NCBI GenBank assembly: GCA_037924335.1 | Contig: JAXSMZ010000008.1 | Coordinates: 4,793-38,755, forward strand | Length of the DNA stretch: 33,963 bases | Direction: 5' to 3' | Origin: Aquificaceae bacterium | Lineage (GTDB): Bacteria > Aquificota > Aquificia > Aquificales > Aquificaceae | In this document: positions 1-33,963 of the stretch, piece by piece | Numbering within the stretch: position 1 is the stretch's first letter | Layout of the letters: each line of letters starts with the position of its first letter | Notes under the pieces: model-generated | What the model was told of the DNA's origin: nothing | What the model saw: the letters and a program-made list of their open reading frames with translations, nothing else | The model's database searches: none | Made by a program: the position numbers and the translations under genes

Positions 1-52
1 CTCTTTATAACATATCCATACAACCAAAAGTGTCAAGGGGTCTTTATGTTTC

Positions 53-85
53 TAAACTTCTATATGCGTCTATAAACTTCTATAT
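53..85. repeat. 13-bp direct repeat TAAACTTCTATAT x2, 20-bp period
   Basis: Exact copies at 53-65 and 73-85. A minus-strand TTGACA (+ strand tgtcaa, 31-36) lies just beyond them. Confidence 0.7.
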
Positions 86-94
86 ATTCAGTGA

Positions 95-817
95 TTAGTT
101 TCTAATACCTTTTTCCTTTATTTTTGCGTACACGAGGAGTGTGGCGTAAAGGTAATAAAGGATTAAAACAAGAATTAACAAAATAACCACTCCAAAAGAT
201 AAAAGAGCGTTCTTCCAAGATTCTTTACCTTGCGCAAGGTCTATCAAAGCACCAAATCCAACAAAGGCTATGAGCAGTATAAAAGAAAGGACTAACATCA
301 ATAACGAGAGAATAGTCATCCCTAAATACAATCCTAAAGAGGGCGCTATGTAGTCCCAAACCTTGCTTACTGTAATCTCTCCCTCGTGCCTATCACTGAA
401 GTAGTCTACAAGGTAGAGAATGCAAGAATAGATGAGCAAGGTGAATACAATTTTAAACAAGAAACCCACCATAGGCAGAAAACTGAGCAAGAGCGTTATG
501 AGAAGTATGAAAGAAAATAACGCAAAAAAGCCCACGTTTGCTTTTAGAAATTCCCAACTCTCGGAGAATATGCTATAGGTCTTATTCTGATGACCTTTAA
601 AGGTTAGTCCCAAAACTTCCAAGTTAAAGAAGGGATACTTTAACTTAGCTTCCTTTAGGGATCTTATCTCCTCTTCTGTGAGGTCCAACTCTAAAAAGCC
701 TACACTTTCAAGCTTCTCCTCACAGTTCTGAGGCACGCTTTTTAAAAAGCCGTAAAGGAGGCTACATAAAAACTCCTTTGGGACATCCTCAGAAGTTCTG
801 CTTACTCTTACTTTCAT
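95..817 (-). CDS. Hypothetical integral membrane protein, possibly 3'-truncated
   Basis: 240-aa ORF with a soluble N-terminal ~85 aa followed by about 4 hydrophobic helices. No recognisable catalytic motif. Confidence 0.7.
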   Translation of the reverse strand: MKVRVSRTSEDVPKEFLCSLLYGFLKSVPQNCEEKLESVGFLELDLTEEEIRSLKEAKLKYPFFNLEVLGLTFKGHQNKTYSIFSESWEFLKANVGFFALFSFILLITLLLSFLPMVGFLFKIVFTLLIYSCILYLVDYFSDRHEGEITVSKVWDYIAPSLGLYLGMTILSLLMLVLSFILLIAFVGFGALIDLAQGKESWKNALLSFGVVILLILVLILYYLYATLLVYAKIKEKGIRN

Positions 818-864
818 GATCCCTTCGACTGGTACTTTGTATTATATATTTGACAAAGCTCATC

Positions 865-1066
865 GTGACTTCCTCTCCTCATTAAAATGAGGAGCTTCCC
901 TTTCTCAGGGCTTAACTTCCCGTCAGTCCAACGGTAGGGTATGCTATATCCCGCATACCAGAGGATATTATTATAATTTTTTCTTTGTTTTTTTGTTGTA
1001 TGATTTTGATCATATTTCCACAATTCATCTCTCCTTTGAAAAGGAGAGCCTTCTTGTGGTGCTTCC
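865..1066 (-). mobile_element. Non-autonomous IS200/IS605-family mini-element (PATE-like, 202 bp) with an omegaRNA-like right end
   Basis: Minus strand: target TTAC (1070-1067), 14 nt, guide AAGG, left hairpin CTCTCCTT-TTCA-AAGGAGAG (1048-1029). Right end: guide GAAG, hairpin CTCCTCAT-TTTA-ATGAGGAG (894-875), then 10 nt ending in TCAC (868-865). The internal ACCGTTGGACTGACGGGAAGTTAAGCC (TVGLTGS*) resembles a tnpB 3' end. No tnpA or tnpB ORF. Confidence 0.75.
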
Positions 1067-1135
1067 GTAAACTGCTCTATCCTTATTATAAGAGGTTGTA
1101 GTTTGAGATAGTTTGAAAGAGCTTTAAGTATAATA

Positions 1136-1774
1136 ACGCAAGTTGCAAGTTATATTAGGTTCATTTTCCACATTCTATATAGATTGTAGGAAACCACAGC
1201 AGTATAGATTTTTATAAGAAGCCCACGCAAACTAACAGAATAAGGTCTCATACCGATAAATCTTTTAAGGACACTAAACACACTCTCCGCAAGCCTCCTG
1301 TATAACCTCTTCGCATACTCAATCCACTCACCCTCATACCTGCTCTCCTTTACACTCCTTAAGGGTGTAAGCAGTATGCCCTCTTCCCTCAAAATGTCCT
1401 CCATCAGATAATCCTTGTATGCCTTATCACATATGACCTCCTTACTTCCTACACAGTAAAAGCTCATGTTTGCCAACTTTCACTGGCATACTGTCAATTA
1501 GGTAGTATCTTTCCTACATCTGTGGTAGACATACAAGTTTTAATGTGATGGTTTGCATATAAGGTAGCAGTTTTTCAAGTCTTCTTGAGAAGGTAGATTT
1601 ATCAGGGACTTTAGGAAAGAGATGACTACTCAAGAGCTTTTGAGTAGTTTGCACAGAAATCTGTGTGGGCTATGACTGCCATTGTTAACACCTCAGAGTT
1701 AGATATTACCGCTCTATGGGAATGCTCCATAGGGAGCTTTTTTACCATATCTCTTTATAACTTGCAACTCGGGT
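1136..1774 (-). mobile_element. Degenerate IS982-family insertion sequence (639 bp)
   Basis: Terminal inverted repeats ACCCGAGTTGCAAGTTATA (minus strand from 1774) and ACGCAAGTTGCAAGTTATA (1136-1154) match at 17/19, with the ACCC terminus typical of IS982. Flanked by the 7-bp direct repeat TATAATA (1129-1135 and 1775-1781). Confidence 0.88.
1150..1748 (-). pseudogene. IS982-family DDE transposase, disrupted by stops, frameshifts and an internal deletion
   Basis: Fragments MVKKLP...SNSEVLTMAVIAH...*, FPKVPDKSTFSRRLEKL...*, YYLIDSMPV (first D), CDKAY (second D) and RRLAESVFS (E) lie in different frames. ORF 1150..1476 is only the C-terminal piece. Confidence 0.85.
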
Positions 1775-1783
1775 TATAATAAT

Positions 1784-1810
1784 AAAAAACCCACACTCAA
1801 AGGTGTGGGT
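1784..1810 (-). terminator. Rho-independent terminator of the porin gene
   Basis: Minus strand ACCCACAC-CTTTGA-GTGTGGGT followed by a T-run, about 25 nt after the porin stop. Confidence 0.8.
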
Positions 1811-1833
1811 AAGAACAAGAGAAAGAGCCTTTA

Positions 1834-3063
1834 TCAGAATATGGTTTGAAGAGCCAAGGTCCAGTCTGTGAAGTTTTTGCCTTTACCTATCACGTTACCG
1901 TTTTGGTCCTTGACGGAGTTAAAGTTCTTCATAGCGGCATTTGGATTTACTATATCTGCACCAAGGCTTACTAATGCGTTCCAGCCTTTCAGGTAGTAGT
2001 TGAAGAATATGCTAGTTCTGTTCACTTTGCCTTTTGCAGATAGGTCTTTGAAATCCTTGTACTCTGAATACTCATACTTAAGGGCAAGAGCGGGCTTTCC
2101 GAAACCTACAACTTGGTCATAGAGGAGCTGGCTTTGTGCATAGTAGGCGTTTGTCTTAGGCTTTGTATTGTTGCCAAGCGTAATTGGAAGGCTTGATTGT
2201 CCAATATACCCCAACTGAAGGTTTGGTACAAGGTCACCGAACTTTTGTTCCCACATGGCGTCAATAGTAAAGGACTTTGCAGTACCAGACTTGCCTGCGT
2301 TGTCATCCCACTTCTGAGCCCAGTAAGCTACGCCTATGTTAAGAACGTTCTGCTTTCCGAGGTAGCTGTCTGCCTTACCCCAGCCTTTTTCAGCTTTGAA
2401 TCCAAGCATTATGGGGTTTAATTCAAGTCTTATACCATAGGCAAGGTTGTCCTTTTTGCCCAGATTGGCATCTATATGGTCAAACTTACCATCAAACACG
2501 CCCAATCTATACTGGAGTAAACCATCGGCTATGTTGCCCCATAATGATATACCAGCATCCCTATCTCCTGCTAAGGTTGCTGGAGCAAAAGGGTTCCAAG
2601 ATGGTGCTTTGTATCCTGACTGGCCATCTCCAGCCCCCCATCTTATACCTGTGGGTATTATGTAGTTCCTGGACGATGTAAGGTTGCCTCTTGCAAAGGG
2701 TACTCTGTACTTACCAGCCCTGACCTTAAACTCATCGGCAGGTTCAAGACTTATAACACCATCGTTTAAGGATGCGGAGCTTGCTTGATGACTTCCCCTG
2801 TTGGTAGTGTTGGGAGAGAAATCACCCTCAAACTCAAACTTAACCATTTTGTTGACCTGGCCAGCCATATTGATGGTTGCTCTTCTTATGGAAAAGTCTG
2901 TGTAGTCCTTTACGTCGCTCCTTGCTTTCCCCAATCTCTGTCCAGTTATTCTCAGGGTTAGGTCAAGGGAGGAAAAGGTGCTTTCGTCCAGCTTTATCAT
3001 GGCGGCTTGCACGGGTAGTGACAAAGACACCAGTATGGCGCTCGTTAAGATGAACTTTTTCAT
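1834..3063 (-). CDS. Outer-membrane porin, OprO/OprP (phosphate-selective)/ExtI-like family
   Basis: Sec signal peptide (..PVQA|A), FSIRRA and AGKYRVPF..R motifs, DRDAG, amphipathic beta-strands, C-terminal Phe (LQTIF). RBS AAGGAGG. Confidence 0.8.
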   Translation of the reverse strand: MKKFILTSAILVSLSLPVQAAMIKLDESTFSSLDLTLRITGQRLGKARSDVKDYTDFSIRRATINMAGQVNKMVKFEFEGDFSPNTTNRGSHQASSASLNDGVISLEPADEFKVRAGKYRVPFARGNLTSSRNYIIPTGIRWGAGDGQSGYKAPSWNPFAPATLAGDRDAGISLWGNIADGLLQYRLGVFDGKFDHIDANLGKKDNLAYGIRLELNPIMLGFKAEKGWGKADSYLGKQNVLNIGVAYWAQKWDDNAGKSGTAKSFTIDAMWEQKFGDLVPNLQLGYIGQSSLPITLGNNTKPKTNAYYAQSQLLYDQVVGFGKPALALKYEYSEYKDFKDLSAKGKVNRTSIFFNYYLKGWNALVSLGADIVNPNAAMKNFNSVKDQNGNVIGKGKNFTDWTLALQTIF

Positions 3064-3137
3064 AACTTCTACCTCCTTAGTTTTTATTGCTTAGAAAGAT
3101 TGTAGAAGTCTTTTGTTAAGAAATTCCTAAGATTTGG

Positions 3138-4571
3138 TTAATAAACTGTTAAGTCCCAAACGACCATCTTGACCTCTGTGTAGTCCTCTATGGCAAACCT
3201 TGGCCCTTCCCTTCCTATACCAGATTGCTTTACACCTCCATAGGGCATATGGTCTACCCTGAAGTTGGGTCCCTCGTTTATCATAACTCCCCCAGCCTGT
3301 ACTCTTTTAATAAACTCCCATGCCACGCTCAAGTCCTTCGTAAAGATACCCACCTGAAGACCGTATACAGAATCGTTGACATCATCTATTACTTCATACA
3401 CATCCCTGTACGGGTTTACCATCACTACAGGTGCAAAGGCTTCCTCTCTGAATATCCTTGTGCTCTTGGGAACTAAGCTAAGTATGGTAGGTTCTAAGAG
3501 GGCTTTGCTCTCTGCGCATGCCATACCACCCCTTATGAGCTTAGCACCTTCCTTTAGAGCTTCACCTATCCATTCTTGTACTCTTTCCACCTCAGAGGGT
3601 GCTATCATGGGTCCCACGTCCGTATCCTCCTCCATAGGGTCTCCTACCTTCAACCCGTTTACCCTTTCCCTTAGTAAGGATGTATACTCGTTGAATACAT
3701 CCTCATGGACAAAAACCCTTTGGACTGATATGCAAACCTGACCAGCTATGGCATATCCTCCAAGGATGGTTTTTTCTACAGCCTTCTCTACATCCCCATC
3801 CTTATGAAGTACCAAGGCAGAGTTGGAACCAAGCTCGAGCACAACCTTTTTGATACCAGCCTGACGCGTTATTATCTCTCCAACCTTCCTGCTTCCTGTA
3901 AAAGAGACAACTCTCACGTCTGGATGCACACTCATAGCCCTTCCTACATCACCGTAACCAGGTAAGATAGATATTGCCTTTGGTGGGATACCAGCCTCTA
4001 AAAGAAGCTCACCGAACATAAGTGGAGTTATTGGAGTTCTTTCGGAAGGCTTTAGGACAATGGCATTTCCAGCAGCCAATGCTGGTGCCACCTTGTGCAT
4101 GGAAAGGTTTAGAGGGAAGTTAAAGGGTGTTATGGCACAAACTATTCCAACGGGCTGTCTTATATAAAAGCCTACCTTCCCTCTTCCGTTGGGATGAGCA
4201 TCCAAGGACAGCACTTCGCCGACTATTCTCTTTGCTTCCTCGGCAGAGAATATGAGCGTTTGTATGGCTCTCTGCACTTCCGTCCTTGCCTCCCTTATAG
4301 TCTTGCCTACCTCCAACACAAGACTTTTGGCAAACTCCTCAGCTCTGCTCTTTAGAAGCTCCACAGCTTTCATAAGTATTTGGCACCTTTCGTAAGAAGA
4401 CAAGGAAGATATCTCCCTAAAGCCTTCTTTTGCCAAATCTATTGCCAAGTTTACATGCTCTTCAGAAGCTTTCGCCACCCTTGCAAAAACTTGACCTGTG
4501 TATGGATAGATAACATCTATCCAATCTTCGCCTTCTGAATGCTTTCCACCCAAAAGCATACCCTTTTCCAT
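3138..4571 (-). CDS. NAD(P)-dependent aldehyde dehydrogenase
   Basis: ITPFNFP, KPSE, FTGS, LELGSN (catalytic Glu), GQVCIS (catalytic Cys), EEAFAPV, PYGGVKQSGIGREG. Confidence 0.95.
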   Translation of the reverse strand: MEKGMLLGGKHSEGEDWIDVIYPYTGQVFARVAKASEEHVNLAIDLAKEGFREISSLSSYERCQILMKAVELLKSRAEEFAKSLVLEVGKTIREARTEVQRAIQTLIFSAEEAKRIVGEVLSLDAHPNGRGKVGFYIRQPVGIVCAITPFNFPLNLSMHKVAPALAAGNAIVLKPSERTPITPLMFGELLLEAGIPPKAISILPGYGDVGRAMSVHPDVRVVSFTGSRKVGEIITRQAGIKKVVLELGSNSALVLHKDGDVEKAVEKTILGGYAIAGQVCISVQRVFVHEDVFNEYTSLLRERVNGLKVGDPMEEDTDVGPMIAPSEVERVQEWIGEALKEGAKLIRGGMACAESKALLEPTILSLVPKSTRIFREEAFAPVVMVNPYRDVYEVIDDVNDSVYGLQVGIFTKDLSVAWEFIKRVQAGGVMINEGPNFRVDHMPYGGVKQSGIGREGPRFAIEDYTEVKMVVWDLTVY

Positions 4572-4598
4572 GCTGTTAATTATAAAATCTTATTAAGT

Positions 4599-5552
4599 AT
4601 GCAGGAGAAAGTATTTAAATTTTTAAGGAGCATGTACAAACTAAGAAGGGTTCCAAATGCTTTACTTTTTTACGGGAAGGAAGGAGTGGGTAAAAAGAGC
4701 GTTGGCTTTGAGTTTGCAAAGGGTTTGCTATGTCTCAATGGAGAATTTCCAGCATGTGGAAGATGTTTCTCCTGCAAGCACATGGATGAGTTTAGGAAGG
4801 AACCAGAAGAAAATTTAGAAGTTTACGCAGAGGGACAGGGTGGTAAGAAGGTTTTCATGTACCTTCAAGGTGAGCATCCAGATTTTATATACTTAAAGCC
4901 CCAAAGGGGTGAAATAAAGATAGACCAGATAAGAGGGCTCAAAGATTTTGTCAATTTAAAACCAGCTCTATCGCAGAGGAAGCTGGTACTTATAGCTGAT
5001 GCAGATACCATGAACCCATACGCACAGAATGCTCTTTTGAAAACCTTGGAGGAGCCACCACAAGATACATACCTCCTTCTTACGGCGGGCAATCAAGACA
5101 GATTGCTACCAACTGTAAGGTCAAGAGTGTATTCGGTAGAATTCCAACCACTCTCAAGGGATGAGATAAAAAAAATAACGGGAATAAACGATGACATGAT
5201 CCTATCCTTATGCGAGGGAAGTCTCACCAAGGCAAAGAAGCTGTTAGAGAAAAAAGGTCTAATAGCTATGGCGGAAACCATTATAAAAGGAGATCCACTT
5301 GAAGTTTACAACGTTTCTTTAAGGCTTGAAGGTATGGAATACGAAGACCAAAAGCTTTTTTTGTATATACTTGAGAGCTTTATTTACAAAAGTATGCTTG
5401 ATGAAAAAGAAAATTACGAAGTTTATCAGAGTATAATTAACAGAGTTAGTGAAGTTAATGAAGGAATAAACAGAGGTGCAAGGATAGGTTTGGCAATTTT
5501 TTATATACACATACTTTTAGGAGGTGAAAACAATGCATTATATAAAGGCTAA
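4599..5552 (+). CDS. holB: DNA polymerase III delta' subunit
   Basis: ALLFYGKEGVGK, Zn motif C..CGRCFSC, HPDF, IKIDQIR, AQNALLKTLEEPP, LLPTVRSR. Start moved to ATG 4599 because 4539 overlaps the divergent ALDH gene. Confidence 0.93.
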   Translation: MQEKVFKFLRSMYKLRRVPNALLFYGKEGVGKKSVGFEFAKGLLCLNGEFPACGRCFSCKHMDEFRKEPEENLEVYAEGQGGKKVFMYLQGEHPDFIYLKPQRGEIKIDQIRGLKDFVNLKPALSQRKLVLIADADTMNPYAQNALLKTLEEPPQDTYLLLTAGNQDRLLPTVRSRVYSVEFQPLSRDEIKKITGINDDMILSLCEGSLTKAKKLLEKKGLIAMAETIIKGDPLEVYNVSLRLEGMEYEDQKLFLYILESFIYKSMLDEKENYEVYQSIINRVSEVNEGINRGARIGLAIFYIHILLGGENNALYKG

Positions 5553-6399
5553 GTTTTTGGATACAGGGCAAGTTCTTCAGGTTGAAGGCATATGGGAAAA
5601 TGGTATAAACAGAGATGACTTTATAGTTGTAAGCTCTGAGAAAGGGGAAGAGATAGTGAAAGTCATTGGTTTATCAAAGGAGCCATCCCAATCAAGAGCT
5701 ACCTTTTTGAGAAAAGCAAGGGAGGAAGACATAAGGAAAATGGAAGAAAACAGGAAGAAGGCTGAGAATTTTTACAATACATGTAAAGAAAAAATAATGA
5801 AACACAAGCTTAGTATGAAACTCATAAAAACATACATACCCATTGATGATGCAAAGGTGTTCTTTTACTATACTGCAGAAGACCGGGTGGATTTCAGGGG
5901 TCTTGTTAAGGATATGGCAAGGGTTGTAAGGAAGAGGATAGAAATGAGGCAAATAGGCGTGAGGGATGCTATTAAAATGATGGGGTGGCTTGGAACTTGT
6001 GGAGATGTGCCATGCTGCATAAGGTTTGCAGAGGACTTTGAATCCATATCTCTTAAGGACGTAGAGAACCAGAATCTTCCTCTATCTTCTGCAAAGTTCA
6101 CAGGCCCATGCGGAAGGCTTATCTGTTGTCTTGCCTATGAAAGGAATAACTACCTGGTCAAGAGTATACTGCCAGAGATAGGTACAGAGCTTTGCTTTGA
6201 TGGTAAAATCCTTAAACTTCTTTATGTAGACCCTCTTATGAATAAGGTGTTAGTTGAAGTTGATGGGGAAAAGGAAGAGATGAACATAGAACTTTTACTG
6301 CCCTTTGGTTATGAAAAGGCTCTAAAGCACTGTAGTACACGTAGCTGTTGCAAGCATTTATTGAAGGAAGATGAAGTTGTCTCTCAAATACAGGATTAA
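5533..6399 (+). CDS. ricT: PSP1 domain / RicT (YaaT)-like Fe-S protein
   Basis: FYYTAEDRVDFRGLVKD, RIEMRQIGVRD, GTCG..CC, GPCGRLICCLAYE. Follows holB as in Firmicutes. GGAGG upstream; start is 5533 or 5524. Confidence 0.88.
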   Translation: MHYIKAKFLDTGQVLQVEGIWENGINRDDFIVVSSEKGEEIVKVIGLSKEPSQSRATFLRKAREEDIRKMEENRKKAENFYNTCKEKIMKHKLSMKLIKTYIPIDDAKVFFYYTAEDRVDFRGLVKDMARVVRKRIEMRQIGVRDAIKMMGWLGTCGDVPCCIRFAEDFESISLKDVENQNLPLSSAKFTGPCGRLICCLAYERNNYLVKSILPEIGTELCFDGKILKLLYVDPLMNKVLVEVDGEKEEMNIELLLPFGYEKALKHCSTRSCCKHLLKEDEVVSQIQD

Positions 6400-6400
6400 C

Positions 6401-6814
6401 CTAAAATGTATTTATAATATCTTTGACGTACTCATCCTGCTGGTCTTTTTCTATTTCAGCAACACATGAGAGAGGTATGGCCTGAACCTTAATGACACCC
6501 TTTCTAATAATGCCTAGTTTTTCAGCCGATGACTTGGAGAGGTCAAGTATCCTACCCTTTTTAAAGGGTCCTATGTCTGTTATCCTTACTACAACTTCCT
6601 TTCCGTTCTCCATATTTCTCACAAGTATGTAAGAGTTCATCGGGAATATCTTAGAAGCTGCCGTGTATTTATACATGTCAAAGGTTTCTCCGCTTGCTGT
6701 CTTCCTGTCTTGAAACTTCCTTCCATACCAAGAAGCGTACCCTTCTACACCTTCACATATATGCTCTGACCAAGCAATGTTAAGTAAAAAAAGCAAAATG
6801 GTTATTATCCACAT
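6401..6814 (-). CDS. rlpA: Septal ring lytic transglycosylase RlpA family protein
   Basis: GYASWYG..F..RKTASGE.FD...TAA, VVVRITD.GPF..GRILDLS. Confidence 0.9.
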   Translation of the reverse strand: MWIITILLFLLNIAWSEHICEGVEGYASWYGRKFQDRKTASGETFDMYKYTAASKIFPMNSYILVRNMENGKEVVVRITDIGPFKKGRILDLSKSSAEKLGIIRKGVIKVQAIPLSCVAEIEKDQQDEYVKDIINTF

Positions 6815-6869
6815 AGCTAACCTCCTTTTATGGAGTTTTTGCTATGATAACATACAAAGAGGGAAGATG

Positions 6870-7400
6870 TCAAATACTATATAATCTTTTTAATATAAAG
6901 ATAAAAACCCAAGAAAGAGATGTGGAGAGAAGTCCAACCAGCATACCTCCTATGGTATCGTAAGGAAAATGCACTCCAAAATAAACTCTACCGTAGGCAA
7001 CAAGAAAAACGCAAAATAAAAAAAGTGGTATGAGTTGAGGATAAAGGAAGGACAAACACAGAGCTGCAACGCTTGCCAAAGCTGTATCCCCAGATGGGAA
7101 CGATTCAAGATGATACTCTTTTAAAAGGCGTACATCTTTTAGCACGGACGCAGGCCTTGGAGCTTTATACCTTTTTTTAAGGTATCTAACCGCAAGCGTG
7201 TTTATCAAAACAGAAGTAAGAAAAGCAAAGAGGATGTTTTTCTCCCTCCAATAGAAGAAGAGGGACAAGAGTAGAACTATCCATCCGTTTCCCATGAAGG
7301 ATACTATTAGGAAAAATCTGTCCAGCATAGAACTGTGTCTTTTGTTTATTTTATAAAAAAGTCTTACGTTAAAACTGTTAGGGTTATGGTCATATATCAT
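6870..7400 (-). CDS. PAP2-family membrane phosphatase
   Basis: K....PRP, SFPSGD, RVYFGVHFPYD motifs. Note SGD in place of the usual SGH. Confidence 0.88.
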   Translation of the reverse strand: MIYDHNPNSFNVRLFYKINKRHSSMLDRFFLIVSFMGNGWIVLLLSLFFYWREKNILFAFLTSVLINTLAVRYLKKRYKAPRPASVLKDVRLLKEYHLESFPSGDTALASVAALCLSFLYPQLIPLFLFCVFLVAYGRVYFGVHFPYDTIGGMLVGLLSTSLSWVFIFILKRLYSI

Positions 7401-8451
7401 TGTTTTTTTCTATTTCCCAAAGGAGCTCTCTGACCATATTCTTTTCATCAACCTTTTTTATAGGTTTTCCTTCTTTGAAGATCCAAGCAAAGCCCTTTCC
7501 GCATGCAAGTCCAATATCTGCCTCTTTTGCTTCTCCTATGGCATTAACTACGCATCCCATTATAGCAACTTTTAAAGGCTTTTTAATACTGCGCAGTTTT
7601 TCTTCGACTTCTTTCACTACCTTGGGGAGGTCTACCTCTATTCTACCGCACGTTGGACAAGCAACTATCTCAACTCCTTTCCTTCTCAAGCCCAAGGATT
7701 GGAGTATGCCGTAAGCCGTCTCTACTTCTACCACTGGGTCATCTGTAAGAGAAACTCTCACGGTGTCCCCTATGCCTTTGTAAAGGAGTATGCCCATTCC
7801 AACGGATGACTTGACAATTCCTTTTCTGCCCATCCCAGCTTCTGTTATACCTATATGGAGAGGTATGTCTGTGTGTTTGGCAAAGAGTTCGTTAGCTCTT
7901 ATATTCTCAAGCACATCAGACCCTTTTATGGAGACCTTGTAATTGTAAAATCCCCACCTTTCGAGCTTCTCAGACCAGCGCATAGCGCTATCAAAAAGGG
8001 CTTCAGCACACGGATGGCCATATTTCTCAAGCAGGTCCTTCTCCAAGGAACCGGAGTTTACGCCTATTCTTATGGCAACTCCCTTTCTTTTTGCCTCTTG
8101 AACTATTTCTCTGACTGTATCCTCTTTCCCTATGTTGCCTGGGTTTATTCTTATTCCATGAACTCCCTTCTCCATGGACCTAAAGGCATAGGAGGGTGCA
8201 AAGTGTATATCTGCTATAACAGGAATTGGGGAGTTTTTTATAATGTCTGGTAAAGCCTCCAGGTCCTCCTCGTGGGGGACTGCAACACGCACAAGCTCGC
8301 ATCCAGCTTCAAAAAGCTCCTTTATCTGACTTATTGTCTCATTCACTCTGTGGGTTTTTGTTGATGTCATAGACTGAACTACCACAGGAGCATTCCCACC
8401 TACCTTTACCCATCCTACTTTTATCTGACGAGTCTTTCTCCTCTCTATCAT
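7390..8451 (-). CDS. ispG: (E)-4-hydroxy-3-methylbut-2-enyl-diphosphate synthase
   Basis: VQSMTST, ADIHF, RINPGN, RIGVNSGS, GITEAG, GIGDTVRVSL, CPTCGR, MGCVVN..GE. Start 8451 gives an ATGA overlap with the nadA stop. Confidence 0.96.
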   Translation of the reverse strand: MIERRKTRQIKVGWVKVGGNAPVVVQSMTSTKTHRVNETISQIKELFEAGCELVRVAVPHEEDLEALPDIIKNSPIPVIADIHFAPSYAFRSMEKGVHGIRINPGNIGKEDTVREIVQEAKRKGVAIRIGVNSGSLEKDLLEKYGHPCAEALFDSAMRWSEKLERWGFYNYKVSIKGSDVLENIRANELFAKHTDIPLHIGITEAGMGRKGIVKSSVGMGILLYKGIGDTVRVSLTDDPVVEVETAYGILQSLGLRRKGVEIVACPTCGRIEVDLPKVVKEVEEKLRSIKKPLKVAIMGCVVNAIGEAKEADIGLACGKGFAWIFKEGKPIKKVDEKNMVRELLWEIEKNNDI

Positions 8452-9416
8452 GAAAGTTCCAGCATCCTCCATATGGGTCTTTTTGCTTTTTCTATTGTAT
8501 CCTCTGGAAGGGTAACCTCGTTTGTCTCATTTTCTATAGTTTCATAAACCTTAGGAAGCGTTATACCCTTCATGGTGCAACAGTATACACTACCGCAGTA
8601 GTTCATAGACTCTGGGAATATGTACTCCTTATTTGGATTTTTCTTCATGAGAGTGTACTTAAGACCCACTTCTGTTATAACTATAACCTTCTTTGCCTCG
8701 CATGTGGTTGCATAGTTTATTATCTGAGAAGTAGAACCTACAAAATCGGCCATGTCTATCACCCCCTGATGACATTCGGGATGCGCAGCCACTTTTGCAT
8801 CGGGATGCATCTCTTTGAGCTTTTGAACTTCCCTTGCTGTAAACTCAAAGTGTGGTGGACAAAAGCCCTTCCATATTACAAATTCTTTGTCGGGCACATG
8901 CTTTTTTACCCAGTTTCCAAGAGCTTGGTCTGGTACAAAGATTATCTTTTTACTCTTTAGCTTTTGAACAATCCTAACTGCATTGGCAGAGGTCACACAG
9001 ACATCAGAAACAGCCTTCACATCAGCGTTTGTGTTCACATAGGCCACAACCTCACCATCAGGATGCTCTTCCTTTAGTTTTAAAACATCTTCAGCCTTCA
9101 CCATATCGGCCATTGGACAGCCAGATTCAGGATTGGGATGTAGCACTTTTTTTGTGGGGTTTACTATCTTTGCTGTTTCGCACATAAAACGGACACCGCA
9201 AAAAACTATTATGTCTGCCTCCGTCTGTGATGCTTTTCTGGAAAGCTCCAAAGAATCTCCTATAAAATCCGCCACATCTTGAACCTCTGGTCTTTGATAG
9301 TAATGAGCCAGAATGACGGCCTTCTTCTCCTTGGCAAGCTTCCTTATCTCCTCTTGGAGAGACATTATATATTCTTGACCCAAAGCCTCTTCTCTTGTCA
9401 GTTCCAAGTTAACCAT
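8448..9416 (-). CDS. nadA: Quinolinate synthase A
   Basis: ILAHYYQ, GDSLELS, FCGVRFM.E, GCPMA, YVNT, CVTSANA, C.PH, AHPEC, GSTS. Confidence 0.96.
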   Translation of the reverse strand: MVNLELTREEALGQEYIMSLQEEIRKLAKEKKAVILAHYYQRPEVQDVADFIGDSLELSRKASQTEADIIVFCGVRFMCETAKIVNPTKKVLHPNPESGCPMADMVKAEDVLKLKEEHPDGEVVAYVNTNADVKAVSDVCVTSANAVRIVQKLKSKKIIFVPDQALGNWVKKHVPDKEFVIWKGFCPPHFEFTAREVQKLKEMHPDAKVAAHPECHQGVIDMADFVGSTSQIINYATTCEAKKVIVITEVGLKYTLMKKNPNKEYIFPESMNYCGSVYCCTMKGITLPKVYETIENETNEVTLPEDTIEKAKRPIWRMLELS

Positions 9417-9451
9417 AAAGATAAATATATGACGAGGTGGTAATAGGTCAG

Positions 9452-10324
9452 TTATTTTCTTACCGCATCTTTCTTATGTCTGTATACCTTATACACTGCA
9501 GAAAAGTCTAAGCCTCCAAGCCCCATGCTCCTTGTCTGTCCGTAAGCCTCCTTTACGTTCTGAAGAACGAAAGAAAAGGCTTTTATGTCTTTGATAAGGT
9601 CCTGAGAGTAGTGCAGGTCTTTGTATATTAGGTCTACAGAGAAATGCGCAGAGAAATCCTCCTTTAGGAGCTTTTCTCTCTTCACATCAAGGAGGTAAGA
9701 CTTCCCTGCTCCGTCGGAGAGGATCTTTATGAGCAGTTCTTTATCAAAACCTGTAAGCTCGCCTATGGCTATAGCCTCTGCAAGCACTGCCATGAACCCA
9801 CCAAGAACTACATTGTTTATGAGCTTTAGCTTTGTGGCTCTCCCTATCTCTCCTACGTAATGTACGGATTTACAGAACTTCTCAAAAAGAGAAAGGTTCT
9901 CTTCAAACCTTTCCCTATCACCAGAGACAAGCATGGTAAGCTCTCCCCTTTGAGCTGGCACAACGCTTCCCAAGATGGGAGCATCAAGGTAGAAGGCTCC
10001 ATACTTTTCAAGCTCCCTCCTTGCACTTTCCACATAAGCATAGTGATTGGTAGTCATGTCTATTATTGTCTTGCCTTCTATGGCTCCATGAACGAGCCCA
10101 TCCTTTCCAAAGATAACCTCTTCGGATGCTTGACTGTCAAAGACTATTATGAAAACTCTGTCAACCTGTGATAATAGCTCTGCAGGGCTTTGGGCTAAAG
10201 GAAACCCAAGCTCAATGACCTTTTCCTTTGTCCTGTTCCATACGAGAAGTTCCACACCTTGAGATATCAGCCTTTTGGCTATCTCTCTACCAAGATTCCC
10301 AAGACCTATGAAACCAACTCTCAT
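9452..10324 (-). CDS. NAD(P)-dependent oxidoreductase, 3-hydroxyisobutyrate / beta-hydroxyacid dehydrogenase family
   Basis: GFIGLGNLG Rossmann motif, DAPILG, KLINN, KDL. Confidence 0.9.
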   Translation of the reverse strand: MRVGFIGLGNLGREIAKRLISQGVELLVWNRTKEKVIELGFPLAQSPAELLSQVDRVFIIVFDSQASEEVIFGKDGLVHGAIEGKTIIDMTTNHYAYVESARRELEKYGAFYLDAPILGSVVPAQRGELTMLVSGDRERFEENLSLFEKFCKSVHYVGEIGRATKLKLINNVVLGGFMAVLAEAIAIGELTGFDKELLIKILSDGAGKSYLLDVKREKLLKEDFSAHFSVDLIYKDLHYSQDLIKDIKAFSFVLQNVKEAYGQTRSMGLGGLDFSAVYKVYRHKKDAVRK

Positions 10325-10332
10325 GACCTACC

Positions 10333-10653
10333 TCAAAGTAAGTTCATTATGGAAAAACTCGCTTGCTCCCAATCTTCCTGTGTCAGGCTTGCATAAACTC
10401 TTTCTGTATCTTCCATCATATCCCAAACATTACTACCAACAGATTCTACAAGGTTTTTTAACCTTTCCCTTTTTTCCTTTGGGACGCTTATGGTATAAGT
10501 TTTGCTGTGCCATGTGTCCTCGTCCCTTTCCACGTATATATCGATCCATATATCTCCCACTTCATAAGAGAGTATAAAACCTACTGGTTCAGTAAGTCCA
10601 AGTATTCTGGCTATTTCTGATATATGAAACCTTAGCTTATGCTTGTCTTCCAT
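10333..10653 (-). CDS. Hypothetical acidic protein
   Basis: 106-aa ORF co-oriented with the downstream gene, 8 bp before its start. No motif recognised. Confidence 0.7.
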   Translation of the reverse strand: MEDKHKLRFHISEIARILGLTEPVGFILSYEVGDIWIDIYVERDEDTWHSKTYTISVPKEKRERLKNLVESVGSNVWDMMEDTERVYASLTQEDWEQASFSIMNLL

Positions 10654-10667
10654 ATTAAAATCTTAAC

Positions 10668-11192
10668 ATGAAGTTTTTTATATTGTCCCTTTTTGGCAAG
10701 GACAGACCTGGTATAGTGGCAAGCGTTAGTAAAGTACTTTACGAGCTTGGCCTAAACATAGAAGATTCTTCCATGACAAGGTTAAAGGACGAGTTTACAA
10801 TAATGCTCACATTGAGTTCTGATGAAGGTATAACAAAGGAAGACATACTTGAAAGGTTGAGGGATGTTGAGGTCGAGTATGGACTTTTTACCTTCTGCAA
10901 AGAGCTTGAAGTTAGCCCTCAAGAAGTTCATGCTGAGAAAAACATTTACAGGATAGTGGTTTTTGGTTCAGACAAACCAGGTATAGTTTACAGTGTTTCC
11001 AGTCTTTTGGCTGACAAGGATATTAACATATCCAACCTGAGGACAGAAAAGAGACAAAACTTATACGTTATGCTGATTGAAGCAGAAACCAATGAGGACA
11101 TGTACGAGGAGTTAAAGGGGGAGCTTGAGAAGTTAAAAGAAAGGTTGAAAGTTGATATCAGCATAGAAAGGGAGGAGGAGGTTGAGCTGTGA
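10668..11192 (+). CDS. Tandem ACT-domain protein (GcvR-like)
   Basis: Two ACT repeats: G.DRPGIVA.VS and G.DKPGIVY.VS, with NIED and NISN. Confidence 0.88.
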   Translation: MKFFILSLFGKDRPGIVASVSKVLYELGLNIEDSSMTRLKDEFTIMLTLSSDEGITKEDILERLRDVEVEYGLFTFCKELEVSPQEVHAEKNIYRIVVFGSDKPGIVYSVSSLLADKDINISNLRTEKRQNLYVMLIEAETNEDMYEELKGELEKLKERLKVDISIEREEEVEL

Positions 11193-11695
11193 AAAAGTTA
11201 GATATTTTAATATACCCAGACGAACGTCTAAAAATACCATCCACTCCGGTTGTTGATTTTGGTATAGAAACATACAACTTTGTTCAAGACCTTATTTACA
11301 CTATGAAGAGCCAACCATCCTGCGTTGGCATAGCTGCACCGCAGGTTAATGTTCACAGGAGAATAATCGTTGTAGACACATCCTATTCTAAACATAGGGA
11401 AAACAGGTTAACCCATGGTTTAATGGTTCTGATAAACCCCATAATAGTTCAGGCTGATGGTGAGATCATCGTAAGGGAGGGATGCTTGAGCGTTCCTGAT
11501 TACACAGGTAACGTAAAAAGACACTACTGGATAAAAGTTCAAGCACAGGACTCAAAGGGAAACTTATTGGAGTTTGACACAGAAGGCTTTGAAGCAGTAG
11601 TCATTCAGCACGAAACAGACCACCTGGATGGTAAGGTGTTCATAGAGAGACTAGTTTCCCCAAAGGAGCTTTTCAAGAGAAAGGTTTATAAGTAG
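11189..11695 (+). CDS. def: Peptide deformylase
   Basis: VGIAAPQ, EGCLS, QHETDHLDG. Confidence 0.96.
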   Translation: MKKLDILIYPDERLKIPSTPVVDFGIETYNFVQDLIYTMKSQPSCVGIAAPQVNVHRRIIVVDTSYSKHRENRLTHGLMVLINPIIVQADGEIIVREGCLSVPDYTGNVKRHYWIKVQAQDSKGNLLEFDTEGFEAVVIQHETDHLDGKVFIERLVSPKELFKRKVYK

Positions 11696-11696
11696 G

Positions 11697-12440
11697 CTAG
11701 TTTATCAGCTTGTTTAGGTCTTCCTCCGTTGGTACTCCAGATTGCATTTTACCATTCATACCTATAAAGGTTGGGGTTCCGTTCACACCGAGCTGACTCA
11801 GAAACTGAAGGTTATCCGATATAACTTTTTTGCCTTGTTCACACTGGTTCTTTGAGGTGTAACCCTCTTTTAGCTCTTCAAACCCCTTCTTATCGCAGAC
11901 TAAGGCTACTGACTTTCCAAAGGCTTCTGGATGTATAGGCAGTGGGAAGAGAATTACCTTTATGATAACTGAGTTCTTCTTGGCCCACTCCTGAATTATC
12001 GGTTCGCTTTTCTTGCAGAAGGGACAGTCTGGGTCAGTTATATAATAGATGTACTTTTTGCCTTCACCGTATGTGAAGTTTACATGCTCCTCCAACTTTT
12101 TGAGCACATCTCCGCCGACCTTCATAAACTCCTGCTGGCGTTCTCTTGTGATGTTCTTCTTGTCCTTTAGGCTTAGGATATTTCCAGCTACCACATACTT
12201 TGCAGTGCTATCAGTATAGAAAACAAGGGGTTGAGTCCCTATCTTTACCACAACCTCACACAGACCGTTTATCTCTTTCAGCGGAGAGACAGATTCAACG
12301 GAGAACTCCTGCGGTATGAGCTCTTTTACAGAGTTTTTAACTGTATCCTTCGTTGGACAACTGGTAGCACTTGTACCACAAGAGTATGCAAGAACAAGGA
12401 GCAAAGACCCTAGAGAGTAAAGCTTTCTTTTCCTGATCAT
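11697..12440 (-). CDS. dsbC: DsbC-family thiol:disulfide interchange lipoprotein
   Basis: Lipobox LAYSC, DsbC N-terminal dimerisation domain, TDPDCPFC, FPLPIHP, GTPT. Confidence 0.88.
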   Translation of the reverse strand: MIRKRKLYSLGSLLLVLAYSCGTSATSCPTKDTVKNSVKELIPQEFSVESVSPLKEINGLCEVVVKIGTQPLVFYTDSTAKYVVAGNILSLKDKKNITRERQQEFMKVGGDVLKKLEEHVNFTYGEGKKYIYYITDPDCPFCKKSEPIIQEWAKKNSVIIKVILFPLPIHPEAFGKSVALVCDKKGFEELKEGYTSKNQCEQGKKVISDNLQFLSQLGVNGTPTFIGMNGKMQSGVPTEEDLNKLIN

Positions 12441-12483
12441 TTTTTCCTCCTTCCTTCTATTATAACACTATATAATAGGTAAT

Positions 12484-13767
12484 GTGATGAAGGTAGAAGA
12501 CCTGAGGAATGCTGCGTGGAGGTTTAACGAAAGGCTCAAGCTTGTTATAAAAAGAGGGGAGTTTCTTGAGGAAGAGTACGAAGCAATAACGAGGGAGATA
12601 ATAGGAAAAGTTAAGAAAGATGGGAACAAAGCTATAATTGAATACACAAAAAAGTTTGATAACGTGGAACTCTCTCCAGATAGCATGGAGATCCCTTACG
12701 AGGAGCTTGAAAACGCTTACAACGAGGTAGAGGATGATGTCCGTTCAGCCCTTGAGATAGCATATGAGAGGATAAGACAGTTCCATGAACTTCAAAAGGA
12801 GAAGTCTTTTTTCACAGAAGAGGGGGGTATTCTTTTAGGTATGAAAGTTGTGCCCTTGGAAAGGGTAGGGGTTTATGTACCTGGTGGTAAAGCAGCTTAT
12901 CCATCCACTGTCCTGATGAACGTAATACCAGCTATAGTTGCCGGTGTTAAAGAGGTAATTATGGTTTCTCCAAAGCCTAACAAGTATACGCTTGCAGCTG
13001 CTTTCATAACTGGAGTAGAGAGGGTTTATCAGATAGGTGGTGCTCAGGCTGTAGCTGGTATGGCATACGGTACAGAAACTATACCAAAGGTTGATAAAAT
13101 AGTTGGTCCTGGCAACATATACGTAGCTCTTGCAAAGAAGCTTCTCTTTGGTGTGGTTGATATTGACATGGTGGCAGGACCTTCTGAGATACTTGTCATA
13201 TCTGATGGCTCTTGCGACCCAAGATGGGTAGCCTCTGACCTTCTTTCCCAGGCTGAGCATGATGAACTGTCCGGAGCGTTCATGATAACCACAGAAGAGA
13301 AGCATGCCATCCGTGTAAAAGAAGAGATTGAAAAGCTTATGGAGGATTTTCCAAGAAAGGATATAGCAAAGAGGTCCATAGAAAGGTTCGGCACCATATT
13401 TTTGGTTGAAAGTCTTGAGAAAGCCTGTGAAGTTGCCAACTTCATAGCTCCAGAGCATCTGGAGGTTCTCACAGAAGACCCATTCTCTCTATTATCTTAT
13501 ATAAAGCATGCTGGTGCCATATTTCTTGGAAGATATTCCACAGAGCCCTTAGGTGATTACGTACTAGGACCAAATCACACACTGCCCACTGGTGGAACCG
13601 CTAGGTTCTTTTCCCCCCTTGGAGTTTATCACTTTGTCAAAAGGAGCTCGGTTGTTTATGTGACCAAGGAAGGTTTTGAAAAGCTTGCAGAACCAACAGA
13701 AAGCATAGCAAAGGCAGAAGGCCTTTATGCCCACTACATTTCGGTAAAGGTCAGAGAGTTGTCATGA
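12484..13767 (+). CDS. hisD: Histidinol dehydrogenase
   Basis: YVPGG.AAYPST, GGAQA, VGPGN, IDMVAGPSE, SQAEH, APEHL, GDYVLGPNHTLPT. Confidence 0.97.
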   Translation: MMKVEDLRNAAWRFNERLKLVIKRGEFLEEEYEAITREIIGKVKKDGNKAIIEYTKKFDNVELSPDSMEIPYEELENAYNEVEDDVRSALEIAYERIRQFHELQKEKSFFTEEGGILLGMKVVPLERVGVYVPGGKAAYPSTVLMNVIPAIVAGVKEVIMVSPKPNKYTLAAAFITGVERVYQIGGAQAVAGMAYGTETIPKVDKIVGPGNIYVALAKKLLFGVVDIDMVAGPSEILVISDGSCDPRWVASDLLSQAEHDELSGAFMITTEEKHAIRVKEEIEKLMEDFPRKDIAKRSIERFGTIFLVESLEKACEVANFIAPEHLEVLTEDPFSLLSYIKHAGAIFLGRYSTEPLGDYVLGPNHTLPTGGTARFFSPLGVYHFVKRSSVVYVTKEGFEKLAEPTESIAKAEGLYAHYISVKVRELS

Positions 13768-14318
13768 AAAAAGTACTACTGGTATCAGTTACTGCTCTTA
13801 TGTATTCCTGTGCTCCCCTTGTTTGTCCAGAAGAAAAACAGATAAAAAACATGTACTCTGAAGATGCCTCTCCAAAAGAGTATAAGGCCTTTTTGTCCTT
13901 AAGGTACGGCATACTCAAGATACCCATCTACGTTGAGAAAGGGGAAGGAAGCTACATAGTAAGAAGTCCTCAGAGCGGAAGCATTCTCTTCAGTGGAAAA
14001 GCCCTCTGTATAAACTCAGCCTGTCTGGACCTACCCTTGACTCCAGACGGCATCGTGTTTGGTAGTGTCCTAACTGGATACGAAAAGGCTACGTGTTCTT
14101 TTGGTTCTGTTGTTTTTGAAAGGGATGACCAAGTTTATTCCAGAAGGTACATCTTTTCCAACGGAGAGCTAAAAAGAATAGAGCTGACTGATAGAAAGAA
14201 GGATAGGTTGATCGTCTTTGAATACGGAGAGAGGTCAAAGGAAGGTTATTATAAGAGCGTAAGGGTTAGTATAGGAGATGTTAGCTTTATCGTAAGCGTC
14301 GATGAACTAAGGAGGTAA
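13764..14318 (+). CDS. Hypothetical lipoprotein
   Basis: Signal peptide with lipobox (LMYS|C), beta-rich mature region, ATGA overlap with hisD. Confidence 0.75.
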
Positions 14319-14320
14319 AA

Positions 14321-15145
14321 ATGTTTCCGGTGCTTTTTGAGGTCTTTGGAATAAAGATATACACATACGGTGTGCTCGTTGCTATCGGAGCAATATTGGC
14401 CTATACTCTCAGTCTAAGATTTGCAAAGAAAGAGGGGTTAAATACAAACCATGTTGAGAACACTTTTTTAATGGCTCTTTTCTTCGGTGTTTTGGGTGGT
14501 AGGTTAGCTTACGTTATAGAACATCCTGAACAGATCAGAGGTATTACGGATATATTGGCCATATGGAACGGAGGGATGGATTTCTTTGGCGGACTTATAG
14601 GAGGGCTAATGGGTGCCATCGGGGGTATATTTGTGTATAAGCTCCCTTTATGGAAAGCTGGGGATATGGCTGCTCTTTCGCTCACTTTGGCACATGCTGT
14701 AGGAAGGCTAGGATGTACTTCTGCCGGATGCTGCTACGGTCTTCCTTTTCCAACACAGGCACAGGCTACTCCAGGGGTACATTTCTCCCATAAGTTCCCC
14801 TTCTTCTACGTGGTTTTTCCGGAGGGAGCTGTAGCTCCTCCTTACATGCCGTTGTATCCTACACAGCTCATGGAGTTCATAGGACTTGCCTTTATGTTTT
14901 CAGTCCTTTTATTTTTATACAGAAAGAAGCCTTTTGATGGTTTTGTTTTCTCTGTGTACATGCTTCTTTATGGGTTGCTTAGGTTTTTCTTGGAGTTCTA
15001 TAGAGGTGTTACTCCACCCATTCCTGGAATAGGTCTAACATGGAATCAGGTTGTTTCCATACTCATGGTTGTTGCTTCATTCTTACTTATGTTTTTATTG
15101 AAAGGTTCAAAGCCTGGCATTGAGAAGATATACAAGAACTCTTAG
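14321..15145 (+). CDS. lgt: Prolipoprotein diacylglyceryl transferase
   Basis: [46 protein letters not shown]. Confidence 0.95.
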
Positions 15146-15162
15146 ACCTCTCCATCTGCTAG

Positions 15163-15182
15163 GGGCAGTTCATGAACTGCCC
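15163..15182. repeat. Perfect 20-bp palindrome (REP-like)
   Basis: GGGCAGTTCATGAACTGCCC, preceded by CTAG, in the lgt-GT39 spacer. No U-tract. Confidence 0.7.
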
Positions 15183-15242
15183 GCAAGTTTGTGGAGTGTA
15201 TCATGAGCTATTTTTTACACATTCTGGCTATAATTCTTACCT

Positions 15243-16574
15243 ATGAAGGTTTTTATACTTTTCATACTTCTATCTTTTCTCTCCCATCTTCCAAACCTCA
15301 ACCTTTATGAGTTTAGGAATGAGGAATCCTTGAGAACCATAGTAGCTTATGAGATGTACCATACAGGAAAATATGGAGAGCCTACAGTTCTTGGAGAGCC
15401 ATACTTTAACAAGCCAACGCTCTTCAATTGGCTTATAGTGCTTTACTCTTATTTCATACCATGGAGCGAGATGACAGCAAGAGCTGTAAGCCTCACCTTC
15501 TTAGTGCTCACAGCATTGCTTCTTCTTTGGTCTTCTCATCACATCACAAAGGATAAGCATGTGAGCTTGCTTGCCACCCTTATATTCTTAACCTTTGGTA
15601 ACGTACTTTTCTTCTATGGATACCTTGCAGAGATAGACATAACTTTTAGTTTCTTCCTTTTTTCCGTTTTTGTACTCCTTTGGCTTTGGTTTGAGAAGGG
15701 GGAAGCTCACTATCTTATATTCTCTGGCCTTCTGTCAGGTATGGCCTTTTTGCTCAAGGGTTTTCCCTCTTACGTATTCTATGTAATAACCCTTCTGACC
15801 CTTAGCATGCTCGGCAGAAGGTTTAAAGAGATTTTCTCGAGGAAAGCCTTCTTATCTTACGCTTTAGCCCTTTTTATTCCCACTCTCTGGCTTTTTACCA
15901 CGGCTAACCCCCACAGATATTTAACTACCCTATTTTTGGAGAGCTTTTCAAGGGTTAGCAACGAAGAAGCTTTTTACCTAAGACCCATTAAACTTATCCT
16001 TCTTACCCTTAAGGACACTTTACCCACAAGCCTTTTCCTTTTGACCTCCCTCCTTATAGCCTTCAAAAACAAAAGCATGAAGATGCCTAAGAGCTTATCA
16101 GTGGTCACCGTTGTTCTTCTTGCCAACTTTACACCATACTTTTTATCAAACAGTGCGGGAAGGTACGTGCTTCCCCTCTATCCCTTTCTTGCTTTGGTGT
16201 CTGCTCACTTTATAAACTCCTACGAAAAAGTAAAGAAGTCCTTTCTCATCATACTACTCATAACAATCCTTCTAAGGATAGCCTTTGGTCTTCTTTTCTT
16301 CCCATACTATACGGAGAGGGAAACTTCAAGAAAAAGAATAGCTATGGATATAATAAAAACAGTCGACCTTTCAAAGCCCATAGCATGCAACTGCTTTTCC
16401 GAACTTTCAATATGTTTATATTTGGGTCTTGCTAAGGGTGAGCCTCTCAGAAAGTTAGATCTTATACCCAAAGCTGAATACGTTATAGAGTGCTCCCCCA
16501 ACAGGTTAGAAGGGTTTATAAAAAGATATAGCTTGAACAAAGATTATGAAGTGTATCTTTTGAAAATAAGATGA
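15243..16574 (+). CDS. ArnT/PMT-like (GT39/GT83) membrane glycosyltransferase
   Basis: N-terminal acidic EE..R motif, PYFNKP.LF.W, multiple TM helices, LLKG, RYVLPLYP. Confidence 0.85.
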   Translation: MKVFILFILLSFLSHLPNLNLYEFRNEESLRTIVAYEMYHTGKYGEPTVLGEPYFNKPTLFNWLIVLYSYFIPWSEMTARAVSLTFLVLTALLLLWSSHHITKDKHVSLLATLIFLTFGNVLFFYGYLAEIDITFSFFLFSVFVLLWLWFEKGEAHYLIFSGLLSGMAFLLKGFPSYVFYVITLLTLSMLGRRFKEIFSRKAFLSYALALFIPTLWLFTTANPHRYLTTLFLESFSRVSNEEAFYLRPIKLILLTLKDTLPTSLFLLTSLLIAFKNKSMKMPKSLSVVTVVLLANFTPYFLSNSAGRYVLPLYPFLALVSAHFINSYEKVKKSFLIILLITILLRIAFGLLFFPYYTERETSRKRIAMDIIKTVDLSKPIACNCFSELSICLYLGLAKGEPLRKLDLIPKAEYVIECSPNRLEGFIKRYSLNKDYEVYLLKIR

Positions 16575-17620
16575 CTTTTATGGAAATCGAACCAGAAGAT
16601 ATATATACCTTTGAGAGGAAGGTTCTTGTGGACATAAGAAGTCCTCAAGAGTACAAAGAATTCCATATACCAAAGGCTATAAACATACCACTCTTTGATG
16701 ATGAGGAAAAAAAGCTTATAGGCATGCTCTACAGGCAGGAGGGGGAACAAAAGGCAAAGGCTGAAGGGTACAGTATAGCCAGTAAAAAGATTGAAAAACT
16801 TTTTGCCAAGTTCAGGTCTCTTAAGGAAGAGTACAAGGAGGTAATAATCTATTGTTGGAGGGGTGGTTTAAGAAGTCAAGAACTGTGCTACGTTCTTGAT
16901 CGGGCTGGTATAGATGTTATGAGGCTTAAAGGTGGCTACAGAGCTTATCGTCAATTTATTCTTTCAGATATGGAAAAAAGACTAAAGGAAATGAACTTCC
17001 TAGTCCTAACTGGAAAAACGGGGGTTGGGAAAAGCAAAATTCTGTCTTTGCTAAAGAGAAAGGGAATACCAGTCATAGATGTTGAAAAGCTTGCTAAGGA
17101 TAGAGGTTCTGTTTTTGGTAAAGTTGGGAGAAGGGAAAGAGTATCCCAGAAGATGTTTGACGCTCTTCTCTATGAAGAGATAAGAGGGCTTAACTCTTCC
17201 CTAGTTTTTATGGAAGATGAAAGCAGATGGGTAGGTAACATTCACCTGCCAGAAGCCCTTTGGAAGAGGAAAGAAATGGGCATCTTTATAGAGATAAGGA
17301 CAGACATTGAGTTAAGGATAAAAAATATTTTGGACGAGTATACGAAGGAAGAGGGTTGGAAAGAAGATGTGATCAGTTCTTTAAAAAAGGTCAGAAAGTA
17401 TATGGGGGAAGAAAATTACAAAAGGGTATTAAACCTGCTTACCGCTGGAGACTATGAGAAAGCTGCCGAGCTCCTCATACAGGAGTACTACGATAGAAGA
17501 TACAAATATGGGGGCAGACCAAAAATCATCTTAGAATACAAAAGTATGGATGAGGTTGTTGAAGAGTTGATGGATATATACAGAGGTATCTCTGAGAGCT
17601 TATCTGCTCTCAATGTATGA
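16571..17620 (+). CDS. mnmH: tRNA 2-selenouridine(34) synthase
   Basis: Rhodanese domain (DIRSP.EY..FHIP.AIN.P, YCWRGGLRS, GGYRAYR) plus P-loop GKTGVGKS, RGSVFG, EDES..VG, YYD..Y. Confidence 0.93.
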   Translation: MTFMEIEPEDIYTFERKVLVDIRSPQEYKEFHIPKAINIPLFDDEEKKLIGMLYRQEGEQKAKAEGYSIASKKIEKLFAKFRSLKEEYKEVIIYCWRGGLRSQELCYVLDRAGIDVMRLKGGYRAYRQFILSDMEKRLKEMNFLVLTGKTGVGKSKILSLLKRKGIPVIDVEKLAKDRGSVFGKVGRRERVSQKMFDALLYEEIRGLNSSLVFMEDESRWVGNIHLPEALWKRKEMGIFIEIRTDIELRIKNILDEYTKEEGWKEDVISSLKKVRKYMGEENYKRVLNLLTAGDYEKAAELLIQEYYDRRYKYGGRPKIILEYKSMDEVVEELMDIYRGISESLSALNV

Positions 17621-18094
17621 GTTATCTATGATCTCCTTAAGTTCGTCCCAGTTTGCATCCTCCCTCTCTTTATTCTTGATGACCCTTCTAGCAAAAAGGA
17701 AACTTTTTCTCCAATAGGGCTCGTTTATGTCACTTATGGTTATGCCAAGATTGGTAGATGCATGTATCATCTTCCCATTGCCTATGTATATTCCTACATG
17801 GGATGGATAATTTTTGTATGTAGCAAAGAAGAGAAGGTCTCCTGGCTTTAGGTTTCTTTTGCTTACAGGTACCCCATAGTTTGCCTGTTCCCTTGCAGTT
17901 CTAGGAAGATAGATGTCGTTTGCAGCAAATACTTTTTGCACAAAGGCTGAACAGTCCATGGCTTGTACATCTGCTGACCCAAATTTGTAGTCTCTCTCTA
18001 TAAAAGTCAGAGCCGTTATCAACACCTCATCGCTTTCCTTCTGCTCCGGTAAGGCCATTGCCAAGGTGGTAACGAAAAACAAAAGCAATAACAT
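17600..18094 (-). CDS. NlpC/P60 (C40) peptidoglycan endopeptidase
   Basis: Signal peptide, DCSAFV, LPRTAREQ, PGDLLFF, HVGIYIGNG.MIHAS. Confidence 0.92.
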   Translation of the reverse strand: MLLLLFFVTTLAMALPEQKESDEVLITALTFIERDYKFGSADVQAMDCSAFVQKVFAANDIYLPRTAREQANYGVPVSKRNLKPGDLLFFATYKNYPSHVGIYIGNGKMIHASTNLGITISDINEPYWRKSFLFARRVIKNKEREDANWDELKEIIDNSYIESR

Positions 18095-18115
18095 GCTCCA
18101 CCTCCATGCTTTATG

Positions 18116-19333
18116 CTAAGCGCCATACTTGGCAAGCCTTAGAGAATGAGCAAGCATAAGGTTTATCAACTTCTCTGCTGGAATTATACCGATCTCACCC
18201 TTCAGGCACTCTCTTTCTGTGAACCTGGCTGAGGTTTTGCCAAGCACAAAAGGAGATTTCAACAGAATGGGTACTGGATGCCAAGAGTGACCTTTTAACA
18301 CAGAGGGTGTGGAGTGGTCTCCAGTTATCACAAGCACGTCTGGCCTCAGCTCTAGTATGTCTGGTATGTAGGAGTCAAACTCCTCTACTGTTTTCACTTT
18401 TCCTTCCCAATTGCCATCTTCTCCGTAAGAGTCCGTCTTTTTAATGTGTAGGAAAAAATAGTCGTACTTTTCCCACGCTTCCCTTAGAGTTCTCACTTCA
18501 TCCCCTATGCTATCCCCCTTTGGCTTTAGAAGGTCCATTCCTACCAAGCTTGCAAGACCTCTGTACATAGGATAAACAGCTATGGCACAGGCTTTTAGAC
18601 CAAACCTTTCTTTAAAGCTTTCCAGCTTTGGTTTTTGAGAAAAGCCCCTTAGGAGTATATAGTTTGCCCTCCTTTCGTCCCTTAGAACCTCCCCAACTCT
18701 CTGTATAAACTTCTTTACAACCTCTACAACCTGATCAGCATTTTCATTTTCTCCGCATGGCTCTAAAGGTTCTAAACCTTCCCTCTGTGGGTCTGTATCT
18801 TTTATTGTATCGCTTCCCTCTGGAAGAGGGGAAGGAAAACTTAGCACTACTACCACTCTGTGCTCCATGCCAGTTTCTACGAGAACCTTTACACCGTCTA
18901 TCTCCTTTATCTCCTCTTTTATTTTTTGTGTTATTCTTCTGTTTTCCTCTGTGGGTATTCTCCCGGCCCTTCTATCCTTTACCACTGGCCTACCGTCTAT
19001 GTACTCTACCGTTGCGTAATTCCCCCTTATCGCTATATCCGTGTCTTTTACTTCAATGCCAAGACCAAGGGCTTCAAGAATACCTCTTCCTATCTTGTGA
19101 ACCTTTGGGTCGTAGCCAAATATACCCAAGTGTCCAGGACCGCTCCCGGGAGTTATGCCGTAGTCTACTGGCAGATGTATGCCAAGAGCAGAATCCCAAG
19201 CGAGTCTGTCTAAGTTGGGCGTTTGTGCAATCTCAAGCTCTGTTTTTCCATCCTTTATGGGAAGTCCACCAAGTCCATCCAGAACAACCATAAGAAGCTT
19301 GGTTTCATTTTTCTTTATCAACTCTCTCAGCAT
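18116..19333 (-). CDS. apgM: 2,3-bisphosphoglycerate-independent phosphoglycerate mutase (archaeal type)
   Basis: VLDGLG, TPNLD, PGSG..HL, GRG.LEALG, DRRAGR, HIKKTD..GED, TGDHSTP..H...PVP. Confidence 0.93.
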   Translation of the reverse strand: MLRELIKKNETKLLMVVLDGLGGLPIKDGKTELEIAQTPNLDRLAWDSALGIHLPVDYGITPGSGPGHLGIFGYDPKVHKIGRGILEALGLGIEVKDTDIAIRGNYATVEYIDGRPVVKDRRAGRIPTEENRRITQKIKEEIKEIDGVKVLVETGMEHRVVVVLSFPSPLPEGSDTIKDTDPQREGLEPLEPCGENENADQVVEVVKKFIQRVGEVLRDERRANYILLRGFSQKPKLESFKERFGLKACAIAVYPMYRGLASLVGMDLLKPKGDSIGDEVRTLREAWEKYDYFFLHIKKTDSYGEDGNWEGKVKTVEEFDSYIPDILELRPDVLVITGDHSTPSVLKGHSWHPVPILLKSPFVLGKTSARFTERECLKGEIGIIPAEKLINLMLAHSLRLAKYGA

Positions 19334-19338
19334 TATAT

Positions 19339-20496
19339 TTAGTATAGATCACTTTTCAGAAGGCTCTTAGGTATCGGCGGGAGCATTTGGAGCTTTCTAC
19401 CCATTATCTCCTTAGAGTATCTCTCCAGATAGTAAGTTATTGTCTCTACTCTTATCTTTATGCTTCCTGTTGGTTTTGTCTCGTCCAGCTCACCGAACTT
19501 GAAGAACAGCGTTCCCCTACTCTCGACTATTCTTTGCACGGGTGTGAAAGTGGGCTGGTCCATCCCACACTCGTAGCTTGAAAGTCTTATGACGGCCGTT
19601 ATCCAAGGAAATCTTGAACCAAACTTTGCAGCCCATATTATCTCGTTTGTATTGGAGCTGTAAGATGACTTCCAAACGTCAGATATGTCAAAGAAGCTTC
19701 TTATAATGCCCGCCTGTATGTCTTTTCCAAAAAGCCAGCTCAGTATGTCCTCGTCCAACGGAAGGTAGTTGTACCAAAGAACAGGGTATCCATAAGCCTG
19801 AAACTCTGCATCTATATCGTGGCCTATCCCAGAGTCCATATGGTACGGCCTAGCAAGTATGAGTACTGCAGGCCTACTTTCTGATATACACCACTTTATT
19901 ATCTCCCTACTCTTTTTTCTTATTTTCCTGTCAAAATCCTCCAGAGACTTTAATCCCTCTTTTACAGCTCTATTTATCTCTTCGTAAGAAACGTCAAAAA
20001 CATCTTTTATAGATTCATAGAGCTGTTTTGGAATAAGCTCTGGTTCTCCAAAGGTTAAAAAGGGGGATACGTACCTTATGCCCCTTGCGGAGAATTCATC
20101 CCTCTCCTTCAAGAAACCAGCTTTTATATTCTCTGGAGCCATCATAACCCTTGTACAGCTTATAGTATCTAAAACATGACCCTTTAAAAAGGAAGGAAGG
20201 GAGTATATCATGGGGACAAAGAGCACGTTTATATCCCTTGTGAGCAACTCTCCTATGTGTCCAGACAGACACTTTACTGGAAAACAGCTATCCATAGTTA
20301 TCTTACCCTTCCCATAATCTCTGTACTGCTCCTCAGAAGTTTCAGAACTGAAAAGGACCTTCACCCCAAGATGCTCAAAGAAGCTAACCCAAAACTGATG
20401 CGTACCCCAGATGTTTAGAAACCTTGGTATTCCTACCTTTATGTGAGACCTATCAACCTTAGCAGAGTTTCCCCTTCCTTTAAAAAGCCTGAGCAT
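19339..20496 (-). CDS. DUF2229 / acyl-CoA dehydratase activase-related Fe-S subunit (PlsA R1-like domain)
   Basis: VGIPR.LN, SCFPVK..GHI, SC, ARPYH.D, YECGMD, DE....GSIKIRVET. Confidence 0.85.
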   Translation of the reverse strand: MLRLFKGRGNSAKVDRSHIKVGIPRFLNIWGTHQFWVSFFEHLGVKVLFSSETSEEQYRDYGKGKITMDSCFPVKCLSGHIGELLTRDINVLFVPMIYSLPSFLKGHVLDTISCTRVMMAPENIKAGFLKERDEFSARGIRYVSPFLTFGEPELIPKQLYESIKDVFDVSYEEINRAVKEGLKSLEDFDRKIRKKSREIIKWCISESRPAVLILARPYHMDSGIGHDIDAEFQAYGYPVLWYNYLPLDEDILSWLFGKDIQAGIIRSFFDISDVWKSSYSSNTNEIIWAAKFGSRFPWITAVIRLSSYECGMDQPTFTPVQRIVESRGTLFFKFGELDETKPTGSIKIRVETITYYLERYSKEIMGRKLQMLPPIPKSLLKSDLY

Positions 20497-22642
20497 TTTT
20501 TGACCTTTTGAAGGCTTCCTTTTTCACAAACTGTGAGATGTTTGGGAAAGTGCTTTTTATCCTTTCCATTCTTTCCTTTATTACCTTGAGTTCGTTTGCA
20601 TCTTCTACGAGCCCTTTTGGGCATGCGTTGTTAACTATCAGCCTTATCCATCCCTCTTGTAATGGTACCTTGCTCCAAGTTCTTCCCTTACCGCTTGGAA
20701 TTTTTACATCTATGAAGGTTCTCTGGCAGTTTATGGGACACCAATGGCATACTGTATCCTTAGATGTTGTGCTCACGTACTCAAGGTTCTCAACCACATC
20801 AAACCCTATGAACTTTGTACTCCTTGTCTTTTCCCAGTGCTCCAAGGCTATAAGGGAAACGCCTATGGCTCCTGCCTCTCCAGGGTAAGGGTGCACGTAA
20901 ACTTCAGCGTCGGGAACCTTAGACTTTATAAAATCCACCTGAGATTTCACAACTGCTAAGTTCTTATGAGTTCCCCCTTGAAGAAGAAACTTCTTACCCA
21001 CTTCCCTTAGATTGTTTATGTTGCCAGCGTAAACCCAAACGTTCAAAGGTAGAATATGACAAAGGCCTGCAAGTATCTCTTGAGCTTGCCATCCTTTTCT
21101 TTGCTGGTTAACGATGTCACTCTGAAGGAATACACCGCACCCCATAGTAAAGGTGGGTATGGCTTTTGCATCAAAAGCCTCTTTGGCTATATCCTCCAAT
21201 GGAATGCCAAACCTCTCTGCAACCCCCTGAAGGAAAGCCCCATTCCCAGAGGAACACTGGGAGTTTAGCCTAAAATCTGATACAGAGCCATTTCTTAGTA
21301 TCATTATCTTTACGTCCACACCACCTACATCGCATATACAATCTACGTGTGGGAAGAAGTGAAGGCCTGCAGTTGCATGAGCTACCGTTTCAACTACAGC
21401 TACGTCTGCACCCAGCACATCCTTAAGAAGGTCTTTCCCATACCCGGTCACACCAAGGGCAAGGACTCTACCATCACCAAGGTACTCCCTTATCCTTCGG
21501 AAGACCTCCTTTGCATCCTCTATGGGATTACCTTTGCTCAAAGCGTAGCAAGAAAAGACTATATCCTTCTCCGGTGTTATGCACACAGCCTTTGAAGTCG
21601 TTGACCCAAAATCACATCCTATAACAACCTCTTTTGTTCTCCTTACGTTCACATTTACGAACTTAGCATACTTCTTCATGAAATCTTGGAGCTCCTCAAC
21701 GGAACTCACAAGACCTCCTTTACCCTCCTTTAGCTTTTCTTCGTACTGCCCTTCCTCAACCCACCACTTTAGTTTATCCTTACCCTTGTAAACTCCTCCG
21801 TCCTTTTCCTCCATAGCTGTGTAAACGCATCCCAAGCTGGCATAAAAGAGCGAATTCTCTGGAACATACACAAGCCTTTCCATATCCTCATCGGAGAAAT
21901 CTCCCACCCCACTTTCTTTCCAGAGCTTTTTAAGATGGTGTCTCCACGCTTCTATAAGACCCTTAAAGAAAGAGTTGGGTCCACCAAGAAGAAGCACCTC
22001 TGGCATTGGAAGATTGCCCTTTGTGAGCTGGGAAAGGTTCTGATAGACTACAGCTTCAAAGAGGGATGCTATCACCTCCTGTGCTGGAACACCAGCCTTT
22101 ATCAGGGAGTTGACATCTGCCTCTGCGAATATTCCACACTTGGAACTCACTTTGTGTATAGGGTATCCAACATAGCCCATTTGGGATAACTTTCCCGTAT
22201 CTATTCCTAACCTTCTTGCGGATTTTTCTATAAAAGTCCCAGTTCCACCAGCACAGACGTTCTGCATGAAAACTTGCTTGTTCCTTTTCTCCTTTTCCCA
22301 CTTTATGAACACCGTTTTCATATCCTCCCCGCCTATCTCGCTTATAAACCTCACCTTTGGATGGAGCTTCTCAACGGCTGTAGAGACTGCGACAACCTCT
22401 TGAACAAACCTACCATTAAGTAGCTTTACTATGAGCCCAGCTCCAGAACCAGTAAGGTAAATTCTATCCCTACCAGGTTTTAGGCCAAACTTCTCCTCGA
22501 GCTTTGTTAGGAACTCGAGCACTTTCTCAGCTTGCTTTGTGTTATGCCTTTCGTAAGCTTTATCCAGTATGCTTCCACTGTCATCGACCAAAAGGTACTT
22601 GCATGTCGTACTTCCAACGTCAACACCCAAAAACATGATCAA
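20480..22642 (-). CDS. Tandem BadF/BadG/BcrA/BcrD (ASKHA) ATP-dependent activase (PlsA A1-A2-like)
   Basis: Two repeats: GVDVGSTT..TGSG..EIGGED..CAGGTG..CGIFA and GCDFGSTT..TGYG..DVGGVD..CSSGNG..CGVF. C-terminal CHWCPINC...C. Confidence 0.9.
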   Translation of the reverse strand: MIMFLGVDVGSTTCKYLLVDDSGSILDKAYERHNTKQAEKVLEFLTKLEEKFGLKPGRDRIYLTGSGAGLIVKLLNGRFVQEVVAVSTAVEKLHPKVRFISEIGGEDMKTVFIKWEKEKRNKQVFMQNVCAGGTGTFIEKSARRLGIDTGKLSQMGYVGYPIHKVSSKCGIFAEADVNSLIKAGVPAQEVIASLFEAVVYQNLSQLTKGNLPMPEVLLLGGPNSFFKGLIEAWRHHLKKLWKESGVGDFSDEDMERLVYVPENSLFYASLGCVYTAMEEKDGGVYKGKDKLKWWVEEGQYEEKLKEGKGGLVSSVEELQDFMKKYAKFVNVNVRRTKEVVIGCDFGSTTSKAVCITPEKDIVFSCYALSKGNPIEDAKEVFRRIREYLGDGRVLALGVTGYGKDLLKDVLGADVAVVETVAHATAGLHFFPHVDCICDVGGVDVKIMILRNGSVSDFRLNSQCSSGNGAFLQGVAERFGIPLEDIAKEAFDAKAIPTFTMGCGVFLQSDIVNQQRKGWQAQEILAGLCHILPLNVWVYAGNINNLREVGKKFLLQGGTHKNLAVVKSQVDFIKSKVPDAEVYVHPYPGEAGAIGVSLIALEHWEKTRSTKFIGFDVVENLEYVSTTSKDTVCHWCPINCQRTFIDVKIPSGKGRTWSKVPLQEGWIRLIVNNACPKGLVEDANELKVIKERMERIKSTFPNISQFVKKEAFKRSKNAQAF

Positions 22643-24138
22643 ACCCTTCCCATAAGCTTTGCTACATGCATCACATAGTTGGCAGAGGTTCCAGCATAAC
22701 CGTAGTTTGGTACTCTATAGCTTGCCCTCTTTATATGCTTTCTCTTTTCCTCAAATTCTCTTATCTCCTCTATGCTGAGCTTTGTCCTATCCAAGACCTC
22801 CTCAAACTCCATCTTTGCTCTCTTCTTTGCTTCGGTGAGTATCATCTGACACCTAGAAAGAGCGTGAACCTCAGCATCACCCTTTATCTCTGTAGGAGCA
22901 TAAAGTAAGTCTGGATAGTCTCCCATCACCTTTGCCATTGCACCTATGGACATGGTATTGGGAAGGCATCCGTAGGGTGAGAGCTCGCATATCATATGGG
23001 CTTGCTTTTTCTTATAAGCATAAAGGGCTTTACCTATGAGCATGTGACCTTCTCCCCCACCAAGCCTGTAATGAAAATAAGGTCTGGCAAGCTCTTTTAG
23101 AAGCCTTTGGTCTGGAAGAGGGTTGGGAACGTTGTTTAGAGCTTTTCTTAGTTTGTTGTAAACGTACCTGTAAAGGTGTACAAAGAAAAGAACAAACCCT
23201 TTCTTTATATGGTATTTTTTGACAAAATCCTTGTTGTCCTCAAGTTTGAAAAGCTCCATGTTTATAAGGTAGTCCATCCAGACGGCAACTGGCGGTGGAA
23301 CAACCTCAGCTCCTTCCTCTTCCAACCATCTTTTAATGTTGTAGTTCCCATCACCTTCGTGGGTTTGAAGCCAAAACTCCCCAGTTATTTTAACCCTTGG
23401 CTTTACCCTAAGGCGGTCAACCTCTATACCATCCCACAGTTTTCTAACCTCTTTTAGAGATTCCACAAAGTAGTCTGTAAGCACATGCCATACAAGAGAC
23501 CCAAGCTTCTTACCCTTCAATGGTCTATTTTTCAGTTTTTCATAGACCAGTTCCACGCTCTGACGTAAAACGCTTTCCGTTTGCCCAGGGAGCACTTCGT
23601 AGGGTCTTGTTGCGTACTCCATGTCTGTTAATATGTCCCCTATGAACATGGCATAAACAAGACCTAGGGTTAAAGGCATGCTTATCTCAAGCCCCCCACC
23701 TTCAGTAGCTTGTTCCATCTTAAGAAGGTCAAGAAGGAAGATCCTGAAGTTTTTCAGGTTCAAGCCTTCCAACACCCTTTCATAGGATTCGTGATACTGT
23801 CCAAACCTGCAAGGCCCACATGCTCCTATAGTAACGAACACATAATTGTCCACAACTTTCCCTTCTGACCTTTCTAACTCCATGAGGGTTCTGGCTAAGT
23901 TTCCAGCCGTAAAGGTTGTAGGACAGCAAGCCCCAACGTCTATGTACTCCTTTCCAACATCAAGGTCTATCCTTTTGATATCAGGAAGAGGTCTTGCTCT
24001 ATAGCCCATGTTCTCTAAGGAAGCTTCTATAAGTTTTTCATGCTTCCAGGTTAAACCGCCGAACAAAAGGGTAGTTCTTGACCTTTCCTCCTTTGTAAAA
24101 GGTTTAGGTCTGTAGGCTCTGTAATCTATTGCCTCCAT
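22639..24138 (-). CDS. 2-hydroxyacyl-CoA dehydratase/reductase-like Fe-S subunit (PlsR-like)
   Basis: PFTKE, ACCP, GPCRFGQY, RPYE, ITGE, GEG, PYGCLPN. RBS AAGGAGG; ATGA overlap with the activase gene. Confidence 0.85.
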   Translation of the reverse strand: MEAIDYRAYRPKPFTKEERSRTTLLFGGLTWKHEKLIEASLENMGYRARPLPDIKRIDLDVGKEYIDVGACCPTTFTAGNLARTLMELERSEGKVVDNYVFVTIGACGPCRFGQYHESYERVLEGLNLKNFRIFLLDLLKMEQATEGGGLEISMPLTLGLVYAMFIGDILTDMEYATRPYEVLPGQTESVLRQSVELVYEKLKNRPLKGKKLGSLVWHVLTDYFVESLKEVRKLWDGIEVDRLRVKPRVKITGEFWLQTHEGDGNYNIKRWLEEEGAEVVPPPVAVWMDYLINMELFKLEDNKDFVKKYHIKKGFVLFFVHLYRYVYNKLRKALNNVPNPLPDQRLLKELARPYFHYRLGGGEGHMLIGKALYAYKKKQAHMICELSPYGCLPNTMSIGAMAKVMGDYPDLLYAPTEIKGDAEVHALSRCQMILTEAKKRAKMEFEEVLDRTKLSIEEIREFEEKRKHIKRASYRVPNYGYAGTSANYVMHVAKLMGRV

Positions 24139-24213
24139 GACTTACCCTCCTTTAAGGTTTATATATAAAATTATGCTTTACGGTTAGAGTTTACTGCTTT
24201 ATATCATATATAA

Positions 24214-24309
24214 CGGGAGAGTAAGGGAATCGAACCCTCCGAAGGTCGCGCAAGCGACCTCCCACAGGATTTGAAGTCCTGGGGCAGCACCAGCATACCA
24301 AACTCTCCC
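24214..24309 (-). tRNA. selC: tRNA-Sec (anticodon UCA), CCA not encoded
   Basis: 8-bp acceptor stem GGGAGAGT/ACTCTCCC plus discriminator G. Anticodon arm CAGGA-CTTCAAA-TCCTG, long variable arm GGAGGTCGC-TTGC-GCGACCTTC, T arm GAGGG-TTCGATT-CCCTT (8/5 fold). Followed by TTA rather than CCA. Confidence 0.97.
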
Positions 24310-24830
24310 TACCACTTGGGAAGGCACTCTATGCCTTCTCGGATTATAACATTCTTTACCCTTTCCACTATCTCCTCAGCTTTCTTTAGTTTCTTTAAAC
24401 TTTCCTCATCGGAAGATTCTAGCTTTACTAACCAAGACTCATACGGCTGGTTTACTATAATGGATGGGTCTTTTTCGACTGTACTGTTTACCTCAACTAT
24501 CTTCCCACCCAATGGAGTTGGGAATGTAGAAACCTTTTTTCCAGACTCAACAACGGCTAAGTTATCATCGTACTCAAGCACAGTACCCTTTGGTTTTATC
24601 CTTACTGAATAAAGGGGATACACTAAGGAAGCGAGAATTGACATAAAGCCTATAGAATAGACACCCTTTTCCTCTTTTACCCACTGGAAGACCATTCTAT
24701 CTTCGTTTACCCTATAGAGTCTATCCTTCTTTATCACGCAACCTTTTATTACTATATCTTCCATCTTTTTAGCCCAAGAGAGAAGGGGAAGGCTCAAAAG
24801 AAATTTTAAGGTAAAACGTCTACTTATCAT
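24309..24830 (-). CDS. GcvH/LbpA-like lipoyl-carrier protein with a twin-arginine-like signal peptide
   Basis: VESGK98 lipoylation-type motif, TPLGGKIVEVN, PY.SWLVKL. N-terminal SRRFTLK plus hydrophobic stretch ending in SWA. Cys31 and Cys169. Confidence 0.85.
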   Translation of the reverse strand: MISRRFTLKFLLSLPLLSWAKKMEDIVIKGCVIKKDRLYRVNEDRMVFQWVKEEKGVYSIGFMSILASLVYPLYSVRIKPKGTVLEYDDNLAVVESGKKVSTFPTPLGGKIVEVNSTVEKDPSIIVNQPYESWLVKLESSDEESLKKLKKAEEIVERVKNVIIREGIECLPKW

Positions 24831-25588
24831 ATTCCCAATATGTTTCTTTCAAACTTCAGATATCCCCTTTCCTTAGCCCATAGGTCTAAGTAAAGGGTTG
24901 CTATGTCATCAACGTATGGTACAGAAAGACCGTCTATCCTCATGTCTATTATCTTCATGTAAGTGTTACACTTTCTGCAAGCTTGTAACTGTGCGTACGG
25001 TTCTCCTTCGTAATAAAAGTAGTCTATGGTGTTATCCTCGTTGTTGCCACATCTTACGCAGCTTGTTCTATTGTAAAGCCATTGGGTATTGCAAAGAACA
25101 CAGCTTAGATACCTTGAGCCTTCTGTGTCTTCAGAATCCATTACATGGGACAAAGATGGTTTAAATCCACACACTGGGCATCTGTTTTTAAGCCACTGGT
25201 CTTTTTTTATATTCATATCCTCTCCAAGCTTAGCAAAGAAGGGATTAAGAAAGGTAAGGAATAGAAACCTCTCCTCATCAATCCCATCCTTCTCTCTTAA
25301 GAAATCCTCAATTTTCCTATGGAGTTCCTCCTTATCAAGCCTCTCCAACTCTATAGCTTTTTCCCTTAGCCTATCGCTTCCATGCTCAGCGCACAGCTCA
25401 AAAAGCTTATAAATCTTCTTTAGCTCCTTCTTCCAATCGCTATCTTTAAGCCCTTCATAGACTTTTTTCTGGAAAAGAGTCGTTTGAGTAAGAAGGTCGA
25501 GCATATGAGAGACCTCAGAGTGCTTTTTCTTCAGCATGTTTATACGCTCAAGCTGGTATTCCCTCTCCTTCAGTCCTAACAAGCTCAC
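24827..25588 (-). CDS. fdhE: Formate dehydrogenase accessory protein FdhE
   Basis: CPVCG..P, RYLSC.LC..W...R..C..CG, C..C..Y.K, DDIATL.LD. GTG start at 25588 overlaps the sodC stop (25603 is an alternative). Confidence 0.93.
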   Translation of the reverse strand: MSLLGLKEREYQLERINMLKKKHSEVSHMLDLLTQTTLFQKKVYEGLKDSDWKKELKKIYKLFELCAEHGSDRLREKAIELERLDKEELHRKIEDFLREKDGIDEERFLFLTFLNPFFAKLGEDMNIKKDQWLKNRCPVCGFKPSLSHVMDSEDTEGSRYLSCVLCNTQWLYNRTSCVRCGNNEDNTIDYFYYEGEPYAQLQACRKCNTYMKIIDMRIDGLSVPYVDDIATLYLDLWAKERGYLKFERNILGI

Positions 25589-26109
25589 TTTATAACCCCG
25601 CAAGCTATCCTTGGGCCTGCATCCCCTGCAGGGTCAGTCTTATAATCATCTTGGTGGTGATGTATCATTATGGATGTACCACCCTCCTTTAGAAGACTAT
25701 TATCCTTCCCTCTCATTAGAGTTACGAACGAATTAAGCACATGAACCTTTACTCTTCCCTTTTCATCTGTGAATATGTTGGGCATATCCCCTGCATGCCA
25801 TCCATCAGGGTTTAGTAAGCCATGCTTTTTTTTGTAAGGATTGAAGTGCCCCTTGGCAGACGTAAAGTCTGGTGGGTCACACCTTCCAATCTCGTGTATG
25901 TGGAGGGCAAGCTCAGCGTTAGTAGGAAGTCCTGAAGCCTCCAACATTATCAGAACTCCATTACTGGTTTCTATAAAGTTAGCCTTACCTATCCTTTCGC
26001 CCTTCTGATCTATAAGTTCAGCCTCGGCTCTTAGCTCTTTTGTCAAGGCTATAGAAAAGAAAAGGGGGCCGAGGAACAACCCTAACAAAAGGCTGTATAG
26101 GCTCCCCAT
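25585..26109 (-). CDS. sodC: Periplasmic Cu/Zn superoxide dismutase
   Basis: N-terminal hydrophobic signal. Metal ligands in LHIHE, GHFNP, KHG, HAGD and IH; GPRIACGVI. Confidence 0.93.
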   Translation of the reverse strand: MGSLYSLLLGLFLGPLFFSIALTKELRAEAELIDQKGERIGKANFIETSNGVLIMLEASGLPTNAELALHIHEIGRCDPPDFTSAKGHFNPYKKKHGLLNPDGWHAGDMPNIFTDEKGRVKVHVLNSFVTLMRGKDNSLLKEGGTSIMIHHHQDDYKTDPAGDAGPRIACGVIK

Positions 26110-26113
26110 GACA

Positions 26114-26752
26114 CTACCTCCTTATCACCTCTTTAAACCATTTAGGGTGGTGTTTCATAGCCCAAAGGGCAGAAACCTTTCCTGTTATCATGCTTGTAAG
26201 AGATCCAGGGACACCTACCGTACCCATATAAACGTGTACAATGAACCCTGCACCAACCAATATAAAGGCAAGGTCATGGAGCATTATTGATATCCTAGTG
26301 ACTCCTATAGGGAAGGTTTCTGGAAACCACATAAAGATACCAGTCACCAGAAAAACAACGCAACCTATAAAGACCAACCAGCCGTATATCTTCTGACCAG
26401 CATTGTACTTGCCCGCTTCTGGCAGTTTTTCCTCTTCTCCTTTTAGATAGAATTTGACATTTTTCAGCCATACTGTATCATCTGGTGTTAAAAGAAAATC
26501 CTTTGACCATCTGAGGAACATGAAAAGTACACCAATGGAAAAGACTATACCAGACCACGGATGAAGCCATCTTGCAAACTCAGACCCACCCATTATGGGC
26601 AAAAGCCATGAAAACTTGGGAGAGTATATCCCCAATCCAGAAAGAAAGAGGTATAAAAAGGTGATAGCAACTAGCCAATGAAGTACTCTGTCCAATCTGC
26701 TGAACCTTTCTATTTCCATCTCTTCCAAGTGTTTTGTCTCTTCCATTTTCAA
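26114..26752 (-). CDS. fdnI: Formate dehydrogenase cytochrome b556 (gamma) subunit
   Basis: R.LHW, ARWLHPW.G, GKYNAGQK, LHD, IVHVY, GKVS..WA..HHP.W. Start may be 26746. Confidence 0.95.
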   Translation of the reverse strand: MKMEETKHLEEMEIERFSRLDRVLHWLVAITFLYLFLSGLGIYSPKFSWLLPIMGGSEFARWLHPWSGIVFSIGVLFMFLRWSKDFLLTPDDTVWLKNVKFYLKGEEEKLPEAGKYNAGQKIYGWLVFIGCVVFLVTGIFMWFPETFPIGVTRISIMLHDLAFILVGAGFIVHVYMGTVGVPGSLTSMITGKVSALWAMKHHPKWFKEVIRR

Positions 26753-27636
26753 CCCTCCTTTTTACCCGCTTTTATGGGTCCAAAGAGTATGAGCTGTAAG
26801 AAGGCTCCCAAAATGGTAGCCCACAGAACTATAGAACCGAATATCTTTATTGGACCCTTCCAAAGGCTTATCCATGGAGATATGCTCGCTTCCTTTGGAA
26901 GTCCGTACATCTCTGGTTTATCCCCATGGGGAAGAACATATATGTAACCTGTGCCACTCACACCCTTTGGGTCGTATAACTCAGCGTTCTCAAAACCCCT
27001 CTTCTTTAGTCCATCTAATATCTTTTTGGCCCTCATGAGCATCTCTTCCTTGGTACCAAAGCTCAGAGCATTTGTGGGGCATGCTTTAGCACAGGCTGGC
27101 TCGAGACCTGCAGAAACTCTATCTATGCAAAAGTTACACTTCCAGGGCTTGTTATTGGCATCGTACCTTGGTACATCGAAGGGACAGCCTGACAGACAAA
27201 ACTTACAACCTATGCATTTGGAATGGTCAAAGTCCACTATACCATTCTGATACTGGATTATTGCACCAGGGGCTGGGCAAGCTTTAAGACATCCTGGGTC
27301 ATCGCAGTGCATGCATTGGTACTTGGTTATAAACCATGTCACACCCTTCTCGGTTTCTCCCTCTTGAAACCTCATGTACATGAAAAGATTTGGAAGAAGG
27401 CCAGGTCCAGACTGATAGCCCATGAAGGGTATTTTGGATGTTTCTGTAGGTAATGGGGGTCTAAGGTCATGCCACTGAGTACAAGCTGCCTCACACCCTT
27501 TACATCCTATACAGCTTGATACGTCAACGAGTATACATAAGGTATCCGCCTGCTTTACTCCCGAGTCTGGAAGCTTTGAAGCGGACACTCTCCTTAATCC
27601 AAGCCCAACAGTTCCCTCAGTGGTTACTGTGCTCAT
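26749..27636 (-). CDS. fdnH: Formate dehydrogenase iron-sulfur (beta) subunit
   Basis: Four 4Fe-4S motifs (CIGCKGCE.AC, CMHC..PGC..CP, CIGC.FC..CPF, CNFC..C..CP) and a C-terminal TM helix. RBS GGAGG. Confidence 0.96.
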   Translation of the reverse strand: MSTVTTEGTVGLGLRRVSASKLPDSGVKQADTLCILVDVSSCIGCKGCEAACTQWHDLRPPLPTETSKIPFMGYQSGPGLLPNLFMYMRFQEGETEKGVTWFITKYQCMHCDDPGCLKACPAPGAIIQYQNGIVDFDHSKCIGCKFCLSGCPFDVPRYDANNKPWKCNFCIDRVSAGLEPACAKACPTNALSFGTKEEMLMRAKKILDGLKKRGFENAELYDPKGVSGTGYIYVLPHGDKPEMYGLPKEASISPWISLWKGPIKIFGSIVLWATILGAFLQLILFGPIKAGKKEG

Positions 27637-27648
27637 CTTCACACCTCC

Positions 27649-30600
27649 TCATGCTTTAACCTTTTCTATGTTGCATAGAAAACCTTTGTATTCAGGAGTT
27701 TGGGAATTTGGGTCCCATACAAAGGGCGTTGTAAGGTTGGCAAGGCTTCCTTTTATGAAACCCTCAAAGCCCCAGTGTATTGGAAAACCGACAGTGTATA
27801 ACTTTTTGCCGTTAACCATCAGAGGCTTTATCCTCTTCGTTGGTATGGCATGAGCTTGAATGGAACCTCTGGCCGTTGAGACCTTTACAATGTCCCCCTC
27901 TTTTATACCAAGTTCCTTTGCAAGCTCTTCTGGCATCTCTACAAACATCCTACCCATGAGTACAGACGTACCGTAAATATGCTTTGTCCAGTAGTGGAAG
28001 TGTTCCACAACCCTGTAAGTGGTCGCTACGTATGGGAACTTATCTGGAGTTCCAAGAAGGTCCAGGTCAGACTTATATATCTTAACAACCGGGTTATGGT
28101 TTGTCTTTGGATGAAGAATGTTCACGATTGGAGATTCATAAGGTTCGTAATGTTCTGGGAAGGGACCATCAACGAGTGGTGCACAGAAGAGCCTTCCCCT
28201 ACCTTCTGGAAGCATTATAAAAGGTCCGTAGTCTGGTGGCAAGTCCGGCTTTATATCTGGCACATCGTACCCAACCCACTTTTGAAGTTTTTCATTCCAC
28301 CATAAGTACTTTTTCTCAGGACTCCACGGATTTCCGCTTGGGTCTGCAGATGCTCTGTTGTACAGTATTCTTCTGTTAGCTGGCCAACTAAAACCGTATC
28401 CAGGATACACGCCAAGACCTGATGGGTCCGAAAGGTCTGTACCCTTTGCTTTGTTCCCCACCTGTGGAAAGATGCCAGAGTAGAGCCACATACCACAGGC
28501 TGTTGTTCCATCATCCTTTAGGGCAGCAAAACCGGGAACCCTTTCTCCAGCCTTGGCTATCATATTGCCTTTATCGTCCATTAAGTCTGAAAGGGCATAA
28601 CCGTTCATCTCGTGAAGTACTTCCTCTGCGGTTGGGTAGTAAGGATTCTTGAAGTTCCAAGTTAGCTTAAGTATAGGGTCTGGAAACTTACCACCCTCTT
28701 TTTGGTAGAGTGATTTTATCCTCATCCAAAGCTGTCCTATGATCCAGAACTCATCCTTTGCCTCGCCTGGTGGCTCAAGAGCCTTATACTTCCATTTGAT
28801 GACCCTACCGCTGTTGGTATAAGAGCTTTCCTTTTCAGCAAATATGGCAGATGGGAGAAGAAGCACTTCCGTCTTTATTGTCTCTGGGTTTGTGTGGTGT
28901 TTCCAAAAGGCAGCCATCTCCGTTTCAAAAGTATCCACTACAACCATCCACTTTAGCCTGGCAAGGCCATCAACCGTTTTCTTGACGTTGGGATTACTTG
29001 CCAGGATGTTCATGCCAACAGAAACCATACCCTCCATCTTGCCCCTGAACATCCTGTCTAGTATTTCGTCCATAGCTATTACTTTTTCCATCTTGGGGAG
29101 ATAGTTGTAAGCAAACTCGTTCTCTAGTGTTGCAGCATCACCAAACCACGCTTTAAGAAGGCTAACATAAAACTTACCGTAGTTTGACCAGTAGTTCATA
29201 GAAAGGTCAACAGCCTTTGGTGTGTTAGCTTCTATGTGATCCTTTAAGCTCTGCTGTGCTGCAGTTGGGGGCTTTAAATAACCCGGTAGAAACCTTCCCT
29301 CTCCAGCAAGGTCCGTCATACCTTGCACGTTGGAATGACCTCTAAGAGCGTTTATACCACCCCCAGGAACTCCTATGTTCCCAAGCAGCAGTTGGAGTAT
29401 AGCCATAGAACCTATAACCTGCGTTCCCCAAGAGTGATGAGTCCAGCCAAGGGCATAGAGGTGTGTCATAGACTTATTGTGTGCGCTTGTTTCCGCTACG
29501 AGTTTTGCAACCTCAAGAAACTTTTCCTTAGGAACACCCGTTATTTTTTCTACAACATCTGGAGTGTATCTTGAGTAAAACTGCTTCAGAATTTGGAACA
29601 CACACCTTGGATGTTCCAAGGTCATATCCTTCTTAGCCTGTCCCTTTTCATCCAATTCATAACCCCAGAGGGATTGGTCGTACTTTCTCTTCTCAGGGTC
29701 ATATCCAGAGAATAGGCCAGTTTCTGGGTCAAAGCTATAAGTATCTTTGACTATGTACGCTGCATTGGTAAAGTGTTTCACATACTCCTCGTTGTATTTT
29801 TTGTTTTGTATTATGTAGTTTATAAGACCTCCCATAAAGGCTATGTCAGAACCAGGTCTTATCTGAATGAACATATCTGAGACTGCAGCAGTTCTGTTGA
29901 ACCTTGGGTCTATGCATACGATCTTTGTCCCCTTCTCTTGCCTTGCCTTTATAGCCCATTTGAAACCGCAGGGGTGATTCTCTGCGGGGTTTCCACCCAT
30001 GACAAGTATAAGGTCTGCATTCTTTATATCAGTCCATCCATTGGTCATTGCACCCCTTCCGAACCTTGGGGCCAAACTGGCCACAGTGGGTGCGTGTCAC
30101 ACTCGCGCCTGAGTCTCTCGCGCTACAAGCCCCAATGCCACACCCGTCTTTACCCATAAGTATCCCTCCTCGTTACCGATGGTGCTTCCTACAACCCAAG
30201 CTATGCTCTCACATCTGTTCACAACCCTTCCTTGTTCGTCTGTTTCTATGAGTGTTCTATCTCTTGTATCCTTTATCAGCTTTGCCATTCTGTTTAGGGC
30301 TTCATCCCAGCTCAACTCCTGCCATTCTTTAGCTCCAGGTGGTCTATAAAGAGGCTTTGTCAGTCTATGGTGAGAATTTACAAAATCTCTTAGAGTTGCT
30401 CCCTTTGGGCACAACGTACCTCGGTTAACGGGATCGTCTGGATTACCCTCAATATTGATGACTCTTGGTTTTACATTCATTGCACCGTCAGTTAACGTGT
30501 ATATGAGAACACCACAGGAGACAGAGCAGTAAGGACATATGCTCTTTGTCACTTTTGCATTGGAGATCTTCAGGTCCCTAATCCTTGCGTACACTGGTGA

Positions 30601-30684
30601 TAGGTCAAACCCGAGGCCACCAATAAGGCCTGCACCAATGGATGCTCCAGAAAGCTTCAAAAAACCCCGTCTTGTTACCTCCAT
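27649..30684 (-). CDS. fdnG: Formate dehydrogenase-N/O alpha subunit, selenocysteine-containing (1011 aa, Sec196)
   Basis: The track ORFs 30097..30684 and 27649..30084 are in frame and joined by TGA (30099-30097), giving QARV-U-HAPTVASLAPRFGRGAMTN. Tat signal TRRGFLK; CPYCSVSC...C Fe-S motif; RGHSNVQG. Confidence 0.96.
30050..30096 (-). promoter_or_regulatory. Bacterial SECIS element
   Basis: Immediately 3' of the UGA: upper stem GGCCA-GUU-UGGCC preceded by a U, and possible lower stem GCACCC/GGGUGC. Confidence 0.8.
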
Positions 30685-30791
30685 TTTAACACCTCCTTGG
30701 CTATATAATATATGAGCGCACTCTCTCTGTGTATATAGAAATTTTCAAACTTAGTTATTTATAGTTTCAATATGAAGATATAATGAATGCT

Positions 30792-33266
30792 TTATATCTT
30801 CTCCAGGGCGTAGGTCTCATCCATAAGCTCAAGCTTCTTGTCCTCTATTGCTTTTCCAAGCTCTTTACCCTTCAGACCTACAAATTCCTTTGGTTCAACC
30901 CTCACAAATCTGAGCTTTTCAAGGTAGAGTTTTACCCTATCCTTTATATCATCAACAGTCATAAGAAGGAGTAAAAAGGCTAAAGGTCTCCCTTTCAAGG
31001 CTTTATAGACATCTGAGCTCTTGAAAGCTTTTCTTAAGGCCATCTGCACGCTCTTAAAGTCCTTGACCACCTCTATAAAAACCTTCCTCACCCATGATGG
31101 TGCGCTCATGGATTGAAGAAGGGGTAACACCTGGTTTGTCTTCATCTCCTTTAGTAAAAATAAAAGGTATACCCATCCATAATCTATGGCTTCCTTTGGG
31201 AACTCTATCCTGTGCCATGCCACAATACCCCTGAGCTTCAAGAGCCCATCCTCCAGGGAAGGATGCCACTGAAAACCCTTTATAACTTGTCCCATAACCT
31301 GGTACTTCTTATAGAGCTCCAAAATCTCTATGATTCTCTCTTCTCTTAAAGCCAATCTAAACTCGTTCATGAGCCTTCCCTTTGGAGCAGAAAGGAGAAG
31401 CTCAAGAGAAACAGCACTTTTTAGCAGTCTCTCAGTGCTTTTTGAAAGTTTAAAGCCCAACCTTCCAGCAAACCTTAAGGACCTCAGTATTCTAACAGGG
31501 TCCTCCACAAAGCTCAAGGGGTGAAGAACTCTTATTATCCTGTCTTTTAGATCCCTCAATCCTCCAAAGTAGTCTATAAGAGTCCCCATGTCTTCCTCGT
31601 TTACAGAAACTGCCATAGCATTTATGGTAAAATCCCTCCTTAGGAGGTCTTCTTTTAGGGATGCATACTCCACGAGCGGGTATGCACCTGGATGTGGATA
31701 TGTCTCTCTCCTGGTTGTTGCAAACTCAAGCTTTATATCTCCAATCTTTATGTGAGCTGTCCCAAACTCTGGGAAAGCATGTTCTGATACACCGTACTTT
31801 TCTGCCAATCTTTTTGAAAGCTTTATAGCATCACCTTCAACTACAAAGTCAAGGTCCCAGACTTTTTTACCTAGCAAAAGGTCTCTCACCACACCACCAA
31901 CCAGGTAAACCCTAAAGTTTAGCTCTTTAGCCATCTTTCCCACTTCTCTGCTTATTTCCTCCACATGAGGGGGAAGTTTTATCCTCCTTTCGTAAGCTTT
32001 TAGTTCATAAGTCTGAGCCTTTATACCTTGTAAAAGGTCAAGCCTTGTAACAACGCCAACGAGCTTTTCGTCCTTTAATACAGGTATGAGCTTCTCTCCA
32101 TAATGGGAAAGTATGTCTTCAGCCTTCCACACAAAATCCTCTGGGCTTAGGCTATGAAAATCGCCCATCATAAAATCTTTCACTTGCCTTTCTGGATAGT
32201 GTTTTGAAGCCTTGAGAAGGTTCTTTTTGTATACTATCCCTACAACTCTGCCCGAATCATCTATCACTGGAGCACCGGCAAAGTTTCTCTGAGATAGCTC
32301 AAGTATGGCATCCCTTACCTTCATATCCTGATGAAGGACAAAAACAGGGTAGGACATGATATCCTCTATTTTTAATAGGACTCTTTCACCCTTAATGAGG
32401 GATAAAACTATAGATTTCACCCTCTGTGCATCTATACCCTCCAACTTTGTTGCACTTGCAAAGGTATGCCCTCCACCCCCTATTCTTTCCAATACACTGC
32501 TCACATCAAACTCTCCCTTTAGACTCCTTCCAAAGACGTAAGTCTTCTGTCCAGCGGATACGATGGCAAAAAAGGCAGAAGACTCCCTTACCTCTTTAAG
32601 GTCGTACAGTATCCTAAGGACTTCAGACTGGTACTCTTCGCTCCTTATCACTACTATAACGACTCTCTTACCGTTTAAAAAGTAAGATTCTATAGATTGG
32701 AGATGTTTTGATAGCATGTCTATCTGTTCTTTGCTGAGCGTTTCAGAAAGATATTTGCGGGCTACATCCAGCTTTGCCCCTCTCTCAAGAAGCCAAGCTA
32801 AAGCCTTTGCATCCCTTGGAGTGGTCCCCTCATAGGTTAAAAAGCCAGTGTCCTCGTATATACCAAGGCTCAGAATGGTTGCAGACTCTGGAGATATATC
32901 TATTTCCCTTTCCATAAGTTCTTCAACCACTAAGGTTGTGGCACTACCGACGGGTTCAAGCTTCCCTTCTATCCCTTCCCTTTTTATAGGATGATGGTCA
33001 TAGATTCTTATGCTTTTTATCCTATCCCTGTACTTTTCAAGATATTCTTGGTAGTGATAAGTGTCTGTAAGTACAAGCTCAAACTCTTCTGGTAGTTCCT
33101 CAACAGTTCTAAAAAGGTGTATAAAATCTTTAAAAACCTCGCTCGCCCTTTTTGATAGATACTTAGGTTTAAAAAGCTTACTGTCTGGATACAAAAGTAG
33201 CACACCGTAGGCAGAAGATAGAGCGTCCAGGTCAGCACCTTCCTCTAAAAAGATGATCCTTTCCAT
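30792..33266 (-). CDS. DHH-CBS-tRNA nucleotidyltransferase, likely the A-adding enzyme of the split CC/A system
   Basis: 824 aa. DHH/DHHA1 domain (DLDA, YDHH, GGGH), two CBS domains, class II NTase (GGVVRD, DLD, EDLLRRDFTINA, EDPVRILR). This architecture matches the Aquifex A-adding enzyme. Confidence 0.85.
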   Translation of the reverse strand: MERIIFLEEGADLDALSSAYGVLLLYPDSKLFKPKYLSKRASEVFKDFIHLFRTVEELPEEFELVLTDTYHYQEYLEKYRDRIKSIRIYDHHPIKREGIEGKLEPVGSATTLVVEELMEREIDISPESATILSLGIYEDTGFLTYEGTTPRDAKALAWLLERGAKLDVARKYLSETLSKEQIDMLSKHLQSIESYFLNGKRVVIVVIRSEEYQSEVLRILYDLKEVRESSAFFAIVSAGQKTYVFGRSLKGEFDVSSVLERIGGGGHTFASATKLEGIDAQRVKSIVLSLIKGERVLLKIEDIMSYPVFVLHQDMKVRDAILELSQRNFAGAPVIDDSGRVVGIVYKKNLLKASKHYPERQVKDFMMGDFHSLSPEDFVWKAEDILSHYGEKLIPVLKDEKLVGVVTRLDLLQGIKAQTYELKAYERRIKLPPHVEEISREVGKMAKELNFRVYLVGGVVRDLLLGKKVWDLDFVVEGDAIKLSKRLAEKYGVSEHAFPEFGTAHIKIGDIKLEFATTRRETYPHPGAYPLVEYASLKEDLLRRDFTINAMAVSVNEEDMGTLIDYFGGLRDLKDRIIRVLHPLSFVEDPVRILRSLRFAGRLGFKLSKSTERLLKSAVSLELLLSAPKGRLMNEFRLALREERIIEILELYKKYQVMGQVIKGFQWHPSLEDGLLKLRGIVAWHRIEFPKEAIDYGWVYLLFLLKEMKTNQVLPLLQSMSAPSWVRKVFIEVVKDFKSVQMALRKAFKSSDVYKALKGRPLAFLLLLMTVDDIKDRVKLYLEKLRFVRVEPKEFVGLKGKELGKAIEDKKLELMDETYALEKI

Positions 33267-33267
33267 A

Positions 33268-33280
33268 TGGTATAATCTTA
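33268..33280. promoter_or_regulatory. Overlapping divergent -10 elements
   Basis: TG-G-TATAAT (33268-33276) is 7 nt before the dnaN ATG. Minus-strand TAAGAT (33280-33275) is 8 nt before the ATG at 33266. Confidence 0.55.
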
Positions 33281-33283
33281 GGC

Positions 33284-33963
33284 ATGAAACTGTCTATGGA
33301 TAGGGTAGAGTTCTTGGAAGCCCTTCAAAAAGCAAAGACAGCTACTGAGAAAAAGTCAGCCCTACCGATCCTAAACAACTTTCTGTTGGTAGTGGAGGAT
33401 GATAAGCTTCTCTGCAAAGCTACAGACCTTGAAAACTTCCTTACCTTCAGTATAAGAGCTGACGTGATCCAGGCAGGTTCTTGCACAGTCAACGCAGATA
33501 AGCTAACGAGCATTGTGAGGTCTATTCCTTCTGTAGAGATGCATATGGAAGTAAAAGAAGACAAGCTTGTCTTGACTGGTGGCAGGTCTGTCTTTAAACT
33601 GGCTACCTTGAACCCTGAGGATTTTCCAGAGTTTCCAAAGATAAAGGTATCGACAAGCATATCATCGGGGAACCTGCTAAAGGCAATAGAAAAAACTGAG
33701 TACGCTGTATCGAGGGAGGATTCCAGGTATGCCCTTCAAGGGCTTTACGTACATGAACATCAAGGGAAAACCCATTTTGTAGGTTCTGATGGTCACAGGC
33801 TAGCGCTTTACTGGACAGACTCTAAATTTCCCCTTGAACTTCTTTTGCCGAGGAAGAGTTTAAAGGTGTTAGGATCCCTACTCAAAGATTACATAGGTCA
33901 TGTGGAAGTTGGCAGGGATGAATCCTTCTCTCATATGAGGGGTGAAGGATGGGAGCTATCCAT
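33284..33963 (+). CDS. dnaN: DNA polymerase III beta sliding clamp, partial (runs off the window)
   Basis: Own translation: MKLSMDRVEFLEALQKAKTATEKKSALPILNNFLL...ATDLE...PEDFPEFP...YAVSREDSRYALQG...GSDGHRLA...PRK. No stop within the window, which is why the ORF track omits it. Confidence 0.95.
   Translation, partial: MKLSMDRVEFLEALQKAKTATEKKSALPILNNFLLVVEDDKLLCKATDLENFLTFSIRADVIQAGSCTVNADKLTSIVRSIPSVEMHMEVKEDKLVLTGGRSVFKLATLNPEDFPEFPKIKVSTSISSGNLLKAIEKTEYAVSREDSRYALQGLYVHEHQGKTHFVGSDGHRLALYWTDSKFPLELLLPRKSLKVLGSLLKDYIGHVEVGRDESFSHMRGEGWELS

Follow-up and report, generated by a model that had tools for sequence, protein, structure and literature searches.

The 202-bp element that runs on the minus strand from position 1066 to position 865 of the window (the whole 33,963-nucleotide stretch analyzed here, which lies on contig C8 of a 1.53 Mb draft genome of 39 contigs and 42% G+C) is a non-autonomous, gene-less derivative of the IS200/IS605 family, a palindrome-associated transposable element (PATE). 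We are fairly confident that it is a non-autonomous IS200/IS605 mini-transposon with a compact predicted omegaRNA scaffold that is likely stranded in this genome without its proteins. It is a PATE by every feature tested, and its build resembles that of a stand-alone omegaRNA cassette, with no compatible effector found in the assembly. Nineteen of the 20 listed sequencing runs that contain the stretch are labelled hot-spring metagenomes.

All features of the element are on the minus strand. The left end (1018-1066) consists of a 14-nt linker (1066-1053), the DNA guide AAGG (1052-1049) and a 20-nt hairpin (1048-1029), and in the DNA fold an outer stem is formed by 1059-1054 with 1023-1018. The right end (865-898) begins with the DNA guide GAAG (898-895), followed by a 20-nt hairpin (894-875) and 10 nt (874-865) that end in the cleavage motif TCAC (868-865). 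The hairpins are thus subterminal at both ends; terminal inverted repeats are absent, as is a transposase of its own. As DNA, the left end folds with a z-score of -4.1 (none of 200 shuffles as good) and the right end with -2.9 (two of 200), and the 3' 101 nt folded as RNA give -3.7 (one of 200). A sequence-only reading of the window had recognized this IS608-like geometry over 202 bp; each of the parts it named is in place, and both the shuffles and the 13 right ends found in the genome agree with it.

The guide/cleavage pairs of IS608 are AAAG/TTAC and GAAT/TCAA. Both ends of the element fit the same pairing rule (AAGG/TTAC on the left, GAAG/TCAC on the right), as had been deduced before, and three families in the genome show left-end guide and target varying in concert (AAGG/TTAC, GAGG/TCAC and AAGT/TTAA), with a spacing of 15 nt in the GAGG and AAGT families against 14 nt in the family of the window copy. 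A tnpB-only family with guide GAGG and target TTCAC (G000 C1:154564-155800 and C6:60880 onward) has nearly the same left hairpin, and its copy at C1:154564-155800 holds a 363-aa open frame. An origin from IS607, which carries a serine resolvase, was considered and rejected: PF00239 has no match in the genome, and the ends obey the Y1 rule.

Movement of such an element would proceed by single-strand peel-and-paste through a Y1 TnpA supplied in trans, which would read the two hairpins together with the AAGG/TTAC and GAAG/TCAC pairs. Pfam, NCBIfam and tblastn searches of the assembly yielded no Y1 TnpA beyond, at most, a tail of 15 residues (E 0.19), and among six other genomes of the genus one gave a match, a partial one. 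The relative G014 carries a tnpA+tnpB element (L012/L119) with an identical 20-nt left hairpin upstream of tnpA and a near-identical right end, so transposases able to read these ends exist in the family. The ends are common to L011 (tnpB only), L012/L119 (tnpA and tnpB) and L036/L031 (the direct parent). The complete tnpA+tnpB element of G014 (L012:1-1500, on G014:C61) adjoins a CRISPR-like repeat array.

A search of the genome for copies, as the sequence-only reading had advised, placed the right end at 13 loci, and because of this recurrence the element is not a chance structure. The copies take forms of 51, 139, 157-173, 195, 202, 218 and 706 bp. The 51-bp form is a stub and the 706-bp form a relic with tnpB fragments; the 170-171-bp form occurs in four copies at unrelated sites, and forms of 157 and 163 bp are present as well. 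The right boundary of the element is fixed by the differing right flanks at the 13 copies together with empty alleles. The twin of the window copy, 218 bp long (C2:129912-130129, L107), has the same deletion junction at an unrelated site. Directly upstream of its scaffold the twin has an expanded (TAA)n tract, which gives several TATAAT-like boxes.

These copies bear on whether the short form ever moved. Under one alternative the 202-bp unit is an immobile decay product: a full-size element inserted at this site would have shed its central part there, leaving an RNA fold that is simply inherited. The many deletion sizes, among them the decayed 706-bp relic, and the restriction of the 202/218-bp subtype to two copies would suit such a history. 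The twin, however, needs transposition of the short form, the roughly 170-bp form sits at four unrelated sites in this genome, and 173-bp forms have empty alleles in relatives. We hold decay in place to be very improbable, and prefer a mini-transposon that moved in its shortened form.

Eleven left ends could be placed; TTTAC precedes ten of them and TTTAT one. T is present at -5 in all 11, whereas only 45% of the TTAC sites genome-wide are TTTAC, so the target comprises five bases. The TTAC named by the sequence-only reading is present directly 5' of the element (1070-1067), and the conserved target, or transposon-adjacent motif, is the longer TTTAC at 1067-1071, which is host DNA outside the element.

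Empty alleles were sought in relatives, using sister copies from another genome and from metagenomes. At the resulting junctions the element lies directly after TTTAC without target duplication. For L029 the empty allele is L085, with flank matches of 39/40 and 38/40; TTTAC is absent at this insertion spot in the other four genomes tested. Of the two alleles compared for L035, L092 matches, and for L038 the match is L097; L098-L100 likewise have TTTAC at the junction, and L101 has CTTAC there. In L078 and L079, TTTAC precedes the right flank of L033, whose left flank belongs to another locus. The sister copies thus supply the clean empty sites that had been proposed as a check, and the window copy does not: among 40 related genomes only element ends or a piece of IS982 matched and the host flanks never did, and three DNA runs and one RNA run showed no skip across the element. 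Runs X4 and X7 hold the filled right junction of the window copy, and the element was absent from the phages, plasmids and viral contigs searched.

Several copies show further features of insertion. L030:2575 and L033:2075 have the same left junction, and L030 carries a 65-bp deletion that extends from the right end to a downstream TTTGC, which is what a side reaction of TnpA would give; the two flanks of this one copy derive from different loci in relatives, which suggests rearrangement through the element. The target of L045 is TTTGC, and both this target and the L030 deletion end fit TTnC. Some mini-element copies are nested, located within or abutting the 3' termini of other tnpB elements (G000 C4:27626-27795, C4:54731-54901 and C27:12330-12453). 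The sister copies at L029:2402 and L038:723 lie just before start codons, one of them between a Shine-Dalgarno-like AAGGAG and the ATG, and these insertions would affect how the following gene is transcribed or translated.

Fifteen metagenome loci with the internal motif were examined for the parent, and the parent tnpB was identified in hot-spring metagenomes: the element consists of its left end, a scrap of N-terminal codons and the last ~110 bases. At L036 and L031, tnpB ORFs extend into the same 3' end as that of the element, and L040 has a partial tnpB ORF. In the last 110 nt, three positions and a 6-nt loop indel separate the window copy from L036, and the last 74 nt are identical, which bears out the earlier claim that some 100 nt of tnpB-3'-like sequence are kept. 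The proposed search for a parental tnpA/tnpB element was successful for tnpB in metagenomes, and in the draft assembly only a relic of the cognate tnpB and no Y1 TnpA were found. Full-length relatives (P0002-P0006) are 67-91% identical to the L036 protein; the tail of P0004 is the best match to the subtype of the window copy, and P0005-P0007 match the 170-bp subtype in their tails. The PATE likely arose by internal deletion of a tnpB-only parent. A 33-codon fusion ORF (912-1013) joins residues like those of the parent TnpB N-terminus in frame to the C-terminal tail; the tails of P0003 and P0004 match this region at 79-83% identity (tblastn), and the fusion of N-terminal and C-terminal codons is clearer at locus L045 than in the window copy. 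The ORF is probably a deletion scar and not a functional peptide.

The cognate parent protein is a TnpB by Pfam (PF01385, PF07282). The model of P0003 has the TnpB fold (mean pLDDT 87.6), with ISFba1 and ISDra2 TnpB as its best matches, and the tail that overlaps the RNA (residues 409-436) has a pLDDT below 50 and is predicted to be disordered. Before this tail, the cognate TnpB clade (P0001-P0008) has an extra, confidently modelled C-terminal helix (P0003 residues ~375-400), a possible substitute for the missing stem 3; P0005-P0007 appear to have both this helix and stem 3 of the RNA.

The parent belongs to a clade of over 100 TnpB clusters in which the RuvC-II site is altered: Gln occupies the Glu position in 116 of the 116 scorable parent-clade proteins, with Asp or Glu two residues on. 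The Asp residues of RuvC-I and RuvC-III are almost always retained, and mobile ends still enclose the gene. The Glu of "DRFE" was considered as a substitute catalytic residue and rejected, being Glu in 65 of 116 only. Altered RuvC-II sites are often thought to remain active, according to PMC10691335. With Gln at the RuvC-II Glu position, cleavage by the cognate TnpB appears doubtful.

The predicted omegaRNA overlaps the tnpB 3' end and stops at the transposon right end. Its 74-nt core (865-938), identical to the 3' end of the parent L036, is composed of stem 1 (934-930/924-920), a pseudoknot of the stem-1 loop with bases near the 3' end (928-925 with 870-867), stem 2 (910-908/900-898), which closes a 7-nt loop where relatives have stem 3, and stem 4, which doubles as the transposon right-end hairpin (894-875). 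A predicted 5' hairpin (938-959; 959-953 with 944-938) precedes the core, and between the two subtypes both partners differ in three of its seven pairs.

In 15 close sequences 97.5% of cells are paired, and sliding the partners lowers this to 33-50%. The pseudoknot is paired in 100% of cells in this set, and one of its four pairs covaries (U-A in 10 sequences, C-G in four, U-G in one); since that base lies outside TCAC, the DNA pairing rule does not explain its covariation. In a wider set of 21 sequences the pseudoknot is paired in 98.8% of cells with two of four pairs covarying, and 13 of 22 pairs overall change on both sides (5/5 in stem 1, 1/3 in stem 2 and 4/8 in stem 4), counts that refer to related sequences and not to independent events, with a structure drawn from these same sequences. 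The covariation may have been inherited from two or three parents. It supports stem 1, the pseudoknot, stem 2 and stem 4 as parts of an omegaRNA, and to this extent the scaffold proposed by the sequence-only reading stands, without stem 3.

Stem 3 is absent from the mini-elements and from their direct parent, which have the 7-nt loop instead, and is present in relatives; the core is accordingly 74-75 nt long, where relatives have 92-171 nt. The direct parent shares this short form, so the short core is a property of the lineage and not the outcome of mini-element decay, and on the same ground we rejected loss of the omegaRNA core by deletion in the mini-element. Judging by their protein tails, P0005-P0007 seem to retain stem 3. 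A comparison with RNA models, advised earlier, brought no family: an Rfam scan of positions 1-3000 gave three matches, all far below gathering, among them HgcC at 852-936 (17.5 bits against a gathering score of 50, E 0.56), a weak lead. Four gene-less IS605 mini-elements of other families, about 210-220 bp long (L114-L117; G000 C4:2109-2329, C23:8385-8595, C2:113611-113830 and C19:508-718), have the full stem-3 scaffold. As guides working in trans they are more promising than the window copy, because tnpB fragments that match their 3' end lie at the ends of contigs, C37 for example.

Retention of the scaffold would follow from the layout of the parent, in which stem 4 is the right-end hairpin and the promoter lies in the left end. 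A central deletion would place this promoter directly before the RNA, and with a cognate TnpB present such copies would provide it with a guide to the empty site of the element itself. Of the 14 copies tested, 10 carry in their left end a promoter-like box (TTCAAA or TTTAAA, 17 nt, then TAAAAT or TATAAT), which is likely the tnpB promoter of the parent. This box is absent from the window copy and its C2 twin; the window copy has a remnant (1012-1040) with a -35-like TTCAAA (1040-1035), 17 nt and a broken -10, AAATAT (1017-1012), where sister copies have TG-n-TAAAAT. The TATAAT at 975-970 (positions 970-975, minus strand) to which the sequence-only reading pointed is present, and it has neither a -35 box nor a TG extension; a promoter scanner found no promoter within 780-1140. 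Together with the A-rich tract upstream, this box could still start a transcript. In RNA run X20 (share 0.05, contigs only), positions 865-899 were matched through the right end of another, full-length-type element, which says nothing on this locus.

The expectation of a usable TnpB encoded elsewhere was not borne out in the assembly, where the only cognate tnpB is a frameshifted, deleted relic (C2:31808-32514); no intact one was found in the 39-contig draft. The remaining tnpB matches are remote (about 24-33% identity across long stretches) and have different ends. The assembly has no contig below 7.4 kb, and many contigs break at other tnpB elements, so that tnpA or a cognate tnpB could be unassembled; the ends of this family occur on no contig end. 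A high-copy tnpB family with a different right end (G000 C12, C13, C17, C6, C28, C38, C9, C18, C29, C2:70158 and C4:55091), mostly at contig ends, likely broke the assembly.

The would-be guide is the right flank at 845-864 on the minus strand, which reads from 864 to 845 as quoted in the sequence-only reading. No other match of at least 10 nt to TTTAY plus guide occurs in the genome (best other site 12/16), and the viral contigs hold four matches of 17 nt, none of them after TTTAC. That reading had inferred an omegaRNA working in trans, and we weighed an active trans-acting guide cassette as an explanation of its own: the locus would be transcribed, and a TnpB encoded elsewhere, from an unassembled cognate copy or another resident TnpB family, would load the RNA and target the empty site after TTTAC, thereby retaining the element. 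The scaffold is identical to the 74-nt core of the parent, 10 of the 13 copies keep stem 1 and the pseudoknot loop, the genome has 23 tnpB-like matches, relatives with an ordinary DED-type TnpB (L012) share the right end and pseudoknot, and there is published precedent. Against this, besides the missing intact cognate tnpB and the broken promoter-like box, the other TnpB families use different targets and right ends, the cognate RuvC-II site has Gln, and one RNA run held only a different, full-length-type right end (a weak negative). We judge an active cassette unlikely. Given the broken left-end -10 box and the lack of a cognate tnpB or tnpA in the assembly, the guide role of the window copy is likely idle, which accords with a mini-transposon stranded without its proteins. 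A broader and more speculative picture, which we think quite unlikely, is that a stem-3-less TnpB lineage of thermophiles runs on a natural ~74-nt core, that its Gln-bearing RuvC-II either cuts through a rearranged site or only binds, and that its gene-less offspring are self-promoted guide cassettes, some of whose guides (that of the window copy included) would aim at host promoters with possible repression, TTTAC being -35-like.

In the host genome, the window copy lies between an IS982 fragment (ORF 1150-1476) and an ORF of 240 aa (817-95). The IS982-family fragment (1133-1615) is decayed; it has several copies in the genome and is ~90% identical to copies in G017, a genome of another genus. 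The 240-aa ORF (95-817, minus strand) starts 47 bp after the element and belongs to no Pfam or NCBIfam family; it has matches in eight of 60 other family genomes, and its relatives do not exceed 35% identity. Without the element, the target and the next base would form a -35-like hexamer (4/6) placed 17 nt before a perfect -10 TATAAT (841-846, minus strand) ahead of the ORF at 817, with the would-be guide as spacer. A perfect -10 at 16-18 nt is found at only eight of the 6218 TTTAC sites in the genome, and for this reason the window copy probably occupies the -35 box of a host promoter, a reading made after the fact for one site among 13. This position supports the element junction, and from it one would expect the gene at 817-95 to be expressed differently, the present effect of the window copy likely being to replace the -35 box of its promoter. 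The case would illustrate, on a small scale, how such elements alter the control of host genes.

PATEs of IS200/IS605 were defined in Haloquadratum walsbyi (PMC3119063), and a 271-nt PATE of Halanaerobium retains the left hairpin, the final codons of tnpB and the entire right end (PMC7290912). As described in these two papers, published PATEs have in common with the element the lack of terminal inverted repeats, near-terminal palindromes, absence of target duplication and of a transposase, and an origin by core deletion of an IS605/IS1341 parent. The element differs in being a new sequence family, from Aquificaceae, with a TTTAC target, an identified parent tnpB clade and an RNA fold tested by covariation. 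PATEs often encode omegaRNAs that must act in trans (Meers et al., 10.1101/2023.03.14.532601), and activity of stand-alone omegaRNAs in trans has been demonstrated (Altae-Tran et al. 2021, summarized in PMC10691335). With these, so far as those sources go, the element shares the protein-less build, the retained omegaRNA and the right flank as guide, but the published genomes hold compatible effectors, whereas here intact cognate tnpB and tnpA were not found in the assembly and the promoter-like box is broken.

For the protein, the RuvC-II-altered TnpB clades (PMC10691335) and the nuclease-dead TldR repressors (10.1101/2023.11.30.569447) have in common with the cognate parent the replacement of the RuvC-II Glu in a TnpB; the parent differs from both by Gln with an acidic residue two places on by the kept RuvC-I and RuvC-III Asp and by a gene that has stayed within mobile ends. 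No description of this Gln motif was found in the literature searched, and the supplement of PMC10691335, outside that search, may name the clade. The Gln-type clade makes the choice between a rearranged and a dead TnpB active site testable on one protein.

The omegaRNA scaffold of ISDra2 has 116 nt with four stems and a pseudoknot; its stem 3a contacts RuvC, and only 3b was trimmed (PMC10097598). The order of parts is the same in the predicted RNA of the element (stem 1, stem 2, stem 4, guide), with the stem-1 loop pairing to -6 to -3, and the scaffold likewise overlaps a TnpB C-terminus that the model predicts to be disordered. Against the 116 nt of ISDra2, the core of the element has 74 nt, or about 96 with the 5' hairpin, and stem 3 is reduced to a 7-nt loop. 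Trimmed omegaRNA scaffolds have been reviewed (PMC13639567); the parent family has a very short natural scaffold from hot springs, offers a ready test of whether stem 3 is dispensable and bears on compact editor design. The literature searched, supplements lying outside its scope, held nothing specific on a TnpB mini-element of Aquificales. The idea of a protein-less omegaRNA element is already published, and the element described here adds one more family to that class.

Follow-up and report, generated by a model that had tools for sequence, protein, structure and literature searches.

The window, a stretch of 33,963 nucleotides from a bacterium of the family Aquificaceae, carries on its reverse strand an operon for a selenocysteine-containing formate dehydrogenase (FDH; Table 1). 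The genes run in the order fdnG, fdnH, fdnI, sodC and fdhE, and are followed by a small gene of the H-protein/LbpA type. The earlier note had placed this gene last among the protein genes of the operon and translationally coupled to fdhE, and both the gene order and the overlap were confirmed: in the window copy the ATG overlaps the fdhE TGA as ATGA. Among 32 loci, the start lies at -4 (19 loci), +1 (10) or +2 (3) relative to the fdhE stop, so that all 32 are coupled, and the gene directly follows fdhE in every locus of two locus sets (21/21 and 32/32). It is in turn followed at once by selC, which the earlier note had missed, in 31 of the 32. The variable member is sodC, which is present in 8 of 21 loci, absent from 12 and not covered in one. 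The in-frame TGA that marks fdnG as a selenoprotein gene occupies the same codon in 18 of 18 related loci. Folding energy over 60 nt from this codon showed no SECIS element (z -0.08). Promoter and terminator scans of the window returned counts at the level of shuffled sequence (14 versus 12.0 and 5 versus 7.0, respectively).

Table 1. Features of the formate dehydrogenase operon and of its terminal H-protein/LbpA-type gene, in window coordinates.
Feature	Position	Strand	Remarks
tRNA-Sec (selC)	24214..24309	-	begins at the last base of the stop codon of the H-protein/LbpA-type gene
H-protein/LbpA-type gene	24309..24830	-	173 aa; final protein gene of the fdh operon
Cys169, C-terminal LbpA-type cysteine	24324..24326	-	40/40 homologues
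Lys98, predicted lipoyl lysine, E-x-G-K	24537..24539	-	matched in alignment by the lysine of ESVK in E. coli GcvH
Cys31, N-terminal LbpA-type cysteine, in GC	24738..24740	-	40/40 homologues; aligns with the LbpA cysteine
Met23	24762..24764	-	likely relic of the ancestral LbpA start; possible internal start
Predicted twin-arginine leader, residues 1-20	24771..24830	-	RR codons 24816-24821; cleavage after A20 inferred
fdhE, FDH accessory protein	24827..25603	-	TGA overlapped by the next ATG (ATGA)
sodC, Cu/Zn superoxide dismutase	25585..26109	-	variable operon member
fdnI, cytochrome b subunit	26114..26752	-	TIGR01583 above cut-off
fdnH, Fe-S subunit	26749..27642	-	TIGR01582 above cut-off
fdnG, Tat-signal catalytic subunit	27649..30684	-	TIGR01553 and TIGR01409; in-frame TGA (selenocysteine) 30097-30099

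Several further features of the region deserve mention. A three-gene cluster encoding BadF/BadG ATPase and DUF2229 proteins lies directly after selC (19339-24138, reverse strand); its first two genes also follow selC in locus L001, and in none of the other 20 loci. The window also encodes a tRNA 2-selenouridine synthase (MnmH/SelU; 16571-17620, forward strand) and a DsbC-type thiol-disulfide protein (11697-12440, reverse strand). Within FdnG (27652-30096, reverse strand), residue ~239 is a Cys following ENHP in 17 of 17 Aquificaceae rows of an alignment from which L019 (N-terminal part) and L004 (C-terminal part) were dropped for internal stops, and is Val or Ile in E. coli, Desulfovibrio and an FdhD-bearing relative. 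The fdnG stops or frame breaks of these two loci (L019:850-1434 and L004:3175-5619) may represent assembly errors. One contig labelled as Acidobacteria (L002) holds an Aquificaceae-type operon at 66-83% identity with no selC after the gene, which reflects either mislabelling or transfer.

The product of the terminal gene matches Pfam GCV_H at 107.5 bits, and its AlphaFold model (mean pLDDT 86) adopts the H-protein fold, with 1onl as the best match (E 7e-10). Residues C31, E95, G97, K98 and C169 are invariant among 40 close homologues, the window copy reading ESGK at positions 95-98, which bears out the earlier description of an H-protein-like sequence with an ESxK lysine and a cysteine near either end. 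The closest named proteins are those of Hydrogenobacter (73-74% identity), and the best ESM Atlas matches scored below 0.8 and serve as leads at most. The protein shares its fold and lysine position with GcvH (PF01597; PDB 3a7a, 1onl), from which it differs in falling below the family cut-offs (TIGR00527, 55.7 versus 115.85 bits; PRK01202, 75.1 versus 117), in its higher pI (8.4 versus ~4.0), in its terminal cysteines and in the lack of gcv genes in its operon. With the LbpA1 and LbpA2 proteins of sHdr systems it has in common the H fold, the ESGK lipoyl lysine, the two terminal cysteines and a basic patch before the hairpin (R/K77, K79). The second of the two ligase-recognition patches of LbpAs is acidic here (E86, D88, D89; both patches mapped by our own alignment), and the motif W-[VA]-G-P that follows the lysine in LbpAs is replaced by [RK]-[VI]-[SA]-T-F. 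Identity to the LbpA2 of the same genome is ~32%, and a short insertion before a conserved Trp is common to the present clade and to Aquificaceae sHdr LbpA2. LbpAs, as defined in the accessible part of the source study, are proposed sulfur carriers (PMC6067878). By sequence, the window protein is LbpA-type; it is not filed as an sHdr LbpA because its gene context is an FDH operon rather than an shdr cluster, with no shdr or sLpl-LipS1/S2 neighbours in any of 21 loci. The twin-arginine (RR) leader discussed below sets it further apart.

A tree of 27 rows recovers the clade as monophyletic (100/100) on a long stem branch, outside GcvH (97/95) and weakly as sister to Aquificaceae sHdr LbpA2 (55/46); a quick tree of 70 rows did not settle the placement relative to LbpA2. 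The GcvH/LbpA label given earlier can accordingly be narrowed to LbpA-type; the specific link to LbpA2 is weak. One match at E 1e-30 or better came out of 1.84 billion cluster representatives searched with a profile, and 88 genomes outside Aquificaceae gave none at E 1e-25; the clade is therefore narrow. Four further H-fold genes occur in the genome: a classical GcvH adjoining a gcvP on contig C2, two LbpAs in the shdr cluster of C9, and one LbpA on C4. This last paralogue lies downstream of a class II aldolase-like gene, in convergent orientation to selB-selA (L059:1653-5389, genome G000). As stated in the earlier note, no GcvP, GcvT or Lpd is encoded among the 36 window ORFs scanned; a GcvP-family match, distinct from that on C2, lies ~1.5 kb past the right edge.

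Among 90 Aquificaceae genomes, the intact gene was found in 32 and fdnH in 31, all of which belong to the 32; related genomes in these counts are not independent. The one additional carrier, G081, is 57% complete, and its contig begins inside fdhE. Genome G069, which has no fdnH, retains a broken remnant of the gene (L054:4556-4941) before an intact selC. By comparison selC occurs in 46 of the 90 genomes, 13 of which have neither fdnH nor the H-protein/LbpA-type gene. Some co-losses were whole-operon deletions, because G083 keeps a fragment of fdnG before its selC. The gene thus travels with FDH and not with selenium, and its synteny with FDH, which the earlier note had proposed to survey, is tight.

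The N-terminus of the window protein, MISRRFTLK, agrees with the SRRFTLK segment noted previously. RR is kept in all 32 distinct genomic leaders (loci L001-L053), where it is written by 10 different codon pairs. Differences between leaders fall at the three codon positions as 0.27, 0.17 and 0.41 (n = 1205 codon pairs), and of the alternative frames one is closed in 32 and one in 24 of the 32; judged by this codon pattern, the leader is translated. Database entries open with RR in 49 of 58 cases. Among the nine that do not, the genomic frame shows the leader for four, four were not checked, and P0038, a full-length entry, has a single Arg. Several entries start at the junction Met. Homologues that consistently begin at Met23 and lack the leader, the refuting case named in the earlier note, are thus not what the genomes show, as the genomic frames keep RR where database entries start later.

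Across the family, the residues behind RR follow the Tat consensus RR-x-F-L-K. Among the 49 leaders, F or L stands at +3 in 44, L, I or F at +4 in 46 and K at +5 in 25; 46 have a basic residue in the c-region, and 46 a small-x-small motif. The window leader itself matches the consensus weakly, with F at +2, T at +3 and 11 uncharged residues. Uncharged stretches span 8-15 residues across the set and reach the 13 or more expected of a Tat substrate in 18 of the 49, and three likely Tat substrates of the genome also have 11-12. A TatFind-like rule was passed by 9 of the 49 leaders, and by 12 of the 15 scored proteins from a hand-picked set of 16 likely Tat substrates in the genome; the window leader fails it. 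Residues 1-20 of the model have a pLDDT of ~50. A Met is present at the leader junction in 45 of the 49, and a cytoplasmic form is therefore possible; four leaders lack this Met, and no consistent Shine-Dalgarno sequence was seen by eye before Met23. The genome carries TatC, lipoate ligases, LipA, LipS1/S2-like genes and a DsbD-type gene, and encodes several other redox proteins with RR leaders. Taken together, export of the H-fold protein by the Tat pathway is probable, and lipoylation of K98 is predicted with comparable confidence. The known lipoyl carriers reside in the cytoplasm or in organelles, and a literature search, with subscription journals mostly outside its coverage, returned no paper on an exported H-protein or lipoyl carrier, or on the RR leader.

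The orthologue in Aquifex aeolicus is GcvH1 (aq_1052, UniProt O67151; 56% identity), one of the A. aeolicus proteins GcvH1-5 reportedly tested in a 2018 PNAS study. The O67151 entry holds 143 residues, and the RefSeq entry 154, the 11 additional residues including the first Cys. The genomic frame that contains both (L052:7333-7860, genome G001) opens 32 codons before the O67151 start with an RR leader, K-R-R-T-F-L-E. O67151 thus appears (entries P0210 and P0207) to be annotated 32 residues short, at the cost of its leader and first cysteine. The first two strands of the model fall within the stretch that the entry lacks. A single-sequence fold of the 143-residue entry, run with no alignment, gave an uninformative pLDDT of 35. 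According to the accessible parts of published work, the aq_1052 tag adjoins fdoG/H/I (aq_1039/1046/1049), and GcvH1 was detected by mass spectrometry in soluble extract in two of four runs (PMC10052474). A recent preprint, also available in part, treats A. aeolicus GcvH1 as a probable LbpA and reports that a protein named AqLbpA2_2, described there as having no conserved cysteines, was modified by none of the tested ligases, among which was no A. aeolicus ligase (bioRxiv 10.64898/2026.10.01.755906). All four LbpA-type frames of G001 carry both cysteines, and for this reason AqLbpA2_2 is probably the truncated O67151 entry. The absence of 32 N-terminal residues would therefore explain an LbpA that lacks its cysteines and stays unlipoylated, and earlier tests likely used the truncated A. 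aeolicus protein; unless truncation is the explanation, the result counts against lipoylation. The accessible literature on GcvH1 makes no mention of a leader or of a role with FDH. The earlier note, which knew of no described role of this kind, did not take into account that the orthologue is a studied protein.

A separate, distant family of H-proteins with RR leaders was found in Dehalococcoidia. Protein P0120 and its relatives share with the Aquificaceae protein an H domain with the invariant lysine behind an RR leader; they differ in having a lipobox cysteine and a Thr-rich linker, in lacking the C-terminal cysteine, and in their lipB, lipA, DsbD-type and ars-type neighbours. Of 54 loci returned, 17 were inspected and 14 proved to hold family members. 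A lipB-like gene lies directly downstream in five, three of which have a lipA-like gene as well, and three loci show a DsbD-type gene upstream; Pfam/NCBIfam models were applied to four of the lipB-like genes, to one of the lipA-like and to two of the DsbD-type. The five loci with lipB (and lipA) after the RR-lipoprotein gene are L090:6710-9359, L091, L093:985-4505, L094 and L096, a set whose upstream genes include one of the DsbD/CcdA type and a small, unnamed one that resembles lipoprotein genes. In L090, genes for ArsR and ArsP lie near the H-protein gene, and L089:608-2101 contains a tandem pair of H-protein genes with RR leaders, after which comes a gene for a MauE/DoxX-family membrane protein. 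In the 27-row tree the P0120 family branches next to GcvH, apart from the Aquificaceae clade. By analogy, these loci suggest that genes for lipoylation can be found alongside that of an H-protein which carries export signals. No paper on this family was found in the literature search.

The loss of the terminal sulfido ligand in air is a main limit on the use of metal-dependent FDHs for CO2 reduction. The Desulfovibrio FdhAB enzyme is active without FdhD, the sulfurtransferase that serves FDHs. The FdhD domain (PF02634) was found in only 2 of the 90 Aquificaceae genomes, by a search for which 8 of 14 controls were positive, and has no match in the genome of the window. FdhD is absent from 29 of the 31 fdnH-bearing genomes, and in the one inspected of the two carriers it follows a gene for an FdhF-type FDH different from FdnG. 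By contrast, three genomes from a different family of the class encode an FdnG-like enzyme, all with FdhD and none with the H-protein, a comparison limited to these three genomes and to a more distant FDH (~52% identity). The fdhD gene of G175 directly follows fdhE, in the very slot that the H-protein/LbpA-type gene occupies in Aquificaceae. FdhD and FdsC would share with the window protein its proposed task, while being unrelated to it in sequence and fold; FdhD, moreover, is cytoplasmic and binds the free cofactor. As far as the accessible text of a 2026 review extends, FdhD is required by FDH-N, FDH-O and FDH-H of E. coli alike, exposure to O2 removes the sulfido ligand, and bacteria have no identified system that repairs desulfo molybdoenzymes in vivo (PMC13653126). 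Resulfuration in vitro requires sulfide together with a reductant, according to the available part of a separate study (PMC12140954). Published text on FDHs independent of FdhD yielded nothing usable in the accessible literature, and PMC6239281 and bioRxiv 2022.01.18.476765 added nothing decisive.

The best, if tentative, explanation of these observations is an exported lipoyl/dithiol carrier from which the sulfido ligand of FdnG would receive sulfur and reductant, a reading that is itself considerably less probable than the export and lipoylation on which it builds. K98 would be lipoylated in the cytoplasm and the folded carrier exported by Tat to the periplasm. There it would contact FdnG and, taking the place of the missing FdhD, provide the sulfur and the reducing power with which the terminal sulfido ligand on the Mo/W centre is fitted or renewed. 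The lipoyl arm and the cysteine pair could between them provide the sulfide and the reductant. Reloading would draw on sulfide or polysulfide in the periplasm, the electrons coming either from a protein of the DsbD/CcdA type or directly from FDH; this route, the FdnG contact and the sulfur transfer are inferred. Counted in favour are the presence of the gene in all 31 fdnH-bearing genomes, the rarity of FdhD, the sodC found in 8 of 21 operons, the TatC, lipoylation and DsbD-type genes of the genome, and the Dehalococcoidia RR-lipoprotein H-proteins encoded beside lipB and lipA. Against it stand the short hydrophobic stretch, P0038, the retained Met23, the acidic second patch, the unmodified AqLbpA2_2, the buried position of the FdnG site and the FdhD-independent activity of Desulfovibrio FdhAB. 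Complex prediction for the mature protein with FdnG, supplied in two pieces with domain IV omitted, gave no verdict (score 0.00). Finally, FdhD is described, in the accessible text, as acting on the free cofactor in the cytoplasm (PMC13653126).

This last point bears on a less probable alternative, namely that the protein replaces FdhD within the cytoplasm, either as a product begun at Met23 or held by its leader at the membrane or at FdhE or the Tat machinery, and sulfurates the cofactor before FdnGH is exported. The absence of FdhD, whose chemistry is cytoplasmic, would be explained by this route, which also accommodates the retained Met23, the short h-region, the coupling of the gene to fdhE and, from a partly available source, the LbpA that follows cytoplasmic FDH genes in Roseovarius mucosus. 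It does not account for a leader in which RR is constant across 32 distinct sequences and 10 codon pairs, with F/L, L/I and K behind it, and in which the basic c-region residue and small-x-small motif recur in 46 of 49 cases; the four leaders with no junction Met and the lack, by eye, of a consistent Shine-Dalgarno sequence before Met23 also speak against it. The periplasmic and cytoplasmic forms of FdhD replacement together hold about half of the overall probability.

An exported lipoyl or dithiol antioxidant, which would reduce oxidised selenocysteine or peroxides around FDH alongside SodC and donate no sulfur, is improbable to a similar degree. Its appeal lies in the sodC shared by 8 of 21 operons and in the DsbD/CcdA-type genes that adjoin the exported H-proteins of Dehalococcoidia, yet it leaves the absence of FdhD in 29 of 31 genomes unexplained, and sodC is dispensable to the operon where the H-protein/LbpA-type gene is not. 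The cysteine pair of Desulfovibrio FdhA acts as an allosteric redox switch; an equivalent target was sought on the window FdnG and rejected, since the pair is absent there. The available part of the preprint does propose a GcvH-like protein as electron donor to OsmC (bioRxiv 10.64898/2026.10.01.755906).

There is less to commend an exported but unlipoylated H-fold accessory, in which C31 and C169 form a structural or redox disulfide and the protein binds or stabilises FdnGH. The mixed surface charge, the long stem branch, the altered motif after the lysine and the failure of tested ligases to modify the probable orthologue are consistent with it. Nevertheless, all 40 homologues keep E95, G97 and K98, and the protein tested was, from what the partly accessible preprint describes, probably the 143-residue entry without its first two strands, with A. 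aeolicus ligases untried. Still less probable is a respiratory shuttle between formate and sulfur, likened to Sud of Wolinella, in which the carrier would bind periplasmic polysulfide for reduction by FDH-derived electrons. LbpA ancestry, the sHdr cluster and the several RR-leader redox proteins of the genome agree with such a role; however, the electrons of FdnGHI already pass through FdnI to quinone, and the window's operon has no sulfur reductase gene. That the protein is simply the H protein of glycine cleavage, or that it carries selenium for selenocysteine synthesis (the earlier note had allowed for an S/Se carrier), can be dismissed as highly improbable, for despite the database name GcvH and the adjoining selC, it scores far below the TIGR00527 cut-off and lies outside the GcvH clade, a classical GcvH sits beside gcvP on C2, and 13 genomes keep selC without the gene.

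The protein of these hot-spring Aquificaceae is conserved and apparently new to the literature: a carrier of the LbpA type, preceded by an RR leader that is translated, whose gene has become fixed in the FDH operon of the family. The broader proposal, that a lipoylated exported protein rebuilds the oxygen-labile sulfido ligand of FDH in place and that exported lipoyl carriers arose twice, in Aquificaceae and in Dehalococcoidia, is advanced with still more reserve than the sulfur-donor reading itself. If true, it would amount to a lipoyl protein outside the cytoplasm and, at the same time, to a bacterial system that repairs a desulfo molybdoenzyme in vivo. Such an exported carrier would extend lipoate chemistry to the periplasm, and the Aquificaceae H-protein/LbpA-type clade offers a direct test of periplasmic lipoate and of desulfo-FDH repair alike.
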